A DNA stretch of 64,000 nucleotides from Minisyncoccota bacterium (lineage in GTDB: Bacteria > Patescibacteriota > Minisyncoccia > Phycocordibacterales > UBA9973), in NCBI GenBank assembly GCA_041666045.1, contig JBAYHR010000001.1, positions 119,460 through 183,459 on the forward strand. The letters are read 5' to 3'. Numbering within the stretch: position 1 is the stretch's first letter; the number at the start of each line of letters is the position of its first letter. Positions 1 through 64,000 of this stretch are shown here, piece after piece. The position numbers and the translations under genes are program-made. The notes under the pieces were generated by a model. The model made no database searches. It had not been told where the DNA came from and saw only the letters and a list, made by a program, of their open reading frames with translations.

Positions 1-203
1 GAAACGAGTAAAGAAATAAATAAAGTATTTGAAAATTTAACCTCCTTTGCTCCATAGAGAAAGTCGGAGATAGAAAGAATAATGATGGCTTCCCAAAATA
101 TTCTAAAATAAAACATACCTAAAATTGCTAAAATTGCCGATATATAAAATGGCATAAATAGAACAGAAAACAAGAGAATAATAAAAGCTATGATTCTAAG
201 CAT
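1..203 (-). CDS. hypothetical membrane protein, partial; open to the window edge
   Basis: The minus-strand frame is open from the ATG (reverse complement of cat at 201-203) to position 1 with no stops. The translation MLRIIAFIILLFSVLFMPFYISAILAILGMFYF... is strongly hydrophobic. It is not in the ORF track because the 3' end lies outside the window. Confidence 0.35.
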   Translation of the reverse strand, partial: MLRIIAFIILLFSVLFMPFYISAILAILGMFYFRIFWEAIIILSISDFLYGAKEVKFSNTLFISLLV

Positions 204-256
204 ATGAGTATATATTACACGCTTATTTAGAAAATACAAATTTAAATTTTTTAAGT

Positions 257-283
257 TTGTATTTATAAATTTTCTGCTATAAT
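257..283 (+). promoter_or_regulatory. putative sigma70-like promoter for ORF 323-589
   Basis: TTGTAT, then a spacer of about 15 bp, then TATAAT (278-283), located 40 bp upstream of the ATG at 323. Confidence 0.3.
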
Positions 284-322
284 ATAAAAAACTTCTTTTT
301 AATTAATTTAAAATAAAATATT

Positions 323-589
323 ATGGCAGAAAAAGAATTACCAACAGAAGGAATACTTTTTAAGTGTACAAAACGATGTGGCAATTATAAGTTTGCTACA
401 AGTACAGTATGGAAAAAAGTAACCAAAAGAGAAGATATTGCTTGTTTTGCTAAAAAAGTAAAAGAGAGAAAATATGACCTTCGTCGTATTCTTTGTCCTG
501 ATTGTACACCTATACAAATCGAAATAAATTCAGAATTACAACTAGGAGATATTGTACCAAAGTCTTCTTTTATGGGATTTGATGAATAA
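323..589 (+). CDS. small hypothetical protein with a zinc-ribbon-like Cys pairs (C-x3-C ... C-x2-C)
   Basis: An 88-aa ORF with CTKRC and CPDC motifs. It has its own promoter and a downstream hairpin terminator. Confidence 0.45.
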   Translation: MAEKELPTEGILFKCTKRCGNYKFATSTVWKKVTKREDIACFAKKVKERKYDLRRILCPDCTPIQIEINSELQLGDIVPKSSFMGFDE

Positions 590-621
590 ATTTAAGATGC
601 AGATTTTCTGCCAAAAAATAT

Positions 622-658
622 AAAAACCTTTCTTACAAAATAAGAAAGGTTTTTTTTG
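622..658 (+). terminator. rho-independent terminator
   Basis: The hairpin ACCTTTCTTA-caaaa-TAAGAAAGGT is followed by a run of 8 T. Confidence 0.6.
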
Positions 659-666
659 TTTTTTTG

Positions 667-751
667 TTGACTTGTCAATTTTATTATGATAAATTAAAAA
701 CAGAAAATTCAAAATATAAACCGAGCAATAGCTCATTTAAAACCTAATAAT
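667..751 (+). promoter_or_regulatory. 85-bp promoter-leader module, family 1 copy 1
   Basis: It starts with the palindrome TTGACTTGTCAA, which contains a -35-like TTGAC(T/A) on both strands, and ends at the ATG at 752. It is about 91% identical to 2248-2332 and contains the small hairpin GAGC-aata-GCTC. Confidence 0.5.
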
Positions 752-1345
752 ATGAAAAACAAAAACACTCCTTTAATTATGGCATTTGTGTTTATAGTAT
801 TCACAATGGCTAGCTTCCCTGTGCAAAAGGTTAATGCACAAGACACTCTTCATTTTGGTCAATCTGTTGATGAATTTGAATTTACAATACCTACCGATTA
901 TGACCATAAAAAACAAATTGATAAATTTACCAAACAGGTAAAAAATTCAAAAGGTACTGATTACTATAATAATGATATTAATAGTAAGAACTTTTCTAAA
1001 ACATCAAATAAACTTATACCAGGTAAAACATACAAAGTTAAAATTTTTCCGATACTAGATACAGTAAAAAGTGAAGATTGCTTAGCTTTCTTGAAACAGC
1101 AAAATGCTTTTTTAGTGGGAGCGCAAGGATTAACACTTTTACAATCTATGAAAAATGATAAATTTCCTTTAGGGACAAGAATTGTTTCTTTTGATGAGAA
1201 GGAATCTTTATGGAAAGATGATGATGGTAATTTTAGAGTTCCATATATACACCACCTGAGTAATGGTAACTGGTGGTTTGCTTTAGGTAATTTTAACTAT
1301 ACCTTAGGTAAGGAACGTTACCTATTATGTTTTTCTGAAAAATAA
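752..1345 (+). CDS. secreted hypothetical protein; its C-terminal roughly 75 aa are homologous to the C-terminus of ORF 54374-54856
   Basis: A 197-aa ORF with an N-terminal signal peptide (MKNKNTPLIMAFVFIVFTMASFPVQKVNA). The C-terminal segment NAFLVGAQGLTLLQ...FPLG..VSFDEKESLWKDDDGNFRVPY aligns with NALFVGAQGLSLVY...FPKD..FSFDKKKALWKAPDGNIMVPF of ORF 54374-54856. Confidence 0.55.
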   Translation: MKNKNTPLIMAFVFIVFTMASFPVQKVNAQDTLHFGQSVDEFEFTIPTDYDHKKQIDKFTKQVKNSKGTDYYNNDINSKNFSKTSNKLIPGKTYKVKIFPILDTVKSEDCLAFLKQQNAFLVGAQGLTLLQSMKNDKFPLGTRIVSFDEKESLWKDDDGNFRVPYIHHLSNGNWWFALGNFNYTLGKERYLLCFSEK

Positions 1346-1361
1346 AATTAATTAATTTAAA

Positions 1362-1396
1362 ATAAAAAAGCCTTTCTTTGCGAAAGGCTTTTTAAA
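1362..1396. terminator. bidirectional rho-independent terminator between convergent genes
   Basis: A 9-bp stem AAAGCCTTT/AAAGGCTTT flanked by an A-run and a T-run. Confidence 0.65.
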
Positions 1397-1399
1397 TAT

Positions 1400-2185
1400 T
1401 TAAAAGATAATTGAAGCTTGTTTTTCTATATTCAACATCTTTTCTTTAAGAACGGGATGGATGATAACATCTCTACTATAATCAATGAATGCCTTTGCTA
1501 AAACTTTAGGCCAACCTATATTTTGGTATTCAAAAGCTTTTTCCATTGCTTGATATTTATCAAGCTGTCTAGCAAGTACAGGAACTTTACCTTTTCCTTT
1601 TTCAAAACGAAGCCAAAGAAAAAATATTTCTTTTCCGTAAGGAGAAGGAAGATCTTTGCAAATTTTAATCATAGCTTTAAATTCAGAATTAAATTTTTCA
1701 GCTTTTAACCTTTCCTTTTCTTTTTGATCATAAGTAACAATAACCTTATCTCCGTCTATGATTTCTGGAAATTCATGAACTTCAAGCATATCCAAAAGTT
1801 CTAAAATTTCATTTACCGAAAATTCGGTTAGACGATCAATCATACTAATAACTAAATTTCTTAAAGAAATAGTATGTTCTTGGTCTGTTTCAGGATTTTT
1901 TACTTCTCTTCTTACCCAACCTTCTCTAGGGATTTCATCTAATGCTTTCCATAAATCTGGAAATAATTTTGCATATTTAAGTTCTAATAAATTAAAATGG
2001 TCCCAAAAAAAAGGAACTGTACCAATGTTTTCCAATTCAACCATCAATAAATCTTCTGATGGATGATGATGTGTTTGTCCAATAGCACAAGGACAAGAAA
2101 TACTATGGTCCAAAACTTTTGTGAACTTTCCTTTATATAAGATATTTCTTTTTTTCCAAATGGATTCCGGCACATTTATAGACAT
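1400..2185 (-). CDS. HD-domain phosphohydrolase, YfbR-like 5'-deoxynucleotidase family, with an N-terminal Cys/His cluster
   Basis: Motifs EHTISLRN ... LEVHEFPEIIDGD match the H...H(D/E)xPE..GD signature of YfbR-type HD hydrolases. The N-terminal segment CPCAIGQTHHH is unusual. Confidence 0.5.
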   Translation of the reverse strand: MSINVPESIWKKRNILYKGKFTKVLDHSISCPCAIGQTHHHPSEDLLMVELENIGTVPFFWDHFNLLELKYAKLFPDLWKALDEIPREGWVRREVKNPETDQEHTISLRNLVISMIDRLTEFSVNEILELLDMLEVHEFPEIIDGDKVIVTYDQKEKERLKAEKFNSEFKAMIKICKDLPSPYGKEIFFLWLRFEKGKGKVPVLARQLDKYQAMEKAFEYQNIGWPKVLAKAFIDYSRDVIIHPVLKEKMLNIEKQASIIF

Positions 2186-2247
2186 AATTACCTCCTTTTT
2201 TATTAAGTTATCAAATATTTATTTATCTTTACATTAACAATTTTTCA

Positions 2248-2332
2248 TTGACTTGTCAATTTTATTATGATAAACTAAAAACAGAAAATTCAGAGTATAA
2301 ACCGAGCATTTGCTCATTTAAAACCCAATAAT
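2248..2332 (+). promoter_or_regulatory. 85-bp promoter-leader module, family 1 copy 2; also a divergent promoter region for 1400-2185
   Basis: It has the same TTGACTTGTCAA start and ends at the ATG at 2333. The hairpin stem GAGC/GCTC is retained while the loop differs (aata versus attt). Confidence 0.5.
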
Positions 2333-2863
2333 ATGAATATTCAAATTTTTAAATCAGAAGTACCTTTAGCAATTTTCTTACAAGAGAGAGAAGCTAAAAA
2401 ATTAGAATTAAACAAAGAAGTTAAAGTTTTTGTTGAAAAATTAGAAGCAGAGATTAAGAAGAACAAAGAAGTTTATCTTTTCTCTGTTTTATTAACTGAA
2501 ACAACTGTTTTTCTTGGAGGTCTATTTAGAGAAAATTTTTTTTCAAAAATAAAATATCCTTCAGTTGGTCTTTCTTTAAGAAAGATTGATATTCTTTATG
2601 AAGAATATGTTGGAGATGATGATTTTATGTATTGCAACAATATTATTGTTAGATTTTGTTTCAATAATCAAGATTTTAATTATTCTTTTTCATTTAATGA
2701 AATGTTGTTTATTGCTGAAGGATTAAGGGTTTCTGAACAAACTATTGGCTATGGTTTTGAAGCACGTTTTGTGGATGAAAAGAAATATATAGAAATTAGA
2801 GACGCTGTTGATAAAATTAAGAAATCTATTTTAGAAGCAGAAAAACCAGTAAGTGTTGAATAA
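2333..2863 (+). CDS. hypothetical protein
   Basis: A 176-aa ORF with no recognisable motif, driven by leader copy 2. Confidence 0.5.
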   Translation: MNIQIFKSEVPLAIFLQEREAKKLELNKEVKVFVEKLEAEIKKNKEVYLFSVLLTETTVFLGGLFRENFFSKIKYPSVGLSLRKIDILYEEYVGDDDFMYCNNIIVRFCFNNQDFNYSFSFNEMLFIAEGLRVSEQTIGYGFEARFVDEKKYIEIRDAVDKIKKSILEAEKPVSVE

Positions 2864-2875
2864 AAAATAAAATTA

Positions 2876-2912
2876 AAAAGCCTTTCTTGTTCAAAGAAAG
2901 GCTTTTTTTTAT
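2876..2912 (+). terminator. rho-independent terminator
   Basis: An 11-bp stem AAGCCTTTCTT/AAGAAAGGCTT followed by a run of 8 T. Confidence 0.65.
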
Positions 2913-3020
2913 TTAAAAATTAAGCACAATCTAGTGACTTTGGGAATTTTTATTAAAGGTGGAAAATAAAAAAAACCACTATATTGAAATTATCTCAAGT
3001 GGCTTTTTATTTTTTTAAGT

Positions 3021-3716
3021 TTAACCTTCGTTAAAAATTGCGCGAGCTTTTTTAAGATTATAACCAAATTCTTGAGCTGATTGAAATAATGATATTCCTA
3101 AACCCATATAAGCTTCTTTATTGGCTTTTTGTTGAATATTAAAACCCAATACACATGTTGCTTTAACATCAGCTCTTTGAAAAAGAGAGATACCTAAACC
3201 AAATATTGCATTTTTACTAGCTTCTTGGTAGGAGGAAAATCCTAAAACATTTATTGCATTTCTATCACAAGATTGAAATAATGAAATTCCAATAAAAATC
3301 AGTGCATCCTGTTTTGCTTGTTGATAAAAAGAAAATCCAAAAAAATTTACGGTATCTTCTTTTGCTTTCTGAATCAAAGAAAAATTAAAAAGATGTATTG
3401 CATCTTTACCTGCTTTTTGATAAAAAGAAAATCCTGCGATAGATACAGCAGTATTGCCTGCTTTTTGAAGTAATGATAAGTCTACTAGGCAAAATGCATT
3501 TCTACCAGCTTTTTGGAATATTGAAATAAGTGAATAAATACTTCCATCTTCATTTATTCCTCCAAATAAAGAGTAAATATTTTTCCCTATTTTCCAGGGG
3601 TATGAAGCAATAAAAATTAAAATAAGGTATTTAGCTTCTATTTCAAAAAAGAAATAAGCTATAGCAGTAATTAATACAGCTAAACAAAAGTTCAAAAGAT
3701 TTTGTGTCTTTTTCAT
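3021..3716 (-). CDS. membrane-anchored protein made of about 10 tandem 16-residue repeats (consensus roughly G-I-S-L-F-Q-K-A-x-x-N-A-x-x-x-L)
   Basis: A 231-aa ORF with a hydrophobic N-terminal segment followed by repeats such as SLISIFQKAGRNAFCL, SLLQKAGNTAVSIAGF, SFYQKAGKDAIHLFNF, SLIQKAKEDTVNFFGF. The DNA shows a 48-bp periodicity. No known family was recognised. Confidence 0.55.
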   Translation of the reverse strand: MKKTQNLLNFCLAVLITAIAYFFFEIEAKYLILIFIASYPWKIGKNIYSLFGGINEDGSIYSLISIFQKAGRNAFCLVDLSLLQKAGNTAVSIAGFSFYQKAGKDAIHLFNFSLIQKAKEDTVNFFGFSFYQQAKQDALIFIGISLFQSCDRNAINVLGFSSYQEASKNAIFGLGISLFQRADVKATCVLGFNIQQKANKEAYMGLGISLFQSAQEFGYNLKKARAIFNEG

Positions 3717-3796
3717 TATTTGGTTCCTCCTAATTTAGTTTATGACAAAGATTTATTTAAAAGCATTATATTGTATAATAATATTTTTGTCAACTG

Positions 3797-3867
3797 CTGG
3801 GAGACTAGGAATCGAACCTAGATTCACGGCTTCAAAGGCCGCTGTCCTACCGTTAGACGATCTCCCA
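3797..3867 (-). tRNA. tRNA-Gln (anticodon UUG)
   Basis: A manual cloverleaf gives acceptor TGGGAGA/TCTCCCA, anticodon loop CTTTGAA, T-loop TTCGATT and discriminator G. No CCA is encoded. Confidence 0.8.
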
Positions 3868-3900
3868 ATGTAAACAAATATAAGAATACCTTAAAAAGGT

Positions 3901-4941
3901 TTATTTTTCAACCGAAAGAATTTTTATAAGTGCAAGTTCTAAGGGAAGTTCTGGGATAAATGCATTCTCTATATTCTCATATGCTCCAAGCAAAATAGAT
4001 AATGCTGGAGAACGTAAGGTCCCCTCTTTGTCTTGTTTTACAAGCGCTTTCAAAAATTCTAAATCTTCTCCTGATAAATCCCCTGACATTTCGCTTTCAA
4101 GTTTTGGAGAATATTTTAGAATTATCGCCATACGGAATTTCTGAATTATAAGTTTCAAGAATAATTTCATATCTAGATTTTCACTTGAAGCTTTTCTTAC
4201 AGACAATATTCCATCTTCTAGATTCTTATTTGCAATAGAAGAAATAAAATCATTTACTAATGTTGTTTTTGGCGCACCAGTAATCTTTTCAATATCTTCT
4301 CTTTTAATTTTTTTAGTTTTAGCAAAATTTAAAACTTTTTGCAAAATACCTTGCGCATCACGGAATGATCCATCTCCAAGAATTGCTATGAGTTCAGCGG
4401 ATCCATTATCTAATTGGAATCCTTCTTTTTCTGCAATATCTAAAACTGTATTTTTTAAAATAATATCTGATGGTTTTTTAAATGTGAAAACTTGGCATCT
4501 AGAAATAATAGTATCTGGAACTTTATGAAGTTCTGTCGTAGCTAAAATAAATATCACATGTTTTGGTGGCTCTTCTAAAGTCTTAAGTAAAGCGCCCCAA
4601 GCATCTTTAGAAAGCATATGTACTTCGTCTATAATGTAAACTTTATATTTTGAATCAAAAGGTAAAACTCGCACTCCATCGCGAAGAGTTCTAATGTCGT
4701 CAATTCCTCTATTTGAAGCTGCATCTATTTCATATAAATCATTTACTGATACGCCTATTTGTTCAGCGAAAATACGCGCTACTGAAGTCTTTCCAGTACC
4801 ACGTGAACCTACGAATAAATACGCATGAGAGACTTTATTTGATAGAACTGAGCTTTCTAGCACTTTCACTATATGCTCTTGTCCTAACACTTCTTTGAAG
4901 CTTTTAGGTCTATATTTTCTATATAATGCTAAGTCGTGCAT
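3901..4941 (-). CDS. dnaX: DNA polymerase III subunit gamma/tau, short form
   Basis: Walker A VGSRGTGKTS and the clamp-loader domains I-III are present. At 346 aa the C-terminal tau domains are absent. Confidence 0.9.
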   Translation of the reverse strand: MHDLALYRKYRPKSFKEVLGQEHIVKVLESSVLSNKVSHAYLFVGSRGTGKTSVARIFAEQIGVSVNDLYEIDAASNRGIDDIRTLRDGVRVLPFDSKYKVYIIDEVHMLSKDAWGALLKTLEEPPKHVIFILATTELHKVPDTIISRCQVFTFKKPSDIILKNTVLDIAEKEGFQLDNGSAELIAILGDGSFRDAQGILQKVLNFAKTKKIKREDIEKITGAPKTTLVNDFISSIANKNLEDGILSVRKASSENLDMKLFLKLIIQKFRMAIILKYSPKLESEMSGDLSGEDLEFLKALVKQDKEGTLRSPALSILLGAYENIENAFIPELPLELALIKILSVEK

Positions 4942-4953
4942 TGGGAGATTATA

Positions 4954-5916
4954 TCAAATTTTATTTAAAAAATCATTAATAATATTTTCAACTTCTTTAG
5001 TGTTTTTTATTTCCATGAGTTTTGCTCGTAATTCTTTCGCTCCTTCAAAACCATTCACATATGCTTTGTAATGTTTTTTTATAATTGCGAGATTTTTATG
5101 TTTACTAAAAAGTTTTTTAAAAAGCCTTGTATGTTCTATAAGAATTTTTAGTTTTTCTTTTATTTCCACATGTCTGACATGTGGGGAAAATAAAAATGGA
5201 TTTCCAAAAATTGCTCTGCCCATCATTACTCCATCACAGCCAGATTCTTTTATTTTCTTTTTTCCATCTTCTAAATTTAAAATATCACCATTACCTATTA
5301 TTAAAGTATTTTTATTTATTTTATTTCGAAATTTAACTATTTGTTTCATTAGATCCCAATGCGCAGGAACATTAGACATTTCTTTGCGAGTTCGCAAGTG
5401 CACAGTAAGGACTGCTAAATCTTGTTTTAAAAGAAAAGGTATCCAAGTATTTATTTCATTTTTATTGTAACCAATACGAGTTTTAACAGAAATTGGAAGT
5501 TTTGACGCGCCTTCTTTCGCAGCTTTAATTATTTTTTCTGCTAATTTAGGATTCTTCATCATAGATGCGCCGGAATTTTGTTTCTCTATTGATCTATCAG
5601 GGCAACCCATATTTATATCAACTCCATCAAAACCAAGCTTGGCGCAGAGCGCTGAAGCATTCTTTATATTTTCAGGTTTAGAACCAAAAATTTGTGCAAT
5701 AATAGGATGTTCATTTTTTAAAAATTTTAAATCAATTAGGAGTTTCTTTTTTCCTGCTGAAGCGAGACCGTCTGCTGATACGAATTCAGTCCAAAAAACA
5801 TCTGGTTTGCCATACTTTGTGATTATTTGTCTAAAAGCACAATCCGTAACATCTGCCATTGGTGCAAGACAAAAAATAGGTTTTTTAAGTTTTTTCCAAA
5901 ATCCTAAATTATTCAT
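4954..5916 (-). CDS. dus: tRNA-dihydrouridine synthase
   Basis: The Dus TIM-barrel N-terminus CLAPMADVTDCAFR and a conserved Cys region are present. The gene ends with a TGA stop. Confidence 0.85.
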   Translation of the reverse strand: MNNLGFWKKLKKPIFCLAPMADVTDCAFRQIITKYGKPDVFWTEFVSADGLASAGKKKLLIDLKFLKNEHPIIAQIFGSKPENIKNASALCAKLGFDGVDINMGCPDRSIEKQNSGASMMKNPKLAEKIIKAAKEGASKLPISVKTRIGYNKNEINTWIPFLLKQDLAVLTVHLRTRKEMSNVPAHWDLMKQIVKFRNKINKNTLIIGNGDILNLEDGKKKIKESGCDGVMMGRAIFGNPFLFSPHVRHVEIKEKLKILIEHTRLFKKLFSKHKNLAIIKKHYKAYVNGFEGAKELRAKLMEIKNTKEVENIINDFLNKI

Positions 5917-6796
5917 TTTTTATTTTCTCTGCAAATTTATAGTAAACTTTATTTCCAAATCTTAAATCAATATATAAAAGTGAAGAATATTTATTTTTAA
6001 AATCTGATTGGAATGGTTCTGTTGTTAATACTGATTGTAAATTTTCTGCAACCTTATTAAAATCAGATGTTGATTTAAATATTATTTTTGGGATATTTAC
6101 ACTATTATTGGGTTTAAGATATATTTCAATATCCCCATCTTCTTTAGTAAGCAAAGAAGATAATTTAATACCCATTTGTTTTAAATTATCAACAAAAGAT
6201 ATTATTTGTGTAAAATTTTCTGGTAAAAAATATGATCCAATAGGATTTTCTGTATCATCTTTAATTTTTCCAAAAAATTTAAAATAAACATTACCAGAGA
6301 AATAAATTGCTTCATCAAAAATATAACCATTTTCGTCCATAAAATAGCATTTATTTTCTTCTGGTGATTCATCTAAAGGAATATCGTTTCCACACCAAGT
6401 GTATTTGCCATTATATTCAGATACTGTTATTTCAAGAGTATTTGTATCTGTTGTGTCTATTTTGATATCTTTTAATCTTTTAAATTTTGAATGCAATTCA
6501 TTTTTTATGGCTCTGTTTGGCAAAAGTATGAAATTGGTTTTAGGGAAAAGACCCAGATAATGCCCATCGATCTTTGAATGTATTATATTTACTATGTCTT
6601 TGGTTTCAACAACTTTATTTTCTAATACGCGAATAGTATTTATATTTATATTTTCCCATCTAGAAAGAAAAATAAGTCCTGTTAAAAAAATAATAAAAAT
6701 AATAACAAAAAAAATAATTTTATTTCTTAAAATTCTACGTTTCTTTCTCTTTAGTTCTTCTAAATGCTTAGAATTTAAAACATTTCGTTTTTGCAT
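5909..6796 (-). CDS. putative FtsQ/DivIB-like cell-division protein
   Basis: A basic cytoplasmic N-terminus and a single TM helix are followed by a POTRA-like segment (INTIRVLENKVVETKDIVNII...LEITVSE). The architecture is typical of FtsQ, but sequence similarity is weak. Confidence 0.4.
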   Translation of the reverse strand: MQKRNVLNSKHLEELKRKKRRILRNKIIFFVIIFIIFLTGLIFLSRWENININTIRVLENKVVETKDIVNIIHSKIDGHYLGLFPKTNFILLPNRAIKNELHSKFKRLKDIKIDTTDTNTLEITVSEYNGKYTWCGNDIPLDESPEENKCYFMDENGYIFDEAIYFSGNVYFKFFGKIKDDTENPIGSYFLPENFTQIISFVDNLKQMGIKLSSLLTKEDGDIEIYLKPNNSVNIPKIIFKSTSDFNKVAENLQSVLTTEPFQSDFKNKYSSLLYIDLRFGNKVYYKFAEKIKNE

Positions 6797-6813
6797 TGAT
6801 TTAGCGAAATCTT

Positions 6814-8073
6814 TTATTTAATAAATTCTTTATTTCCCATATATTTTTGTAGAACTTCTGGGATTTTTATTGAGCTATCAGCTTGTTGAAAGTTTTCAAC
6901 CATAGAAACAAGAATTCTAGGTGTTGGGATAGCTGTAGAGTTTAAAGAGTGAGCATAAAGCATTTTTCCATCTTCGTTTTTATAACGAATACCAAAACGA
7001 CGACATTGAAAATCATGAAAATATGAAGCAGAAGATATCTCACGGTATTTCCCTTCCTTAGGAACCCAAAGCTCTATATCGTACTTTTTAACTTGTCCAA
7101 GGCCTAGATCTCCTCCGCAGTTTATAACTGTACGATATGGAATATTTAAAGATTCAATAAATTCTTCAGTGTTTCTATTTAATTCTTCGTGTAATTTTAC
7201 AGAAGTTTCATGATTGGCTTCACATAAAACAACTTGTTCTAATTTATAAAATTCATGTACGCGTATCAAACCTTTAACATCTTTCCCATGGCTTCCCGCT
7301 TCACGTCGGAAACATGGAGAAAATCCTAAATATTTTATTGGGAAAGAACTTTTGTCTAAAGTTTCTCCTGAGTGCATACCCATAAGTGGCACTTCAGCTG
7401 TTCCAGCAAGAACATCACCATCTTGAGTAGTATAAAAATCTTCTACATCACCCGGTAAATGAGCTGTACCATATAGATTTTGTTTTCTTACTATAACTGG
7501 AGGAATAATTGGAGAAAAACCACGAGCAGAGAAAAAGTCCATTGCATAATTCCAAATTGCAAAACACAAACGTGCTCCATCGTTAGTCAAAAAATATCCA
7601 CGAAATCCGTGAAGTTTTGTTCCTCTTTCAAAATCTACCATCTTAAGTGTAGTCATTATTTCCAAATGATCTTTTGGAGCAAATTCAAATTTTTCTCCCC
7701 AAGTTTTTATTTCTTGATTGTCTGTATCTTCTAATCCATCTGGTACAGAAATATCTGGAACGTTAGGAACTTCAAGCATCAACTTCTGCCATTCTTCTGT
7801 AATTTGTTTTAATTTTTCTTCTTTACCTTTTATATCTTCTTTTACTGCGCGCATTTCTTCAATAAGCTGAATTTTAAGCGCAGGATCTTGATCGCGAGCT
7901 ATGTCATTTGAAACTCTATTCACCTCACTTCGTAGATCTTCTACTTCTTTAAGTATTTTTAAACGCTCTTCATCGAGTTTAATAAGTTGTTCAATATCAA
8001 TATTTACGTGCTTTTTAGTCGCCCCCGCTTGCACGATTTCTTTATTTTCACGAATAAATTTTATATCTAACAT
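6814..8073 (-). CDS. serS: seryl-tRNA synthetase
   Basis: An N-terminal coiled-coil arm plus the class II core are present across the full 419-aa length, which is collinear with SerS. Confidence 0.95.
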   Translation of the reverse strand: MLDIKFIRENKEIVQAGATKKHVNIDIEQLIKLDEERLKILKEVEDLRSEVNRVSNDIARDQDPALKIQLIEEMRAVKEDIKGKEEKLKQITEEWQKLMLEVPNVPDISVPDGLEDTDNQEIKTWGEKFEFAPKDHLEIMTTLKMVDFERGTKLHGFRGYFLTNDGARLCFAIWNYAMDFFSARGFSPIIPPVIVRKQNLYGTAHLPGDVEDFYTTQDGDVLAGTAEVPLMGMHSGETLDKSSFPIKYLGFSPCFRREAGSHGKDVKGLIRVHEFYKLEQVVLCEANHETSVKLHEELNRNTEEFIESLNIPYRTVINCGGDLGLGQVKKYDIELWVPKEGKYREISSASYFHDFQCRRFGIRYKNEDGKMLYAHSLNSTAIPTPRILVSMVENFQQADSSIKIPEVLQKYMGNKEFIK

Positions 8074-8132
8074 CCATCCATTATATATTAAAGTTAATTC
8101 TATAACAATATTTAATTAACTTCTTTAAAATA

Positions 8133-8160
8133 AAAAAAGACCCCAAGTGAGGTCTTTTTA
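8133..8160. terminator. bidirectional terminator
   Basis: A stem AAAGACC/GGTCTTT with an 8-nt loop, flanked by A and T runs. Confidence 0.55.
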
Positions 8161-8171
8161 AATATTTATTT

Positions 8172-8735
8172 CTATTGTTTAGGAACGATATTGGGTAAAA
8201 AATCTTTTTCATACCCTTGTTCCATTTTACAAAGTAGATCATCAGCCTTTATCTCTAAAGAATAAGCGCCATAGCCACCAAAAGCATAACAAGGAGCCTT
8301 TGTCTTAAGAACGTAATCTTTCAATGGTTTATCAAAACATGTAACAAAACGAATTATTTTACCATTTGATAAATGCTTAACATGAATTTTTTCTCTTAAA
8401 GATTGATAAGTATTTGCTCCAGCAGACATAATATCTCCCACAAAACAAAGATAACCTGAAACATATTTTTTTTCTGACCAGCCGTCTAATGTTATACAAC
8501 AACTGTCAATGATGTTGCCATCCTGGTCTTCCGCATATTGGGTTACGGTGTATTCATCAAAAAGTCCATCGTTGTTTAAATCCACCATCTCAACCCAAGT
8601 TTTATACCCTAGATTTTTGGTGTTAAATTTTTGTGCATAACTTTCTGTACTAAAGTTAAATACAACAAGGAAAATAATAATTACAAAAATTATCCTTTTT
8701 CCGATTTTTCTGAAATACACTACTGCTTTTTTCAT
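8172..8735 (-). CDS. secreted hypothetical protein
   Basis: A 187-aa ORF with an N-terminal signal peptide-like segment (IIFVIIIFLVVFNFSTESYA). Confidence 0.5.
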   Translation of the reverse strand: MKKAVVYFRKIGKRIIFVIIIFLVVFNFSTESYAQKFNTKNLGYKTWVEMVDLNNDGLFDEYTVTQYAEDQDGNIIDSCCITLDGWSEKKYVSGYLCFVGDIMSAGANTYQSLREKIHVKHLSNGKIIRFVTCFDKPLKDYVLKTKAPCYAFGGYGAYSLEIKADDLLCKMEQGYEKDFLPNIVPKQ

Positions 8736-8877
8736 AAGATTTTAATTTAAGTTAAACAATTATTTCAAAAATACTATTTGTTTGTATATTATACTATATT
8801 TGACTTAATGTCAACAATGATTTGTATTGAATATTTTAATAATTTAAAATCATAATGACTTGTTATAATTACAAAAT

Positions 8878-9582
8878 ATGACTGGTGAAATTAAAAAATT
8901 ACCAAAAGATAAATTCCCTCCTCAACTTTTAGAAATTCCGCAACCACCGGAGGATCTTTGGATTATAGGAGAATTGCCTAAAGAGGATTTAATTTATTTA
9001 TGCGTTGTTGGTTCTCGTAAATTTACTTCTTACGGGAAAGAAGCATGTGAAAAAATAATTGCTGGTTTAAAAGGCTACCCTATCGCAATAGTTTCTGGTT
9101 TTGCTATGGGCATAGATACGATTGCGCACAAGAAAGCGATGCAAGTCGGACTCAAGACTTTAGTATTCCCCGGCTCAGGACTTTCTGATGAAGCTATGTA
9201 TCCAAAAACAAACGTGAGATTAATTCGAGAAGTTTTAGAGAGTGGTGGATGTTTGATTTCAGAATTTGAACCAGACTTCAAAGCGACACAATGGAGTTTC
9301 CCTATGCGTAATAGGCTTATGGCTGGTATGTCAAAAGCTGTGCTTGTAATAGAAGCAGAAGAAAAATCTGGTACTCTAATAACTGCGCGACTTACAACAG
9401 AATACAATCGTGACCTGCTCGCAATTCCTGGATCTATCTTTTCTCCAAGTTCAAAAGGTACAAATAGATTGATTCGCCAAGGAGCGACTCCTGTAACTTG
9501 CTCAGAAGATGTATTAGAAGCACTTGGTTTTGAATTAGAAAAAGATGAAAGTAAACAAGTGAAACTTTTTGAAGATTTATAA
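8878..9582 (+). CDS. dprA: DNA processing protein DprA (Smf), Rossmann-like domain; terminated by an in-frame TAA
   Basis: DprA core motifs VVGSRKFTSYG, SGFAMGIDTIAH and VLVIEAEEKSGTLITA are present. Confidence 0.85.
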   Translation: MTGEIKKLPKDKFPPQLLEIPQPPEDLWIIGELPKEDLIYLCVVGSRKFTSYGKEACEKIIAGLKGYPIAIVSGFAMGIDTIAHKKAMQVGLKTLVFPGSGLSDEAMYPKTNVRLIREVLESGGCLISEFEPDFKATQWSFPMRNRLMAGMSKAVLVIEAEEKSGTLITARLTTEYNRDLLAIPGSIFSPSSKGTNRLIRQGATPVTCSEDVLEALGFELEKDESKQVKLFEDL

Positions 9583-9744
9583 CCTGAAGAAAAGAAAATA
9601 ATTGCTTTATTGAGAGAACCTCAACCTCGGGATGATTTAATTCGTGCGATGAAAATGCAAACATCTATAGCGAATTCCCTACTTTCTATAATGGAAATAA
9701 AAGGACTAATAAAAGAAGAAATGGGAGAAATAAGATTGGCATAA
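9583..9744 (+). pseudogene. dprA: DprA C-terminal winged-helix segment, in frame immediately after the TAA at 9580-9582
   Basis: The same reading frame continues as PEEKKIIALLREPQPRDDLIRAMKMQTSIANSLLSIMEIKGLIKEEMGEIRLA. This matches the DprA C-terminal winged-helix pattern (L..E..IL..L...P...D.L......S...V...L..LEL.GLV). Confidence 0.5.
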
Positions 9745-9778
9745 AAAAAGACCCCGAATTATTTAGAGGTCTTTTTAA
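9745..9778 (+). terminator. weak rho-independent terminator
   Basis: A stem AAGACC/GGTCTT with a 14-nt loop, followed by TTTTT. Confidence 0.35.
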
Positions 9779-9793
9779 TAATTATTATAATAA

Positions 9794-10099
9794 TTATGCA
9801 GATATAGGTACTAGTGTTTTTTGTATCAAGTTTTCAATTATTATATCAAAAACTATTATTTCAGTTTCAGAATGTGATTTAAAAAGAATTTTGTGATTTG
9901 TTATTACAAATTTTATAAATACTTGGTTCTTTTTGTTGTTTACATATTTAATAACTAAAGTATTTGGTTTAACCCAATATTCCTCTAAATTTTTGATTAA
10001 ATTCTCATACTTATAATCTTGTTTAATTTTTATGAAAAGATCTTTGATCTTTTTAACCATCTCATTTTCACTGAAATTAGTTGCAACAATTTTTTCCAT
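9794..10099 (-). CDS. hypothetical protein
   Basis: A 101-aa ORF with no recognisable motif. Confidence 0.4.
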   Translation of the reverse strand: MEKIVATNFSENEMVKKIKDLFIKIKQDYKYENLIKNLEEYWVKPNTLVIKYVNNKKNQVFIKFVITNHKILFKSHSETEIIVFDIIIENLIQKTLVPISA

Positions 10100-10282
10100 A
10101 ATATTTAATTTTAGGTTTGTACTTGATTCAAAATCAATAATATCATTATTAATAAAAATGTCAATTTATATACATTTTAATAAATCATATTTGCCAAAAA
10201 TTCTATTTTCGTGTAATACTGTAGCACATAACATATAACACATAGCATTTAGATAAGAAAAAATTATTATACATTTCGTGTT

Positions 10283-12544
10283 GTGTGTTATATGATACAT
10301 GCTATGAGACTACTAATCGTTGAGTCCCCTTCAAAAGCAAAGACTATTGAGAAGTATCTTGAGGGCGCGTACACAGTACGTGCTTCTGTTGGGCATATTC
10401 GTGATTTACCAAAATCAAACAAACAAGCCATAGATATAGAAGCTGGATTCGTGCCACATTATGAGATTTCTAAAGGTAAGGAAAAAATTGTACATGAACT
10501 TCAATCTCTTGGAGAAAAAGCAAATGAAATACTTTTAGCGACAGACCCCGACCGTGAAGGAGAAGCTATTGCTTGGCATATAGAAGAATTATTGAAAGAA
10601 GATAAAAAAATTAAAGCTCCTGTGAAGCGTGTAACATTTCATGAAATTACTAAAGACGCTGTTGAAGAAGCATTGAAGCATCCTAGAGATATAGATACAC
10701 CACTACGACGCGCTCAAGAAGCTCGTAGAGTTCTTGATAGACTTGTAGGTTATGATCTTTCAGGATTAATTTGGAAAAAAGTTCGTTATGGACTTTCTGC
10801 GGGACGTGTTCAATCCCCTGCGCTTCGCATAATAATGGAACGTGAAAGAGAAATTCGAGCTTTCGTACCGGAAAAATTCTGGAGGATTTTTGGACTTTTT
10901 GAAACCTCCCACCACCCCGCTCCGACTCAAGGTCGTAGCACCCCTCCTCAGGCAGGATGGGAAAAAATTACTTTAGAATGTTCAGAAGAACCTCGTGATA
11001 AAAATTTAGTAGATAAAATTCTTCATGATGGAAAAAATGGAACTTGGAAAGTTAAAGGAGTTAAAGAATCTGAACAAAAAAGATCTCCTCGTGCACCGTT
11101 CACAACTTCAACATTACAACAAACAGCAAGTTCACGTTTGGGATATTCTCCTTCTCGTACAATGCAAATAGCTCAAAAACTTTATGAAGCTGGGCATATC
11201 ACATATATGAGAACGGATAGTACAAATCTATCAAAAGTTGCTCAAGCGCAAATACTTTCTTTAATTGATAAAGAATACGGCACAGAATATTCAGAAGCCA
11301 GAATATATAAAACTAAATCAAAGAATGCTCAAGAAGCACACGAAGCTATTCGTCCTACGCATGTAGAAAATTTCGAAGCTGGGACAGATGAGCAAACAAG
11401 ACTTTATAGACTTATTTGGGAACGCACAGTGTCTTCTCAAATGACTGATGCGAAGTTGTTAAAAACAAAAATTTCTGGAGTTATTGAAGGACATGAAGAA
11501 TATCCAGATTTTGTGGCAAATGGTTCAAGACTTCTTTTCCCTGGATGGCTCAAAGTTGACGCTGACGCTCGTGGAGAAGATGTGGAACTTCCAGAAGTTA
11601 AAGAAGGAGAAAAATTAAAATTGATTGATCTAACTAGTGAAGAAAAATTTACAGAACCACCAAATAGATATTCTGAAGCAGGACTCGTGAAAGAACTTGA
11701 AGCTCGCGGAATAGGCAGACCTTCAACTTATGCTTCAATAATGAAGACTATCGAAGAGCGAGGTTATGTAAACAAAGAAGGGAGAACTTTATTCCCTACT
11801 GATGTGGGTGAAGTTGTTTCTGATTTTCTTGAAAAGAATTTTGCAAATTATATTTCAGATACATTCACTGCTGAAATGGAAGATGAACTCGATGAAATTT
11901 CTCGCGGTGAAAGAGAATATGAAAAAACATTAAAAGATTTTTATATTCCTTTTTCAAAAGAAGTTAAATCAAAAGAAAAATTAGAAAAAGCTACAAATCT
12001 AGGAGAAGCACCTGAGAATATAAAATGTCCTAAATGTGGAAGTTCTATGATAATAAAACTTTCTAAAAATGGTAAATTCTATTCATGTTCTCGATATCCT
12101 GATTGTGACGGAGCATTGAAACTTGATGGTATAGAAATGGCTGGACCGAAAGAAACTGGTGAAGCTTGTCCTCTTTGTGGAGAAAAGAAAGGAGGAAAAT
12201 TAGTTGTGCGTGAGGGAAAATTTGGATCTTTTATATCTTGTTCTCGTTATCCAAAATGTAAATTCATTAAAAAAGATGAAGCAGAAGAAGCTAAAAAAAG
12301 AACTGGTGTTAAATGTCCAGAATGTAAAACTGGTGAAATTAGTGAACGTCGTGGTAGATTTGGAATATTCTATTCTTGTTCAAATTATCCAGATTGTAAA
12401 TTTAATATGAAATCTAAACCCACAGGAAGAATTTGTAATCTTTGTGGATCTTTAATGATGGAAGGCACAAAAACGATACCAGAGCGTTGTTCAAATAAAA
12501 CTTGTCCTAATCACAATCCTCATAAATTAAATAAAATGGAATAA
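10283..12544 (+). CDS. topA: DNA topoisomerase I with multiple C-terminal zinc-ribbon repeats
   Basis: A TOPRIM N-terminus (LLIVESPSKAKTI), the active-site region and repeated C-x2-C...C-x2-C zinc ribbons are present. The ORF begins at GTG 10283; an alternative ATG lies at 10304. Confidence 0.95.
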   Translation: MCYMIHAMRLLIVESPSKAKTIEKYLEGAYTVRASVGHIRDLPKSNKQAIDIEAGFVPHYEISKGKEKIVHELQSLGEKANEILLATDPDREGEAIAWHIEELLKEDKKIKAPVKRVTFHEITKDAVEEALKHPRDIDTPLRRAQEARRVLDRLVGYDLSGLIWKKVRYGLSAGRVQSPALRIIMEREREIRAFVPEKFWRIFGLFETSHHPAPTQGRSTPPQAGWEKITLECSEEPRDKNLVDKILHDGKNGTWKVKGVKESEQKRSPRAPFTTSTLQQTASSRLGYSPSRTMQIAQKLYEAGHITYMRTDSTNLSKVAQAQILSLIDKEYGTEYSEARIYKTKSKNAQEAHEAIRPTHVENFEAGTDEQTRLYRLIWERTVSSQMTDAKLLKTKISGVIEGHEEYPDFVANGSRLLFPGWLKVDADARGEDVELPEVKEGEKLKLIDLTSEEKFTEPPNRYSEAGLVKELEARGIGRPSTYASIMKTIEERGYVNKEGRTLFPTDVGEVVSDFLEKNFANYISDTFTAEMEDELDEISRGEREYEKTLKDFYIPFSKEVKSKEKLEKATNLGEAPENIKCPKCGSSMIIKLSKNGKFYSCSRYPDCDGALKLDGIEMAGPKETGEACPLCGEKKGGKLVVREGKFGSFISCSRYPKCKFIKKDEAEEAKKRTGVKCPECKTGEISERRGRFGIFYSCSNYPDCKFNMKSKPTGRICNLCGSLMMEGTKTIPERCSNKTCPNHNPHKLNKME

Positions 12545-12576
12545 AAAAACTGAAAGTGTAAACTCTCAGTTTTTAA
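12545..12576. terminator. bidirectional terminator shared by topA and the minus-strand lipoprotein gene
   Basis: A stem AAACTGA/TCAGTTT with an inner extension, flanked by A and T runs. Confidence 0.55.
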
Positions 12577-12591
12577 ATTATTTTTTCATTT

Positions 12592-13152
12592 TTATCTTTT
12601 AATCAATGCATCAATTTTGTTTGAAACTTTATTGAGTTTCAGATTAAGTGATTTGTTTGATTTCCTTAATTCTTTAATTTCTTTATTTTGTTTCTTTAAT
12701 TCTCTTAAGATATTAACAGAGATAGGGTCTTCAACTGGCTCAGTTATAACCATTAAGTATAGTTGTTTACTATAATATATTCCACTATCTTTTTCTATTG
12801 TTTCATAAACTCCTACTATTGAATAGTTAACTACCTTAACTTTTTTTTGTTTTTCAAACTCATTCAAAATTAAATTTATCTTTATAAGATATTTATCTGA
12901 AGATACATATGGAATACCATACGTTCCTTCGCTGCTGTGCCAGTAATTTTCCATCCCAGTAGGAATTTTACTAAAATTTCCGTTAGTTTCTACGCCAGAA
13001 AGATCAATTATAATTTTTCCAGCTTTATCTGTTTTTAGTAATTCTTCTTCGTTTTGTTCCTGTAATTCTTGTACTGTTGGACCACAACTTTGAAGAAACA
13101 CTACACTACAAATACTTATTACGAGTATTTGTAAAAAATTAATTTTTTTCAT
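12592..13152 (-). CDS. hypothetical lipoprotein
   Basis: A signal peptide with a lipobox-like LQSC, then a 186-aa body. Confidence 0.5.
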   Translation of the reverse strand: MKKINFLQILVISICSVVFLQSCGPTVQELQEQNEEELLKTDKAGKIIIDLSGVETNGNFSKIPTGMENYWHSSEGTYGIPYVSSDKYLIKINLILNEFEKQKKVKVVNYSIVGVYETIEKDSGIYYSKQLYLMVITEPVEDPISVNILRELKKQNKEIKELRKSNKSLNLKLNKVSNKIDALIKR

Positions 13153-13296
13153 AAGTATTAAATTTTTAAAGAACCAAATGGTTCTGGTTTTGAAACTTAA
13201 AAATCATAAAATTTCTGTAAATTCTAGTTAGAGTTTACTATATATTACCTATCTTGTCAATTAAACAAAAAAATAAAGTCAACAAATATTTTTAAA

Positions 13297-13306
13297 GTGC
13301 TATAAT
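13297..13306 (+). promoter_or_regulatory. extended -10 promoter element (TGcTATAAT) for rel
   Basis: TGCTATAAT lies about 80 bp upstream of the rel ATG. The short hairpin TCCCGTA-13 nt-TACGGGA (13318-13344) follows in the leader. Confidence 0.4.
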
Positions 13307-13384
13307 GTTTTTACTTGTCCCGTACTAAATTTTTGATTACGGGATATAAAGATAAATTATTATTAATAAAATTTTAGTACTGGG

Positions 13385-14854
13385 ATGGCGAATGTTAAAG
13401 AAATCTTTGATTTAATTGAAGGTGAAATAAATAAAAAAGACGAAGAACTCATTCAAAAAGCGGCGGATTTTGCTGAAAAAGCTCATGGAGATCAAAAAAG
13501 AATGAGTGGTGAACCTTATTTTGTTCACGTTTTTGAGACTGCAAAAATTTTAGCTACTTTAGGAATGGACGCGACGACAATATCAGCAGGGCTTTTGCAT
13601 GACGTATTAGAAGATACTGAAACAAAAAAAGAAGAATTAATAAAAGAATTCGGGGAAGATATTGTTTTTCTTGTTAATGGAGTTACAAAATTAGGAACTT
13701 TGAAATACAGAGGTCATGAAAGACACGTAGAAAGTTTAAGAAAATTTTTTATTGCAATGGCAAATGATCTCCGTGTTGTTATTATTAAATTTGCTGATAG
13801 ATTACACAACTTAAATACCTTACAACACATTCGAGAAGATAAAAGAAAAAGAATAGCGCTCGAATCTATTGAAGTTTATGCTCCCCTTGCAAATAGACTC
13901 GGAATGGGAAAATTGAAAGGTCAAATAGAAGATGCTGCTTTTCCTTATGTTTATCCTAAAGAATACGCATTCATAGAAGAATTAATAAAAGAAAAAGAAG
14001 AACTATATAAGAAATATTTAACTGAAGTAAAAGAAGAACTTGAAAAAGAGCTAGAAAAAAATAAAGTAATTTTTATAAAAATAGATTATAGAATTAAATA
14101 TAAATACAGTCTTTACAAAAAATTATTGAATTACGATATGGATATGAGTAAAGTCCATGACATAGTAGCTTTACGCGTAGTGGTAAAAAATGTTGAAGAT
14201 TGTTATCGAGTACTTGGAATAGTGCATTCAATATGGAGACCATTACCAGGTAGAATTAAAGATTATATCGCTGTTCCAAAACCAAATGGATATAGAAGCT
14301 TGCATACTACTATTTTCACTGGCTCAGGTGGTATTGCTGAAATTCAAATAAGAACAGAAGAAATGCATAAAGAAGCGGCTTATGGTATCGCTGCGCATTT
14401 TGCATACAAAGAAAATAAAGGTAAAAAAATTAATGATGATAAATCAAAATTTGAATGGCTTGATGAATTGAAAGATTTAAAAAATGTTGAAGGTAAGCCA
14501 GAAAAATTTATTGAGCATTTAAAAACAGATTTTTTTAATGACAGAATATTTATTTTTACACCTAAGGGTGACGTTGTAGATTTACCAAAAGACTCAAGTC
14601 CTATTGATTTCGCTTATGCTATTCATACCGATGTTGGCAATCATATAATAAGCGCAAAAGTAAATGGCAAAATGTCTCAAATTTTTGCTAAATTAAAAAA
14701 TGCAGACATTGTCGAAATAATAAAGAAAAAAGACGCACATCCTTCTGGAAAATGGTTAGACTATACAAAAACAACCAATGCTAAAAAGCACATTAAGGCT
14801 TATTTAGAAAAAAATAGTTTACTTGCTAAACTTAAATCCTTTGGTCGTTCCTAA
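13385..14854 (+). CDS. rel: Rel/SpoT-family (p)ppGpp synthetase/hydrolase, short form with HD, synthetase and TGS domains and no ACT domain
   Basis: An HD motif HDVLEDT, a synthetase-domain region (DIVALRVVV, RSLHTTI) and a TGS-like segment are present. At 489 aa it is shorter than canonical Rel, which is about 740 aa. Confidence 0.8.
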   Translation: MANVKEIFDLIEGEINKKDEELIQKAADFAEKAHGDQKRMSGEPYFVHVFETAKILATLGMDATTISAGLLHDVLEDTETKKEELIKEFGEDIVFLVNGVTKLGTLKYRGHERHVESLRKFFIAMANDLRVVIIKFADRLHNLNTLQHIREDKRKRIALESIEVYAPLANRLGMGKLKGQIEDAAFPYVYPKEYAFIEELIKEKEELYKKYLTEVKEELEKELEKNKVIFIKIDYRIKYKYSLYKKLLNYDMDMSKVHDIVALRVVVKNVEDCYRVLGIVHSIWRPLPGRIKDYIAVPKPNGYRSLHTTIFTGSGGIAEIQIRTEEMHKEAAYGIAAHFAYKENKGKKINDDKSKFEWLDELKDLKNVEGKPEKFIEHLKTDFFNDRIFIFTPKGDVVDLPKDSSPIDFAYAIHTDVGNHIISAKVNGKMSQIFAKLKNADIVEIIKKKDAHPSGKWLDYTKTTNAKKHIKAYLEKNSLLAKLKSFGRS

Positions 14855-15861
14855 ATACTGAAATTAGAAATATTATAAAGTTCGTCTTCGTCTTTTTTGA
14901 TTTCTTCTCCTGTTCTATCGTCTACTGGTGCTTCATCTGTTTTTATTTCTTTATTTTCATTTAAAATCTCCCCGTCTGTTTTAAGAGTATTTTGCGCGAT
15001 ATAATTTTCCAACATTTCAGCTGGTTTTTTTTCAATATTAGACTTATTTATCAAATCTAATATCGCACGAAGATCTTCTGTTGAAAAGAAATCAATTTTT
15101 ATTTGTCCTCCTAATTCCTTTCTGTCTATATGCACGCGAGTACCAAGTTTATCTTGAAATTCTTCTTCAAGCTCAATGATTTCAGGATCTGGCATAAACT
15201 CTTTTTTACGAACACGATCAAATGCAATTTTTCTTGCTAATCTTTCTGCTTCACGGACTGTGATTTTCTTATATACGATTTCTTTAAATAAAACTAATTG
15301 TTCTTCTGGATGATCTGCTAGCATTAATATTGGTCTTGTATGTCCTTCTGTAATTTTTCCTTCTGAAAGAGCTTGTAAAATTTCTTCAGATAAAGAAAGA
15401 ATACGTAATGTATTTGAAACATATTCTCTACTTCGTCCCATTTTCTTTGCAATTTCGTTGTGAGTGAATTTAAATTCATTTGCTAATTGGAAAAATGCTC
15501 TTGCGCGATCTACAACATTCAGATCTTCTCTTTGTAAGTTCTCAATAATTGCAAGCTCAAGCTTCATCATTGAACTATCACCTTCGCGAATAATTGCTGG
15601 TACTTGAGAAACTCGAGCTATCATCGCTGCGCGAAGTCTGCGTTCTCCTGCAATAAGTTCGTATTCTGTCACAAGTCCGCCGTCTTCTTTTTCTTTTTCA
15701 ACACGAGAAACAATTAAAGGTTGAAGTACACCATATTGCTTTATTGAATCAGCTAAATCAGAAAGACGAGCTTCGTCAAATTCTCGCCTTGGTTGATATG
15801 GATTTGGTTTGATTTTATCTGTATCAATCCAAAAAATTGAGTTGGAATATATATTGGACAT
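14851..15861 (-). CDS. parB: ParB/Spo0J-like partition protein
   Basis: The ParB box GVLQPLIVS....YELIAGERRLRAA and an HTH region are present. No parA gene is adjacent in this window. Confidence 0.85.
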   Translation of the reverse strand: MSNIYSNSIFWIDTDKIKPNPYQPRREFDEARLSDLADSIKQYGVLQPLIVSRVEKEKEDGGLVTEYELIAGERRLRAAMIARVSQVPAIIREGDSSMMKLELAIIENLQREDLNVVDRARAFFQLANEFKFTHNEIAKKMGRSREYVSNTLRILSLSEEILQALSEGKITEGHTRPILMLADHPEEQLVLFKEIVYKKITVREAERLARKIAFDRVRKKEFMPDPEIIELEEEFQDKLGTRVHIDRKELGGQIKIDFFSTEDLRAILDLINKSNIEKKPAEMLENYIAQNTLKTDGEILNENKEIKTDEAPVDDRTGEEIKKDEDELYNISNFSI

Positions 15862-15935
15862 TTCTGTATTTTAGCATAAAAATTTTATTTTCAAAAATTG
15901 ATTTTATGTTGTTTTTTGTGTAAAATGTGTGAATT

Positions 15936-16019
15936 GCCCAGGTGGCGGAATTGGTAGACGCGATAGACTCAAAATCTATTGATGGCAACATCATGAGAGT
16001 TCGATTCTCTCCCTGGGCA
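15936..16019 (+). tRNA. tRNA-Leu (anticodon CAA), long variable arm
   Basis: Acceptor GCCCAGG/CCTGGGC, anticodon loop CTCAAAA, a long variable arm, T-loop TTCGATT and discriminator A. Confidence 0.85.
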
Positions 16020-16025
16020 CGTTTT

Positions 16026-17354
16026 ATGGCAAAAAAAGAAATAAAAAGTAAAGTATTAGATTTCAAAATCGTAGGAGGAAAGAAACTTCACGGTTCTATT
16101 TCTACAAGTTTTTCTAAAAATGGATCAGTTGGACTTCTTTGCGCTTCCCTATTAAATAAAGGAATTACTACCCTTCATGGTATTGCTCGCATAGAAGAAG
16201 TTTACAGAGTTATTGAAATTATAGAAAGTATTGGAGTAAAAATAGAATGGATTGCGCAAAATTCAATTAAAATTACTCCACCCAAAAATATAAATTTAAA
16301 AAATATAAATGTGGATTCAGCAGTAAAAACTCGTTCAATAATAATGTTTATGGGACCGCTTGCTCACCTTTTGCCTAAATTTTCCTTACCACATGCTCAA
16401 GGTTGCAAGCTCGGAAAAAGAACTATAAGTGCTCATATTTATGCTTTTGAAGAATTTGGTTTAAAAATTAAAACAACTTGCGAAAGTTATGATGTATTTG
16501 TTCCAAAACTAAAACCATCAGATATTGTAATGTATGAATCTGGTGATACTGCTTGTGAAAATGCAATAATGCTTGCATCAAAAATAAATGGCAGAACCAC
16601 AATAGAATGCGCTAGTGGAAATTATATGGTGCAAGAAATGTGTTTCTTTTTACAAACTCTTGGAGTAAAAATACAAGGTATTGGCACTGGAACTTTAATA
16701 ATTGATGGAATAAAAGATATAAATAAAAATGTTGAATATTCAAATAGTGAGGATCCTATTGAATCAATGATGTTTATTTCTTCTGCAATCGCTACCGACT
16801 CACATTTAATAATCAAAAGATGTCCGATAGATTTTTTAACTCTTGAATTATATAAATTAAAAAAAATGGGTTTGAAATATAAAACTCTTAAAAAATATCT
16901 TTCCTATAATAACAAAACAAAATTAGTTGATATAGAAATTTTTCCAAGCAAATTAAAAGCTCCCGAAGATAAATTACACGCCAATCCGTATCCTGGAATA
17001 AATATAGATAATCTTCCATTTTTTGTGCCAATAGCAGTAAAAGCAAAAGGCACTACTCTTATTCACGATTGGTTTTATGAAAATAGAGCAATTTATTTTA
17101 CAGAATTAAATAGATTGGGAGCAAATATAACATTGGCCGATCCGCATAGAGTTTATATTACTGGTGGGACGCATTTAAAAGCTGCACAAGTAGTTTGTCC
17201 TCCTGCACTTCGCCCATCTGTAATTATTCTTATTTCTATGCTTGCCGCCGAAGGAACTTCCATATTGAGAAATGTTTATATGATAAATCGTGGCTATGAA
17301 GATATTGTAAAACGCCTAAACTCCATAGGAGCTGATATAAAAATATTGAAATAA
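16026..17354 (+). CDS. murA: UDP-N-acetylglucosamine 1-carboxyvinyltransferase (EPSP-synthase fold)
   Basis: The N-terminus KIVGGKKLHGSISTSFSKNGSVGLLCASLL is MurA-like. The start was moved to the ATG at 16026, because the tracked ORF at 15942 overlaps tRNA-Leu. Confidence 0.75.
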   Translation: MAKKEIKSKVLDFKIVGGKKLHGSISTSFSKNGSVGLLCASLLNKGITTLHGIARIEEVYRVIEIIESIGVKIEWIAQNSIKITPPKNINLKNINVDSAVKTRSIIMFMGPLAHLLPKFSLPHAQGCKLGKRTISAHIYAFEEFGLKIKTTCESYDVFVPKLKPSDIVMYESGDTACENAIMLASKINGRTTIECASGNYMVQEMCFFLQTLGVKIQGIGTGTLIIDGIKDINKNVEYSNSEDPIESMMFISSAIATDSHLIIKRCPIDFLTLELYKLKKMGLKYKTLKKYLSYNNKTKLVDIEIFPSKLKAPEDKLHANPYPGINIDNLPFFVPIAVKAKGTTLIHDWFYENRAIYFTELNRLGANITLADPHRVYITGGTHLKAAQVVCPPALRPSVIILISMLAAEGTSILRNVYMINRGYEDIVKRLNSIGADIKILK

Positions 17355-17361
17355 ACTTTTT

Positions 17362-17733
17362 TTATTTCTTTAACGAGTAAGTTAAAGTCTTAATTTTGTT
17401 TAAAATTTCTAATTTATCTACACTATTATTTTTTTCTAGTAAAGCAGAATTGTATTCGTCTATCAACTTATCTATTTTTGTGATAGTTTCTTTATTACTT
17501 TTTTCCATTATTAGTTCATACATATTCGGCCAAGCAGTTTTCATGTAAACATCATAGTGATCGATTGGACCTAGAGACATAAGCATTTTTTCATCTTTTA
17601 TCATACTTATATTCATTGAATAAGCATTTGTGAAATCCGGACTTATATTAGTGTGACCATTGCTAGTTTTAAAATGTTCGTCTAGTACTTTTTGTTCTTT
17701 TAGTGATATTGGTTTTTTATTCTCCATTCCCAT
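17362..17733 (-). CDS. hypothetical protein
   Basis: A 123-aa ORF. Confidence 0.4.
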   Translation of the reverse strand: MGMENKKPISLKEQKVLDEHFKTSNGHTNISPDFTNAYSMNISMIKDEKMLMSLGPIDHYDVYMKTAWPNMYELIMEKSNKETITKIDKLIDEYNSALLEKNNSVDKLEILNKIKTLTYSLKK

Positions 17734-17801
17734 ATTTTTATATTCTTAATTTATGATAAAATCTTTACTAATCGACTTATTGGTTTGATTATAGCTTAAA
17801 T

Positions 17802-26477: not shown

Positions 26478-28397
26478 ATGAAAATAGTAACAGTAATACC
26501 TTTTCAAAAAAGCTCTTTTAAAGACGAATTGACCTATTTTACATCACAAAATATAGTTCTTGGTGATATTGTAGATATTTCTGTAAGAAATAAAAATATT
26601 CTTGGTTTTGTGATCTCTTGCGAAGATATAAAAGGAAATAAATCAGATATTAAAAATATGCCTTTTAATTTAAAAAAAATAAAAGGCGCTAAAAAACATT
26701 CTATTTTCTTAAAAAAATTCATAGAATCAACATTTCTTATTGGAAAATATTTTGTGTCAAAAAGAAATTTGTCTATTTCATCTTTAATACCATCTGTATT
26801 TTTAGAAAAATATGACGAAATATCAAAAATAAAAAATAATACAAAAAAACAAAAAGATGTTTCAAAAAACATACTATCTGAAAAATTACTTTTTCAAGCT
26901 CCAATCTCTGGTCGTATAGATTTCTATAAAATTTTAATTCGCAGTTCATTCGCTGAAAAAAAATCTATTTTTATGGTTTTACCAAATGAACACGATATAG
27001 AGATTTTTTCTAAAATGCTTTCAAAAGGACTTGAAAATTTTACTTTTTCTATCCATGGGAATTTAAGCTCTAAAAAACAAATTGAAAAATTTAAAGATAT
27101 ATTAAAATCTGTTCATCCTGTATTAATACTAGGAACTGCTCCGTTTTTATCTATACCTCGTAAAGATTTAGAGACAATAATAGTTGAAAATGAAAATACA
27201 AATGCTTATAAAATGATAAGTAGACCCTATTTTGATCTGCGAATCTTTGCTGAAATTTATGCATCAAAAATTAATGCTAAATTTATATTAAGTGATTCAT
27301 TGCTTAGATTTGAAAGTATTGCCAGAAAAGAATTAGATAATTTTTCTGAAGTTCATCCTTTATCTTACAAAATAAATTTTGAAGGAAAAATAGAAATTCC
27401 TGAAAGACAAAAAGAATTTAAAATATTAGAAGATAGTACAATTAAAGAAATACAAAATAAAATAGCTAATAAAGAGAACGTATTTATATTTTCTTTAAGA
27501 AAAGGATTGGCAACTATGACTGTATGTAGAGATTGCAATGAAATAATAAATTGCGATCAATGCCAATCCCCACTTGTTTTATATATCTCAAATACAACTA
27601 AAAAAAGGTTATTTATATGCAATAGATGCCGAAAAGAAAAAAACCCTGAAACTACATGCTCTAGATGCGGAAGTTGGAATTTAATGCCTTTAGGTATAGG
27701 CACAGACACTGTATTTGAAGAAATAAAAAAATTATTTACTAAAACAAAGATATTTAAACTTGATAAAGAAATAGCAAAAAATACCAGTGGTGCTGAAAAA
27801 ATAATAACTGAATTTGAAAAAGAAAATGGAGCAATACTTATAGGCACTGAAATGGCTCTTTATTATATTAAAAACAAAATCCAACTTTCAATAGTCGCTT
27901 CTTTTGATTCACTTTGGAGCATTCCAAATTTTAAAATGGGAGAAAAAATTATTAAACTTTTAACATCGATAATTTCTAAAACCAAAGATAAATTAATCAT
28001 ACAAACAAAAAATACTCAAGATCCTGCGATACTAACCATTAAAAACCAAAATCTACTTTCTTTTGTGCGAGAAGATTTAGAAGATAGAAAAAATTTAGGT
28101 TATCCGCCATTTAATCGTTTTATTAAAATTATTCATTTAGGAAATAAAGATGAAATAGAAAATACAAAAAAATATTTAGAAGAAATCTTTAAAGAATATA
28201 ATATAGAAATTTTTAGCGGATTTATCGCTAAAATTAAAGATAAATATGTAACAAATATGTTAATTAAACTAAATTACGAAAAATGGTCATTGCCAGAACT
28301 TTCAAACAACGCTTCCATAGATGAAAACTTATTAAATAAACTACTATCACTTCCTAAAGATTTTTCAGTTAAAATAGATCCGGAAGATATTATATAA
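26478..28397 (+). CDS. priA: PriA-like primosomal protein N' with degenerate Walker A/B motifs
   Basis: The PriA-specific Cys-rich zinc module CRDC...CDQC...CNRC...CSRC is present. The positions corresponding to GxGKT and DEEH read APISGRID and ENEN. Confidence 0.65.
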   Translation: MKIVTVIPFQKSSFKDELTYFTSQNIVLGDIVDISVRNKNILGFVISCEDIKGNKSDIKNMPFNLKKIKGAKKHSIFLKKFIESTFLIGKYFVSKRNLSISSLIPSVFLEKYDEISKIKNNTKKQKDVSKNILSEKLLFQAPISGRIDFYKILIRSSFAEKKSIFMVLPNEHDIEIFSKMLSKGLENFTFSIHGNLSSKKQIEKFKDILKSVHPVLILGTAPFLSIPRKDLETIIVENENTNAYKMISRPYFDLRIFAEIYASKINAKFILSDSLLRFESIARKELDNFSEVHPLSYKINFEGKIEIPERQKEFKILEDSTIKEIQNKIANKENVFIFSLRKGLATMTVCRDCNEIINCDQCQSPLVLYISNTTKKRLFICNRCRKEKNPETTCSRCGSWNLMPLGIGTDTVFEEIKKLFTKTKIFKLDKEIAKNTSGAEKIITEFEKENGAILIGTEMALYYIKNKIQLSIVASFDSLWSIPNFKMGEKIIKLLTSIISKTKDKLIIQTKNTQDPAILTIKNQNLLSFVREDLEDRKNLGYPPFNRFIKIIHLGNKDEIENTKKYLEEIFKEYNIEIFSGFIAKIKDKYVTNMLIKLNYEKWSLPELSNNASIDENLLNKLLSLPKDFSVKIDPEDII

Positions 28398-28423
28398 ATT
28401 AGTGTTTTAAATGCTTTGTAATG

Positions 28424-28459
28424 TGTCCGACTTAGCTTTAATTTTAAAGTCGTCGGACA
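28424..28459. other. stable hairpin (8-bp stem TGTCCGAC/GTCGGACA, 20-nt loop) downstream of priA
   Basis: A palindrome with no adjacent T-run. It may terminate a leftward transcript from the orphan promoter at 28648-28676. Confidence 0.3.
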
Positions 28460-28472
28460 AATTGAAAACATT

Positions 28473-28610
28473 TTATGTTTTGGCATTTATAAAGTTTTTT
28501 AATTCTTCATATTCGCAACAAATGTGTTGTTCTGCCAAATTTAATCGTCTTTCTATTGTTATTACTTTCCACATAGATTTCATAACATTCATAAAAATTG
28601 ATTTTATCAT
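28473..28610 (-). CDS. possible 45-aa small protein in an orphan promoter-ORF-hairpin module
   Basis: MIKSIFMNVMKSMWKVITIERRLNLAEQHICCEYEELKNFINAKT. There is no homology evidence. Confidence 0.2.
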   Translation of the reverse strand: MIKSIFMNVMKSMWKVITIERRLNLAEQHICCEYEELKNFINAKT

Positions 28611-28647
28611 ATATAATTAATTAAAGGTTTTTACTAGATCTGTGTAA

Positions 28648-28676
28648 ATTATATATTATATATAATCAAATGTCAA
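28648..28676 (-). promoter_or_regulatory. consensus sigma70 promoter on the minus strand (TTGACA-17-TATAAT)
   Basis: The minus strand reads TTGACA, then tttgattatatataata, then TATAAT. It lies downstream of the rsmI stop, so it is an independent promoter. Confidence 0.45.
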
Positions 28677-28748
28677 GTAAATTTACATAAAACCCTTAAA
28701 AAATAAGCTAAAATAGTGAAATAAATATAAAAAAGTGTCAATATCACA

Positions 28749-29429
28749 TTAATTACCAACGATTACTGTGAATTCCCCTCTTTGCTTTTCCTTGTTTTCT
28801 GTTAAATATTTTAAAACCTCTTCTGGAGTGCCAGTTTTGAATTCTTCATATATTTTAGTTAATTCTCTTGCAATACATACTTTTTTAGTAGGAGAAAATT
28901 TAACTAATGATTCTAACGTTTTTAAAATTCTATGAGGAGATTCATAAAACACCATCGTTCTTTCTGATTGCGCTATTTCTTTAAACAAAGTTTCTCTTCC
29001 CTTTTTATGTGGCAAAAAACCAAGAAAAGTAAATTCGTGAGTGGTTAAACCACAAGCAGATAATCCTGCTATCAACGCTGAGGCCCCTGGTATTGGTATA
29101 ACTTGCACTTCATCAATATTAAACTTTTCTTTTATTTTAGAAATAAGCATTGCTCCAGGATCTGAAATTGTTGGAGTGCCTGCGTCTGACACTAAAGCTA
29201 AATTTTTCCCTTCTTCTAGAAGCTCAAAAATTTTATCGGTCTTTGCTAACTTACTCCGAGCATGATAACTCATAGTAGGTTTATTTATTTGATATTTGTC
29301 TAAAAGTTTTTTTGTAACTCTTGTATCTTCACACAAAATCAAATCCACTTCTTTAAGCGTATCAATTGCCCGAAAAGTGATATCTCCCATATTTCCTATT
29401 GGTGTAGCAACTACATAAAATTTACTCAT
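28749..29429 (-). CDS. rsmI: 16S rRNA (cytidine1402-2'-O)-methyltransferase, tetrapyrrole-methylase fold
   Basis: N-terminus YVVATPIGNMGDITFRAIDTLKEVDLILCEDTR. Confidence 0.85.
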   Translation of the reverse strand: MSKFYVVATPIGNMGDITFRAIDTLKEVDLILCEDTRVTKKLLDKYQINKPTMSYHARSKLAKTDKIFELLEEGKNLALVSDAGTPTISDPGAMLISKIKEKFNIDEVQVIPIPGASALIAGLSACGLTTHEFTFLGFLPHKKGRETLFKEIAQSERTMVFYESPHRILKTLESLVKFSPTKKVCIARELTKIYEEFKTGTPEEVLKYLTENKEKQRGEFTVIVGN

Positions 29430-29926
29430 TTTCTTTTATATTTACCTATTAATTCTGCTTCTTCTATTATATGCCCTTCTAAAGCCTTTAGAACTTCTTT
29501 TTTAGTTGAACCTTGTTGTAAATTAAGTAAAGTATCCAAGGCGTAAAGCTTAAAGAAATATCTGTGTTCTCTATCTGGAGGACATGGTGAACCGTAAGTA
29601 TCGTTGCCAGTTGTATTTCTACCAAGAATTCCAGCTGGTATAGTATTTTCTTCTATACCTTTTACTTCTGGAGACATATTAAAAATAACCCAATGATCCC
29701 AAACATCTATATTAAAACTTTGTTTTACAGATTCTGGAATATCTGGATCATCAACTATTAAAGCTAAACTTTTTGCTTCTTTAGGAACATTAATAAAAGA
29801 TAAAGGTGGATTTATCCCTTCTCCATCACAAGTATATTTTGAGGGTAATTCTCCATTATTTTTAAATGCTGAACTTTCTATTTTCATAAAATTATTATAA
29901 TCTAATTTCTTTTTCAAGCCAATCAA
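29426..29926 (-). CDS. YbhB/YbcL-family phosphatidylethanolamine-binding protein (PEBP)
   Basis: DDPD, DHWV and GYGSPCPP..HRYFFKLYAL motifs. Confidence 0.8.
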   Translation of the reverse strand: MIGLKKKLDYNNFMKIESSAFKNNGELPSKYTCDGEGINPPLSFINVPKEAKSLALIVDDPDIPESVKQSFNIDVWDHWVIFNMSPEVKGIEENTIPAGILGRNTTGNDTYGSPCPPDREHRYFFKLYALDTLLNLQQGSTKKEVLKALEGHIIEEAELIGKYKRK

Positions 29927-30866
29927 TTTTATTATTCTTTCTTTGCCACCATAAATCCTCCCAAATATAATGCACAGCTAGTTTCTTCCATACACCAAAC
30001 TCTTTTTGGAAATAAATAATCATTTTGTTAGTTGGCACTAACTCTTTTTCATAATTTTTATTCCAAAAAAGTTTTGTGTAAATCTTTTGTTCCCATGGTG
30101 AAATTTTTCTCAGATAATCAAATCGATGGAAAATACCTTCCATCATATAATCAGTAGAAGCAGGACCTATTCCATAAAGAGACACAAGAGCTTTTTCTTG
30201 TTCCTCAGCACTTTTTCCTCTTAATTCAAATTCATCAACTAATTTTTCAGTAAATTGTTTTGAAATTTTGTATATAGATTTTGCTCGATAGCCCAATTTT
30301 AAAGCACGAAGTTTTTCTTCAGAACTTTTAGTAACTAAATATTTTGGATCCCAAAATCCATATAATTCTTTACCTGCAAATTTCAATTTCATCCCATAAT
30401 TATCAAATAGTGCTTGCATCATTGATATCGTTCTGCGAACAGTGGCATTTTGTAATGTAATAGCAATGATTATATATTCGTATAGTGAACCAGAATGGGA
30501 AGGCCTCATGCCTTTAAATCTTTTTATAGCTTTACTTAAAATTTTATTATCGCCAACTTCTTTGTAAAATTTCTTTACATCAAGATCTAAGTTATAGCGA
30601 TAAATTATTTCTTTTTTTAATTCTTCAATAAAAATTTTATTTAATTTGTCTTCAGAAAAAACTTGCAAAATTATTGTAGGTTTTGTGTCTTTAAACACTA
30701 ACCCAAGATTTTTGCCTTGCCAAAGCATTGTTTGATAATATGTACCCGATTCCCAATAGTTATCAGGAGTAGAAAAATGATCTGGTTTATGAAAAGTAGA
30801 ATCAAACTGAAAAGGCTGAGTTGGGAATAATTTTAATATCACCTTATTCTTTAAAATCTTTTTCAT
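29895..30866 (-). CDS. HhH-GPD superfamily DNA glycosylase (AlkA/Ogg-like)
   Basis: A helix-hairpin-helix Gly/Pro region LVSLYGIGPASTDYM and the overall size (323 aa) fit. Confidence 0.5.
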   Translation of the reverse strand: MKKILKNKVILKLFPTQPFQFDSTFHKPDHFSTPDNYWESGTYYQTMLWQGKNLGLVFKDTKPTIILQVFSEDKLNKIFIEELKKEIIYRYNLDLDVKKFYKEVGDNKILSKAIKRFKGMRPSHSGSLYEYIIIAITLQNATVRRTISMMQALFDNYGMKLKFAGKELYGFWDPKYLVTKSSEEKLRALKLGYRAKSIYKISKQFTEKLVDEFELRGKSAEEQEKALVSLYGIGPASTDYMMEGIFHRFDYLRKISPWEQKIYTKLFWNKNYEKELVPTNKMIIYFQKEFGVWKKLAVHYIWEDLWWQRKNNKIDWLEKEIRL

Positions 30867-30923
30867 AAAATTTTGAGCTTTTTTAAAGCAATTTGATATT
30901 AAACAAACAAGGACTTTCTTTAT

Positions 30924-31187
30924 TTACGATTGTTGACTCACTATATCAGCCAAAATTACAACGTTACTTTTAGGACGAATTTCTAGAACTCCTCCAGTAA
31001 CTTTGAATTTTATTTCTTTGTCCGCTTTTTTTACAATTATTTCTCCACCCGAAAGAGCTGAAACCAATTGCATGTGAGTAGGAAGAATTTCAATTATTCC
31101 CGTTTGAGTAGGCACAAAAACAGAATCTGCCTCACCTTCATAGGCTATTTTATCTTTCGCTATAATTACTAATTTTAAATCGTGCAT
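30924..31187 (-). CDS. atpC: ATP synthase epsilon subunit (short, beta-sandwich only)
   Basis: The position at the end of the atp operon plus an epsilon N-terminal-domain sequence. Confidence 0.75.
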   Translation of the reverse strand: MHDLKLVIIAKDKIAYEGEADSVFVPTQTGIIEILPTHMQLVSALSGGEIIVKKADKEIKFKVTGGVLEIRPKSNVVILADIVSQQS

Positions 31188-31205
31188 TTTAGCTTGTTAA
31201 ATAAA

Positions 31206-32603
<1,398 letters not shown>

Positions 32604-32613
32604 TTACTAATAA

Positions 32614-33534
32614 TTAATTTACATTTAACGCTTCAGCTCCGGCGACTATTTCGGAAAGTTCTCTTGTAATACCATCTTGTCTTGCATGATTGTAAGACAA
32701 AGTAAGTCCATCTAATATTGTCGTTGCGCTATCTCCAGCATTCCTCATAGCAAACATACGAGCAGAATGTTCTGACGCATAAGCTTCAGCTAATGTCTGA
32801 TAGATAACTACATCAACAAGTCCCGGTAAAATATTATTCAAAATTTCATTCTTATTTGGTTCAAAAGAATAATTTACAAAATTATTTTCTAAATTCCCTT
32901 GATTCTCCTCTTGCATTTCTTCTATTATATTTTTTATTGTTTCAACACTTATTGGAAAAATTTCTCTTAAAACTGGTTTATAAGTAGTTGATTTTAAAAA
33001 TTCTGTATATAAAATTTTTACACTTTTATATCCTCCTTCGATAAATTCTTTAGTAACTAAATTACTCAATTCTTTTACTTGTTCAATGGTTGAATATTCA
33101 GAGAAAGTTATAAAACTTGCAAATATTGGCAAATTTAATTTTTTACAAATTCTTTCAGCATATTTACCTATAGTAACAGCCTTTAAACCTTCTCCTGTGC
33201 TGAGCGAGGTCGAAGCATGTTTTTTAAAATATAAATTTAATGCTTTAAATAAATTTGTATGATAACCTCCGCACAATCCCTTATTACTTGCGATTAAAAT
33301 AATTAATTCTTTATTATTCTTTCCTGCAGTCATCAAAGGATGAGAAACGTCTTTGTCTTTTGAAAGATTAACTAAAAGCTCTAAAGCATACCTAGAATAA
33401 GTTCTAGAAGACAAAGCCTTATCTACAGCTCTTCTCATTTTGGAAACAGAAACCATTTCCATCGTTTTGGTGATTTTTTTGATATTTCCAACTGACTTTA
33501 TTTTTTGTTTTATTGCTTTTGTTTGTAACGGCAT
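32614..33534 (-). CDS. atpG: ATP synthase gamma subunit
   Basis: Gamma N- and C-terminal coiled-coil helices and the operon position. Confidence 0.85.
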   Translation of the reverse strand: MPLQTKAIKQKIKSVGNIKKITKTMEMVSVSKMRRAVDKALSSRTYSRYALELLVNLSKDKDVSHPLMTAGKNNKELIILIASNKGLCGGYHTNLFKALNLYFKKHASTSLSTGEGLKAVTIGKYAERICKKLNLPIFASFITFSEYSTIEQVKELSNLVTKEFIEGGYKSVKILYTEFLKSTTYKPVLREIFPISVETIKNIIEEMQEENQGNLENNFVNYSFEPNKNEILNNILPGLVDVVIYQTLAEAYASEHSARMFAMRNAGDSATTILDGLTLSYNHARQDGITRELSEIVAGAEALNVN

Positions 33535-33535
33535 T

Positions 33536-35023
33536 TTAATTCCCCATAAATTCTTTAATGGCTTCTTTTAATTCATTTTCAATTTTTTCATCCCAACCAC
33601 CTTCAAGATTTTTTAACAAATCTTTTTTAGAACGATCCAAAAATCCATAGAAATTTTCTTCCCAAGCTTTGATTTCTGTAATTTCTAATTCATCTAAATA
33701 TCCTTCGTTTACAGCATAAATTGAACAAACTTGTTTAGAAACTAATATTGGTGAATATTGATTCTGTTTCAAAAGTTCAGTAACACGTTGACCTCTATTG
33801 ATTGCTTTCTTTGTTTCCGCATCAAGGTCAGAACCGAATTGAGCAAAAGATTCAAGTTCACGATATTGTGCCATCGCTAATTTCATTTTACCGGAAACTT
33901 TTTTCATTGATTTTATTTGAGCATCTCCTCCAACACGAGAAACAGAAAGTCCCACGTTAATAGCTGGACGAATTCCTTTATTAAAAAGACTTGTTTCCAA
34001 GAAAATTTGTCCGTCAGTAATAGAAATAACGTTGGTAGGAATATATGCTGACAAGTCTCCAGCTTGAGTTTCAATAATTGGGAGTGCAGTAATAGAACCA
34101 CCTCCAAAATTTTTATTTAAACGACATGCACGTTCGAGTAAACGAGAATGTAAATAAAAAACATCTCCGGGATAAGCTTCACGACCTGGTGGACGACGAA
34201 GCAATAGAGAAATTTCACGGTAAGCTACTGCATGTTTTGACAAGTCATCATATACAACTAAAACATCTTTTCCTTTATCTAAAAAGTATTCTGCAAGCGC
34301 AGTACCAGAGTAAGGAGCCAAGAATGAAAATGCTGGACCATCAGAAGATCCGGCTGAAACAACTATTGTATAATCCATAGCCCCAGCTTCTTTTAATTTT
34401 GAAACCATACGAGCAACCTTTGATTGTTTTTGAGAAATTGCAACATAAACACAAATAAGATTTTGTCCTTTTTGGTTTATTATTGTGTCGATAGCAATAG
34501 CAGTTTTTCCTGTCTGTCTATCTCCAATAATAAGTTCACGCTGTCCACGACCGATAGGGATCATGGCATCTATTGCTTTTAACCCTGTTTGCACTGGGGT
34601 CTTCACTCTCTCACGAGTCATAACACCAGAAGCAACTTTTTCTACAGGATAAAATGCGTCTTCCTTAATAGCGCCTGCTTCATCTATTGGAACTCCAAGA
34701 GGATTCACAACACGGCCAATAAATTTATCACCAACAGGAATTGAAAGAATTTTATTTGTTCTTTTTACAGTCTCACCTTCTTTAATTTTTGAAAAATCAC
34801 CAAGAACAATTGCCCCAACAGAATCTTCTTCCAAGTTAAGAGCAAGACCCAGAGCTCCAGATTCAAATGAAATCATTTCAGATGACTGACATTTTGCAAG
34901 ACCTGAAATCTTTGCAATTCCATCCGCAATACTCATAACCGTGCCGTATTCATAAGTCTCGGCTTTACCCTCAAAACTAACTATCTTCTTTTTTAAATTT
35001 TCTATTGTTGCATTAGCGCTCAT
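33536..35023 (-). CDS. atpA: ATP synthase alpha subunit
   Basis: Walker A GDRQTGKT and the alpha-subunit length. Confidence 0.95.
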
Positions 35024-35034
35024 TTGTTTTTTAT

Positions 35035-35409
35035 TTAATTAATAAAATTTTCTTGTAATTTTCTCAAACCTGTCATAATACTGGAGTCATAAATAACTCC
35101 GCCCCATTTTGCTCTAAATCCACCTATTAATTCTTTTTTAACTTTTATAACTTCATCTAATTTATCAGCCTTTAAAAAAGTTTTAATATTTTTAATAGTT
35201 TCATGTTTTATTTCATGAGCTATTTCTATTTGAATCCCCTTCTTTTCGTTTTCTTGTTCTATTATCTTTTCTAGGTGATATACAACTGAAGGCATCTGAG
35301 CTTTCAAATTTCTTTTTTCTACAAAATCAAAAAACTTCTTATCCAAACCTTCAGATTTGTCTTCTGAAAGTTCATAAAGTGCACGAGCAAGTTGTTTTGA
35401 TTTAATCAT
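35035..35409 (-). CDS. atpH: ATP synthase delta (OSCP) subunit, short
   Basis: The operon position between atpF and atpA, with a weak OSCP-like sequence. Confidence 0.55.
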
Positions 35410-35412
35410 ATA

Positions 35413-36205
<793 letters not shown>

Positions 36206-36235
36206 CTAATAATTTTTCGACTAATTTTTAATAAT

Positions 36236-37132
36236 TTATACATGCACCGTTTCTTTTTCGTGGTGTTTTTCTTTGTGCTCATCATGTTCAGAATGATCTT
36301 GTGCAGCTATTGTGAAATAAACTGTGGCAAGCAAGCTGAATATTAAAGCTTGGATAAGCCCAACAAACACTTCTAAAAATAAAAATGGTCCAGGTACAAT
36401 AAAAACAAATATTGCTGACATTGATGCTAAAAGCACCTCTCCAGCAAAAACGTTACCGAATAATCGGAAAGAAAGCGAAGCAATTTTTGCCATTTCTCCA
36501 AGGAGTTCTAAGAGTCCAACAAAGAAATTAATAGGAGCAACAATAAGCACTGTCGGATCTTTCCTAACTTTCGTAAAAATCGATCCGAGTCCTTTTAGAT
36601 TAACATATTTATTAAAAGTTTTCCAGAGACCAATTGCAAGGATACCGAAGAAGTTTGAAGCAAGAACTATCATTATACTTAAGGCTAAAGTAGTATTTAT
36701 ATCAGCTGTCCCTGAACGTAAAAAAGGAATAAAAACAGAATTCGCTCCTTCTTTCGCTATTAGACCCATAGAACCCAAAATCGGTAAAAGTCCAAGCCAA
36801 TTACTTACTAAAATAAAAATAAAGAGAGAGAAAACTAGTGGAAAAATCTTTTTTGAAATTTTACGATCATTTGTAACTTGATCTACTAAAGACAAAGCTC
36901 CATCCATTATTACTTCAAAAATATGCTGAAGTTTTCCTGGGATCTTTTTTAATTTCATCCTTATTATTATTGAAAAAACTAAAATAACTAAAACCGCAAG
37001 CCAAGAAGTTAAAAGTGAATTTGTAACCTGAAAACTGCCGATATTAAAAATAGGTTCAGCATAAATAGTCACTTCATGACTTACTTGTTCTTCTACTATA
37101 TTTTCTTGTATTTGTATTTCATTATTTTCCAT
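36236..37132 (-). CDS. atpB: ATP synthase subunit a
   Basis: A polytopic membrane protein with a conserved Arg region (SLSFRLFGNVFAGE). Confidence 0.85.
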   Translation of the reverse strand: MENNEIQIQENIVEEQVSHEVTIYAEPIFNIGSFQVTNSLLTSWLAVLVILVFSIIIRMKLKKIPGKLQHIFEVIMDGALSLVDQVTNDRKISKKIFPLVFSLFIFILVSNWLGLLPILGSMGLIAKEGANSVFIPFLRSGTADINTTLALSIMIVLASNFFGILAIGLWKTFNKYVNLKGLGSIFTKVRKDPTVLIVAPINFFVGLLELLGEMAKIASLSFRLFGNVFAGEVLLASMSAIFVFIVPGPFLFLEVFVGLIQALIFSLLATVYFTIAAQDHSEHDEHKEKHHEKETVHV

Positions 37133-37391
37133 CTTTTTCTAAATCTTTTTTATATTTTTTTATTTCAAGCCAAATACCAAAAATCGTTATAATAAAACTT
37201 AATCCTAAAATAATAAAAAGTTGTTTTCCATTTAATGTATATTTATTTAAAATTAACGCAAGAACAGCAGGAATTACTATCCAACCAGTTGTTTTTGCAT
37301 AAAAGTATAAAACTTGTTTTTTCCAATCATTTTTCATTTTATTTTGCAAAAAACCAGAAATATATCTGAATAAATAAAAGGATGATAACAA
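37122..37391 (-). CDS. AtpI/AtpZ-like small membrane protein at the head of the atp operon
   Basis: An 89-aa ORF with 2 TM helices, a TTG start in the track, and a position upstream of atpB. Confidence 0.35.
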   Translation of the reverse strand: MLSSFYLFRYISGFLQNKMKNDWKKQVLYFYAKTTGWIVIPAVLALILNKYTLNGKQLFIILGLSFIITIFGIWLEIKKYKKDLEKDGK

Positions 37392-37427
37392 AAATAATTG
37401 TAATAATTTCTTTTTTACTATTCATAG

Positions 37428-37499
37428 TGAGCGTGGATGGAATCGGACCATCGACCTCTGTCTTATCAGGACAGCGTTCTACCACTGAACTACACGCTC
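37428..37499 (-). tRNA. tRNA-Ile (anticodon GAU)
   Basis: Acceptor GAGCGTG/CACGCTC, anticodon loop CTGATAA, T-loop TCCGATT and discriminator A. Confidence 0.8.
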
Positions 37500-37518
37500 A
37501 TTTATATATTTTTTAATG

Positions 37519-37555
37519 TCATACCCGTAGCGTCCTATACCGAACTACACGCTCA
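37519..37555 (-). pseudogene. tRNA-Ile 5'-half fragment (pseudo-tRNA)
   Basis: The minus strand reads GAGCGTGTAGTTCGGTATAGGACGCTACGGGTATGA. The first 13 nt are identical to tRNA-Ile, followed by a D-arm-like segment, and it is truncated before the anticodon stem. A 14-bp direct repeat GAACTACACGCTCA occurs at 37487-37500 and 37542-37555. Confidence 0.5.
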
Positions 37556-37616
37556 ATAATTTATAAAGAATAACTTAGAAAATATAACAAAAAAAATGAA
37601 TTTTGGCAAACAAAAA

Positions 37617-37650
37617 ATCACTTATATATTTATAAGTGATTTTTTGTTTA
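37617..37650. terminator. bidirectional terminator (perfect palindrome AAAATCACTTATA/TATAAGTGATTTT)
   Basis: It lies downstream of the RRM-protein gene on the minus strand and is flanked by A and T runs. Confidence 0.6.
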
Positions 37651-37664
37651 AAGTATTATAGAGA

Positions 37665-37985
37665 TTAGTATTCTCGGCGTCCGCGATTACCTCCTCCGTA
37701 TCCGCCTCCATTTCCACCTGTTCTTGGTGGGCGAGCTTCCATTGGGCGAGCTTCATTAACTGTAAGCTTACGTCCATCGAATTCTTGTCCATTGAACATT
37801 TCAATAGCTTTTTGAGCTTCTTCGTCTGTTGACATTTCAACAAAACCGAAACCTTTTGAACGACCGGACATTTTGTCCATAATAATTGTAGCAGATGTAA
37901 CTGAACCTGCTTGTGCGAAATGCTCTTTGAGCGCTTCGTCTTGTGTACTGTAAGGTAAACCCCCTACATATAGCTTTGTAGCCAT
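37665..37985 (-). CDS. RRM-type RNA-binding protein with a glycine-rich C-terminus
   Basis: RNP-2 LYVGGL and RNP-1 KGFGFVEM motifs, with a GGNGGGYGGGNRGRR tail. Confidence 0.85.
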   Translation of the reverse strand: MATKLYVGGLPYSTQDEALKEHFAQAGSVTSATIIMDKMSGRSKGFGFVEMSTDEEAQKAIEMFNGQEFDGRKLTVNEARPMEARPPRTGGNGGGYGGGNRGRREY

Positions 37986-38141
37986 ACTATTTATTTCTCC
38001 TGTTTTTTAAAAATCAGGCAAAAACTATTTATAATGCCTACCCGACTTGGGCTGGCGTAGATACTTTGTCGCTTAATCAAAAAAGCTCTCAAGAAACTAC
38101 ATCTAAAGTATCTCATAACTATCTTCAAATAGCAATAATTT

Positions 38142-39107
38142 TTACTCTTCTTCATCCCCTGTCTCTCCAGATTCAATAGATTCAATAACTTCACCGATTC
38201 CACCTTCCATTATTTTTGGTAAATTATGCCAAGATTTTTTTATACGATGATCTGTCACACGATCTTGAGGATAATTATAAGTTCTTATTTTTTCTGATCT
38301 ATCTCCTGTACCTATTTGACTCTTACGTTCACCAGAATATTTTTTTGCTTCCTCTTCTTCTTTTAATTGCTGAATTTTTGCAGTCAAAATATTCAAGGCT
38401 TTCTCGCGATTAGCTTGCTGACTTCTTTCATTAGTAGAACGCACATCAAGTCCTGTAGGTTTGTGAATCAAACGCACAGCTGTCTCAACTTTGTTCACAT
38501 TCTGTCCTCCCTTACCACCAGAACGAGAATATTCCATTTCTAGATCTGCAGGATTTATTTCAAAATTAACTTTTTTCCTAATTGGTAAAATAGCTACTGA
38601 TGCAGTCGAAGTATGGACTCTCCCATTTTTTTCTGTTGCTGGAATTCTTTGCACTCTATGCACTCCTGTCTCATAACGCATTTTTTTATAAACTTCTTTT
38701 CCTTTTATTTCAAAACTAGCTTCTTTAAAACCACCTAAGTCATTTTTAGATTCATAGTTTGTTTTCCAATTCCAATTTTCTATCTCGGCAAATCTTTCAT
38801 ACATATGCGCAAGCTCCCAAGCAAATAAAGCTGCTTCGTCTCCACCAGCTCCAGCTCGCACTTCTAAAACTATTTCATTAGGGAATTCTTCTTCCTCTTT
38901 TTCTTTATCTAAAATATCTTGTATTTGTTTTTCTGTAGCACTTTTTTGTTCTAATAAAGTATCCAATTCTGTCTGTGCCATATCTTTCAAACTTTCATCT
39001 TTCATCATTTCACGCACATCATTTTCCTCGCGTTCTAAACGCTCAAAAACACCAGCTAAATAGCTCGTCTTGTGATCCTTTTTTAGTTCGTCTAAATTTA
39101 GACCCAT
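38142..39107 (-). CDS. prfA: peptide chain release factor 1
   Basis: The tripeptide anticodon PAT (RIPATE) is RF1-type, and GGQ is present (GGQNVN). The start was moved to [10 protein letters not shown]; the 31-aa N-terminal extension in the ORF track is an artefact. Confidence 0.85.
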
Positions 39108-39122
39108 AAAATTATAAAATAA

Positions 39123-39204
39123 AAATTCCTTAAAATTTTTTGATTCCGAGTGTCCCGCCTCGTACTCGAGGAAGGGCGCAGGAACAAAAAATTTCAAGGA
39201 ATTT
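39123..39204 (-). terminator. long composite hairpin (about 20-bp AT-rich outer stem plus GC-rich inner hairpin) followed by a U-tract; probable rpmE terminator 25 nt before the prfA start
   Basis: Outer arms AAATTCCTTAAAATTTTTTGA at 39123-39143 and AACAAAAAATTTCAAGGAATTT at 39183-39204 match in about 19 of 21 positions. The inner hairpin is CCTCG-tact-CGAGG. Confidence 0.4.
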
Positions 39205-39209
39205 GTTGC

Positions 39210-39437
39210 CTATTTCTTAGCTTTAGCTTTTATTGGAGATGCTGCACGACGCTTGTTGAAGCGATCTACTCGTCCTGCTGTATCCATTATTTTTTCATTA
39301 CCAGTATAAAAAGGATGACATTGACTACAGATTTCCATTTTAATATCAGGCATTGTTGAACCAACTTCGAAAATAGCTCCACAAGCGCAGACAGCTTTTG
39401 TATTTGTATTATATTTTGGATGTATGCCTTTTTTCAT
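39210..39437 (-). CDS. rpmE: 50S ribosomal protein L31
   Basis: MKKGIHPKY...CxC...CxxCHPFYTG. The start was moved to the Met 4 codons inside the tracked ORF. The gene ends with a TAG stop. Confidence 0.9.
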
Positions 39438-39461
39438 ATGTTTAAACACATTATCATAAAC

Positions 39462-40823
39462 TTAGTCTGAAAGCAAATCTATATCAGCTTGAATCTTCAT
39501 CTTTAAAGTCATTACACTTCTACTATAAGAACAAGTAGAACCACCAGAACCATAATATTTACAAGCTGCTTTACTTTGAGAACTTGCTGAATTTCCATAA
39601 GCTCCAAGATCAGTCAAATACATAGCTGAAGCCATAAATGCATCTTCTGGACTCCAAGGATTGGCATTATGCCCCAAAGCCTTTTTTAAACGATCTTCAA
39701 ATAATTTCCAAGTTGATGGAATAAATTGAGCTGGACCCATTGCTCCACCCCAACCTGCAACTCCAGCAATAGGACAAGACACTGCAGTTTTGTAGGGATT
39801 CAAGTTAAATTTAGCTGTAATTGTCAAAAACGGTAAAACATCACGACTTGGCTTCATTACATTTGAGAATGATTTTCCAGTATTTTTACCAACTCCCGCA
39901 CCAGTATCTGGATTAGTCAAATAACATTGTCCAACATTTGCTCCTAAATTACTTTCTTGAGTTAAAATTGCTAGTAAAAATGCTGGATCGATACCAAGTT
40001 TTCTTTTTGCTTCATTCGCATACTGAAGTGCTGTACCGAAATCAATTTTTTGAGAAATACCAGCCAAACTAAATAATGCGCTACGAATTTTGTCTGCTTT
40101 TATTTTTTTCTCTGCTGCGAGTTTTTGGTAAGCTACTGCTGTGTTTTTTGAATTTGCTAAAAGTTGTTTCTTGTCTGCTTCTATTTGAGCGGCTTTTTTT
40201 TGAGCACTTTCTAATTCATATTTAGCATCAATTTCGGCACTCTGTTTTACTTCTAAATCTTTTTTCTGCACTTCTGTTTCAGTTTTTACTCCATTAATTT
40301 CATCTACCGAAGTTTTTATTGCTTGTTTGATGGAATTATAAGATTCTAAATCGCTATAAAAATCAGAAACACTTTTATCTGAAAGAATTAAACTTAAGAT
40401 ATTTTCATCATCAAACTCATTTGTATTTCGTAAAAGTTGAGCAAGCGACTGATGTTCGCTTTTTATTTTTTCAGAAAGAGAATTAATTGTAATTACTTTT
40501 TTACTTATGTCATTTTTCAATTGAGCAATAACGAGACTACGAGCTGTTATTTTTGTTTTAAGAGTTTTAATTTGCAATGTAAGATTTGCTACCTCTGAAG
40601 CATAATTACTACTTTTTTTATTTTGACTTTCTAATTGTTTTACTAAAGTCGCATATTGAGCTTCAATTGTTGCCAACTCACTACGACAAGCAGACTCATT
40701 AGTTTTAGCATAGCTTGGATCAGAACAATCAGCACCAGATACTGGATTAGGGTTAATTAAGGTAATTCCTAAAAACGAAAATATAAATAAAACAATAAAA
40801 GCTATGACTGTATTTCGTATCAT
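39462..40823 (-). CDS. secreted coiled-coil protein with a C-terminal MltB-type (SLT_2-like) lytic transglycosylase domain
   Basis: A signal peptide and a long coiled coil, then TQESNLG and GAMGPAQFIPSTW, which resemble the family-3 lytic transglycosylase GxMQFxPxTW motif. Confidence 0.5.
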   Translation of the reverse strand: MIRNTVIAFIVLFIFSFLGITLINPNPVSGADCSDPSYAKTNESACRSELATIEAQYATLVKQLESQNKKSSNYASEVANLTLQIKTLKTKITARSLVIAQLKNDISKKVITINSLSEKIKSEHQSLAQLLRNTNEFDDENILSLILSDKSVSDFYSDLESYNSIKQAIKTSVDEINGVKTETEVQKKDLEVKQSAEIDAKYELESAQKKAAQIEADKKQLLANSKNTAVAYQKLAAEKKIKADKIRSALFSLAGISQKIDFGTALQYANEAKRKLGIDPAFLLAILTQESNLGANVGQCYLTNPDTGAGVGKNTGKSFSNVMKPSRDVLPFLTITAKFNLNPYKTAVSCPIAGVAGWGGAMGPAQFIPSTWKLFEDRLKKALGHNANPWSPEDAFMASAMYLTDLGAYGNSASSQSKAACKYYGSGGSTCSYSRSVMTLKMKIQADIDLLSD

Positions 40824-40858
40824 AGCTTTATTGTATCAAATTAATTTAAAAATTTCTA

Positions 40859-41509
40859 TTATTTTTCTTCAGTTGGAGTAGCTTCAGGTACAGCTTCCTC
40901 TTCTTTCTTTCCTTTCTTTTCTACTTCAATAGCAGATAGATCAACTGGAACTTCTTCTTTTTCTTCTTTTTGTTCAGCAACAGAAGCCACAACTTCACTT
41001 TCTTTAGTTATCATAGTTACCCCTGCTGGAAGATTTATATCAGAAACAAGAATTTGGCTACCAAGTGTTGCGAGTTTAGAAATATCAGCAATTAAATTAT
41101 GTGGAAGATCTTTAGGTAGAGCTTCAATTTCAACTTCGTGTAATACCTTAACCATTGTACCTAATCCACTCTTTACAACCTCAGATACTCCAGTGAATTC
41201 AATTTGTACTGCAACTTTAATCTTTTTATTCATATCAATAACTAGAAAATCAACATGTATTGGTTCGCCTGTTACTGGATCAACTTGAACTTCATGGATC
41301 AACACATCTATGTCTCCAGCTTCTGTTGAAACTTTCACAGTAGAAGATTCTCCGGCCTTTTCCCATATTTTTTTGAATTCAATTCTTGATATTGAAATAG
41401 AAGTTGTTGTTTTACCAGAACCATAAAATACAGCTGGTAATTCACCTCCCTTTCGTATTTCTTCTAAATTTTTATTTACATCTCTATTTTTCGCGTTTAA
41501 AGTTAACAT
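40859..41509 (-). CDS. rplY: 50S ribosomal protein L25 / general stress protein Ctc
   Basis: An L25 N-terminal beta-barrel sequence with an acidic C-terminal tail. Confidence 0.85.
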   Translation of the reverse strand: MLTLNAKNRDVNKNLEEIRKGGELPAVFYGSGKTTTSISISRIEFKKIWEKAGESSTVKVSTEAGDIDVLIHEVQVDPVTGEPIHVDFLVIDMNKKIKVAVQIEFTGVSEVVKSGLGTMVKVLHEVEIEALPKDLPHNLIADISKLATLGSQILVSDINLPAGVTMITKESEVVASVAEQKEEKEEVPVDLSAIEVEKKGKKEEEAVPEATPTEEK

Positions 41510-41554
41510 AAGTCAAAGTATATATTAAAATTTTTAAATTGCAACCCAGAACCC

Positions 41555-42427
41555 TTATTTTATACCACTAAATAGTTTTAATCTTTCTTCTACAACTTTT
41601 TCTATAGCTTCTACCCCAGACTTTAAAAATTTATATGGAGCCACTTCATTTGGATTTTCATCTAAAAATTTCTTTAATGCGTCACGATAAGCAACACGAA
41701 TTTCTGTATTTATATGAACAATATCAATTCCCTCTTTTATACAAGAAATAAAATCTTCATTCATTGTCCCAGAACCTCCATGTAAAACTAATGGCACACC
41801 CGTAGCCTCTCTGATTGCTTTGACTCTTTCTGGATGAAGACGAGGATTGCCTCCTTTGACCATTCCGTGAACATTTCCCACTGATGGTGCTAATAAATCT
41901 ATCCCAGTTTTTTCTACAAAATATTTTGCATCTTCTGGTGTCGTCATTGTGGCTTCCGACACTCCTTCAGGAATTACATCTAAAATTTTTGACGAAGTTC
42001 CAATAAAACCAATTTCCGCTTCAATTAAAATATCCCTATTTTCTTTTTTAGAAAGTTCACGCGCATAATCTACGCATTTTTTTGTAAGTAAAATATTTTC
42101 TTCAAGAGGCAATTTAACTGCATCAATAATCGCAGAATCATAACCAGCATCAAGCGAATCTTTCACAGATTCAAAACTATAATGATGATCGGCGTTTAAA
42201 AATATCGGATAATTATCTCTCTCACGAATTGCGCGAATTAAAGCGACAGCTTCGTTTTTCCCAACAAATTCCTCTTCTCCTTCAGAAAGTCCTATTATTA
42301 CTGGAAGATTTAACTTCTTCGCAGCATTATAGATACCATGTAATGCTTCCAAATTTGAAATATTAAAATGCCCTATCGCAATTCCCTTTTCATCCGCTTC
42401 TTTTATATATTCACGTAAAGTTTTCAT
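41555..42427 (-). CDS. fba: class II fructose-bisphosphate aldolase
   Basis: GIAIGHFN, a region with metal-binding His, and a HGGSG motif. Confidence 0.85.
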   Translation of the reverse strand: MKTLREYIKEADEKGIAIGHFNISNLEALHGIYNAAKKLNLPVIIGLSEGEEEFVGKNEAVALIRAIRERDNYPIFLNADHHYSFESVKDSLDAGYDSAIIDAVKLPLEENILLTKKCVDYARELSKKENRDILIEAEIGFIGTSSKILDVIPEGVSEATMTTPEDAKYFVEKTGIDLLAPSVGNVHGMVKGGNPRLHPERVKAIREATGVPLVLHGGSGTMNEDFISCIKEGIDIVHINTEIRVAYRDALKKFLDENPNEVAPYKFLKSGVEAIEKVVEERLKLFSGIK

Positions 42428-42461
42428 AACTCAATTTTAACATATCTAAAAAAATACCAAA

Positions 42462-42500
42462 ACAAAAAAGGAGCATAAGCTCCTTTAAAATTATTTTTAA
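42462..42500. terminator. hairpin terminator for the minus-strand gene 42519-43109
   Basis: AAAGGAGC-ataa-GCTCCTTT with an A-run on the plus strand, which is a T-run on the minus strand. Confidence 0.45.
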
Positions 42501-42518
42501 CAATGTTATTTGAATGAA

Positions 42519-43109
42519 TTAATAAAAAAATAAGTATCCTGCGTTCCTATCACCACTGTATGGATTGTCATACAAAGCAGTTGTAATAGAATTATTATAG
42601 CTTGGATCCCACTCAACAATCTTATCACCTTTTTCTAAAGGATCACTCATAATAAAAACGCGATCCATATTATGAATATTTAAAAATTCTTTAGTAATAA
42701 AATGAGATATTAAATAAGCAAGGTGAAACGTGATTTCTGCCGGAACAAGATAAAAATCATCAGGAAGACCATCTCTAATTAAAACCTTAGGTGAACGACA
42801 ATGTGTTGTTCTACCTTTGATTATTGCCACATGATGACTGATTTGTTCTAAGGAATCATTAAAGTTTTTATTAAAGAATCCGGATTGAATTAATTTCTTA
42901 ATTATATCATTAAGTTTAATACCCCTTAATTCTAATTCTGTAACCATAGAAGTGATAGGTTTATTAAAATCACATACATCTTCAAAAAAATCAAAACGAT
43001 TACCTAATGTTTCTGAGTCAGGCAACACATCTACAATAACAATATCATTGGCTTTTATTTTAAAATAGCCAACTTCTATTTCTATTGATTTTATTAAATT
43101 ATTTTTCAT
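42519..43109 (-). CDS. hypothetical protein
   Basis: A 196-aa ORF. Confidence 0.45.
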   Translation of the reverse strand: MKNNLIKSIEIEVGYFKIKANDIVIVDVLPDSETLGNRFDFFEDVCDFNKPITSMVTELELRGIKLNDIIKKLIQSGFFNKNFNDSLEQISHHVAIIKGRTTHCRSPKVLIRDGLPDDFYLVPAEITFHLAYLISHFITKEFLNIHNMDRVFIMSDPLEKGDKIVEWDPSYNNSITTALYDNPYSGDRNAGYLFFY

Positions 43110-43239
43110 AATATTAAGTTTAATTGGTTACCACAAAAGACATAAATCTCCTCTGAAAACCAATAAAACTTATGTGTCAAAAAACTTATCTTTGTTGAGA
43201 TAATAGCATGCGAATATTATTTTGTCTAATACTTTTATA

Positions 43240-44724
43240 TTACAAAAGTTCCTTCAATAATTTAATAACCATTTGAGGATTGGCACTACCATTACTTTCT
43301 TTTATAACCTTACCAACTAAAGACATAATAGCGTTTTCTTTACCACTCTTGTAAGTAGCCACAACTTCAGGATTTTCCCCTATTATTTTCTCTACGATTC
43401 CTTTTATAGCTCCTTCATCATTTTTCTGAATCAAATCTTTCTCTATAGCAATCTTTTTTGGAGATTTATCATTTTCTGCAATCATTGCAAAAATATCTTT
43501 AGTAGCACGAGATGAAGTTTCTCCTCCAGTAAACATATAAATAAGTTCTGAAAAATTTTCAGCACTTGGTATTTTTATATTGGGATTGCTTCTTTTAAGA
43601 CCAATAAAATCTGAAGTAATGTAATTTGAAGCTGTTTTTGTTTTATTTTTATCACCTAAAATTTTTCCAACTTTCTCAAACCAAAAACCAAGTTCTTTAT
43701 CATTTATGTAAACTTCAATATCTTCATCTTTTATTCCAAAATCATTTCTATATCTTGCACGCATTTGTTCTGGTAATTCTGGCAATTCATTTTTCATTTT
43801 TTCTAAATCCCAGCCTGAGGCTGGTCCGCCTTTGGCGGAAAATCTACTATGTAAAAACATTTTTGGAAGATCTGGTTCTGGAAAATATCTATAATCATGA
43901 CTTGATTCTTTTTTTCTTTGAGAAAAAGTTTTTTGTTTAGATTCATCCCATCCGCGAGTCTCCTGTACTATTTCATCTCCCTTTCCACTCTCCATTAGTT
44001 CTACCATTCTATCTAATTCAAATTTAATAGCTTTTTCAACACTCTTAAAAGAATTCAAATTTTTAACTTCAACTTTTGTCCCTAATTTATTTTTATCCTC
44101 GGAAACTGAAATGTTCGCTTCTACACGCATTTCACCTTTTTCCATATTTGCATCAGATACTCCTAAATACCAAAGTATAAGCTGAAGTTCTTTTGCGAAA
44201 GCCGAAGCACTTTTTGCCACTACTTCATCTGACGCATCAAAAGTATTTGGTTCTGTCACAAGCTCCATCAAAGGCACTCCTGCGCGATTAAAATCTATTA
44301 AAGAAAAACCTGCACTGAGCGTAGTCGAAGTGTCACCATCCCTATGTTTGTTGTTTGCTGTGTCTTCTTCTAAATGCACACGAGTTACATCAAAATCTGC
44401 CAAATGTCCTCCTGAAACTATTGGATATTTATATTGAGTAATCTGATAGCCTTTTGGAATATCTGGATAAAAATAATTCTTTCTATCAAATTCTGTAAAA
44501 TCTGCGATATTTCCTCCGATAGCCAAACCAACTTTTATCACGTTTTCTATAGCTTTCTTGTTGGCAACTGGTAAAGTTCCCGGATGTGCCATACAAACAG
44601 GGCAAATATTAACATTCGGTTTTTCCTCATCAGGATTGTTTTTGCAACCACAAAACATTTTTGTCTGTGTTTTTAATTCCGCGTGTATTTCAAGTCCTAT
44701 TGTCGGGTAATATTTTTTATTCAT
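43240..44724 (-). CDS. gatB: Asp-tRNA(Asn)/Glu-tRNA(Gln) amidotransferase subunit B
   Basis: N-terminus YYPTIGLEIHAELKTQTKMFCGC and a YqeY-like C-terminal domain. Confidence 0.95.
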   Translation of the reverse strand: MNKKYYPTIGLEIHAELKTQTKMFCGCKNNPDEEKPNVNICPVCMAHPGTLPVANKKAIENVIKVGLAIGGNIADFTEFDRKNYFYPDIPKGYQITQYKYPIVSGGHLADFDVTRVHLEEDTANNKHRDGDTSTTLSAGFSLIDFNRAGVPLMELVTEPNTFDASDEVVAKSASAFAKELQLILWYLGVSDANMEKGEMRVEANISVSEDKNKLGTKVEVKNLNSFKSVEKAIKFELDRMVELMESGKGDEIVQETRGWDESKQKTFSQRKKESSHDYRYFPEPDLPKMFLHSRFSAKGGPASGWDLEKMKNELPELPEQMRARYRNDFGIKDEDIEVYINDKELGFWFEKVGKILGDKNKTKTASNYITSDFIGLKRSNPNIKIPSAENFSELIYMFTGGETSSRATKDIFAMIAENDKSPKKIAIEKDLIQKNDEGAIKGIVEKIIGENPEVVATYKSGKENAIMSLVGKVIKESNGSANPQMVIKLLKELL

Positions 44725-44761
44725 CTGTTATATATTAACACAAATCTAGTTATTTTAAAAA

Positions 44762-44798
44762 ATAAAAAAGCCTAACTTAAAGTCAGGCTTTTTTTTAA
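44762..44798. terminator. hairpin with flanking A-run and T8 run in the gatB upstream region
   Basis: A stem AAGCCT/AGGCTT followed by TTTTTTTT. No protein gene lies upstream on the plus strand. Confidence 0.35.
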
Positions 44799-45034
44799 AA
44801 AAATAGGCTTACCAGATGTAATATCTCTACAGCTTCGGTTGACTCTTTGCGCTGAGTCGATTAGTCAAAAAAGTTATGGTCCAAATTTTGACATTACGCA
44901 CCTTAGCTAATAGTCTGGGTGTTACCCTCTCATCAAGCATTAACGTATCGCTTGGTTTTCAGCCTAAAAGAACTAATTCCCATATGATTAAAGAATATTG
45001 CAAAAAATAAATAAAGTCAAGCAAATACCTACAG

Positions 45035-45115
45035 TAATTTATCTTGACATTTATCGTTTTAAAATGTATCCTGAGAGTAAATCTGCTCTTAAAAATAACC
45101 TTTAAAATATCAAAT
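45035..45115 (+). promoter_or_regulatory. promoter-leader module, family 2 copy 1
   Basis: TAATTTATCTTGACATTT...GAGAGTAAATCTGCTCTTAAAAATAACC...ATCAAAT ends at the ATG at 45116. It is about 90% identical to 46493-46574 and contains a -35 TTGACA. Confidence 0.5.
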
Positions 45116-45733
45116 ATGAAAACACTAATTCTTCATTTCCCGGAAATCTCCACCATTATTTTACTAATATTAGTAATTTTTTTATGGAGAGAAATTATTG
45201 TAAAAAGAAAAATAATAAAAGTACTAAAAATTTGTTCTTTTAGAAGTCATAATGTAAATGAATTTTTTAATAAACTTAAAAAACTTAATGTTAAATCATT
45301 CCATTCCATAGAAAATGAGGTAATGCATTCCATTGAATTAATCAGCTATTCTGATCTTTGTGTATTGATTTATGGTGGTGGCTATTCAGAAAGTGGTTTC
45401 TCAAATGAATTGCCTCCAAAACTTGGAAAAGTGTTTGCTAAAATAATTAAGCGAAAGTTGAGCTTAATGGAAAATAAGTTGTTTTCTCAAATTTTTATCG
45501 AAAGTTTAGAAAGACAATTATCTTGTGATAATAACCCATACGCAGATACTTTAATTAAAGAAGCAATGCGAAGTAAAAAAGTATCAGATGAAAGGTTCCC
45601 TGAAGAATTTATTTCAACAATGGAGAATTCTATAAACAAGGAACAAGACGAAAATAAAAAAATTGTCCTAAATGGAGAATTAATAAAAATTCGTAAAAAT
45701 CTAAAAATTTTTAAAGGGATGGAAGTAGAATAA
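45116..45733 (+). CDS. hypothetical membrane-anchored protein
   Basis: The start was set at the ATG at 45116. The tracked TTG start at 45044 is the -35 box of the leader. Confidence 0.45.
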   Translation: MKTLILHFPEISTIILLILVIFLWREIIVKRKIIKVLKICSFRSHNVNEFFNKLKKLNVKSFHSIENEVMHSIELISYSDLCVLIYGGGYSESGFSNELPPKLGKVFAKIIKRKLSLMENKLFSQIFIESLERQLSCDNNPYADTLIKEAMRSKKVSDERFPEEFISTMENSINKEQDENKKIVLNGELIKIRKNLKIFKGMEVE

Positions 45734-45734
45734 A

Positions 45735-45772
45735 CAAAAAAATGCCTATTATTTAAAATAGGCATTTTTTAT
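45735..45772. terminator. rho-independent terminator (9-bp stem ATGCCTATT/AATAGGCAT followed by T6)
   Basis: Directly after the stop of gene 45116-45733. Confidence 0.6.
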
Positions 45773-46453
45773 TTCTTTTTTAAATACCTCAGAGGCCTTG
45801 CCTCTGGGATTATAAGTAATCCAATCTAAAATTTCTCTTTCAAATTCATTCTTGTTGGGGAAATAGTCTGGAAACTTTTCAATAGAAAGTATTTTTGATT
45901 GCAATCTATGTTCCCCTAAATATTCAGGGTAACTTGAGTATTTATATTCTGCGAGATACTTTTTTGTTTCTTTGACATTTTTAATACCAATTTCTTTCCA
46001 ATCTTTGTCTATCAATTTTACAGGATTAAGATGCATGTAAGAAAAAACATATTTTAAATATCTATCATTATATAAATGTTCGGCTTTAAATTTTCCTTCA
46101 AACAAGCTTCCTGTTCTTTTATGTATCGTATTAAAATACATCACATATGCAGTAGAAAATTTTTGCATAAACTTTGATATTCCATCTTCCTCTTTTTCTT
46201 TAATCAAAAGATGGAAATGATTCGGCATTAAACAAAATGTGCCAATATAAACAAATGATTCTTCTCGATCAAAATCATATTCATCTTCTACGATATCTCT
46301 AATTACAAAATTCCTTTTAGAATTGCATAAATATAATAATTTAAGAAAATGAAAATAATCTCCTTTGTTTAAAAAAATTTTTTGTTTACTATTGCCACGG
46401 TTATATATGTGGTAATACTCATCTACAGCAAATGATATTTTTCTTATACTCAT
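45749..46453 (-). CDS. tnpA: IS200-like Y1 transposase (HUH motif HFHLL)
   Basis: YHIYNRGN...CLMPNHFHLLI...Y..MHLNPVK. The last 12 or so codons run past the left-end hairpin into the neighbouring terminator, so the native C-terminus probably lies inside the element. Confidence 0.8.
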   Translation of the reverse strand: MSIRKISFAVDEYYHIYNRGNSKQKIFLNKGDYFHFLKLLYLCNSKRNFVIRDIVEDEYDFDREESFVYIGTFCLMPNHFHLLIKEKEEDGISKFMQKFSTAYVMYFNTIHKRTGSLFEGKFKAEHLYNDRYLKYVFSYMHLNPVKLIDKDWKEIGIKNVKETKKYLAEYKYSSYPEYLGEHRLQSKILSIEKFPDYFPNKNEFEREILDWITYNPRGKASEVFKKEIKNAYFK

Positions 46454-46489
46454 ACATAGTAGTATACCACAGAGGCAAGGCCTATGGGG
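45787..46489 (-). mobile_element. IS200/IS605-family-like insertion carrying only a Y1 (HUH) transposase, bounded by inverted hairpin ends
   Basis: The left end CCTCAGAGGCCTTGCCTCTGGG (45787-45808) and the right end CCACAGAGGCAAGGCCTATGGGG (46467-46489) are mutually inverted palindromic hairpins. The element sits exactly between the terminator of gene 45116-45733 and leader copy 2. Confidence 0.55.
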
Positions 46490-46492
46490 TTA

Positions 46493-46574
46493 TAATTTAT
46501 CTTGACATTTGTTATTTTAAAATGTATCTTGAGAGTAAATCTGCTCTTAAAAAATAACCTAAAAATATCAAATT
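46493..46574 (+). promoter_or_regulatory. promoter-leader module, family 2 copy 2
   Basis: It begins 4 bp after the IS right end and ends at the ATG at 46575. Confidence 0.5.
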
Positions 46575-46946
46575 ATGGTTTATATAATTTCTATTGAAAA
46601 TGTTATTTCAAATTATTTTGAAAAGAATCAAGATAAAAAAACAGTTTCTCTGTCAGTTTTAAATGATTACAAAAAAAGTATTGAAGTTCTTTTTAGAAAA
46701 AAAGGGCAAAATGTAATCATAGATTTTACAAACGCTTCATTGATTAACACGGTAGTTAATCATCCAAATCTATTTGATTTAAAAGATCAAGAAATAATTT
46801 TTAAACAGTATAGAAAAGATAAACTGGTTGAAGAAGTTAAAAACTATTTCAATTCTACATTGCCGTTTCATATTAAAGAAGATTATCTAAAAATTTTCAA
46901 AAAAGTTAATGATAAATTAACAAAAATTAAACCAATCCAAAAATGA
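46575..46946 (+). CDS. hypothetical protein
   Basis: A 123-aa ORF, unrelated in sequence to gene 45116-45733 although it shares the same leader. Confidence 0.45.
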   Translation: MVYIISIENVISNYFEKNQDKKTVSLSVLNDYKKSIEVLFRKKGQNVIIDFTNASLINTVVNHPNLFDLKDQEIIFKQYRKDKLVEEVKNYFNSTLPFHIKEDYLKIFKKVNDKLTKIKPIQK

Positions 46947-47004
46947 CTGCAAAGCAGTTGCTTTGCATAAGATCAAGGATCTTATAAAAAGTCGCTATTT
47001 ATTA

Positions 47005-47045
47005 ATATAAACCAGTAGCACGTAATGTGTTACTGGTTTTTTATT
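47005..47045. terminator. bidirectional terminator (AACCAGTA/TACTGGTT followed by a T-run) shared with the obg 3' end
   Basis: An A-rich left flank and a T-rich right flank. Confidence 0.55.
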
Positions 47046-48051
47046 TCTTCTTTAAAATTTTAGCTAATTCATCACCGAATTTCTTTACAGACTTGTCATC
47101 ATAAAGTGAAATTACAAAAACTTTTTCGCCAAGCTTTTCAAATTCTTTTTTCTTTTTGTCTATAATCTTGTCATCTTCCACTACATCAGTTTTTGTTAAA
47201 ACAATTATTTCTTCTTTGGAAGACAAACCTTCTTTACCTAAACCACTTTTTTTATCATAAGCTTCCAATTCTTTTCGAATTTCTTTATAAGTTTTCATCA
47301 TCCCAGTAGTCCCTTTTGATAAATTTTCAAATGAAACAAGGTGCGCTATCATCTTTGTTCTTTTGATATGTTTTAAAAATTTTACACCCAAACCTTTTCC
47401 TTCTGATGCGCCCTCAATAACTCCAGGAATATCTGCAATAATGTATCCATAAAAATCTCCTAAGTTTGGATCTAAAGTTGTGAAAGCATAATCCGCCACT
47501 TTTGCATTTGCATTAGTTAAAGAATTTAAAAGTGAAGACTTTCCAGCGTTAGGAAGACCAACAAGCCCAATATCCGCAAAAAGTTCCAATTCAATTTGAA
47601 AATTTCCATTTTCACCTTCCTGTCCTGTGCGAGATTCTTGGGGTGTCGTATTAGTAGAACTTTTAAAATGTTCATTCCCAAATCCTCCATAGCCACCCTT
47701 AAGCAACATTACTTTCTGTCCTTCTTCTGTAAGTTGCCAAGTTTCATCTGTTTCTAAATTAGTAATAACAGAACCAATTGGCAATTCAAGGAAAAAATCA
47801 TCACCATTTTTACCATGTAAACTTTTATTTCCACCATCTTCCCCGCGATTAGCAAAAAATTCTTTTTTTGCTTTATATTTAGAAAGAGCATGCACATCTC
47901 GAATAGCAAGAGCGAAAAAATCCCCACCACGTCCGCCGTCGCCTCCTGCAGGCCCACCTTTAGGCACAAACTTCTCCTGACGCCAACGAACAACACCATC
48001 TCCACCGCGTCCTGCTTCTGCATGTATTTTTATTTCATCTATGAATGCCAT
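47041..48051 (-). CDS. obg: GTPase Obg
   Basis: An Obg N-terminal glycine-rich fold (GGDGG repeats) plus a GTPase domain. Confidence 0.95.
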   Translation of the reverse strand: MAFIDEIKIHAEAGRGGDGVVRWRQEKFVPKGGPAGGDGGRGGDFFALAIRDVHALSKYKAKKEFFANRGEDGGNKSLHGKNGDDFFLELPIGSVITNLETDETWQLTEEGQKVMLLKGGYGGFGNEHFKSSTNTTPQESRTGQEGENGNFQIELELFADIGLVGLPNAGKSSLLNSLTNANAKVADYAFTTLDPNLGDFYGYIIADIPGVIEGASEGKGLGVKFLKHIKRTKMIAHLVSFENLSKGTTGMMKTYKEIRKELEAYDKKSGLGKEGLSSKEEIIVLTKTDVVEDDKIIDKKKKEFEKLGEKVFVISLYDDKSVKKFGDELAKILKKK

Positions 48052-48145
48052 GTAAAATTATGAAAATAAAAATTTTAAGAGTCGTGGGTCCCCTGTCCTT
48101 ATGACTCCGAGGGCGAAGGCTCAAAAATTTTTGATTTTCTTAATT

Positions 48146-49063
48146 TTACACCGAAAGTGATAATTCTGCTAATTTAATAGCCCCTTCTTTAGATTTAGCA
48201 ACAGCTAAGAAAAGTCCTCTATGACAAAAAATTGCATCTGAAACTCCTGAAACTTTTTGGAATTCTTCATCTTTTAAACCAGACCAAGAACTGGGAAGAT
48301 TTTTTCTATTTTCAAATGAATTAATACTATTTGAAACAGCCAATAATTTCCAAGATTTAAATTTTTTATCAGCAGGCACCACAACAAATAAAATATCTTT
48401 GTATTTTGTGGCCTGTATATTAATTTCTACTCTTGGAATATATTTATCTAAAATTAGAATTTTAGAATCTTCGTCTTTTTTTTCTACAGCACTAGAAATA
48501 TATTTTTCTATATATTCTTGATCTTTAGATTTTTTTATTTCATTTAAAAGAATATTTTTTGCAAAAGGAAGAAATTTGATAAATTCATCATAAGGATCAG
48601 ATTCTATGTCGTTAAAACTTAAATTAAATATTGAAACAACATAAGAAATATCATAAGGAAATACTCCAGATATTTTTGATGTATAAATACTAGTTCCATT
48701 ATCTATAGCATCAACAGGTTCCACAATATGTTCCTCTACTATTTTAGCAACATTAACTGATCCGCAAAGTTCTTCTCCAAACTTTTTCCAAACTAAACCG
48801 AAAGAAGAATACTCAATACCATTTTCCCGTTTTCCAGCTCCACCTTTTTGGTGATGATCAAATCTATTTAAATTTTCATCATAAATTCCACCAACATCAA
48901 AAACATAGTCACCATTTTTAATTATTTCTTCATCTCGGGTACGAATTATTTCAAAGATTTCCCTCTTTTTTTCTAATAAAATAGAAAGCGTGGCACATGC
49001 AAAAATATCATCTGCGTGGAATGAACCGTTGTGAGTTATTAATTTTTTAATTTTTATCTCCAT
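48146..49063 (-). CDS. UPF0160/MYG1-family metal-dependent hydrolase
   Basis: N-terminus ITHNGSFHADDIFACATL matches the MYG1 signature. Confidence 0.65.
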   Translation of the reverse strand: MEIKIKKLITHNGSFHADDIFACATLSILLEKKREIFEIIRTRDEEIIKNGDYVFDVGGIYDENLNRFDHHQKGGAGKRENGIEYSSFGLVWKKFGEELCGSVNVAKIVEEHIVEPVDAIDNGTSIYTSKISGVFPYDISYVVSIFNLSFNDIESDPYDEFIKFLPFAKNILLNEIKKSKDQEYIEKYISSAVEKKDEDSKILILDKYIPRVEINIQATKYKDILFVVVPADKKFKSWKLLAVSNSINSFENRKNLPSSWSGLKDEEFQKVSGVSDAIFCHRGLFLAVAKSKEGAIKLAELSLSV

Positions 49064-49688
49064 TTTCTTTTATATTACCATTTCCGTTGCCATTTGTATG
49101 AAATGCTTCAAAAATTACATACAACCAACCAATAAATTTATCTAATACAATAAATCCTATCACCAAAAGCAAAACTATTAAAGAAAACCTCCATATTTCT
49201 TTACTAACATTTAATGCCATATAACCAAAAAAATATCCTAAAGATAGTAAAAGTGGAGCCCAGATTATCGTTGAAATAAATTCTGCTTTTATATATTTTC
49301 TATAATCAATCTTTATATATCCTGAAAAAATAATAACCATATGATTCACTCCCATTATAAATTTTGAAATAAAAATAGACCAAAATGGTTTTTTATTAAA
49401 ATTCGGCATCACAGTAAAAACTCTTTTCTCAAGATATTTCAAAGCCTTAGTTTCGCCCCATTTTTTATTTATAAATCTACCTATTTCATAACCTAAAAAT
49501 GTTTTGCATACTCCCCCGATAAGAATAAAAACTAAAGCAAATGGAAAACTTAAGGCTCCCAAGTGAGCCAAGATACCTGTCGTTATCAAAATAAATTCAC
49601 CTTCAAAAACTAATCCAATAAAAATTAGCGCATACACCAAAACTTGATGATTCTCTACTAAACTTGTTAGAAGTTTTACTGTGTGCAT
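49047..49688 (-). CDS. DedA/TVP38-family membrane protein
   Basis: A polytopic membrane protein with DedA-like loops (F.GE...TG). Confidence 0.65.
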   Translation of the reverse strand: MHTVKLLTSLVENHQVLVYALIFIGLVFEGEFILITTGILAHLGALSFPFALVFILIGGVCKTFLGYEIGRFINKKWGETKALKYLEKRVFTVMPNFNKKPFWSIFISKFIMGVNHMVIIFSGYIKIDYRKYIKAEFISTIIWAPLLLSLGYFFGYMALNVSKEIWRFSLIVLLLVIGFIVLDKFIGWLYVIFEAFHTNGNGNGNIKENGDKN

Positions 49689-49700
49689 TTTAGTGTTAAA

Positions 49701-50150
49701 TTAAAACAAAGAATCTACAACTTCTTTAACGATAGTGCCGTCTGCTTTACCTTTTAAATCTTTCATTATCGCTGACATTAACATTCCTTTTTTTGTAGCA
49801 TCTGTGATACCAAGCTCGTCTTTCTTTGCTTTGACAATACTCTCTACTTCAGACTTTTCCATCATTTTTGGCAAATAAGTTTCTAATATAGCAAGCTGAG
49901 CTTCTTCAACTTTAACCAAATCTTCCCTATTACCTTTTTTAAATTGTTCTATTGAATCTTTTCTCTGTTTTGAAAGACGAGTTATAACAGCAAGTGCTTC
50001 AACATCCTCAAGTATTTCACTTGGTTTTCTATTTTTTGAAACAAGTTCATTCGTAAAACCAGAAAGCATTGCTCGTAACGTCTCAAGTAATACTGTGTCC
50101 TTTGCCATCATGGCATCTTTTATTTTATTTTTTATTTGTTCATGTAACAT
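49701..50150 (-). CDS. GatB/YqeY-domain protein
   Basis: Similar to YqeY from MLHEQIKNKIKDAMMAKD onward. The start was moved to the internal Met. Confidence 0.65.
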   Translation of the reverse strand: MLHEQIKNKIKDAMMAKDTVLLETLRAMLSGFTNELVSKNRKPSEILEDVEALAVITRLSKQRKDSIEQFKKGNREDLVKVEEAQLAILETYLPKMMEKSEVESIVKAKKDELGITDATKKGMLMSAIMKDLKGKADGTIVKEVVDSLF

Positions 50151-50186
50151 ATTTTTATTATAGCAAAAATATGTTAAAATAGCACT

Positions 50187-50900
50187 ATGAAAATAATATT
50201 TTTTGATACAGAGACAACTGGTAATACAGAAAAAGATTTTCTTTGCCAAATTGCATATAAAATAGGCGAAGAAAGTTTTACTGGTCTTTATAAGCCATCA
50301 GTTAAAATTCCACCTGAGGCTTCTGCTGTACATCATATAACAAATAAAATGGTTGCAGATAAAATATCTTTTAGTGAAAGCCCTGATTCTAAAAAAATAA
50401 AAGAACTTTTTGAAGATGAAAATTCTGTCGTTGTTGCCCACAACGTGCAATTTGATTTAATGATTATTAAAAAAGAAGACATTATTCCTAAAAATTCTAT
50501 CTGCACACTCAGACTTGCAAGATATTTAGATCCTGAAGGAAAAATAGAAAGATACAATCTGCAATATTTACGTTATCTTTTAGAGCTAGAAGTAGAAGCT
50601 ATTGCTCATGATGCACTCGGTGATGTTTTAGTATTAGAAAAACTATATGAGAGATTAAAGAAAAAATTAATGGAAAGTGAAAATTTGGACGAAGAAAAAG
50701 CTGTAGAAAAAATGATAGAAGTATCTTCACATCCATCACTTCTAAGATCAATCAATTTCGGTAAACATAACGGCAAAACAATTGAAGAAATATTAAATAT
50801 TGATCCAGGATATCTTGAATGGCTACTTAAACAAAAATTAGAAAGCGATCAAGTGGATGAAGACTGGGTTTATACTTTAAAACATTATTTAGGGAAATAA
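50187..50900 (+). CDS. DEDD-family 3'-5' exonuclease (DnaQ/epsilon-like) with a C-terminal extension
   Basis: Exo I FFDTETTG, Exo II VAHNVQFDL and Exo III HDALGDV motifs. Confidence 0.75.
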   Translation: MKIIFFDTETTGNTEKDFLCQIAYKIGEESFTGLYKPSVKIPPEASAVHHITNKMVADKISFSESPDSKKIKELFEDENSVVVAHNVQFDLMIIKKEDIIPKNSICTLRLARYLDPEGKIERYNLQYLRYLLELEVEAIAHDALGDVLVLEKLYERLKKKLMESENLDEEKAVEKMIEVSSHPSLLRSINFGKHNGKTIEEILNIDPGYLEWLLKQKLESDQVDEDWVYTLKHYLGK

Positions 50901-50932
50901 AAAAAGGTCTTAATTTTTAGACCTTTTTTTGT
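50901..50932. terminator. bidirectional terminator
   Basis: A stem AAGGTCT/AGACCTT flanked by an A7 run and a T7 run. Confidence 0.6.
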
Positions 50933-51179
50933 TGAATTTTTTTTCTGCTATTCTGTCGTATTCTTTTGCTTTTTTGCATTTTTCCAAATGATCAGCTAGA
51001 GCCTGAAGAACTTCAGTTTGTTTTACTTCATCTCTTCTATATTTTTCCACCATATCAATAGGAAAAATAATACTTTTAGGTCGATATATGTTCTTTTTGC
51101 AAAAAATACACACAAGGTAATCTAAACCTAACTTTTTTTCCATTATGATGTTAATTAGGCGAAACGGCATTGAGAACAA
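50910..51179 (-). CDS. hypothetical small protein
   Basis: An 89-aa ORF that contains a CxxK...C cluster. Confidence 0.3.
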   Translation of the reverse strand: MFSMPFRLINIIMEKKLGLDYLVCIFCKKNIYRPKSIIFPIDMVEKYRRDEVKQTEVLQALADHLEKCKKAKEYDRIAEKKFNKKRSKN

Positions 51180-51336
51180 GACGAGCAGAAAAGATTGAAG
51201 CTACGGCTATTCCAAACATGTAAAACGAAAAATCTGTGAGGTGGCCAACTGAAAACCAAGGAATAGCAGATAACACACATGAAATAATCGAAATAGTAGT
51301 TAGAGTGGACAAAACAACAACGATTTTTGTTTTCAT
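51151..51336 (-). CDS. hypothetical small membrane protein
   Basis: A 61-aa hydrophobic ORF. Confidence 0.25.
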   Translation of the reverse strand: MKTKIVVVLSTLTTISIISCVLSAIPWFSVGHLTDFSFYMFGIAVASIFSARLVLNAVSPN

Positions 51337-51560
51337 AACATAATTATTTTAAGTTATTATTTAAAAGAATTTATTTATTTAAATGATATCATCTTATACA
51401 TAATTGTCAAGACATAAAAATGTAAAATCTCCATTGTACTAAAAACAACAATTACCTAACTTTTCCGACCGGTAGAGTTAGGTAAATATATAAATTTAGG
51501 GAAATAAAAAAACACTTTCTATAAAGAAAAGTGTTTTTTTGATTTAGTAAACATCCGGCA

Positions 51561-51743
51561 TTAGTCATTTTTGCTTTCAAGAGAAAGAATTGCATACAAA
51601 AAAGCCCCTGTAAAAGAAACAATGACAGCTGCAAAAAAGAGCGCCTCAAGAAGTGATAATCCTAATCTGTGACAAATGAATGATGACCCGAGGCCTGTTA
51701 GTACACAAAAAATGGCAAATAACGATAAACTAGCTTTTTTCAT
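51561..51743 (-). CDS. hypothetical small membrane protein
   Basis: A 60-aa ORF with two hydrophobic helices. Confidence 0.25.
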   Translation of the reverse strand: MKKASLSLFAIFCVLTGLGSSFICHRLGLSLLEALFFAAVIVSFTGAFLYAILSLESKND

Positions 51744-51874
51744 AACATTAAGTTTTATTCAGCTTTCGCTTACGGGGTTTATTTTTAAAGAATTAATTCC
51801 CTTAAATATTAACATTATAAACATAGCTTTGTCAAGCTCTATTTTATTATTAAAATTCTTGTTAAAATAAAACT

Positions 51875-52924
51875 ATGGAAAATATTTTATGGATTATAAT
51901 AGCAGTTTTGGTTGGAGGCATACTCGCCTATTTTTTGTTTGCCAAAAGAAAAAATACAGATGAAGCTGGTGGTACTGGATTGCAACTTATACTTACTCAA
52001 CTAAACGAGCTCTCGAGAACAGTTGATAATAAAATCGGTGAATCACATAAACAAGTAAACGAAAGTCTAAAATTCCATTCCTCTGAATCAAATAAAATAA
52101 TTCGTGATGTGACAGAAAGACTCACAAGACTTGATGAGACGAACAAACAAGTTATTTCATTCGCAGATCAATTGCAAAGTTTGCAAGATATTTTAAAAAA
52201 TCCAAAACAACGCGGAATCCTTGGCGAATATTATTTAGAAACAGTTTTGAAAAACGTCCTCCCTGTCGGTTCATATCAAATGCAATATGCTTTTCCTGAT
52301 GGAAATATTGTGGACGCAGTCGTTTTCGTAAAAGATAAAATCATACCGATAGATTCAAAATTCTCTCTTGAGAATTATAATAAGATGGTGGAAGAAAGAA
52401 ATCCTGCTGAAAAGAAAAAATTAGAAACAATTTTTGTAAATGATTTAAAAAACAGGATTGCTGAAACTTCAAAATATATACAGCCAAGCCATGGCACTAC
52501 GGATTTCGCATTTATGTTTATTCCACATGAAGCTATATATTATGATTTATTAATAAACAAAGTCGGCTCAATAGAAGAAAACGCTGAAAATCTAATCCAA
52601 CGCGCCGCTGGAAAATATAAAGTGATAATAACCTCACCTACTTCATTCCTCGCCTATTTACAGACCGTTCTACAAGGTTTAAAGGCTATGCAAATAGAAG
52701 AATCAGCCAAAGAAATAATTAAGAAAGTTGGAGACTTAGGAAAGCATTTAAAATCTTATGATGAATATCATGCGAAGCTCGGAAATGCGCTTGGTACAGT
52801 TGTGAATCATTACAATACTTCAAATAAAGAATTACGAAAAATTGATAAAGATGTGTTGCGTATCGCAGGCTCTTCCCCTGAACTTTCTACTCTAGAAATA
52901 GAAAAACCAAAAATTGAAGATTGA
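51875..52924 (+). CDS. rmuC: DNA recombination protein RmuC
   Basis: An N-terminal TM helix, a coiled coil and an RmuC C-terminal domain. The gene ends with a TGA stop. Confidence 0.85.
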   Translation: MENILWIIIAVLVGGILAYFLFAKRKNTDEAGGTGLQLILTQLNELSRTVDNKIGESHKQVNESLKFHSSESNKIIRDVTERLTRLDETNKQVISFADQLQSLQDILKNPKQRGILGEYYLETVLKNVLPVGSYQMQYAFPDGNIVDAVVFVKDKIIPIDSKFSLENYNKMVEERNPAEKKKLETIFVNDLKNRIAETSKYIQPSHGTTDFAFMFIPHEAIYYDLLINKVGSIEENAENLIQRAAGKYKVIITSPTSFLAYLQTVLQGLKAMQIEESAKEIIKKVGDLGKHLKSYDEYHAKLGNALGTVVNHYNTSNKELRKIDKDVLRIAGSSPELSTLEIEKPKIED

Positions 52925-52995
52925 CATAATCATCTGTTACATATATAATCCAAAATGAATAAAGTTCAAATTGTTTAATTAAAAAACTTAAGATT

Positions 52996-53187
52996 ATGGA
53001 AGTAAAAGAAAAAACCAAAGACTTGGAAACAGCTTTTGAAGAGTTGGAAGCTAATTCCCAAATTAATGAATTTACCGTCTCAAAGAAATTTCGAATGGAA
53101 AGAATCAAACAAGGAGAAGAAAAAATCTTTAAAAAAAATGAAACGTTACGGTATAAAGGTAAATACCGCGTTATAAAGTTAAATTAA
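52996..53187 (+). CDS. hypothetical small protein
   Basis: A 63-aa charged ORF followed by a hairpin terminator at 53225-53250. Confidence 0.3.
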   Translation: MEVKEKTKDLETAFEELEANSQINEFTVSKKFRMERIKQGEEKIFKKNETLRYKGKYRVIKLN

Positions 53188-53264
53188 ACAATAAATTTAA
53201 TTAAAATTTTAAAAAAATTAATGCATCCATTTATGGATGTATTTTTTTTATAAAAATAATTTAA

Positions 53265-53292
53265 TTGACAAAAAAATATTATCTGCTATTAT
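53265..53292 (+). promoter_or_regulatory. sigma70-like promoter (TTGACA-16-TATTAT)
   Basis: It precedes a 50-aa basic ORF and a UUCG-loop terminator. Confidence 0.4.
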
Positions 53293-53337
53293 GGCAATAA
53301 ACAATAATGTTCTTATGTTTAACTAAAAATTCTTTTT

Positions 53338-53490
53338 ATGCCAACAACAGTAAAGCACAACGCATGGCCGTTAAGGCCTGGAGAAGTTTTTGGGGCACAA
53401 TTATTCCCAAATAAATTTGATCGACTTTCAAAAACTAAATCAAAACAGTTTAAAAACAACAAGAGAAAGTTTCCAATCAAAAGAATGTAA
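53338..53490 (+). CDS. possible 50-aa highly basic small protein
   Basis: MPTTVKHNAWPLRPGEVFGAQLFPNKFDRLSKTKSKQFKNNKRKFPIKRM. It is bracketed by a promoter and a terminator. The tracked antisense ORF 53319-53513 is the less plausible reading. Confidence 0.25.
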   Translation: MPTTVKHNAWPLRPGEVFGAQLFPNKFDRLSKTKSKQFKNNKRKFPIKRM

Positions 53491-53506
53491 AAAAAATTAA
53501 CTTTAA

Positions 53507-53538
53507 AACACACCTTCGGATGTGTTTTATTTTTTTTT
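53507..53538 (+). terminator. rho-independent terminator with a UUCG tetraloop
   Basis: AACACA-cCttcgGa-TGTGTT followed by TTTATTTTTTTTT. Confidence 0.6.
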
Positions 53539-53562
53539 ATAAAAATGTTATATTTTTCAAAT

Positions 53563-53634
53563 GGCCCTATCGTCTAACGGCTAGGACGGATCCTTCTCAA
53601 GGATTAAATTCGGGTTCAACTCCCGGTAGGGTCA
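53563..53634 (+). tRNA. tRNA-Glu (anticodon CUC)
   Basis: Acceptor GGCCCTA/TAGGGTC with one G-U pair, anticodon loop TTCTCAA, T-loop TTCAACT and discriminator A. Confidence 0.75.
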
Positions 53635-53731
53635 CAAAATAACTTTGACTTGTTAATGATTTCGTGATAATCTAAAAATAGAAATTTTCTAGTATAAACT
53701 GAACTAATTAGTTCATTAAAAACATAAAATT

Positions 53732-54277
53732 ATGAAAACCTTAAACATTATTATTTCTTGTATTTTTGCAATTATTTATTCAACAATAATAATTGCATTA
53801 CTAGACAAATATTTTGCATCTGCAATACAAATAATAGGAATTGACTTTAAAATAATCTTTTTTTCGTTATTTGTATTTTTCCTAATTATTTTAATCCCAG
53901 TGGTTTTAATTACGGTAAAATTAGCAAAAAGAAATTATACTGGATTACCCGCTAAACCAAAAAATGGAGAAATTTTTGAGATAAATGAAGTATTAAGTAT
54001 TGTTACTTATGATGACAAAAATATAGCTAGTCTTCAATGTTTTCTTGTAAAAGCTCAAAAAATAAAAAACTTTAATGACACCCAATATGAGACATTCAAT
54101 GAATATGAATCATTGGATAAAAGTAAAATATATGAATTTTGGTTTGAAAAAAGATATATTAATGAAGGAAAAATAATTGCACCTGAAGGTCAAGAAGTGT
54201 GGATATCACAAAAAAATAAATTCTTTAACGTAAATATTTTAGAACCACACAAAATACAAAAAAGACTCTGCTCTTAA
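53732..54277 (+). CDS. hypothetical membrane protein
   Basis: A 181-aa ORF with two N-terminal TM helices. Confidence 0.45.
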   Translation: MKTLNIIISCIFAIIYSTIIIALLDKYFASAIQIIGIDFKIIFFSLFVFFLIILIPVVLITVKLAKRNYTGLPAKPKNGEIFEINEVLSIVTYDDKNIASLQCFLVKAQKIKNFNDTQYETFNEYESLDKSKIYEFWFEKRYINEGKIIAPEGQEVWISQKNKFFNVNILEPHKIQKRLCS

Positions 54278-54373
54278 ATAAAAAAAGCTCTTGCACAACA
54301 CAAGAGCTTTTTAATTTTGTATTAATGAAATAAAAAATGCCTTCAAAATATGAAGGCATTAAAAATCAAAATA

Positions 54374-54856
54374 TTATTTTTTAAAGAAGCAAATAATGCA
54401 ATACCCATGAGGATATAAATTATCCCTAAATTTGGATAAGCAAAATTCAAAATTGCCATAAAAATGCGCAGCCATAAATGGAACCATAATATTGCCATCA
54501 GGAGCTTTCCATAATGCTTTCTTTTTATCAAAAGAAAATATCCATTTATCTTTAGGAAATTTTTCTTTTTCATATCCATAAACCAAACTCAACCCTTGCG
54601 CTCCAACAAATAATGCATTTCTCCTTTTCATAAAAGACTTTAATTTTTTGATATCACAAATCCATTCTCTGTTTTTAACTTCATTTAGATTATCATTGTT
54701 ATGTTTATTTGATTTACTATTATCTCTATAAAACGTTTTAAACAAACCTTTCGTGGCCTCAATATCATAAGCCTTATATCCTATTTTATTTAATTGATGA
54801 CATATAGTGGTTTTTCCTGAACCAGCTATTCCAGTTATAAAAATTGATTTTTTCAT
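54374..54856 (-). CDS. P-loop (Walker A GIAGSGKT) protein whose C-terminal domain is shared with secreted ORF 752-1345
   Basis: The N-terminus KKSIFITGIAGSGKTTI is kinase- or AAA-like. The C-terminal roughly 75 aa are homologous to the C-terminus of ORF 752-1345. Confidence 0.5.
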   Translation of the reverse strand: MKKSIFITGIAGSGKTTICHQLNKIGYKAYDIEATKGLFKTFYRDNSKSNKHNNDNLNEVKNREWICDIKKLKSFMKRRNALFVGAQGLSLVYGYEKEKFPKDKWIFSFDKKKALWKAPDGNIMVPFMAAHFYGNFEFCLSKFRDNLYPHGYCIICFFKK

Positions 54857-54871
54857 TATTTTATATAATTA

Positions 54872-55561
54872 TTATAACTGATATTTCTTAAATTTTCCTT
54901 TGTCTGGTCGTGTTTTACAGAAAAAAATCGTTTTATTTTTTAAATCATAAATAAAAGAACATCTTGTTGGTATCCACCATGGATAACCACGACAAATACT
55001 ATTTGCGGGCCAACCTTCTTTGTCACTTAAAAATTTTTGTATATCACTAAATTTTCTAATTTTTTTAATAATCTTTTTAGCTCGTTCATATCTTAATTTT
55101 GCTGATTCTCTAAGACTTGCAAGCTTTGCGCCATTTTTATGATTTAATTTAAGACTAAGATTAGTAATTGCTCCTTCTGTTTTAATTTTTATCAGAGCAA
55201 ATTCATAAGGAGTTTTTTCTACAATAAAAGCAACTTTTCCATCAGAAATAATAATATTTGCAGAAATTTTATTATTTTCAATTATCTTAATTGCATCATT
55301 AATATTACTTTGATCTAAAACCCTACGAGCTATTTGTGAAGGTGTTTTATATCTAATTCGTGGATAAGGTTGTAACGTCGCCTCAATTAAACCAATTCCA
55401 TATTCATTTAATCCCTCACAATGTCCTCTTTCATCCACGACAAGCAATTTCTTTACTTTTTTATTTTCCTTGATAATTCTAGTTTTAGCATTCCATCCTA
55501 AATCACGGTTTTTAAAAATAAAAAATTTATTATTTATTTTTTTAGCAGCTAAAGTACACAT
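54872..55561 (-). CDS. Ntn-hydrolase superfamily protein with a Cys2 nucleophile (choloylglycine hydrolase / peptidase C45-like)
   Basis: The N-terminus MCTLAA...FKNRD fits the Cys-Ntn pattern (Cys at position 2, then Arg and Asp about 17-20 residues later). At 229 aa it is shorter than typical family members. Confidence 0.4.
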   Translation of the reverse strand: MCTLAAKKINNKFFIFKNRDLGWNAKTRIIKENKKVKKLLVVDERGHCEGLNEYGIGLIEATLQPYPRIRYKTPSQIARRVLDQSNINDAIKIIENNKISANIIISDGKVAFIVEKTPYEFALIKIKTEGAITNLSLKLNHKNGAKLASLRESAKLRYERAKKIIKKIRKFSDIQKFLSDKEGWPANSICRGYPWWIPTRCSFIYDLKNKTIFFCKTRPDKGKFKKYQL

Positions 55562-55712
55562 TTTATATAATTAATCTTTTTTTCTTTCCTTTATAATAAA
55601 GATCATATTTCCCTTTTTTAATATCCATAGATAAAGACCAAATTGTTTTAGTAGAATAAAAATTCTATACAAGATATGAATTCTTGTTTAAAATTGATTT
55701 AATAACATTTTC

Positions 55713-56333
55713 TTATTTTTTTCCCTTCACTTCCATTTCTTTCAATTCTTTAGAAGTAGATTTACCTCTCTTTACTCTTTGCATTTTTTCAAACATCTCT
55801 TGTAGTGAATTAAGAACTTTTACTTCAGGAGTTTTAATTAGAATTTTATTTATATCAACCAAAGAAGTTATTATAAAATTAATTGCTTTATCAAGAAGCT
55901 CTTCTTTCCCAAAGAATGCAGATTTTATTCGTGGGTCATTCTTAATTTCTTCTCCTTTTATTTTGAAATAACGAATAATTAAATTTGAAATCTCTTGATT
56001 TAATTCATCAAGTGACAAATTCTTTGTCATTTTTATCTGTTCTATTGCATCTTTAAACTGATCTTCTGAATTGGATGTCATCTCTGTTCTTACTTTATCA
56101 AAAATGTTATATAATTCTGTACCCATTTCATCTTTAAGTTCGGAACCTTTTGCTCCAACCACTAAAATTTTTTCAAGAAATTCTGGTTCAAATGCTCTCA
56201 ACCATTTATATTCAGAAATAACACTTTCGTAATGTCTTTGCTCTGGTTTATCAAGAAATTCATTTTTAGCCATATTTTCTGCTGCACTATTTACTGCTTT
56301 TCTAATTGTTGATATTGGTTTTTCTATTGCCAT
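55713..56333 (-). CDS. hypothetical cytoplasmic protein
   Basis: A 206-aa ORF predicted to be charged and helical. Confidence 0.45.
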   Translation of the reverse strand: MAIEKPISTIRKAVNSAAENMAKNEFLDKPEQRHYESVISEYKWLRAFEPEFLEKILVVGAKGSELKDEMGTELYNIFDKVRTEMTSNSEDQFKDAIEQIKMTKNLSLDELNQEISNLIIRYFKIKGEEIKNDPRIKSAFFGKEELLDKAINFIITSLVDINKILIKTPEVKVLNSLQEMFEKMQRVKRGKSTSKELKEMEVKGKK

Positions 56334-56570
56334 AAATTTAATAAATCACTTGTTAATAATAACTTAAATCGACTATAATATTACTAAAATAATATCATAT
56401 TTTCATAAAAGGCTCAATATTAACGTAATTTGAAAAAAATATTTTTGATTAGTATAACTTTTTATCAAATCTTTTGGCGTCAAAAGATTTGCCATTCTTG
56501 CGGTATATTTTCCCCAACTGTCTGCCAATCTCTATATAATTTCCTTTAAATATAATTTCTTTCATAATAT

Positions 56571-57224
56571 TTACATTATATTCCATTCTGGATTTTCTTT
56601 TGTCCATTTTGAAATATCAGTTTTATCAATTCCATGAAAACCAAACTCATTCGTCCAAACACTCCCATATTTTATAGGCAAACTAGGATCACATATTGAT
56701 CCTTCAATACTGAACTTACTTGCAACTAATTCTGGAGCAAAAACAATTCCTTGCTTTTTTAAGTAATCACCATATATTCTACAAATACAGTGATCTTCTG
56801 GATGAAACTGTTGTATAAAATTATCTTTCTGTAAAATATCCAGTAATTTTTTGCTTCGCAAACTAAAACCTCCATTACCAACATTATATTCATCATCATA
56901 CCACCATGGTGCCCCAATATAATCATATTTTAAAAATTCATCTGTCCACGCATTCGGATTAAGAATGAATCCATCATATTGAATAATAAGTACAAATTCA
57001 GTATCAACAAAATCATTTAATTTTTTTATTAAAAATTTAGAATATTCTTCTTTTGAATTAATAGAATCAATAGGTATAATTCTAGGGTCATCGTCTTTAA
57101 TTGATGACAATAATTTAATAGACCCAAATTCAAAATCTTTTTGACAAATATCTGCTACCAACTTTAAACGTTCAACATTCACACAATCTAATCCTAAAAG
57201 AGTTACATTGGATAATTTTTTCAT
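56571..57224 (-). CDS. hypothetical protein, possibly DUF5672-like (glycosyltransferase-associated)
   Basis: A GNGGFSLRSKKLL motif that I associate with DUF5672. This is low-confidence recall. Confidence 0.3.
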   Translation of the reverse strand: MKKLSNVTLLGLDCVNVERLKLVADICQKDFEFGSIKLLSSIKDDDPRIIPIDSINSKEEYSKFLIKKLNDFVDTEFVLIIQYDGFILNPNAWTDEFLKYDYIGAPWWYDDEYNVGNGGFSLRSKKLLDILQKDNFIQQFHPEDHCICRIYGDYLKKQGIVFAPELVASKFSIEGSICDPSLPIKYGSVWTNEFGFHGIDKTDISKWTKENPEWNIM

Positions 57225-57236
57225 AATTTTTTAAAT

Positions 57237-58379
57237 TTAAAAAAGTGTATACAATAGATAAAGTCCAGCTCCTGCCCATATAGCATATATCCAGTTTGCT
57301 AATAAATAAAGTCCTGTATATAGGATAAGTCTTCCGGAGTGTATCATTATTTCTCTAAATATTATAAATGGTAAACCATCCCCAGTTTCATTAGCTATGT
57401 CGTACGACCTTGCTCCAAATGAAAGCGAAATCATTGTGTTTGAAATACCACTAGCCGAATTAAGTACAAATAATCCATATATGCTTTTTGTAAAAGATTT
57501 TATAATCCAAAGTATCGCTTCAATTATCCCACCAAGACTTAACATAAGTTTCTTGTTAATATCAACGAGTTTCCCTATAATTACATTCATAGCTAAGCTA
57601 AATATATTTCCTAAAAATGATGCAACACCCAACACTTCATATTTATTAGTTATGTTTAGGAAGATAAAAACTGGCCAAACAAAATCATTAAGCATATTAT
57701 CTATCCCGTGAACCATAAACACAATTGCATGGCGTAATTTTTTACTCACAAAAACTTCTTTAACACTCAAATCATCACGAATTTTATTTTCATAAGAAAA
57801 ATATAACGGAAGAGTAGAAAGAGCAAAAACAATTAAAACAACTATTCCAAGTACCTTTATCCCCATAAATGCAAGAATTAATCCTCCAATAAGTGGAGCT
57901 GGTAATCCAACGATTCCTGAAATTAAATCTTTTACACCAAGCTGTATTCCCCTTTTTCCTTCGTTAGTTGAGCGTGTCGCTTGAGTATGATACCAGATGG
58001 CATAAAATACATCACTAATTTGTTTTAATAGGGCTAAAACAAAAAGTGGTGTTCTAAAAGAAGGAAGCATTATTAAAAGATATACAAATGCCATATACGC
58101 AAATGTACTTATAAAGTTCATTTTTTTAAATCCTAATTTACAAGATATTTTAGTTGCCGGTATAACAAAAAGAATATGAAAAATACTTTCTAACAAATAC
58201 ATCAAAACAATCACCTTAAGTGAGTATCCAAGGTTAATCAAGTAAAGGGGAATAAATATGTTAAGCATTCCTTTTCCAAAACTTCGTATTCCTTCTGTCA
58301 CAAATATTTCACTTAACTCTCTGTTACCGAAAGAAATTTTTTGTTTTATTTTAGTGTAAAATATATAAATTTCTTTCAT
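57237..58379 (-). CDS. polytopic membrane transporter, MFS-like
   Basis: About 10-12 predicted TM helices in 380 aa. Confidence 0.5.
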   Translation of the reverse strand: MKEIYIFYTKIKQKISFGNRELSEIFVTEGIRSFGKGMLNIFIPLYLINLGYSLKVIVLMYLLESIFHILFVIPATKISCKLGFKKMNFISTFAYMAFVYLLIMLPSFRTPLFVLALLKQISDVFYAIWYHTQATRSTNEGKRGIQLGVKDLISGIVGLPAPLIGGLILAFMGIKVLGIVVLIVFALSTLPLYFSYENKIRDDLSVKEVFVSKKLRHAIVFMVHGIDNMLNDFVWPVFIFLNITNKYEVLGVASFLGNIFSLAMNVIIGKLVDINKKLMLSLGGIIEAILWIIKSFTKSIYGLFVLNSASGISNTMISLSFGARSYDIANETGDGLPFIIFREIMIHSGRLILYTGLYLLANWIYAIWAGAGLYLLYTLF

Positions 58380-58383
58380 AGTG

Positions 58384-59610
58384 TTATAAATTTTCTTTTA
58401 ATTTTTGAAATCTCATCATTCTTCCACCAACTGCAAAAGTAAATGCGAGCATTAACATTAAGAATGCTAATCCGAAGTATACGACACGCGTATCATAAAC
58501 GTCTATTAAAATACCAGCGACAAGCGGACCAGTCATAATACCAATATTTATTATACTCTGCATAAAACCATCCACTCTGCCAAAATGTTCTGAATTTGCA
58601 TAAAAAGAAGTGAGCTCCATTTTACCAACATGGATAAATTCTTGAATAATACCAATCAAGAAAGCCAATAGTATTTGCCAACCATATATGTGCGTATTAC
58701 CTAAAAATAGAAGCAAGACACCATAAGCAATCAATCCATATACAAACACCCGCATACCTTTTTTATCAAATAATTTTCCTAAAACCCAACCAAAAAGAAC
58801 AGGAATTGTAACAATCACACCAAGAAGAATAATTGGAGTATAACCAGATCCTTCAGTGAACATTTGAATTGGTAAAAAAAATGAAATTATTGAACCCGTA
58901 AAAGCTATAAAGAAATTAAATCCTGTTATTAATTTTAATTGCAAATTCCAACTTTTAAATTCTCTTATCAAGTCTTTGTAATTTGCTTTCTGACCGTCGG
59001 CAACTACTGGTGCAGAATCATTCTTCCTGCCCCATTTCCACACTATGAAAATTGAAATAATAACAGTTGGAACTATCAAAAACAAAAGCCAATGTATCGA
59101 CACAAATTTTACTAAAATAATTCCAAACAATGCAGCCACTATCCACCAAAAATTTGCCACAGTATCAAAATATCCAAAAACTGTCGCGAGTTTGGAAGGT
59201 AGATTGTTGCGTCTGAAATATGTTTCTCTTCCCACAGAATCAAGTGCAGCACCAAATCCATTAAACAGTCGAGCGATGACAATAAAAATAGCAAGTCCAG
59301 TTAAACCAGCAAATAAATAACTTGTTCCGACAATTACATACAAACTCAAACCTATTAAAATAATAGTTGTGGGTTTGATACGATCAGCAAATATTCCTGC
59401 AAGTGGAAGCATTATAATAAGAGCAATTTCATACATTGATTTCAAAAGTCCCGCCTGCGCATAACTTGTCGCAAATGAAAAAATAAAAACCGAAATTAAT
59501 GTTTCAGCAAAGCCCCAACCTATCCATCTAACAGAAGTGGCATAAGTAAGCACTCGTGTACCTATTGAAATATCCTTCTCTTTAAAGAAATTTAAAAACA
59601 ATCTTACCAT
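58384..59610 (-). CDS. MFS transporter
   Basis: A 12-TM pattern with MFS-like loops (GxxxDRxxxK-like region). In tandem with the transporter at 57237-58379. Confidence 0.55.
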   Translation of the reverse strand: MVRLFLNFFKEKDISIGTRVLTYATSVRWIGWGFAETLISVFIFSFATSYAQAGLLKSMYEIALIIMLPLAGIFADRIKPTTIILIGLSLYVIVGTSYLFAGLTGLAIFIVIARLFNGFGAALDSVGRETYFRRNNLPSKLATVFGYFDTVANFWWIVAALFGIILVKFVSIHWLLFLIVPTVIISIFIVWKWGRKNDSAPVVADGQKANYKDLIREFKSWNLQLKLITGFNFFIAFTGSIISFFLPIQMFTEGSGYTPIILLGVIVTIPVLFGWVLGKLFDKKGMRVFVYGLIAYGVLLLFLGNTHIYGWQILLAFLIGIIQEFIHVGKMELTSFYANSEHFGRVDGFMQSIINIGIMTGPLVAGILIDVYDTRVVYFGLAFLMLMLAFTFAVGGRMMRFQKLKENL

Positions 59611-59722
59611 TCAGTAATTATAGCAAAATATGAAAGAATAAAAATTTGACTTATAAACAATTTCATGCTAAATTAACAAAAAGCTCACCAATGTAAATAA
59701 CATTCTTTAAAAACATAATATT

Positions 59723-60373
59723 ATGGAAAAAATAAAAATTTTACTAGTAGATACAATAATATCTATTAGATCTGGTCTAATCACTTTTTTAGACCAAAAA
59801 CATTTTGAAGTTATAACTTCAAATAAAAAAAATTTTTTAAATTCTTATGAAAATAAAAAACCAAATATTGTCATTTTTGAATTACTGTCATTAGAAAATG
59901 ACAAGGAAAAAATATCTACAATAAGAAACGATATAATAACGTTTCCTGAAATGAAATTCATAGTTATTTCAATAATAAATGATAGTAAATTAGGCAAATA
60001 CATATTGGAAATTGGCGGAAGAGTTGTCTCTAAAAGAGATGGTTTTGATAAATTATTAGAAGTAATTGTAGAAGTATTAAAAAATAATAATCACTTACCA
60101 CAACAATTAGATAAAATTCCAAATGAAAAATCTTTTTCTTTTGATTCTAAAAAAAATCGAAAAACCTATACAAGTGAAATTAAAAAAGAAATTTTATGTT
60201 TCATTTGCAATGGACTAAATTCAAAAGAAATTGGTGAAAAAGTTCATAAATCACCAAAAACAATCGATAATATTCGTTCAGAAATGCTCGAAGAAACAAA
60301 AAGTAAAAATATGGCTCAATTGGCTGTTTGGTCTATAAAAACTGGAATTGTAAAATTAGATGATTTAGACTAA
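59723..60373 (+). CDS. LuxR/FixJ-family HTH regulator with an atypical receiver-like N-terminal domain
   Basis: The C-terminal HTH reads LNSKEIGEKVHKSPKTIDNIRSEMLEETKSKNMAQLAVW. The receiver-like N-terminus has E where the phospho-acceptor Asp is expected (IVIFELLSL). Confidence 0.55.
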   Translation: MEKIKILLVDTIISIRSGLITFLDQKHFEVITSNKKNFLNSYENKKPNIVIFELLSLENDKEKISTIRNDIITFPEMKFIVISIINDSKLGKYILEIGGRVVSKRDGFDKLLEVIVEVLKNNNHLPQQLDKIPNEKSFSFDSKKNRKTYTSEIKKEILCFICNGLNSKEIGEKVHKSPKTIDNIRSEMLEETKSKNMAQLAVWSIKTGIVKLDDLD

Positions 60374-60506
60374 ATAATTTAAAAAAACATAAAAAAGCGA
60401 TTAAAATATTAATCGCTTTTTAATTTTGCTTGACAAATAAGGTCAAATATAGTAGTATATAATTAAATATTAATAATTAATTTGTACATTTAAATAAACA
60501 GAAAAA

Positions 60507-61289
60507 ATGAAAAAAATCGCTTTAACAGTAATGGTTGTTCTAGGAGCAATCTTTGCAAATTTGTCTTTTGGACAGAATCAGAAATTACCTTTTGGAAAAG
60601 CATCTAATAAAGATGGATCTATGTATCACATAAAAGAAGATGGTACTCCACTTTATGGTAGCCTAGAAAAGTTAATAACTTTTGAAGAAATCAATGATTT
60701 CAAAATTGTTTGTGGTGATACTATATGCATCATAATAGATGACAATGGCTTGTCCCGTATTATAAACACAAAAGGACAATATATTTTTCCATTAGCTTTT
60801 GAATCTATTTCAGAATTTGATTCAAGTGGTTATGCAATTGCCTCAAATGAATTCGGTAAATTTCCTATCCATATAAAAAAAGGAAGATTAAATGGGAAAA
60901 ATCATAAAGATGTTCAACCTTTTGAAGATGGACTTGCAATTGTTACTGACAAACTAAAAGAAATAGAAATGTATTTTATAGACTCAACTGGTAACAAACC
61001 AGCTAGTTGGCCTAAAGAAAAATACAAAGAAGTACGACCTTTTACATACGACTGCGCATGGATTAAGAAAAAAGATGGTTATTTTTATCTCGTAAACAAA
61101 AAAGGTATTACTGAATTGAATTCTAATAAATACGACAAAGTAAACCCTGTTGCTAATCAAAAAGGAAAGTTTGTAGCTGAAATTAATAATGTACTTTTTG
61201 AAATAACAATTTTTGAAAATAATGAAATAAAAATGGTTATAGCAACCAATTCAAAAGAAAAAAAGGATAAAATAGACAAAAAAGGATAA
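60507..61289 (+). CDS. secreted protein with WG-like beta repeats
   Basis: A signal peptide, then repeated segments resembling KWG/WG repeats (FEDGLAIV, DCAWIKKKDGYFYLVNKKG). Confidence 0.4.
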   Translation: MKKIALTVMVVLGAIFANLSFGQNQKLPFGKASNKDGSMYHIKEDGTPLYGSLEKLITFEEINDFKIVCGDTICIIIDDNGLSRIINTKGQYIFPLAFESISEFDSSGYAIASNEFGKFPIHIKKGRLNGKNHKDVQPFEDGLAIVTDKLKEIEMYFIDSTGNKPASWPKEKYKEVRPFTYDCAWIKKKDGYFYLVNKKGITELNSNKYDKVNPVANQKGKFVAEINNVLFEITIFENNEIKMVIATNSKEKKDKIDKKG

Positions 61290-61295
61290 TTTTTT

Positions 61296-61335
61296 CTTAA
61301 AACATAAAATCCTCGTTGAATTAAACTCAACGAGG
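61296..61335. terminator. bidirectional terminator (13-bp stem AAATCCTCGTTGA/TCAACGAGGATTT)
   Basis: Between the convergent genes 60507-61289 and murF. Confidence 0.65.
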
Positions 61336-61359
61336 ATTTTTTATTTCTTATTTTTTATT

Positions 61360-62655
61360 TTATTCTTTATTCAACCATTCTTTATCTTGCCGTACCAATA
61401 ACTTATCTTTATTTTCTTTATCCTTAAGGATAGTCGCCACAATACGCTCCATACGCATACCTTGAGATCCTTTCACTAAAATAAGATCATTCTTTTTAAT
61501 AAAAGTTTCTAGAAACTCCCCTGTTTCCTTGGAATCTAAAAATTCAAAAATATCTTTTTCTTTCATTCCAGCCTCTATTGCTCCTTCTTTTATCTTCTTT
61601 GCTCTGTTGCCCACAACAACAAGTATTTTCACATTTTCTTCTGCAATTTTACCTATATTTTTATGTGCATCTTCTGTGTGCTTACCAAGCTCTAACATAT
61701 CTCCCAAAACTGCTATTTTTCTCCCTTTTAATTTTATATCTGATAAAGTTTTTAATGCTGATTCGCAAGCAAAAGGAGAAGAATTATAAGTATCATCTAT
61801 AATCAACGAATCTTTTATACCATCCAGTAAACACATTCTGCCTGGAGGTACTTCGTATCGCTTTAATGCCTCAACGGCATTCAACATATTAAATTTCAAA
61901 CCAAAAGCTAATGCTAAAGATGCTAAAGATGCATAAACATGATTTCTTCCAAATACTCCTTCTATAATTACGGGCAAACTTTTTCCATCTTCATCTACTC
62001 TAAAAACAATACCTTGAAGCTTCCCGTCTTCTGTATAAAAAATATTCTCCTCAGAGCCGAGCACATCTGCTCCTTCTTTAAATCCATAAGTCATCACGCG
62101 ATTCTTCGTTTTCCCTTTCATGCTAGCTACAGCTTCATCATCAAAATTCAAAACCAAAAGTCCATCTTTTTTTAATGTTTTTATGAGTCCGCTTTTTTCT
62201 TTTATTAAATGTTCTCGTGAATTAAAAAATTCAATATGCACTGGAGTGTCTCCTATTGTTGTAAATATAACTGCATCAGATTTCACCCAAGAAGCTGTTT
62301 TTTTCATATCACCTGGCTTACCAACACCAACTTCAAGAACAAGCCATTGGGGATATTTATGAGGCAAAATAAAAAGCAAAAATCCTTTTAAAATATTTTT
62401 CAACCAAATATAAGGATCATCCCAACCATTTGGACACCCTAAAATAGTAAGGGGTAACCCTATTTCACTGTTATAACTTTTTTCACTTTTGCGAACATAA
62501 GCAAATTGTGAAATTATTGCGTAAACTGCATCTTTTGTAGAAGTTTTGCCAACAGATCCAGTGATAGTAATAACTTTTGGTTTATATTTCCAAAGTACAA
62601 GCTGTGATTCTATTTTTAAAATTAATGATATTATATTTTTAAAAGTTTCTTTCAT
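61360..62655 (-). CDS. murF: UDP-N-acetylmuramoyl-tripeptide--D-alanyl-D-alanine ligase
   Basis: The Mur ligase P-loop ITGSVGKTSTKD and the central and C-terminal domains are present. Confidence 0.9.
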   Translation of the reverse strand: MKETFKNIISLILKIESQLVLWKYKPKVITITGSVGKTSTKDAVYAIISQFAYVRKSEKSYNSEIGLPLTILGCPNGWDDPYIWLKNILKGFLLFILPHKYPQWLVLEVGVGKPGDMKKTASWVKSDAVIFTTIGDTPVHIEFFNSREHLIKEKSGLIKTLKKDGLLVLNFDDEAVASMKGKTKNRVMTYGFKEGADVLGSEENIFYTEDGKLQGIVFRVDEDGKSLPVIIEGVFGRNHVYASLASLALAFGLKFNMLNAVEALKRYEVPPGRMCLLDGIKDSLIIDDTYNSSPFACESALKTLSDIKLKGRKIAVLGDMLELGKHTEDAHKNIGKIAEENVKILVVVGNRAKKIKEGAIEAGMKEKDIFEFLDSKETGEFLETFIKKNDLILVKGSQGMRMERIVATILKDKENKDKLLVRQDKEWLNKE

Positions 62656-62775
62656 CCCGTACGAAATAGGAAATCTTTAGATTTCCGTAGTTAACTTATT
62701 TATAATAATTTCTATATACTTCATAATTTATTTATCCCAAGAAACATAATTTAACTTCTTAATTTCGTACGGGAT
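62654..62775. repeat. inverted-repeat element, copy B
   Basis: 14-bp perfect terminal inverted repeats ATCCCGTACGAAAT at 62654-62667 and ATTTCGTACGGGAT at 62762-62775. The internal perfect palindrome GGAAATCT-TT-AGATTTCC lies at 62669-62686, and the left arm overlaps the murF start codon. Confidence 0.7.
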
Positions 62776-62786
62776 TCATTAATTTT

Positions 62787-64000
62787 TTACCTATCAGGTG
62801 GAACTTCATAATAATTTAATAAAAATTTTGTTAAATCTAGAAATGGATCTGCCCAAGTTTGTGAAGCATAAGAAACTCCTTTAGGATTTACAGCATAAAG
62901 AAAAATTATAAATTTAGGATCATATGCGGGGAAATATCCAAAAAAAGAATGTGTATGCCTATCTTCATAATATCCTCGCCCATCTTCTTTAGCAACTTGC
63001 GCTGTACCAGTTTTAACTGCAACAGAATAATGATCCATTTTAGCAAGACCACCTTTCAATGATTTATCCATCACAGTTACCAACATTCTAGTAATTTCTT
63101 CTGAAGTTTTTTCTGAAATTTTTACACGGGAAGTCGGATAAGATATTTCTTTTTCTGTACCATCATTATATTTTATAGTTTTTGCAATATGCGGGACAAC
63201 TAAATTTCCTCCATTAGAAAGTGAAGCTAAGGCGCGAATAATCTCAACTGGAGTAAGCGCTATCCCTTGCCCGAAAGACGCATTCGCATATTCAAGATCA
63301 CGTGGACTTTGCAAATTTGACACTAATCCGCTTGTTTCATTAGGCAGGTCAATCCCTGTCTTTTTTCCTATGTCATAAGAAAGTAAATAATTTCGCATAT
63401 TTTCATGTCCTAATTTATTAAATACAAATACCATACCAGTGTTTAATGATTGATTCAAAACTTCTTGCATATTTACCACACCACGGGCTTTTTTATCAAA
63501 ATTATATATTTGTTTATTTTCAACAATCACAGAACCTTTGTCGTCATATTTAGTTTCTGCAGTTACAACACCAACATCAAGGGCGGCTGCCATAACTAAA
63601 GGCTTCACAACAGAACCAAATTCAAAAACATTTTCCACTAATGGATTTGAAAAAGTTGAAACATCTTTTATTTTAGAAAAATTATTTAAATCAAAATCAG
63701 GCTTCACTCCCATTGCATAGACAGAACCATCAATAGGATTCATTATTATTCCACCAATAGAATCAACATTGTATTTCTGTTTAACTTCTGTAAGTTTTTT
63801 TTCTAAAAATCCCTGAACTGCCGGTTCTATCGTTGTAACTATATTTCCAGCTTTTACATCATTTTTAAATAAAGTTTTATTAATATTTGAAAAAACTTCA
63901 GCAAAAAAATTTACATACGGATTATCTTTATTTCTCGCAAGCTCCTTATTATATTGTCTTTCAAGACCATAACGTCCGCTAAGTTCATCCCCTTTATATC
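62787..64000 (-). CDS. penicillin-binding protein transpeptidase (PBP2/FtsI-like), 5' end beyond the window
   Basis: SxxK (SVVK), SGN-like and KTG (KTGTAQ) motifs are present. The frame stays open upstream of the tracked Met at 63743 (...TIEPAVQGFLEKKLTEVKQKYNVDSIGGIIMNPIDG), so the N-terminal domain continues past 64000. Confidence 0.85.
   Translation of the reverse strand, partial: YKGDELSGRYGLERQYNKELARNKDNPYVNFFAEVFSNINKTLFKNDVKAGNIVTTIEPAVQGFLEKKLTEVKQKYNVDSIGGIIMNPIDGSVYAMGVKPDFDLNNFSKIKDVSTFSNPLVENVFEFGSVVKPLVMAAALDVGVVTAETKYDDKGSVIVENKQIYNFDKKARGVVNMQEVLNQSLNTGMVFVFNKLGHENMRNYLLSYDIGKKTGIDLPNETSGLVSNLQSPRDLEYANASFGQGIALTPVEIIRALASLSNGGNLVVPHIAKTIKYNDGTEKEISYPTSRVKISEKTSEEITRMLVTVMDKSLKGGLAKMDHYSVAVKTGTAQVAKEDGRGYYEDRHTHSFFGYFPAYDPKFIIFLYAVNPKGVSYASQTWADPFLDLTKFLLNYYEVPPDR

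What the first reader, a model, noticed from the sequence alone, without database searches (positions are those of the whole stretch)
667..2332. Duplicated 85-bp promoter-leader module (family 1) upstream of two unrelated hypothetical genes flanking an HD-hydrolase gene
Segments 667-751 and 2248-2332 are about 91% identical. Each starts with the palindrome TTGACTTGTCAA, which carries -35-like hexamers on both strands, and each ends exactly at an ATG (752 and 2333). The substitutions cluster. One cluster changes the loop of a small hairpin (GAGC-aata-GCTC becomes GAGC-attt-GCTC) while keeping the stem. The downstream proteins are a secreted 197-aa protein and a 176-aa protein, which are not detectably related. 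This suggests a portable promoter/5'-UTR cassette or a recombination hotspot, and the palindromic -35 could double as an operator.
Basis: seen in the sequence. Interest (0 to 1): 0.5.

Follow-up and report, generated by a model that had tools for sequence, protein, structure and literature searches.

The report
Reused promoter-leader module in a Paceibacterium
The repeat is a real promoter plus untranslated leader that this tiny-genome bacterium and two relatives have placed in front of several unrelated small genes, which is a documented way bacteria rewire gene expression and not a new kind of element.

Summary
Segments 667-751 and 2248-2332 are 79/85 identical, and 660-756 vs 2241-2337 are 89/97 identical. 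Similarity starts just before a -35 box and stops at ATGAA.

The module is an extended -10 sigma-70 promoter (TTGACT-17-TGnTAAAyT) plus a ~50-nt leader with no Shine-Dalgarno sequence and a 4-6 bp hairpin.

It is not a simple pair. A third copy, 73-74% identical, lies at 53645-53736 before an unrelated membrane-protein gene.

Related copies occur in two other Paceibacteria genomes:
- before a 39%-identical homologue of the 176-aa gene;
- before the orthologue of the 181-aa gene;
- before another unrelated gene.

Copy B looks ancestral. Its "palindrome" is two opposed -35 boxes of a bidirectional promoter that also drives the HD gene, and this core is conserved in relatives. Copy A looks like a recent partial copy that replaced the native promoter of the 197-aa gene. 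The nearest orthologue (70% identity) has a different leader.

The pair meets the published operational definition of "putative mobile promoters". No transposon features or Rfam family were found. Evidence for hairpin covariation is suggestive but weak. A genome-wide copy count could not be obtained.

Verdict: new member of a known kind, moderate interest.

The parts
660..756 (+). Copy A of the promoter-leader module. Features: -35 box TTGACT at 667-672; TG at 687-688; -10 box TAAATT at 690-695; hairpin GAGC-AATA-GCTC at 723-734; ATG at 752. It carries only the rightward half of the promoter.
   Evidence: The repeat is shown. The promoter scan is. The hairpin folds at -5.3 kcal/mol with z = -6.1. 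The leftward -10 box is absent, read directly from the sequence.
752..1345 (+). 197-aa protein with a predicted N-terminal signal peptide. It belongs to a family that is the target of diversity-generating retroelements (DGRs) in relatives.
   Evidence: One search gives the ORF, and one search finds 135 homologues. In relatives L042 and L044 the family gene has variable-repeat/template-repeat (VR/TR) pairs with mismatches at TR adenines, next to bAvd and reverse transcriptase genes.
1400..2185 (-). HD-domain hydrolase gene with a strong Shine-Dalgarno sequence. It is transcribed divergently from copy B.
   Evidence: Pfam HD_3, E = 2.5e-15.
2231..2337 (+). Copy B, a bidirectional promoter plus rightward leader. 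Rightward: -35 box at 2248-2253; TG at 2268-2269; -10 box TAAACT at 2271-2276; hairpin at 2304-2315; ATG at 2333. Leftward, on the minus strand: -35 box TTGACA at 2259->2254; TGt; -10 box TAATGT at 2236->2231.
   Evidence: The core is 85% identical to L026 over 62 nt, and copy B is 78% identical to L035 copy E over 123 nt.
2333..2863 (+). 176-aa protein. It belongs to a small family restricted to Paceibacteria. The predicted fold is a long helix, a PH-like beta sandwich and a second helix. Function is unknown.
   Evidence: The AlphaFold2 model has pLDDT 93.6. There is no significant PDB match.
53642..53736 (+). Copy C, directly after tRNA-Glu. Features: -35 box at 53645-53650; -10 box TAATCT at 53668-53673; hairpin UGAACU-AAUU-AGUUCA at 53700-53715; ATG at 53732. 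It is 73-74% identical to copies A and B.
   Evidence: nhmmer E = 4e-20, though copy C was part of that profile. blastn gives 74-75% over 92-93 nt.
53732..54277 (+). 181-aa membrane protein, unrelated to the 176-aa and 197-aa proteins. One orthologue is known, at 47% identity.
622..654 (.). Bidirectional terminator hairpin T0, upstream of copy A. It is related in sequence to T1 and T2.
1365..1393 (.). Terminator T1 (AAAAAGCCTTTC...GAAAGGCTTTTT), between the 197-aa gene and the HD gene.
2875..2907 (.). Terminator T2, after the 176-aa gene. It is near-identical to the terminator that follows the 197-aa orthologue in L026.
13150..13193 (-). Possible partial relative. The leader of a lipoprotein gene has the same hairpin (AGAACC/GGUUCU) + UUAAAAA + AUG layout, but a different promoter.
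   Evidence: The covariance model scores it at 27.2 bits, E about 0.06, which is borderline.

Best explanation
The 85-97 bp repeat is a complete expression signal. It contains a sigma-70-type extended -10 promoter (TTGACT, 17 nt, TGnTAAAyT) and a ~50-nt A/U-rich leader. The leader has no Shine-Dalgarno sequence and carries a short GC-clamped hairpin about 17 nt before the AUG.

It is a reused ('propagated') promoter-leader.

- **Copy B is the ancestral version.** It is the native promoter and leader of the 176-aa gene family. Here it is one half of a compact bidirectional promoter. Its two -35 boxes face each other (TTGAC-TT-GTCAA), and the other half drives the HD gene.
- **Copy A is recent.** It is a partial DNA copy, 7% diverged, of the rightward half only. 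It sits 1.6 kb away and replaced the native promoter and leader of the 197-aa gene.
- **Copy C is older.** It sits in front of the 181-aa gene and was already present before this genome and a relative diverged.

The expected effect is that these unrelated, lineage-specific genes are transcribed and translated from equivalent signals.

Shown: the repeat, its anatomy by consensus, its presence before non-homologous genes in three genomes, and the different leader in the nearest 197-aa orthologue.

Inferred: promoter activity, transcription start sites, the direction of copying (B to A), and any role of the hairpin (mRNA stability or translation).
For: **Anatomy**
- Both copies score as TTGACT-17-TAAAyT with a TG extension.
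- Similarity begins about 5 nt before the -35 box and ends at ATGAA.
- The hairpin folds at -5.3 kcal/mol, z about -6.

**Non-homologous downstream genes**
-. The upstream coding sequences are also unrelated.

**More copies**
- Copy C.
- Copy E, L035 6063-6157, before an unrelated 219-aa gene: nhmmer E = 5e-14.
- Copy C', before the 181-aa orthologue.
- Copy F, L052 3917-4002, before a 39%-identical homologue of the 176-aa protein: E = 2e-9.

**Copy B is ancestral**
- The leftward -10 region plus opposed -35 boxes are 85% identical over 62 nt at the syntenic position in L026. They are also present in L035 copy E.
- Four-fold synonymous sites between the window and L026 are saturated, 23/60 identical.

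**Copy A is derived**
- The 70%-identical orthologue in L026 has a different promoter and leader.
- That leader resembles those of more distant family members: TTGACA...TAyACT followed by an immediate hairpin.
- None of six further family loci has the module.

**Fit to a known kind**
- The pair meets the operational definition of putative mobile promoters: more than 50 nt at 80% identity or above, with flanking coding sequences not alignable. That paper reports doublets at about 92% identity (PMC3488235).

**Hairpin**
- The four core pairs are intact in all five full copies. There is one G-C to A-U double change (copy C) and one A-U to G-U change (copy F), while loop sequences differ.
- Hairpins at the same position but with different stems occur in L055 and L049.
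Against: - There are no expression data. Promoter, transcription start and hairpin function are all predictions from consensus.
- Hairpin covariation is statistically weak: 94 of 500 shuffles reach the observed score. The hairpin is absent in copy C' and in L045.
- The compensatory change could come from a single template-switch mutation in a quasi-palindrome.
- The direction B to A rests on one close relative (L026) plus promoter-consensus resemblance.
- The terminators flanking both cassettes are also related. A larger cassette-level event is therefore not excluded.
- The genome-wide copy number is unknown. The source contig is not in the searchable metagenome collection, and my genome-contig scan used a wrong spacer.
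Confidence: 0.65

Rival explanations
1. Regulon signature. The module stays similar because it carries specific binding sites for a dedicated regulator. These could be a DNA operator at the inverted repeats, or an RNA hairpin bound by a protein. The genes would then form one co-regulated set. Similarity would reflect selection for shared control, not just copying of a generic promoter.
For: - Conservation covers the promoter spacer, the initial transcribed region and the leader, not only the -35 and -10 boxes.
- The module is more conserved between genomes than the proteins it precedes: 78-80% vs 67.5% nucleotide identity and 39-47% amino-acid identity.
- The hairpin region is a perfect DNA palindrome in copies C and E.
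- TTGAC-N-GTCAA motifs are enriched: 4 found vs 0.5 expected.
Against: - The -35 inverted repeat is degenerate in copies C and C' and absent in copy F.
- Its right arm is explained by a leftward promoter at copy B.
- The spacing of the hairpin arms varies (4, 5 or 6 nt) and the G-U change in copy F breaks the DNA palindrome. Both argue against a dimeric DNA operator.
- No regulator gene is linked to the module.
- This reading still needs copying to explain 93% identity between copies A and B.
Confidence: 0.2
2. Cassette exchange, or remnants of a larger duplication. The whole unit of promoter-leader, ORF and terminator was duplicated. The ORF between the conserved 5' and 3' flanks was later swapped by recombination through those flanks.
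For: - Three related terminators (622-654, 1365-1393, 2875-2907) occur only around these two cassettes in 64 kb.
- The terminator after the 176-aa gene is 79% identical over 82 nt to the one after the L026 orthologue of the 197-aa gene.
- The 176-aa family sits in different genomic contexts as a self-contained unit with its own divergent promoter and bidirectional terminator.
Against: - The terminators are short, low-complexity palindromes, so convergence is plausible.
- Copies C, E and F do not share these terminators.
- The 197 gene - terminator - minus-strand gene - promoter order is syntenic with L026, so the 197-aa gene was not newly inserted.
Confidence: 0.1
3. A non-autonomous mobile element (MITE-like) that carries an outward-facing promoter.
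For: - The same about 90-bp sequence lies before unrelated genes in several genomes.
- A second promoter-leader doublet in the window flanks an IS200-like transposase gene.
Against: - No terminal inverted repeats are common to the copies.
- Homology boundaries differ between pairs.
- Only 3 copies were found in about 80 kb.
- The ends coincide with functional limits, the -35 box and the ATG.
- There were no hits in viral contigs.
Confidence: 0.04
4. An assembly artefact of the metagenome-assembled genome.
For: Repeats can be created by mis-assembly.
Against: - The two copies differ at 8 of 97 positions and lie in different unique contexts.
- Copy B with its flanking genes is reproduced in independent assemblies of two other sequencing runs (L031, L032).
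Confidence: 0.01

Closest known systems
Putative mobile promoters / promoter propagation (Matus-Garcia, Nijveen & van Passel 2012, PMC3488235; PMC3575422)
   Same: These are homologous upstream regions of 50-100 nt at 80% identity or above, placed before non-homologous coding sequences. Most families are doublets at about 92% identity. In their example, conservation runs from about -5 to -120 relative to the start codon. Some families are shared between genomes. The A/B pair fits all of these points.
   Different: - Here the donor appears to be half of a bidirectional promoter.
- The family can be traced to a likely native gene, the 176-aa family.
- The host is a Paceibacterium (candidate phyla radiation); I did not check whether that survey covered this group.
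- Two such families occur within 64 kb. This looks denser than the paper's totals imply (>4000 families in 1043 genomes, at most 28 in one genome). The sample is n = 2.
Regulatory switching by replacement of intergenic regions (Oren et al. 2014 PNAS, recalled from memory and not read here; the concept is used in the Piggy paper, PMC5890482, listed)
   Same: A gene keeps its coding sequence while its promoter region is replaced by an unrelated one. The 197-aa gene in the window versus L026 shows this.
   Different: As I recall it, that work concerns exchange between strains by homologous recombination through flanking genes. Here the donor is a paralogous promoter 1.6 kb away in the same genome.
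Shared upstream promoter/leader regions of surface-protein gene families, such as the Borrelia 'upstream homology box' and Mycoplasma vsp/vlp 5' regions (from my own knowledge, not checked here)
   Same: Highly similar promoter and 5' regions lie in front of divergent genes for secreted or surface proteins.
   Different: In those systems the conserved block usually extends into the signal peptide, and the genes are paralogues involved in antigenic variation. Here conservation stops at ATGAA and the proteins are unrelated.
MITEs with outward-facing promoters, such as Neisseria Correia elements (from my own knowledge)
   Same: A short repeated sequence that can supply a promoter to the adjacent gene.
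   Different: Correia elements have terminal inverted repeats, target duplications and many copies. None of these was found here.

Membership tests
Putative mobile promoter (PMP), operational definition of PMC3488235 | Two upstream regions, within about 150 nt of the start codon, align over more than 50 nt at 80% identity or above. | tested here: met
   97 nt at 92%; 85 nt at 93%. The definition was read.
Putative mobile promoter (PMP) | The downstream coding sequences do not align. | tested here: met
   BLASTP best E = 14. Copy C's gene is also unrelated to both.
Putative mobile promoter (PMP) | The upstream coding sequences do not align. | tested here: met
   The 88-aa gene vs the HD gene gives E = 31.
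Putative mobile promoter (PMP) | The sequence really acts as a promoter and was really mobilised. | not testable with these tools
   Only consensus matches are available, together with the comparative inference that the L026 orthologue has a different leader.
MITE / IS-derived repeat | Terminal inverted repeats and fixed ends shared by all copies. | tested here: not met
   Inverted repeats near the ends are low-complexity and specific to each copy. Homology limits differ between pairs.
MITE / IS-derived repeat | Many copies per genome, including positions not upstream of genes. | tested here: inconclusive
   There are 3 copies in about 80 kb of a 265-kb contig, all directly upstream of genes.
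Known cis-regulatory RNA (any Rfam family, such as a riboswitch or leader) | A match to a curated covariance model. | tested here: not met
   The window has only tRNAs at gathering score. The best sub-threshold hit on the module is 17 bits against a gathering score of 56.
Structured RNA element (hairpin under selection) | Base pairs maintained through compensatory changes, beyond what relatedness alone explains. | tested here: inconclusive
   The four core pairs are 100% paired in 5 copies, with 1 double change and 1 G-U change. However, 94 of 500 shuffles reach the observed score. Different stems at the same position in L055 and L049 are supportive but were not aligned rigorously.
Transcription-factor operator at the -35 inverted repeat | The inverted repeat is conserved, with fixed spacing, in all copies. 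| tested here: not met
   The sequences are TTGACTTGTCAA (A, B, E), TTGACTTGTTAA (C), TTGACTTATCAA (C') and TTGACTCATTTA (F).

The most novel reading that the evidence does not exclude
The module belongs to a self-contained expression cassette that changes genomic position. The cassette consists of a bidirectional promoter, the 176-aa PH-like protein gene and a bidirectional terminator. It even sits antisense inside the ribosomal-protein operon in two relatives.

In this reading, Paceibacteria repeatedly seed the cassette's promoter and its 'hairpin + UUAAAAAC + about 12 nt + AUG' leader onto neighbouring lineage-specific genes. The leader would then be an uncharacterised signal for translation or mRNA stability that works without a Shine-Dalgarno sequence. 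Promoter propagation would be an unusually frequent way of wiring new genes in these reduced genomes.
Probability: 0.15. Interest if true: 0.55.

Novelty: new member of a known kind. Interest (0 to 1): 0.33.

Why it matters
The case shows how an uncultured, reduced-genome bacterium gives expression signals to lineage-specific genes of unknown function. It copies an existing promoter and leader instead of evolving a new one.

The module also offers a concrete candidate promoter and 5' UTR for Paceibacteria, where I know of no experimentally defined promoters. It marks a small set of genes that are probably expressed alike, including a homologue of a DGR-diversified protein and two unknown proteins.

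The general phenomenon is already documented, so the finding adds an example and not a principle.

Tried and rejected
1. **Genome-contig scan.** It used TTGACTTGTCAA-N9-TGATAAA, but the true spacer is 8 nt. The pattern does not match the window itself. Its 25 hits are chance promoters and the result says nothing about the module.
2. **Metagenome-contig scan.** The pattern was first validated on the window. It returned only two unrelated consensus promoters and not the source contig. No genome-wide count was possible.
3. **Viral contigs.** 0 hits.
4. **Rfam.** Nothing at gathering or relaxed thresholds.
5. **Pfam, PHROGs and PADLOC on the flanking proteins.** Only the HD_3 hit was significant.
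6. **Candidate fourth copy at 59645-59727.** Not significant (nhmmer E about 0.5). The similarity is promoter consensus plus an A/T-rich start region.
7. **Hidden paralogy between the 176-aa and 181-aa proteins.** BLASTP E = 0.64; hhalign probability 0.4%. Rejected.
8. **The 197-aa family loci of more distant relatives (L039-L044).** No module.
9. **Fold search of the 176-aa model.** Only weak PH-domain-like matches (E >= 0.04). The afdb50 library was unavailable.
10. **Extension of the source contig.** I viewed 7.7 kb to the left and 8.6 kb to the right. No further copies.
Full report
**Source.** The window is part of a 265,619-bp contig of a Candidatus Paceibacterota MAG (locus tags WC264_*; JGI 3300037810). 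GC content is 30%.

**Observation.** Segments 667-751 and 2248-2332 are 79/85 identical. The repeat extends to 660-756 vs 2241-2337, 89/97 identical. Sub-blocks of 27-30 nt are never found in shuffled sequence. Similarity begins about 5 nt before TTGAC and ends at ATGAA. Beyond that the two ORFs have no detectable similarity. The coding sequences upstream of the two copies are also unrelated.

**Anatomy.**
- Each copy reads TTGACT, 17 nt, TAAAyT, with TG one base before the -10 hexamer. This is an extended -10 sigma-70 promoter.
- About 50 nt of A/U-rich leader follow, with no Shine-Dalgarno sequence. Only about 4 of 69 genes in the window have one.
- The leader contains the hairpin GAGC-NNNN-GCTC. 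It folds at -5.3 kcal/mol, z about -6 against shuffles.
- UUUAAAACC and the AUG lie 17 nt further on.
- No Rfam family matches.

**The "palindrome".** TTGAC-TT-GTCAA is two opposed -35 boxes. At copy B the minus-strand TTGACA is followed after 17 nt by TGtTAATGT and then by the HD-domain gene. Copy A has neither a leftward -10 box nor a leftward gene. The leftward -10 region plus the opposed -35 boxes are conserved at the syntenic position in the closest available relative. L026 has the order 197-aa orthologue, terminator, minus-strand ORF, promoter, and this core is 85% identical over 62 nt. The core is also present in L035. Four-fold synonymous sites between the window and L026 are saturated, 23/60 identical, so the core appears to be under selection. 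Opposed TTGAC...GTCAA boxes are enriched in the window (4 found vs 0.5 expected). One other case lies between divergent genes. A bidirectional promoter explains the palindrome better than an operator does.

**More copies.** Listing all upstream regions revealed a third copy at 53645-53736, immediately after tRNA-Glu and before an unrelated 181-aa membrane protein.
- It is 73-74% identical to copies A and B from -35 to ATG.
- It matches two degenerate patterns that have zero chance expectation.
- Its hairpin is UGAACU-AAUU-AGUUCA, a G-C to A-U double change relative to A and B.

The only homologue of the 181-aa protein (P0123, 47% identity, a Minisyncoccia MAG) has a recognisably related promoter and early leader, copy C'. 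This copy lacks the 14 nt that form the hairpin. The same contig carries a full-length copy E, 1.1 kb downstream at L035 6063-6157.
- nhmmer E = 5e-14.
- It is 78-80% identical to copies A and B.
- It includes copy B's leftward -10 region.
- It drives an unrelated 219-aa gene rightward and an unrelated 147-aa gene leftward.

**The 176-aa gene is not an orphan.** A word-indexed search found only the protein itself. A full HMMER scan found about 25 remote homologues of 160-190 aa.
- One homologue (39% identity, L052) is preceded by module copy F (E = 2e-9), with hairpin GGGC/GCUC. The A-U to G-U change is compatible with RNA pairing only.
- Another (L055) has TTGACA-N17-TAATCT, a GAACC/GGUUC hairpin and UUAAAAC before its AUG.
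- L049 has a different stem (AAUCAA/UUGAUU) in the same place.
- L045 has opposed -35 boxes (TTGACTTTGTCAA) but no hairpin.

The module is therefore most simply the native promoter and leader of this gene family. The family sits in different contexts in different genomes. In L052 and L055 it lies antisense inside the ribosomal-protein operon. In L052 it has its own leftward promoter and a bidirectional terminator. Its AlphaFold2 model is confident (pLDDT 93.6). The fold is a helix, a PH-like beta sandwich and a second helix, and there is no significant PDB match.

**The 197-aa gene.**
- It belongs to a large Paceibacteria family (135 hits).
- In relatives the family is the variable target of diversity-generating retroelements. 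The evidence is 120-nt VR/TR pairs with mismatches at TR adenines (17/19 and 11/11), next to bAvd and reverse transcriptase genes.
- Its closest orthologue (70% identity, L026) has a different promoter and leader. That leader resembles those of more distant family members.
- None of six further family loci has the module.

Copy A therefore looks derived. It is a recent (7% diverged) partial copy of copy B's rightward half that replaced the native signals.

**Classification.** The A/B pair meets every operational criterion of "putative mobile promoters" (PMC3488235). These are more than 50 nt at 80% identity or above, with non-alignable upstream and downstream coding sequences. It also matches that paper's remark that doublets are about 92% identical. 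A second such doublet lies at 45035-45115 / 46493-46573, so the window has two PMP-grade families among 44 intergenic regions. Transposon-like features are absent. There are no shared terminal inverted repeats. Homology limits differ between pairs. Only three copies occur in about 80 kb, and none in viral contigs.

**Hairpin.** In the five full copies all four core pairs are always formed. There is one compensatory change and one wobble change, and loop sequence and length vary. Even so, 94 of 500 column shuffles reach the observed covariation. A covariance model of hairpin to AUG also picks up the leader of a lipoprotein gene at 13150-13193 at a borderline score (27 bits). The hairpin is likely functional at the RNA level, but this is not demonstrated. 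It is also dispensable in copy C' and L045.

**Limits.**
- My genome-contig scan had a spacer error and is void.
- The metagenome collection does not contain the source contig, so genome-wide copy number is unknown.
- The terminators around both cassettes are related. A cassette-level event cannot be excluded.
- All functional statements rest on consensus and comparison.

**Verdict.** This is a real, functional-looking promoter-leader that has been reused before unrelated genes. It is a new example of a known phenomenon.

Noticed in passing
window 45035-45115 and 46493-46573, with 45749-46453(-): A second promoter-leader doublet (89-91% identical, running from just before the -35 box to the ATG) lies before two unrelated ORFs. 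Between the copies is an IS200-like Y1 transposase gene bounded by CAGAGGC...GCCTCTG hairpins. The leader has a hairpin at the predicted 5' end (z = -4.1).
   Followed up: partly
window 24497-24550 and 62635-62688 (minus strand): A shared 36-nt leader, ACGGAAAUCUAAAGAUUUyCUAUyUC..ACGGGAUG, abuts the start codon of two unrelated genes (23966-24517 and the Mur ligase gene 61360-62655). It contains a 7-bp hairpin, and a second helix reaches the AUG. No Rfam match at gathering score.
   Followed up: partly
L042 10534-10653 / 11004-11123; L044 1212-1332 / 1676-1796: Homologues of the 197-aa protein are targets of diversity-generating retroelements. The evidence is VR/TR pairs with mismatches at TR adenines (11/11 and 17/19), next to bAvd and reverse transcriptase genes. 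No TR or reverse transcriptase lies next to the window's own copy.
   Followed up: partly
window 54374-54856 (-): A 160-aa protein combines a P-loop (AAA_18) N-terminus with a C-terminal domain about 40% identical to the C-terminal (VR-bearing) domain of the 197-aa family. It is convergent with the gene driven by module copy C.
   Followed up: no
L052 3771-4576; L055 518-1627: Homologues of the 176-aa gene sit on the opposite strand inside the ribosomal-protein operon, between S14/S8 and L5. In L052 the unit has its own leftward promoter (TTGACT-17-TAGTAT) and a bidirectional terminator. It looks like a self-contained inserted cassette.
   Followed up: partly
L026 1213-2910: A serine-recombinase gene (502 aa) lies beside tRNA-Gln, and a GC-rich stretch of about 110 nt next to the tRNA recurs in inverted orientation at the contig end, so the gene appears flanked by inverted repeats. 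The tRNA-Gln is inverted relative to the window. The region next to the module is rearrangement-prone.
   Followed up: no
window 3021-3716 (-): A 231-aa protein with one N-terminal membrane segment, built from 48-nt (16-aa) tandem repeats. No family match.
   Followed up: no
window 8800-8814 and 60430-60446: Other opposed -35 boxes (TTGAC-N5-GTCAA and TTGAC-N7-GTCAA) occur at promoters. The first lies between divergent genes. Their downstream -10 regions resemble each other (GTCAAATATAGTA..TATAAT).
   Followed up: no
whole window: Only about 4 of 69 genes have a Shine-Dalgarno-like motif. Many monocistronic small genes instead have a leader hairpin followed by UUAAAAA about 12-20 nt before the AUG.
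   Followed up: partly
L045 ~4925-4960 and ~6045-6080: Another Paceibacteria genome has its own duplicated bidirectional promoter core (CACCTTACAACC-N4-CTTGACTTTGTCAAA). The copies are 1.1 kb apart and lie between two divergent pairs of unrelated genes. The arrangement is the same as in the window.
   Followed up: partly

Follow-up and report, generated by a model that had tools for sequence, protein, structure and literature searches.

Within the window, by which we mean the whole stretch of 64,000 nucleotides analysed here, the dprA gene is interrupted by an in-frame TAA, and the frame beyond it encodes what resembles the C-terminal winged-helix (WH) domain of DprA. The question raised by this locus is whether that codon is a nonsense mutation carried by real cells, an error in one deposited sequence, a stop that the ribosome reads through, or the normal end of a short or split DprA.

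Reading frame and domain layout of dprA

An ATG at position 8878 starts a 234-codon dprA ORF (8878–9582) that ends in KLFEDL, followed by TAA. Past this codon, the frame stays open for 53 codons, PEEKKIIALLREPQPRDDLIRAMKMQTSIANSLLSIMEIKGLIKEEMGEIRLA, up to a second TAA (Table 1). No frameshift or insertion lies between the ORF and this tail; the sequence is as given in the preliminary description, in which a single in-frame TAA interrupts dprA and 53 further codons follow.

The product of the ORF matches DNA_processg_A (PF02481) on residues 9–207 with an E value of 3e-65 and 219.7 bits (gathering score 29.6), and the reconstructed protein scores 216.5 bits with the NCBIfam model TIGR00732 (dprA), for which the equivalog cutoff is 191.15. 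The GIDxxAH and FPxRNR motifs align with those of PDB entries 3UQZ and 3MAJ. No N-terminal SAM domain was found in the dprA product. By the curated definition of DprA, a Rossmann-fold domain that scores above the cutoffs, the window gene is a dprA. The architecture of the clade places the WH in the same polypeptide; in the window, PF17782 is encoded after the TAA.

The tail scores 25.4 bits (E 1.5e-5) with PF17782 (DprA_WH; gathering score 22.9), which bears out the winged-helix signature ascribed to it earlier, and the alignment with 3MAJ confirms it, at the level of sequence, as a canonical DprA WH domain. With the stop bridged, the WH match begins at residue 233, which is profile position 9, and the premature stop falls at about position 11 of the 61-position model. 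Of the earlier statement that the stop separates the two domains, one half holds, as the codon is downstream of the Rossmann domain, but it lies just inside the WH model and not cleanly between the two. Because this is the N-terminal edge of the WH, truncation takes away the whole domain.

An AlphaFold2 model of the full-length protein, built from a shallow 40-sequence alignment and with a mean pLDDT of 53 too poor for a fold search, was consulted for the C-terminal helices only (block-mean pLDDT 65–80 over residues 221–280). It predicts, with low confidence, helices at residues 224–232, 236–244, 251–257, 262–275 and 277–283, with the stop at 235 between the linker helix (224–232) and the first WH helix (236–244).

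At 30% GC, a stop-free run of 53 codons has, by our own calculation, a probability of approximately 1%. Given these odds, the 100% identity of the tail to the C-terminus of a public full-length DprA and the purifying selection described below, the tail can hardly be taken for a chance open frame.

The gene is followed by topA, and this neighbourhood is the usual arrangement. A hairpin, AAAAAGACC...GGTCTTTTT, with a predicted energy of -9.6 kcal/mol (z = -2.5 versus shuffles), is flanked by A and T runs; RNA folding gave such a terminator-like hairpin after the second stop only and none after the first. A strict consensus terminator scan did not list this hairpin, the loop of which is too long, and listed nothing after the first stop. 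The structure looks like a bidirectional terminator common to dprA and a convergent 101-aa ORF. The latter has no family assignment, and its product is unchanged in all assemblies of the population.

Table 1. Positions of dprA and of other features mentioned in the text, counted from the first base of the window
Feature	Position	Strand	Remarks
dprA frame before the premature stop	8878..9579	+	234 codons, complete Rossmann-fold DNA_processg_A domain
Premature TAA	9580..9582	+	Base 9581 is A in the window, C (TCA, Ser235) in other assemblies of the population
In-frame tail, DprA C-terminal WH domain	9583..9741	+	53 codons, intact, downstream of the stop
Ancestral dprA stop TAA	9742..9744	+	End point of the 288-aa public protein and of 286–289 aa orthologs
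Hairpin	9745..9776		Directly 3' of the ancestral stop
101-aa ORF	9794..10099	-	Converges on dprA
topA (topoisomerase I)	10283..12544	+	Toprim, Topoisom_bac and Zn_ribbon_Top1 (Pfam) on the 746-aa product
639-aa ORF	26478..28397	+	Also a gene of the public contig
RF1-like gene	38142..39197	-	
Small protein	45116..45733		
234-aa ORF unrelated to dprA	45749..46453	-	Weak Y1_Tnp (IS200/IS605-type transposase) Pfam match
Small protein	46575..46946		

Orthologs and selection on the winged-helix tail

The gene was compared with 80 orthologous loci of Nomurabacteria, Paceibacterota and Minisyncoccia MAGs that are distinct at the species level (62–94% protein identity). The codon aligned to the stop encodes serine in 65 of them, leucine in 12, arginine in two and threonine in one; a comparison of this kind had been proposed as a check, and it returns a sense codon in every case. 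An internal stop anywhere in dprA was found in none of the 80 loci. In all of them, as in the sister assembly described below, the WH is contiguous with the Rossmann domain, and the ortholog alignment shows it to be conserved, with many invariant positions. The best 120 database homologues are 284–332 aa long, all but two of them 284–290 aa, and truncation near residue 234 occurs in none of these 120.

Selection has acted on both parts of the protein, with dN/dS against relatives of 0.06–0.14 in the tail and 0.04–0.08 in the Rossmann domain. The tail has no differences from the full-length allele. These comparisons indicate that it was a translated and selected part of the protein until the C-to-A change. 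The signs of a decaying pseudogene, namely several lesions or relaxed downstream selection, are absent; there is a single lesion, and the historic dN/dS of the tail is close to 0.1. If the change is real, decay is not yet visible because the inactivation is too young.

The same data bear on the possibility that the DprA of this organism is naturally short and followed by a vestigial tail, or that the WH is a separate product of an internal start, for which TTG 9610 and ATG 9649 are the only codons available. Some functional DprA proteins, such as that of Streptococcus pneumoniae (3UQZ), end just past the Rossmann fold, about where the window ORF stops, and a 44-codon TTG-initiated ORF is present at 9610–9744. 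However, the 80 orthologs and the best 120 homologues are all contiguous proteins with the WH attached, and a tail that is under strong purifying selection and identical to that of the full-length allele is not vestigial. A product from 9610 would miss the first predicted WH helix. Both a naturally short DprA and a split gene thus appear very improbable, and the former, offered in the preliminary description, is rejected. Searched for as separate products, the 44-aa and 31-aa tail peptides were both missing from a collection of 15 billion proteins; separate translation from TTG 9610 or ATG 9649 was rejected as a candidate on the grounds that there is no public product and that the first WH helix would be missing.

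Decoding of the TAA codon

A ribosome that decodes this TAA as an amino acid would make full-length DprA, perhaps alongside the short form in regulated proportions. Such programmed readthrough would agree with the open downstream frame and its complete, conserved WH domain, and also with the +4 base, a C that is rare after TAA terminators in the window (2 of 55). However, the frame downstream of any mutation so young should still be open, and the TAA-C context is the plain outcome of a substitution in TCA-C. Nor is the stop conserved, as the sister assembly, two Logan assemblies and the 80 orthologous species, none of which has a stop at this position, all carry a sense codon. Of the 61 window ORFs that reach 100 aa, 55 terminate in TAA. 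The window contains an RF1-like gene, and a suppressor with a UUA anticodon is missing from its five tRNAs (Gln-ttg, Leu-caa, Trp-cca, Ile-gat and Glu-ctc); Rfam revealed nothing else in the window. Readthrough, likewise among the explanations put forward earlier, is contradicted by the comparison with orthologs, and we regard it as scarcely credible.

Genome-wide recoding of TAA was a further candidate. A six-frame scan for long open segments split by one stop returned, apart from dprA, adjacent genes, and TAA was the dominant terminator; this candidate was rejected as well.

The product of the RF1-like gene scores just under both NCBIfam RF1 equivalog cutoffs (376 versus 400 and 372 versus 423). 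Its start is ambiguous, with a 351-aa ORF from a TTG as opposed to 321 aa in the public call.

Of the four explanations originally offered for the stop, two survive, a nonsense mutation of recent date and an error of sequencing or assembly; readthrough and a naturally truncated DprA do not. Nothing in the comparisons points to programmed readthrough, to a split gene or to loss of the WH at the level of the lineage.

Base 9581 in assemblies of the same population

When the stop is bridged by Ser, the translation is identical to a public 288-aa DprA (NCBI MFA6919566.1, 'MAG: DprA, Candidatus Paceibacterota bacterium'), a name that fits the earlier guess of an episymbiont-like genome. Eight other window proteins that were looked up are exact matches to public products. 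For comparison at the DNA level, 63,850 of the 64,000 bases of the window were aligned with contig Ga0376277_0000339 (265,619 bp) of JGI 3300037810. According to the sampling information in a preprint (bioRxiv 10.1101/2024.05.30.596742), this is a 2017 sample from groundwater well GW1 at a landfill in Southern Ontario, which was also sampled in 2016. The two samplings of the well correspond to SO_2016 GW1 (SRS2844136) and SO_2017 GW1 (SRS12485771). The two sequences differ at only five bases, 9581, 23981, 44662, 44665 and 44674, and the window is a sister assembly of the same population.

At 9581, the window has A (TAA) and the JGI contig has C (TCA, Ser235), so that proteins of 234 and 288 aa are encoded. 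The other bases of the 867-bp gene are identical, as are its neighbours and the order of the genes, and 9581 is the lone difference from the JGI/NCBI contig within 19,744 bases round dprA. It is also the sole protein-changing difference and the sole transversion among the five; those at 23981 (frr) and 44662, 44665 and 44674 (gatB) are all synonymous third-position transitions. The frr change is in codon 179 of this ribosome recycling factor (RRF) gene (minus strand), AAG in the window and AAA in the JGI contig. Those in gatB affect codons 21, 20 and 17 (minus strand), where the window has T, C and T and the JGI contig C, T and C, and are linked within 13 bp.

Base 9581 is also covered by Logan contigs of two sequencing runs (SRR6484324 and SRR18595301), both of which read C there and match the window in the remaining bases. 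Both runs have the alleles of the window, and not those of the JGI contig, at the three gatB positions. Two gatB haplotypes thus co-exist in the population, possibly as the result of a short recombination tract. Random coding substitutions in this sequence would be synonymous in 20.7% of cases and nonsense in 5.5%. With so small a synonymous share, the frr and gatB differences are evidently selection-filtered natural variants and not noise; by our own arithmetic, random errors would produce the pattern of four synonymous changes with a probability below about 0.002.

The stop is a private change of one base, and all relatives have a sense codon at the site. The two surviving explanations agree with a single C-to-A change at 9581 that is absent from three other assemblies of the population, namely the JGI assembly of the 2017 GW1 sample and the two Logan assemblies. 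The dprA gene of the population is clearly intact and encodes a complete two-domain DprA. For this reason, the window gives no ground for inferring lost transformation or unusual decoding.

The truncated protein is already known from public databases. The 234-aa product is present at NCBI (MFA6524029.1) and also in JGI/IMG, deposited independently of the window on a contig of 265,480 bp, and the two records probably derive from one assembly. As exactly this product is on public record, a change made to the window sequence itself, a candidate raised by the C in the JGI contig, is rejected; the window reproduces a sister assembly unchanged. An independent second sighting of the A allele was not obtained in these searches, and the gene-position index has no entry for the 234-aa product. 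With the allele position unspecified, a DNA scan of metagenome_contigs matched neither allele, so that these contigs are not part of that collection.

Some end points of the Logan contigs coincide, or almost coincide, between the two runs: both have one at 8044, and the others lie at 10435 and 10423 and at 44452 and 44454 of the window. Contig ends are also listed at 9436–9462, and there is no break at 9581. The shared break points hint at branch points of the assembly graph, caused by strain variants or short repeats, in serS, near the start of topA and in gatB.

Real allele or consensus error

We are inclined, with modest confidence, to read the TAA as the outcome of a nonsense substitution (TCA Ser235 to TAA) that is very recent, not programmed, and carried as a real minority or sample-specific allele. 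Since the three gatB sites have the window's state in two independent Logan assemblies, the assemblies sample real co-existing genotypes, and the reality of the gatB polymorphism makes a real private SNP at 9581 plausible. In addition, a 265-kb metagenomic contig points to good coverage, and at such depth a majority-rule substitution error would normally be rare.

The competing explanation is that the dprA of the organism is intact (TCA) and that the consensus base was miscalled or misassembled in a single deposited assembly. It draws on the A allele being a singleton, seen in one assembly as opposed to three with C, two of which, from Logan, are on the window's own gatB haplotype, and on the exceptional nature of 9581 among the five differences, as the only non-synonymous one and the only transversion. 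An unfiltered error would have a 5.5% chance of creating a stop in this coding sequence, whereas selection purges real nonsense alleles. The change from C to A matches 8-oxoG library artefacts, the signature of oxidative damage in Illumina libraries. MAG contigs from the same study bear low SPAdes coverage tags (3.2–12.9). Against an error stand the depth expected of a contig of this length, the real polymorphisms that demonstrably separate the assemblies, next to which a private SNP needs no special pleading, and the recording of the same truncated protein at NCBI and JGI/IMG, though probably from one assembly. We consider an error a serious possibility, albeit on the less probable side. Assembled sequence alone does not separate it from a real allele.

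Predicted product and comparison with known DprA proteins

If the nonsense substitution is real, its carrier would be one assembled genotype of the landfill-groundwater Candidatus Paceibacterota population, the other assemblies of which keep the sense codon. Translation would be expected to stop at codon 234, since TAA is the standard stop of this genome, both class-I release factors read it and no suppressor is evident. The predicted product, of 234 aa, would retain the complete Rossmann-fold domain, responsible for ssDNA binding, dimerisation and RecA loading, but not the winged helix. That some cells indeed contain a DprA which retains RecA loading and has lost its module for recruiting the winged-helix partner seems to us an evenly balanced proposition.

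The DprA of S. pneumoniae, which has no WH, loads RecA and supports transformation. It is the best sequence match in the PDB (3UQZ, E 2.7e-37), aligning with query residues 10–218 and ending just past the Rossmann fold. It differs from the window protein in having an N-terminal SAM domain, and a missing WH is the ancestral state of its lineage as opposed to a fresh truncation. The DprA of Rhodopseudomonas palustris (3MAJ) aligns over query residues 18–283, which takes in the Rossmann fold as well as the C-terminal WH; it differs in an additional SAM domain at the N-terminus and in its longer linker.

Helicobacter pylori DprA (PDB 4LJR, 5MLL and 6GW7) shares with the full-length protein the layout of a Rossmann fold and a C-terminal WH without an N-terminal SAM domain, although sequence similarity to the window protein is limited to the Rossmann fold (E 3e-24). 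In H. pylori and Vibrio cholerae, the WH binds ComM and brings it to the recombination site (PMC12012524, PNAS 2025). H. pylori DprA without the WH retains partial transformation activity, equal to that of a comM null (PMC12012524). Deletion of the WH in H. pylori, or disruption of the ComM interface by WH point mutations in V. cholerae, gives a comM-null phenotype that transforms better than a dprA null (PMC12012524). The H. pylori delta-C-ter allele would be the best functional model for the truncated product, with the differences that it is engineered and not natural, and that ComM is the partner there but only a candidate in the window lineage. By analogy, the truncated DprA may be a hypomorph that protects incoming ssDNA and loads RecA but cannot recruit its WH partner, the counterpart of ComM in H. 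pylori and V. cholerae. A tblastn search with Escherichia coli ComM gave no match in the 1.46 Mb made up of the window and the fetched loci, a portion of the genomes concerned.

CPR bacteria are reported to have conserved competence genes, and Saccharibacteria have been shown to undergo transformation (PMC10633639). Tn-seq of a cultivated Saccharibacterium did not identify dprA, comEC or comF as fitness genes (PMC10633639), and an allele of this kind could therefore persist for a while. It would probably be a transient variant, mildly deleterious or near-neutral.

Beyond annotation hygiene, the significance of the stop is small; comparison with a sister assembly settles findings of this type fast. 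If the allele is real, it would be a small case of standing loss-of-domain variation in a CPR competence gene, and the samples taken from the well in 2016 and 2017 would allow it to be followed over time. It would then represent a natural hypomorph in which DNA protection is uncoupled from branch-migration recruitment, and would show competence and recombination genes of ultra-small symbionts as they begin to erode or vary.

Other features of the window

Two further regions of the window may be mentioned. The 639-aa ORF, for which Pfam gave no domain, lies between mreB and genes for a precorrin-type methylase and a penicillin-binding protein (PBP). The transposase-like 234-aa ORF is flanked by the two small proteins listed in Table 1, both without family assignment, and this region may be a mobile-element remnant beside gatB and obg.

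Follow-up and report, generated by a model that had tools for sequence, protein, structure and literature searches.

How did one promoter come to stand in front of two unrelated genes? The question is raised by a 64,000-nucleotide stretch of DNA (the window) from a Minisyncoccota bacterium, a tiny cell of groundwater type, in which two nearly identical segments each end at a start codon and a gene for a transposase-like protein lies between them. Our best explanation, whose chances as a whole we put slightly above even, is that these 81-nt segments are paralogues of each other, both copied from one ordinary sigma-70-type promoter with a 5' leader of ~45 nt, each of which now does nothing beyond promoting transcription of its own gene. 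With a similarly modest leaning we ascribe their origin to the local rearrangement of a gene slot that varies strongly, and neither to a promoter that jumps nor to an insertion sequence newly arrived.

Two copies of a promoter-leader module end at unrelated genes

Module copy 1 (45035-45115) and module copy 2 (46493-46574), both on the forward strand, were delineated by the repeat finder (repeat family D3), a promoter scan and RNA folding. As a two-copy direct repeat of 81 nt (45035-45115 against 46493-46573) they share 89% ungapped identity, which becomes 91.5% over 82 columns when gaps are allowed (blastn E = 4.5e-24), in agreement with the ~90% that the preliminary description of this DNA had reported for 45035-45115 and 46493-46574. 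The 23-nt module core GAGAGTAAATCTGCTCTTAAAAA occurs exactly twice in the window, compared with 0.00 occurrences expected from 100 shuffles. Copy 1 comprises a -35 element TTGACA (45044-45049), a -10 element TATCCT (45067-45072), a stem-loop (45072-45091) and an A/U-rich leader that runs to the ATG at 45116; copy 2 has TTGACA (46502-46507) and TATCTT (46525-46530), its stem-loop occupies 46529-46550, and its leader reaches the ATG at 46575. Transcription is predicted to begin near 45079 and 46537, and that of the Y1 gene between the copies at its ATG or immediately beside it. The two hexamers are 17 nt apart in both copies, which are the top two promoter-like sites of the region 44700-47100 (10/12 in the promoter scan). 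Similarity between the copies ends at the two ATGs, so that scan and alignment confirm the earlier statement of a TTGACA in each copy and a repeat that stops at the start codon.

The stem-loop of copy 1 folds with -7.8 kcal/mol (z = -3.0). Since this fold is weak and no U-tract follows the stem-loop, a role as terminator is unlikely. Rfam gave no match over either module at the gathering threshold or at E <= 1. The missing Shine-Dalgarno sequence was considered as a special trait of the modules and dropped, because only 5 of the 63 genes in the window carry one.

The genes behind the copies were characterized by family and homologue searches. Gene A (45116-45733, forward strand) encodes a 205-aa orphan with a hydrophobic N-terminus that has no Pfam, NCBIfam, PADLOC or PHROGs match; an exhaustive phmmer search against 1.84 billion representatives returned the protein itself and one weak match to a repeat protein. 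Gene B (46575-46946, forward strand) encodes a 123-aa orphan that found itself alone among 5.8 billion proteins and has no match in Pfam, NCBIfam or PADLOC, its sole family match being a marginal PHROG of unknown function. As had been claimed, the two products share no similarity, and we ruled out that the genes are paralogues, as neither protein nor DNA similarity exists outside the module. The terminator scan placed a bidirectional intrinsic terminator behind gene A (45737-45770) and another intrinsic terminator, unrelated to it in sequence, behind gene B and obg (47009-47039). The terminator of gene A also stands behind a different ORF in the related locus L009, where positions 1346-1404 match 45784-45727 of the window with 96.6% identity, compared with 83-87% for the core genes of L009.

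A further repeat family of the window (family 1, 660-756 and 2241-2337) has the same promoter-to-ATG design and no Y1 hairpin adjoining it. The common design of the two families had been noted before and is upheld here; in both, similarity stops at the ATG of unrelated orphan genes. That family 1 shares the design without a Y1 hairpin counts against our best explanation and hints at a process of wider scope.

We detected no third module copy in the window, in 7.7 kb of additional sequence from its contig (together ~72 kb of the source genome) or in ~500 kb of related loci. Scans for the exact core gave no match in metagenome_contigs and, in genome_contigs, one chance match inside a Bacteroidales coding sequence; as the two copies of the locus itself were not returned, the source genome is absent from both collections. 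A two-pattern scan of viral_contigs gave no match either. The proposal that the modules are mobile promoter cassettes thus finds no support in the ~72 kb, the ~500 kb of related loci and the three collections.

A RAYT-like gene bracketed by conserved hairpins lies between the copies

The gene between the modules (45749-46453, reverse strand) encodes a 234-aa Y1/HUH tyrosine-transposase-like protein of RAYT-like architecture, as judged from Pfam Y1_Tnp, sequence motifs and fold. The protein scores 31.4 bits with Pfam Y1_Tnp (cut-off 23) and 45.8 bits with NCBIfam REP_Tyr_transpos, which is under the cut-off of 80. The motifs N-H-F-H (H79, H81) and Y139-x-H-L-N-P are invariant across 20 homologues and constitute the Y1/HUH catalytic core. 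A fold search was needed because the sequence profile of the family had no match among PDB sequences; the best PDB fold match of the AF2 model (pLDDT 80.5) is 4er8, the E. coli TnpA-REP (E = 3.4e-5, TM = 0.60 normalised by target). Homologues stop inside the 3' hairpin, whereas this gene has lost the usual stop codon there and gains ~16 C-terminal residues. The family has more than 7,700 relatives in Patescibacteria, and most of its 90% clusters are found on one or two contigs. The exact protein is recorded at a single locus, in three samples, with one gene copy in the ~72 kb of the source genome.

Two hairpins, detected at 45790-45806 and 46470-46486, flank the gene. Read on the Y1 strand, the 5' hairpin in full is CCCCATAGGCcttGCCTCTGTGG (46467-46489), which lies between two divergent promoters, and the 3' hairpin is CCCAGAGGCaagGCCTCTGAGG (45787-45808), whose loop has the opposite orientation to that of the 5' hairpin. 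Among 82 Y1 homologues, 73 have the hairpin core at the 5' end and 69 at the 3' end; the loop reads CTT in 69/74 5' hairpins and AAG, i.e. the inverted form, in 50/72 3' hairpins. An 11-nt core, AGG(C/T)CTTGCCT, is invariant, and the outer stems are genome-specific but agree at both ends of one Y1 unit. Covariation is strong among 47 homologous hairpins, in which 91.9% of the cells are paired and 121 double changes are seen compared with 37.5 after shuffling, a value reached in 0/500 shuffles.

Within the window and the additional 7.7 kb of its contig we found only these two flanking hairpins. In the 82 loci (430 kb) there are 19 extra hairpin cores, mostly 350-850 bp (about one gene) from the Y1 unit, and partial half-hairpin repeats adjoin Y1-type units in at least 15 of 68 loci. 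Most loci have duplicated the hairpin alone (<= 45 nt) and not its flanks. At locus L025, a 134-nt block upstream of the Y1 gene, consisting of a terminator and a double hairpin, is duplicated before an unrelated gene, a similar case that we counted in favour of our best explanation. We also ruled out that a third hairpin encloses a conserved partner gene, since the neighbours enclosed in this way at 12 loci are mutually unrelated.

The preliminary description had seen in 45787-46489 an IS200-like insertion splitting the repeat family, and had named the repeat boundary or a TTAT as its possible target. A comparison of 68 loci revealed neither TTAT nor any other conserved motif or base among the 12 nt that lie beyond each hairpin. 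Within the data reached, ~72 kb of the source genome, the module is confined to this locus and the sites of the other units are unrelated to it, which had been named beforehand as the outcome that would refute that view. The insertion itself is likewise not borne out by a RAYT-like gene that is recorded at one locus and occupies the same slot in two related loci, L011 and L012. We therefore read the Y1 gene, as the best reading, as a RAYT-like, domesticated and conserved unit rather than a copy of an insertion sequence. Of its proposed ends, the outer end next to copy 2 stands, as the module begins 3-4 nt beyond the 5' hairpin and points away from the Y1 gene; the left end moves from 45787 to 45785 by comparison with L009.

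The hairpin-promoter adjacency is shared by a relative

The slot between obg and gatB is common to three lineages: as in the window, the relatives L011 and L012 hold the Y1 unit with the same hairpins there. In relatives the distance between the two genes varies from 11 bp to 2.6 kb, and orphan genes occupy the space. A family-wide link of Y1 to obg-gatB was ruled out, with obg, gatB or MYG1 within 4 kb at none of 80 more distant loci. Positions 3392-4188 of L012 align with 46572-45785 of the window, spanning module copy 2 up to the ATG of an unrelated divergent gene, and the L012 promoter beside the 5' hairpin is homologous to module copy 2 (z = 5.3, 0/500 shuffles). As L012, too, has such a promoter standing divergently against its 5' hairpin, the adjacency of hairpin and promoter is inherited and does not stem from a recent insertion. 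Of the earlier placement of the element 4 bp upstream of copy 2, the tie between module edge and unit end (3-4 nt) is thus retained and the recent insertion is not. L012 also has two neighbouring orphan genes with related promoter-leaders (z = 2.9, 5/500 shuffles).

The closest relatives by Obg (86-92%) are without the Y1 unit, which counts against our best explanation, as the slot allele that carries the unit may have been imported recently. The Y1 DNA is 84% identical to that of L011, compared with 76% for obg. The arrangement of the locus in the window is identical in two other independent samples.

Junction fragments and a proposed origin of the two copies

Alignment revealed that the final 16 nt of obg, TTATTTCTTTTTTAAA (the stop and last codons, in reverse complement), occur a second time at 45769-45784, directly against the Y1 unit at its outer end; the true obg end lies at 47041-47056. 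On the other side of the locus, local alignment picked out AAATACCTACAG (45023-45034), which is fused directly to copy 1 and may be what is left of a Y1 unit's outer end. It matches AAATACCT-CAG at 45782-45792 in 11 of 12 positions with one indel. Judged by sequence, its derivation from a Y1-unit end is suggestive only. It counts against our best explanation that this remnant is just 12 nt long and unanchored, and that 0.8% of random 12-mers of the window match the Y1-unit ends as well (p ~0.008).

The rearrangement that we envisage starts from the layout of this lineage, in which the promoter adjoins the 5' hairpin of a RAYT-like Y1/HUH unit on its outer side and fires away from the unit. A segment that begins 16 nt inside the obg 3' end, takes in the terminator, an orphan gene and the promoter module and extends to the distal end of the Y1 unit would then have been placed in tandem. 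The route would have been a tandem duplication in situ or, alternatively, additive recombination between two slot alleles, and the 16-nt obg fragment abutting the 3' hairpin would mark the duplication junction. In the gatB-proximal copy the Y1 unit would later have been deleted, leaving ~12 nt of its outer end beside module copy 1. One promoter or both would also have received a new ORF and terminator in place of the old ones, so that the copies now drive unrelated orphans. Plain duplication is insufficient, as the genes and terminators behind the copies are unrelated; a replacement of the ORF precise to the start codon is required, by a mechanism that is hypothetical.

Alternative explanations

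The same anatomy could belong to a portable cassette like the PeSLs of phages, in which promoter, stem-loop and leader would together form a recombination substrate and exchange of copies, within the genome or between strains, would shuffle orphan ORFs in variable slots. We regard this reading, which overlaps with our own, as credible though rather unlikely. It would accommodate two independent families of one design within 64 kb, both with similarity ending exactly at the ATG of unrelated orphans, the gene A terminator flank that is closer to L009 than the core genes are and yet follows a different ORF there, the paired promoter-leaders of L012 and the hypervariable obg-gatB slot; known PeSLs, too, are stop-to-start units with a sigma-70 promoter and a stem-loop that precede ORFans (PMC2839356). 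However, each family has two copies compared with ~50 per phage genome, the module appears in no other locus or collection scanned, the independent samples offer no alternative arrangement, and the weak stem-loop without a U-tract argues in the same direction. A bolder proposal, to us a long shot, is that in Patescibacteria a domesticated Y1/HUH enzyme and its conserved hairpin pair mark a gene-capture hot spot, where orphans would gather beside the hairpins and be expressed from reusable promoter-leader cassettes exchanged by recombination. Cells would then have their own equivalent of the PeSL shuffling of phages, with HUH nicking at the hairpins possibly helping.

Two further readings assign the active part to the Y1 unit. 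If the Y1/HUH enzyme had copied a hairpin together with the adjoining promoter, as a REP/REPIN-like unit, to a place one gene away, the intact catalytic motifs, the distance of the extra hairpin cores in the 82 loci, the L025 block duplicated together with its flanks and the hairpin-end remnant at copy 1 would all be expected. This is quite improbable, given that most loci duplicate the hairpin alone, that the 16-nt duplication of the obg end is not expected from Y1 peel-and-paste and that family 1 has no hairpin. The model of the preliminary description, in which an IS200-type element entered an older tandem repeat of the module at its boundary or close to it, appears very improbable to us, whether the boundary served as target or was hit by chance. 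The ends of the Y1 unit do coincide with the junction of obg fragment and module within 0-4 nt, the unit has an IS200-like size of ~700 bp, the closest relatives by Obg lack it, and its higher identity to L011 than that of obg is compatible with horizontal arrival. Against it stand the single locus of the exact protein, the predicted fold, which is best matched by a RAYT and not by IS200 or IS608, the mostly inverted hairpins, the absence of a conserved target motif outside 68 units, the same hairpin-promoter adjacency in L012 and the hairpin-end remnant at copy 1.

Significance

If the local rearrangement is the true reading, the event is an ordinary one, a promoter duplicated in place. It would correct a habit of annotation, as the "transposase" of this locus and thousands like it in Patescibacteria behave as a RAYT-like host gene and not as an insertion sequence. 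The locus would also be a clean example of orphan-gene turnover in streamlined CPR genomes, with unrelated ORFs between conserved promoter-leader and terminator flanks in a slot between two core genes. If instead the cassette reading is true, the modular gene shuffling of phages extends to cellular genomes and provides a testable route by which new genes gain expression signals.

Comparison with known systems

We compared the Y1 unit with RAYTs and their flanking REPs (Nunvar et al. 2010, PMC2817692; Bertels et al. 2017, PMC5581495). The protein has the HUH motif and a nucleophilic Tyr in a Y-x-x-x-N-P context, and the gene is bracketed by two palindromic hairpins, mostly inverted, with covarying and genome-specific stems. 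Further likenesses are that the records place the exact protein at a single locus and the majority of homologue clusters on one or two contigs, that the ORF stops within the 3' hairpin or beside it, and that the best solved fold is E. coli TnpA-REP 4er8. The unit differs in its Patescibacteria host, in protein length (~218 aa, here 234 aa) and in its NCBIfam score (45.8 against the cut-off of 80). RAYT-specific motifs are a conserved N-terminal Thr and NP(L/V)(R/K)xG beside the Tyr (PMC2817692), whereas the present family has Y-N-R-G-N-S-K-Q without an invariant N-terminal Thr, and N-P-(I/V)-K-L-I without the Gly. A GT(A/G)G head is absent, the hairpin has the invariant 11-nt core AGG(C/T)CTTGCCT, and the ~72 kb show the two flanking hairpins only and no abundant dispersed REP population.

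With IS200 and the IS200/IS605 group the unit shares the Pfam Y1_Tnp domain, a length of ~700 bp, subterminal hairpins and the lack of classical terminal inverted repeats. In contrast to the multiple near-identical mobile copies expected of such elements, it is single in ~72 kb; its protein is ~70 aa longer than IS200 TnpA, its hairpins are mostly inverted and not both on one strand, no target tetra- or pentanucleotide is conserved, and close relatives hold the unit in the same obg-gatB slot.

T4-type phages have PeSL (promoter-early stem-loop) cassettes, which the modules resemble (Arbiol et al. 2010, PMC2839356; PMC4122927). These cassettes span from the upstream stop to the downstream start codon, carry a sigma-70 promoter and a stem-loop and lie before ORFans in hyperplastic regions (PMC2839356). 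Common to both is a short repeat with a strong sigma-70-like promoter and a stem-loop that extends to the start codon of orphans in a hypervariable region between conserved core genes. The modules differ in residing in a cellular genome, in having two copies per family and not ~50, in lacking a Shine-Dalgarno sequence and in their weak stem-loop with an unlikely terminator role. PeSLs recombine between copies, giving ORF swaps and mini-circles, whereas two other samples show the arrangement described here unchanged.

The remaining comparison is with segmental (tandem) duplication or with illegitimate recombination of the additive, homology-facilitated kind. As the interiors of the two units, i.e. 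ORF and terminator, are unrelated, the event was not a simple duplication. It is alike in that direct repeats bound a unit of ~1.3-1.5 kb and that a fragment of a neighbouring gene end is duplicated at the junction, with AAA microhomology.

A duplicated promoter-leader ahead of two unrelated genes

The promoter-leader module preceding genes A and B was recovered by the repeat finder as a two-copy direct repeat (45035-45115 and 46493-46573) of 81 nt with 89% ungapped identity. With gaps the copies are 91.5% identical over 82 columns (blastn E = 4.5e-24), and a 23-nt core occurs twice against 0.00 expected. This confirms the preliminary description, which had reported segments about 90% identical that carry TTGACA and end at the ATG of unrelated genes. 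In a promoter scan of 44700-47100 the copies are the top two sigma-70-like sites (each 10/12), both with TTGACA, 17 nt and then TATCCT or TATCTT. In both copies the bases right after the -10 box could pair into a stem-loop of 8-9 bp (UGAGAGUA-aauc-UGCUCUUA; -7.8 and about -8 kcal/mol, z about -3), and an A/U-rich stretch fills the module from there to the ATG. Because the predicted transcription start, 6-8 nt after the -10 box, would lie within the 5' arm of the stem, the stem-loop could either be part of the RNA or act on the DNA. Shine-Dalgarno sequences are absent from both modules and such motifs are found in only 5 of 63 window genes; Rfam gives no match over the modules. A TATAAT-like box precedes the ATG by 7-10 nt in many window genes, among them gatB and the Y1 transposase-like gene (TGgTATACT, at 7 nt), suggesting that leaderless mRNAs are widespread; genes A and B, with leaders of about 45 nt, are unusual here.

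Gene A (45116-45733, 205 aa) and gene B (46575-46946, 123 aa) are orphans, similar neither to each other nor to the family-1 genes or the genes found between obg and gatB in relatives. Gene B matches only itself among 5.8 billion proteins, while an exhaustive search with gene A returned itself and one weak repeat-protein match. Pfam, NCBIfam, PADLOC and PHROGs gave no usable match for either. Their G+C contents are 26% and 22%, compared to 33-35% in core genes.

Family 1, the other two-copy promoter-leader repeat in the window (660-756 and 2241-2337), is of like design, as had been proposed: its copies are 92% identical and the similarity stops at the ATG of unrelated orphan genes. Its promoter reads TTGACT, 17 nt, TAAATT with a palindrome (TTGACTTGTCAA) over the -35 box, and differences in its GAGC/GCTC stem-loop are confined to the loop. 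The copies are separated by a gene for an HD-domain protein, encoded on the other strand, and no Y1 hairpin adjoins either copy. A diverged paralogue of the family-1 gene at 752-1345 is found at 54374-54856 on the minus strand (1086-1248 versus 54636-54474, 72% DNA identity). Elsewhere, a minus-strand ORF without Pfam match (3021-3716) contains five copies of a 65-nt unit (3082-3434), 65-71% identical to the reference copy and 48 or 96 nt apart.

A Y1 gene bracketed by hairpins

The 234-aa minus-strand ORF between the module copies (45749-46453) matches Pfam Y1_Tnp and, with a score below the cut-off, the NCBIfam RAYT model. It has more than 7,700 relatives of about 216-224 aa, mostly with 1-2 contigs per cluster, and every source name given for the top relatives is Patescibacteria; the exact sequence is on record from one locus only. 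The HUH (NHFH) and tyrosine (Y-x-H-L-N-P) motifs are invariant across the homologues. A sequence profile found no match in the PDB. The best fold match of the AF2 model (pLDDT 80.5) is E. coli TnpA-REP bound to the REP hairpin (4er8), followed by the ISDra2, IS608 and IS200 transposases. In the homologues the stop codon usually sits in the 3' hairpin; the window gene has lost it (CATAGG to CAGAGG) and gained about 16 codons.

The gene is bracketed by a 5' hairpin (46467-46489) and a 3' hairpin (45787-45808). Across 82 homologue loci, 73 of the 5' ends have the core AGG(C/T)CTTGCCT and 69 of the 3' ends have its complement or the same core, with CTT loops in 69/74 5' hairpins and AAG loops (inverted orientation) in 50/72 3' hairpins. 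The outer stems vary among genomes yet match between both ends of each gene. Six outer pairs covary, with 91.9% of cells paired and 121 double changes against 37.5 in shuffles (0/500 shuffles reach the observed value); slid controls score 0.07-0.15 versus 0.64. No base is conserved in the 12 nt beyond either hairpin (68 loci), which argues against the TTAT-type target that had been considered. In at least 15 of these 68 loci, part of one hairpin arm is repeated immediately beyond a hairpin. A T at the variable position of the core (A at the mirror position of inverted 3' hairpins) allows full pairing, by G-T wobble, on the CTT-loop strand only; such cores make up 41/69 5' hairpins and 33/50 inverted 3' hairpins. 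This hints that the hairpins function single-stranded, on opposite strands at the two ends.

Another 19 cores, each sharing the stem typical of its genome, occur in the 82 loci; most lie 350-850 bp from the unit, a distance of about one gene. In one locus (L025) a 134-nt hairpin block is duplicated. Extra cores bracket one neighbouring gene, for example in L069, L070, L083, L060, L016, L089, L090 and L025; these genes are mutually unrelated and, judging their products by eye, include CYTH-, GrpB-, deformylase-, Ham1- and RNase HII-like genes.

A hypervariable slot between obg and gatB

The window is part of a MAG of Candidatus Paceibacterota (CPR), on a contig of 265,619 bp. The arrangement of the locus is stable, since two short contigs obtained in other sequencing runs match it at 100% identity over 3.6 kb. 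The locus is flanked by obg and gatB, both on the minus strand, and this interval is a hypervariable slot. It measures 2,316 bp in the window, 376 bp in L009 (Obg 92% identical in amino acids; the interval holds a 72-aa ORF of opposite orientation), 11 bp in L010 (91%), 346 bp in L093 (89%), 23 bp in L095-L097 (86%), 1,186 bp in L094 (85%), and 2,441 and 2,578 bp in L011 and L012 (both 75%). The Y1 unit is missing from the closest relatives by Obg and present in L011 and L012, and the window and L011 share 84% DNA identity in Y1 compared to 76% in obg; horizontal import of the slot content is therefore possible. In three relatives obg is followed, in the same orientation, by a gene for a small membrane protein of 78-101 aa (L011 2492-2737, with its stop codon within the Y1 5' hairpin; L012 2040-2345; L094 6016-6252), which the window lacks. 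The gatB-fba interval (window 42519-43109, minus) is a second variable slot, with ORFs of 196 aa (an orphan) in the window, 145 aa in L009, 193 aa in L094 and 131 aa in L095; the window and L009 proteins, the pair compared, show no similarity.

The two closest Y1 homologues (83% and 79% identical), those of L011 and L012, occupy this slot in the orientation of obg and have the same hairpins. None of the 80 more distant loci lies near obg or gatB or has the module. L012 3392-4188 aligns with window 46572-45785, from the Y1 3' end across the 5' hairpin and the whole of module copy 2, and the alignment breaks off at the start codon of a divergent gene of 107 aa that is unrelated. The L012 promoter is related to the module (TTGACATTT, TTTTAAAA, then the -10 box; z = 5.3, 0/500 shuffles). 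As the alignment spans hairpin and module, copy 2 stands where L012 has its promoter and was not split off by an insertion.

On the other side of the unit, gene A is directly followed by a terminator and then by TTATTTCTTTTTTAAA (45769-45784), the reverse complement of the obg stop and last codons, which adjoins the outer end of the Y1 unit (45785). This fragment reproduces the L009 obg end exactly and differs at 1/16 positions from the window's real obg end (47041-47056). Conservation is unusually high at 45727-45784: these 59 nt share 96.6% identity with L009, where they stand behind a different ORF, against only 83-87% for the core genes. Directly left of module copy 1 lies a short putative hairpin-end remnant (AAATACCTACAG, 45023-45034), which agrees with the Y1 unit's outer end (AAATACCT-CAG, 45782-45792) at 11/12 positions with one indel, a score equalled by 0.8% of random window 12-mers. 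Left of it starts a segment that aligns with the whole spacer between obg and gatB in L093 at 90% identity over 298 nt. This segment (44764-44992, minus) is a candidate small RNA: it is non-coding, with G+C of 37% versus 30%, its own TTGACT, 17 nt, TATTCT site (45020-44992), an intrinsic terminator (44794-44764) and a fold z-score of -2.65, and has no Rfam match.

Discussion

From obg to gatB the order is obg, terminator 2, gene B, module 2, 5' hairpin, Y1, 3' hairpin, the 16-nt obg end, terminator 1, gene A, module 1, remnant, L093-like segment and gatB. A tandem pair of units, each running from an obg end to a Y1 outer end, would give this order if one Y1 were deleted; the sequences at the tandem junction have AAA in common. 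The simplest account would thus be a segmental duplication, or an additive recombination joining two slot alleles, with subsequent deletion of one Y1 unit, an order of events that we infer. Replacement of the ORFs between conserved regulatory flanks would have to be added to account for promoter-leaders that remain 89-91% identical as far as the ATG although the ORFs and terminators behind them are unrelated.

Unrelated ORFs behind a conserved flank recur in family 1, weakly in L012, and at the gene A terminator shared with L009. The same pattern favours the main rival explanation, modular shuffling of ORFs by repeated promoter-leaders as in PeSL cassettes. Against it, each family has just two copies, the arrangement is identical in three samples, and searches of three collections, about 500 kb of related loci and an additional 7.7 kb of the contig yielded no further module copy, two being a lower bound with about 72 kb of the source genome searched. 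Nor does anything show mobility of the module, which had been suggested to be a mobile promoter cassette. The Y1 enzyme may possibly have mobilised hairpin and module together, as the extra cores and the duplicated L025 block would allow; however, usually the hairpin alone is copied, and the duplicated obg end is unlike a Y1 event. Least likely is the earlier proposal that an IS200-like element inserted at the repeat, since both the adjacency in L012 and the remnant would have to be coincidences and the unit is RAYT-like. The preliminary description thus holds for the repeats themselves and only in part for their interpretation. We consider the module an ordinary promoter-leader that was duplicated locally, next to a RAYT-like gene unit and within a hypervariable slot. 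The locus is of value chiefly for the conserved Patescibacterial Y1-hairpin unit and as a clear case of orphan genes being turned over while the regulatory flanks around them are conserved.

The Y1 unit resembles RAYTs in its architecture, a gene bracketed by hairpins, and, according to the structural model, in its fold, which is closest to TnpA-REP. We do not file it as a RAYT member: the family lacks the N-terminal Thr and the Gly of NP(L/V)(R/K)xG that are the RAYT sequence motifs (Nunvar et al., PMC2817692), and instead of a dispersed REP population two hairpins are visible in about 72 kb. PeSLs of T4-type phages comprise a sigma-70 promoter and a stem-loop, extend from the upstream stop to the downstream start codon, precede ORFans in hyperplastic regions and mediate modular shuffling (PMC2839356). 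Such cassettes are the nearest described analogue of the present pattern.

Follow-up and report, generated by a model that had tools for sequence, protein, structure and literature searches.

Small palindromic or folded inserts in and around genes are known from a variety of systems. The Correia elements of Neisseria (NEMIS or CREE) are noncoding units of about 100–150 bp with 26-bp terminal inverted repeats and a duplicated TA; they are co-transcribed, their repeats fold in the mRNA into a stem that is a target of RNase III, and some of them have promoters. MIRUs are tandem direct repeats located in operons, and their short ORFs, which overlap or abut stop and start codons, are read as preserving translational coupling. 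Rickettsia palindromic elements (RPE) insert in frame inside ORFs and are translated. In bypassing, represented by the T4 gene 60 gap and the "byp" elements of Magnusiomyces mitochondria, identical take-off and landing codons surround a folded insert of mobile origin, and in ribosome shunting of the CaMV type a short uORF is followed by a large stem and then by the main ORF. The intervening sequences of bacterial 23S rRNA have ends that pair in a long stem, and their removal by RNase III is harmless to the host RNA.

The elements described here come from a stretch of 64,000 nt (the window, i.e., the whole of the DNA analyzed, which is part of a 265-kb metagenome contig) and from related Paceibacteria. 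They resemble Correia elements in being noncoding, about 100–150 bp long and bounded by terminal inverted repeats, with a short duplication and many copies near genes. There is no apparent sequence relationship, and whereas Correia elements stand at variable distances from genes, the Paceibacteria element duplicates ATGNN, sits exactly on start codons, has arms of 12–14 bp and occurs in CPR hosts. Like MIRUs, it is a small intergenic repeat found in operons with short ORFs touching the stop and start codons of its neighbors, but MIRUs possess neither a long terminal inverted repeat nor a duplicated start codon. The likeness to RPE is that of palindromic selfish DNA in a reduced genome, which occupies harmless positions and is then inherited vertically; unlike RPE, the Paceibacteria element stays outside the ORF and has stop codons in the uORF frame. 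One possible in-frame element was seen, at locus L062. The matched AUGNN on both sides of a stable predicted fold recalls bypassing and shunting, and by analogy ribosome skipping might occur here, although bypassing uses peptidyl-tRNA inside ORFs and the matched codon of the Paceibacteria element is the initiator AUG. As in the 23S rRNA intervening sequences, the ends of the insert pair into a long stem, but those inserts lie in rRNA and have neither a target duplication nor a relation to start codons.

Gene expression in CPR bacteria is almost unstudied experimentally. The present family amounts to hundreds of natural experiments in which a stable structure of 120 nt separates the start codon of an essential gene (frr, murF, pth, ssb and ribosomal protein genes) from its promoter or from the cistron upstream, and the genes behind the elements stay functional over long periods. 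An explanation would reveal the mode of translation initiation in CPR bacteria (leaderless, by re-initiation or dependent on RNA processing) and would add to the record a mobile element that inserts at the start codon itself. The best explanation combines an old, MITE-like family of palindromic insertions, specific to Paceibacteria/Nomurabacteria, with a coupling of host gene translation to the fold of the insert; as a whole it is moderately favored. Its descriptive part taken alone (insertion at start codons, the ATGNN repeat, empty sites, the kept stem and hairpin, and diverse essential hosts) is very probably right. The family is apparently undescribed so far, and full-text searches of the literature on CPR, Parcubacteria and Patescibacteria found no description of the element.

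Elements at the start codons of murF and frr

The element upstream of murF (copy B) is internal to an operon and follows a PBP gene (Table 1). A sequence-only reading of this DNA had described it as a perfect 14-bp inverted repeat, and its arms, ATCCCGTACGAAAT and ATTTCGTACGGGAT on the plus strand, are indeed fully complementary and separated by 94 nt. The internal palindrome, GGAAATCTTTAGATTTCC, is also perfect as claimed (7-bp stem, 4-nt loop), and the murF start codon (62655..62653, minus strand) shares 2 nt with the arm, in agreement with the overlap that had been noted. The element does not, as had been thought, fill the whole gap between the PBP gene and murF: the PBP stop codon (62787–62789) lies 11 nt before the arm, and these 11 nt include a second ATGAA. 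Judged by the statistics of the family, the DNA inserted at copy B is TCCCG...CGGG, i.e., 62656–62774. The potential uORF that opens at the duplicated ATG (AUG AAU CCC GUA CGA AAU UAA) spans the whole 5' arm and ends in a stop codon directly after it. No minus-strand promoter was predicted inside or at copy B.

The element upstream of frr (copy A) has the same layout, so that the architecture said to be common to the two leaders was confirmed. The frr ATG (24517..24515) overlaps the arm, and the direct repeat happens to match over 7 nt (ATGTTAT at 24637–24643 and 24511–24517). The order of the upstream features is TGATATAAT, 6 nt, ATGTTAT and then the element; a weak minus-strand promoter was predicted inside copy A. 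The single mismatch attributed to its hairpin exists as A.C on the plus strand, corresponding to G.U on the gene strand. Upstream of frr lies a holB-like gene (DNA polymerase III delta'), which had been taken for pyrH.

Table 1. Features of the palindromic elements and of their neighbors in the window.
Feature	Position	Strand	Remarks
Copy B (murF), inverted repeat to inverted repeat	62654..62775	-	Covariance model 113.8 bits, E 1e-15
Copy B 5' (promoter-distal) arm	62762..62775	-	AUCCCGUACGAAAU on the mRNA strand
Copy B 3' arm	62654..62667	-	AUUUCGUACGGGAU on the mRNA strand; ends with the AU of the murF AUG
Copy B arm-proximal hairpin	62669..62686	-	GGAAAUC-UAAA-GAUUUCC, one base off the 3' arm
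Upstream ATGAA of the 5-nt direct repeat (duplicated start codon)	62775..62779	-	8 nt after the PBP stop
Downstream ATGAA of the direct repeat	62651..62655	-	True murF start
Potential 6-codon uORF from the duplicated ATG	62759..62779	-	MNPVRN*, read from sequence
murF	61360..62655	-	431 aa
PBP/FtsI-type transpeptidase gene, 3' part	62787..64000	-	569 aa in the full contig
Copy A (frr)	24516..24638	-	Covariance model 97.7 bits; arms 24516-24529 and 24625-24638, hairpin 24531-24548
Extended -10 box TGATATAAT	24650..24658	-	6 nt upstream of the copy A duplicated ATG; leaderless-type promoter
Third, degenerate short-family copy	13318..13385	+	TCCCGTACTAAAT...ATTTTAGTACTGGGA; ends on the ATG of the RelA/SpoT-like gene
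RelA/SpoT-like gene	13385-14854	+

A covariance model derived from 89 copies gives two strong matches and one weak match in the window, the weak match (13309–13394, E 0.7) corresponding to the degenerate third copy. Close relatives of the latter precede ftsA and ybeY, a short way beyond the window on the same contig, and are two copies in addition to the three in the window. The sequence-only reading did not include the duplicated start codon, the occurrence of hundreds of copies across a whole bacterial class or the degenerate copy at 13318–13385.

Perfect 14-nt inverted repeats with a loop of at most 150 nt amount to 13 pairs (8 structures) in the window vs. 0.5 expected from Markov simulations. 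Six of these structures are terminator hairpins with short loops and with runs of A and T on either side, and only copies A and B have loops of about 94 nt. When the gene strand was folded as RNA, the long-range stem and the inner hairpin were predicted in both copies (z-scores of -3.8 and -3.6), and none of 200 shuffles matched their stability. Some known classes of structure were considered and rejected. The elements are not intrinsic terminators, as the long-range arms enclose a 94-nt loop and lack a U tract; the inner hairpin bears only a weak resemblance to a terminator in copy B and none in copy A, and the true terminators of the window look different. Nor are they integron attC sites, since copy B has GTACGAA where GTTRRRY is needed and the elements precede genes instead of following them and have a target duplication. 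A search with Rfam 15 returned only tRNAs in the window at the gathering threshold, and nothing on the elements (E<=1) in four loci that contain five of them.

Distribution of the family and insertion sites

Searches of Nomurabacteria/Paceibacterota genomes and of metagenomes yielded more than 230 related elements. The 18-nt hairpin core has 117 exact matches, distributed over more than 114 stretches of GTDB genomes, and almost all of these belong to MAGs of Nomurabacteria, Paceibacterota or Parcubacteria; the few matches in other taxa have no arms and are due to chance, and searches of viral contigs for the hairpin core and for the arms pattern gave no hits. Single MAGs contain up to 7 or more copies among the matches listed. 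The element, interior and ends (5'-TCCCGT...ACGGG-3') together, measures 53–135 nt. Arms starting with (A)TCCCGT followed by TAGA or ACGA are common to the long, short, GC-rich and minimal families, whose interiors are unrelated, and in other subfamilies nothing but the terminal ~12 nt of the arms is shared (a minimal one of 53–65 nt, one of ~80 nt and one with the stem prolonged as a GC-rich duplex). The orientation relative to the gene is constant in the long family (83:0), while one short family is consistently inverted (8:0).

Position was examined in elements that had been defined by their arms and not selected for it. Among 115 such elements in genome loci, about 105 abut, directly after CGGG, an ATG that opens a long ORF, and 107 arm-defined elements sit at ORF starts. 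An upstream ATG stands 6 nt before CCCG in 73 of these 107, and the fourth base of the repeat is then identical upstream and downstream in 69 of the 73 (none of 20000 permutations reached this value, the best giving 45). As this first sample was ascertained through the hairpin, the test was repeated on an arms-only scan of metagenomes. Of the 127 elements obtained, 118 precede a long ORF and 87 have the upstream ATG at 6 nt; in these the fourth base is identical in 83 of the 87 and the fifth also in 83 of 87 (G with G in 13 of 16). The sixth base is uncorrelated, being always T upstream and at background frequency downstream. Because bases 4 and 5 match and the sixth does not, the direct repeat is exactly ATGNN and the insert is TCCCG...CGGG; a 6-bp duplication requiring T at position 6 was rejected, given the background frequency of the downstream sixth base. 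The length of the duplication varies between 4 and 7 nt in a minority of copies, and the few copies away from starts are flanked by perfect repeats of 6–7 nt (GTGAAAC, GTCAAC, ATTGAT).

Empty sites were identified by comparing the proteins encoded after elements with all loci, which gave 146 ortholog comparisons without an element and 66 with one. In the window, rpmE (39437) represents an empty site, whereas its ortholog at L062 is occupied, has the same conserved upstream sequence and keeps the upstream ATG at the ancestral position. Another pair consists of an empty site at L070 and an occupied one at L053 (79–86% amino-acid identity). Such alignments rule out a site-specific insertion at an AT core without duplication. 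The duplication and the orthologous empty sites are marks of insertion of a MITE-like kind, and the "mobile leader" suggested by the sequence-only reading is in this way supported as regards origin. Of the properties that characterize MITEs, shared terminal inverted repeats, a duplication of fixed length, orthologous presence/absence and multiple copies per genome were found.

The host genes belong to at least 97 Pfam families and include frr (twice), murF (twice), pth, ssb, rplD, rpsS, rplL, hpf and gatC. Such diversity points to no specific regulon, and the co-regulation of frr and murF that had been proposed is neither demonstrated nor specific, as the same architecture precedes all of these families. 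This bears also on the view that the element is a cis-regulatory leader evolved by the host, similar to a riboswitch or thermosensor, which was never mobile and was copied by descent or convergence. The conserved structure over the start codon and fold z-scores near -3.7 would suit such a leader, but the gene families that follow the element are unrelated, the 5-nt duplication covaries with the second codon of the gene itself, orthologous sites are empty, Rfam provides no match and the interior is not conserved. This view, already disfavored, is barely credible.

Near-identical copies, a sign of recent movement, were not found: the best interior identity within a genome is 0.88, no pair reaches 0.9, and the mean is 0.63 within as well as between genomes. 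In 115 loci of 8 kb (~0.9 Mb) there was no transposase-bearing partner with the same ends, nor were there unpaired or distantly paired arms. The ends (CC...) and a duplication of 4–5 bp might hint at an IS1380-like partner. Copies at orthologous genes are more alike (0.74–0.96), which indicates vertical inheritance. For the annotation of Paceibacteria genomes, the elements account for unusual "intergenic gaps" and for spurious ATGs upstream of genes, and they are usable as a lineage marker.

Constraint on the stem and the hairpin

Alignment of copies A and B shows three differing arm positions, all of them compensated in the partner arm. The compensatory pairing claimed from these two copies is strongly supported by the further ones, since four stem positions switch Watson-Crick pairs on both sides among 89 aligned copies (21, 20, 33 and 36 copies changed on both sides at the four outer-stem positions, events that are not independent as the copies share descent). 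All 14 arm pairs are perfect in 79 of 107 copies, and 1465 of 1498 arm pairs are Watson-Crick. In orthologous copies from five species the interiors differ at about one fifth of positions and the arm changes are compensated, the arms being TTAGAAGT/ACTTCTAA, TACGAAGT/ACTTCGTA or ATTACG.../...CGTAAT and always complementary. Mismatches of the G.U type outnumber A.C (15 vs. 5), and the two are equal (5 vs. 5) once the outermost pair is excluded.

The invariance of the hairpin sequence in the Nomurabacteria subfamily is an artefact of the search, as only 4 of 127 copies have this sequence in the unbiased sample. A hairpin stem of at least 7 bp next to the 3' arm is present in 25% of the unbiased copies vs. 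2–5% in controls, with about 45 different stem sequences (e.g., GGAAGTC/GACTTCC, GGTTGTC/GACAACC, GGTCACC/GGTGACC). Judged from these comparisons, the arm-proximal hairpin is conserved as a structure and not as a sequence. A possible second interior helix (AGTTAAT/ATTAACT) recurs in a fixed register, with a length no better than in swapped or shuffled controls.

Copies that are old and dissimilar and yet have paired arms and a structural hairpin suggest selection in place, which would most likely act on the transcript. Retention of structure instead of sequence is behavior unlike that of a purely selfish transposon end. A selfish or neutral MITE, in which the arms serve only as transposase binding sites and the positions reflect a preference for ATGNN targets and the survival of harmless insertions, the RNA fold having no function, agrees with the terminal inverted repeats, the 5-nt duplication, the empty sites, the unrelated interiors with the same ends and the existence of an inverted subfamily. 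It is nevertheless improbable, considering that there are no young copies, that the arms are perfect while the interiors diverge and orthologous copies change both arms together, and that the hairpin is kept by covariation. The register is likewise fixed, with the ATG right after CGGG in ~105 of 115 copies not selected for it, and the fifth base of the repeat, able to pair with the U of AUG, is a purine in 86 of 87 cases against a background of 61%.

Expression of the host genes

The elements clearly do not abolish expression of their host genes. The extended -10 motif TGnTAnnnT has a sharp maximum 6–7 nt upstream of the ATG in 474 element-free ORFs of these genomes, which implies that many genes are transcribed from the start codon. 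Occupied sites have the same peak relative to the upstream copy of the ATG, copy A being an example, and Shine-Dalgarno sequences are rarely used in this organism.

In the favored explanation the element would be transcribed together with its host gene, and in the mRNA the long-range stem would include the AU of the true AUG as well as the preceding 12 bases, thus occluding the start. An AUG occluded in this way should be silent because Shine-Dalgarno sequences are rarely used. The duplicated AUG would retain the ancestral initiation context, which for frr is the 5' end of a leaderless mRNA and for murF a site 8 nt downstream of the PBP stop. A ribosome that starts there may read the uORF through the 5' arm, melt the stem and free the true AUG, and expression of the host gene would in this manner still be coupled to the original initiation signal. 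The insert would be tolerated only as long as stem and register are intact, and expression dependent on the fold would explain selection in place on stem and hairpin although movement has apparently ceased. If unmasking occurs, the purine at repeat position 5 can be understood from its pairing with the U of AUG (A-U or G.U). The unmasking step by the uORF, read from sequence patterns, is itself a tentative proposal. The uORF from the duplicated ATG always enters the 5' arm by at least 4 codons, but several observations count against the explanation: the upstream ATG is lost in ~15% of copies, the length and peptide of the uORF are not conserved, and in one subfamily a TGnTATAAT is conserved inside the element, ~60 nt before the gene, and although a transcript from there would miss the 5' arm, the arms are kept. 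The inverted short subfamily is a further difficulty, a strand-neutral role at the DNA level being easier to reconcile with it. A conserved leader peptide was rejected, since the uORFs have 4–43 codons and only such similarity as the arm imposes, and so was an internal ORF or promoter common to all copies, as TGnTATAAT occurs in some subfamilies only and is not predicted in copy B.

These internal promoter motifs are the basis of another reading, in which the element is a mobile promoter/operator cassette acting on DNA, with an outward extended -10 promoter and, between this promoter and the gene, a palindromic protein-binding site, which together would place many genes under one regulator. 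TGnTATAAT is conserved in the AAGT-arm subfamily, including five orthologous copies in which the ancestral upstream promoter and ATG are decaying, the short family of the present genome bears GTGATATAAT, and the hairpin of Nomurabacteria, a perfect 18-bp palindrome, is found in inverted orientation too. The absence of a predicted minus-strand promoter inside copy B, with a weak one in copy A, speaks against a cassette of this kind, as does the rarity of the hairpin sequence among unbiased copies, not to be expected of a single common operator; arm pairing is left unexplained as well, and the reading is decidedly improbable.

The main alternative is cleavage of the transcript by RNase III at the base of the stem, as in the intervening sequences of 23S rRNA; removal of the insert would leave an mRNA, leaderless or nearly so, that begins at the true AUG or a few bases before it. 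RNase III is retained in CPR bacteria (PMC12641178). Leaderless promoters are used heavily in the clade, so that a 5' end at the AUG would be a natural substrate for the ribosome, many family members stretch the stem to a GC-rich duplex of ~24 bp that would be a better substrate for the enzyme, and selection on pairing would be explained without any uORF. Excision is unlikely all the same: a stem of 14 bp, as in the window copies, is short for this enzyme, and the arm-proximal hairpin and the kept upstream ATG are not accounted for.

A broader formulation regards the family as start-codon-specific mobile "mRNA intervening sequences" that are neutralized at the RNA level, either by excision or by passage of the ribosome between the two AUGs; this is conceivable but rather unlikely. 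The insert would land on the first five transcribed and translated bases of a leaderless mRNA and duplicate them. Excision at the base of its own stem would then regenerate the leaderless message or, alternatively, the initiating ribosome would be handed from the duplicated AUG across the folded insert to the true AUG. A part of the copies may later have been recruited as common points of translational control over housekeeping genes.

As a separate observation on the arms, an internal "anti-arm" (ACGGGA) occurs ~30 nt from the 5' end in 37 of 107 copies, with ~10 expected; it is not universal and could pair with the 5' arm as an alternative hairpin.

Further copies of the palindromic element

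The shorter elements that share their terminal arm sequence with the long-family copies before frr (copy A) and murF (copy B) are represented in the window by a third, degenerate copy on the plus strand, which is preceded by GTGCTATAAT and whose first 25 nt are identical to a copy situated before ftsA on the same contig. The latter, in which GTGATATAAT occurs, overlaps ybeY, its start lying inside the last part of that gene.

Two copies from other loci differ in placement or size. At L056 the element lies 3 nt deeper into gatA, in one genome, and is flanked by the repeat ATTGAT, so that the gatA copy following it opens with ATT GAT TTG and lacks an ATG; either a rare AUU/UUG start is used or the gene is damaged. 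The L062 element is a minimal form of 48 nt with a perfect GTCAAC duplication, and stands in frame with a putative open reading frame on the same strand, a position that recalls the Rickettsia palindromic elements.

Coordinates of the elements, repeats and hairpins
Feature	Coordinates	Strand	Remarks
Third element (short family, degenerate), TCCCGTACTAAAT...ATTTTAGTACTGGGA	window 13318-13385	+	ends on ATG of RelA/SpoT-like gene
RelA/SpoT-like gene	window 13385-14854	+	ATG is end of element
Short-family copies before ftsA and ybeY	L001 2620-2700 and 3060-3130		same contig, past window end
Element in gatA	L056 1077-1158
Minimal element	L062 6917-6965
Internal motif of copy A, AUGGGAU	window 24596-24602 region	-
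Perfect short-loop hairpins, 14-20 bp	window 622-654, 2875-2907, 20553-20583, 37608-37649, 45737-45770, 61306-61340		A runs and T runs at flanks
Periodic repeat, 48/96 nt	window 3082-3434		at least 5 copies, 60-70% identity
Direct-repeat pair	window 660-756 and 2241-2337
Direct-repeat pair	window 45035-45115 and 46493-46573

Possible alternative fold and probable leaderless starts

Of the 107 arm-defined elements at ORF starts, 37 (about 10 expected) have an ACGGGA/ATGGGAT motif in their interior, roughly 25-35 nt in from the 5' end. This motif could pair with the 5' arm in place of the 3' arm; in such an alternative fold the start codon would not be tied up.

Taken over the entire window and all loci from Paceibacteria, a large proportion of the genes carry an extended -10 box (TGnTAnnnT) 6-7 nt before the ATG and Shine-Dalgarno motifs are scarce; this clade seems to depend to a great extent on leaderless mRNAs, a usage for which no report was found in the literature on CPR.

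Other repeats and hairpins in the window

The six perfect hairpins look like bidirectional intrinsic terminators, and the periodic repeat probably belongs to a repeat-containing protein encoded on the minus strand. Both direct-repeat pairs (about 80-97 nt, 89-92% identity) enclose a TTGAC...promoter-like sequence and terminate where genes begin; the promoter/leader regions of paralogous genes have probably been duplicated here.
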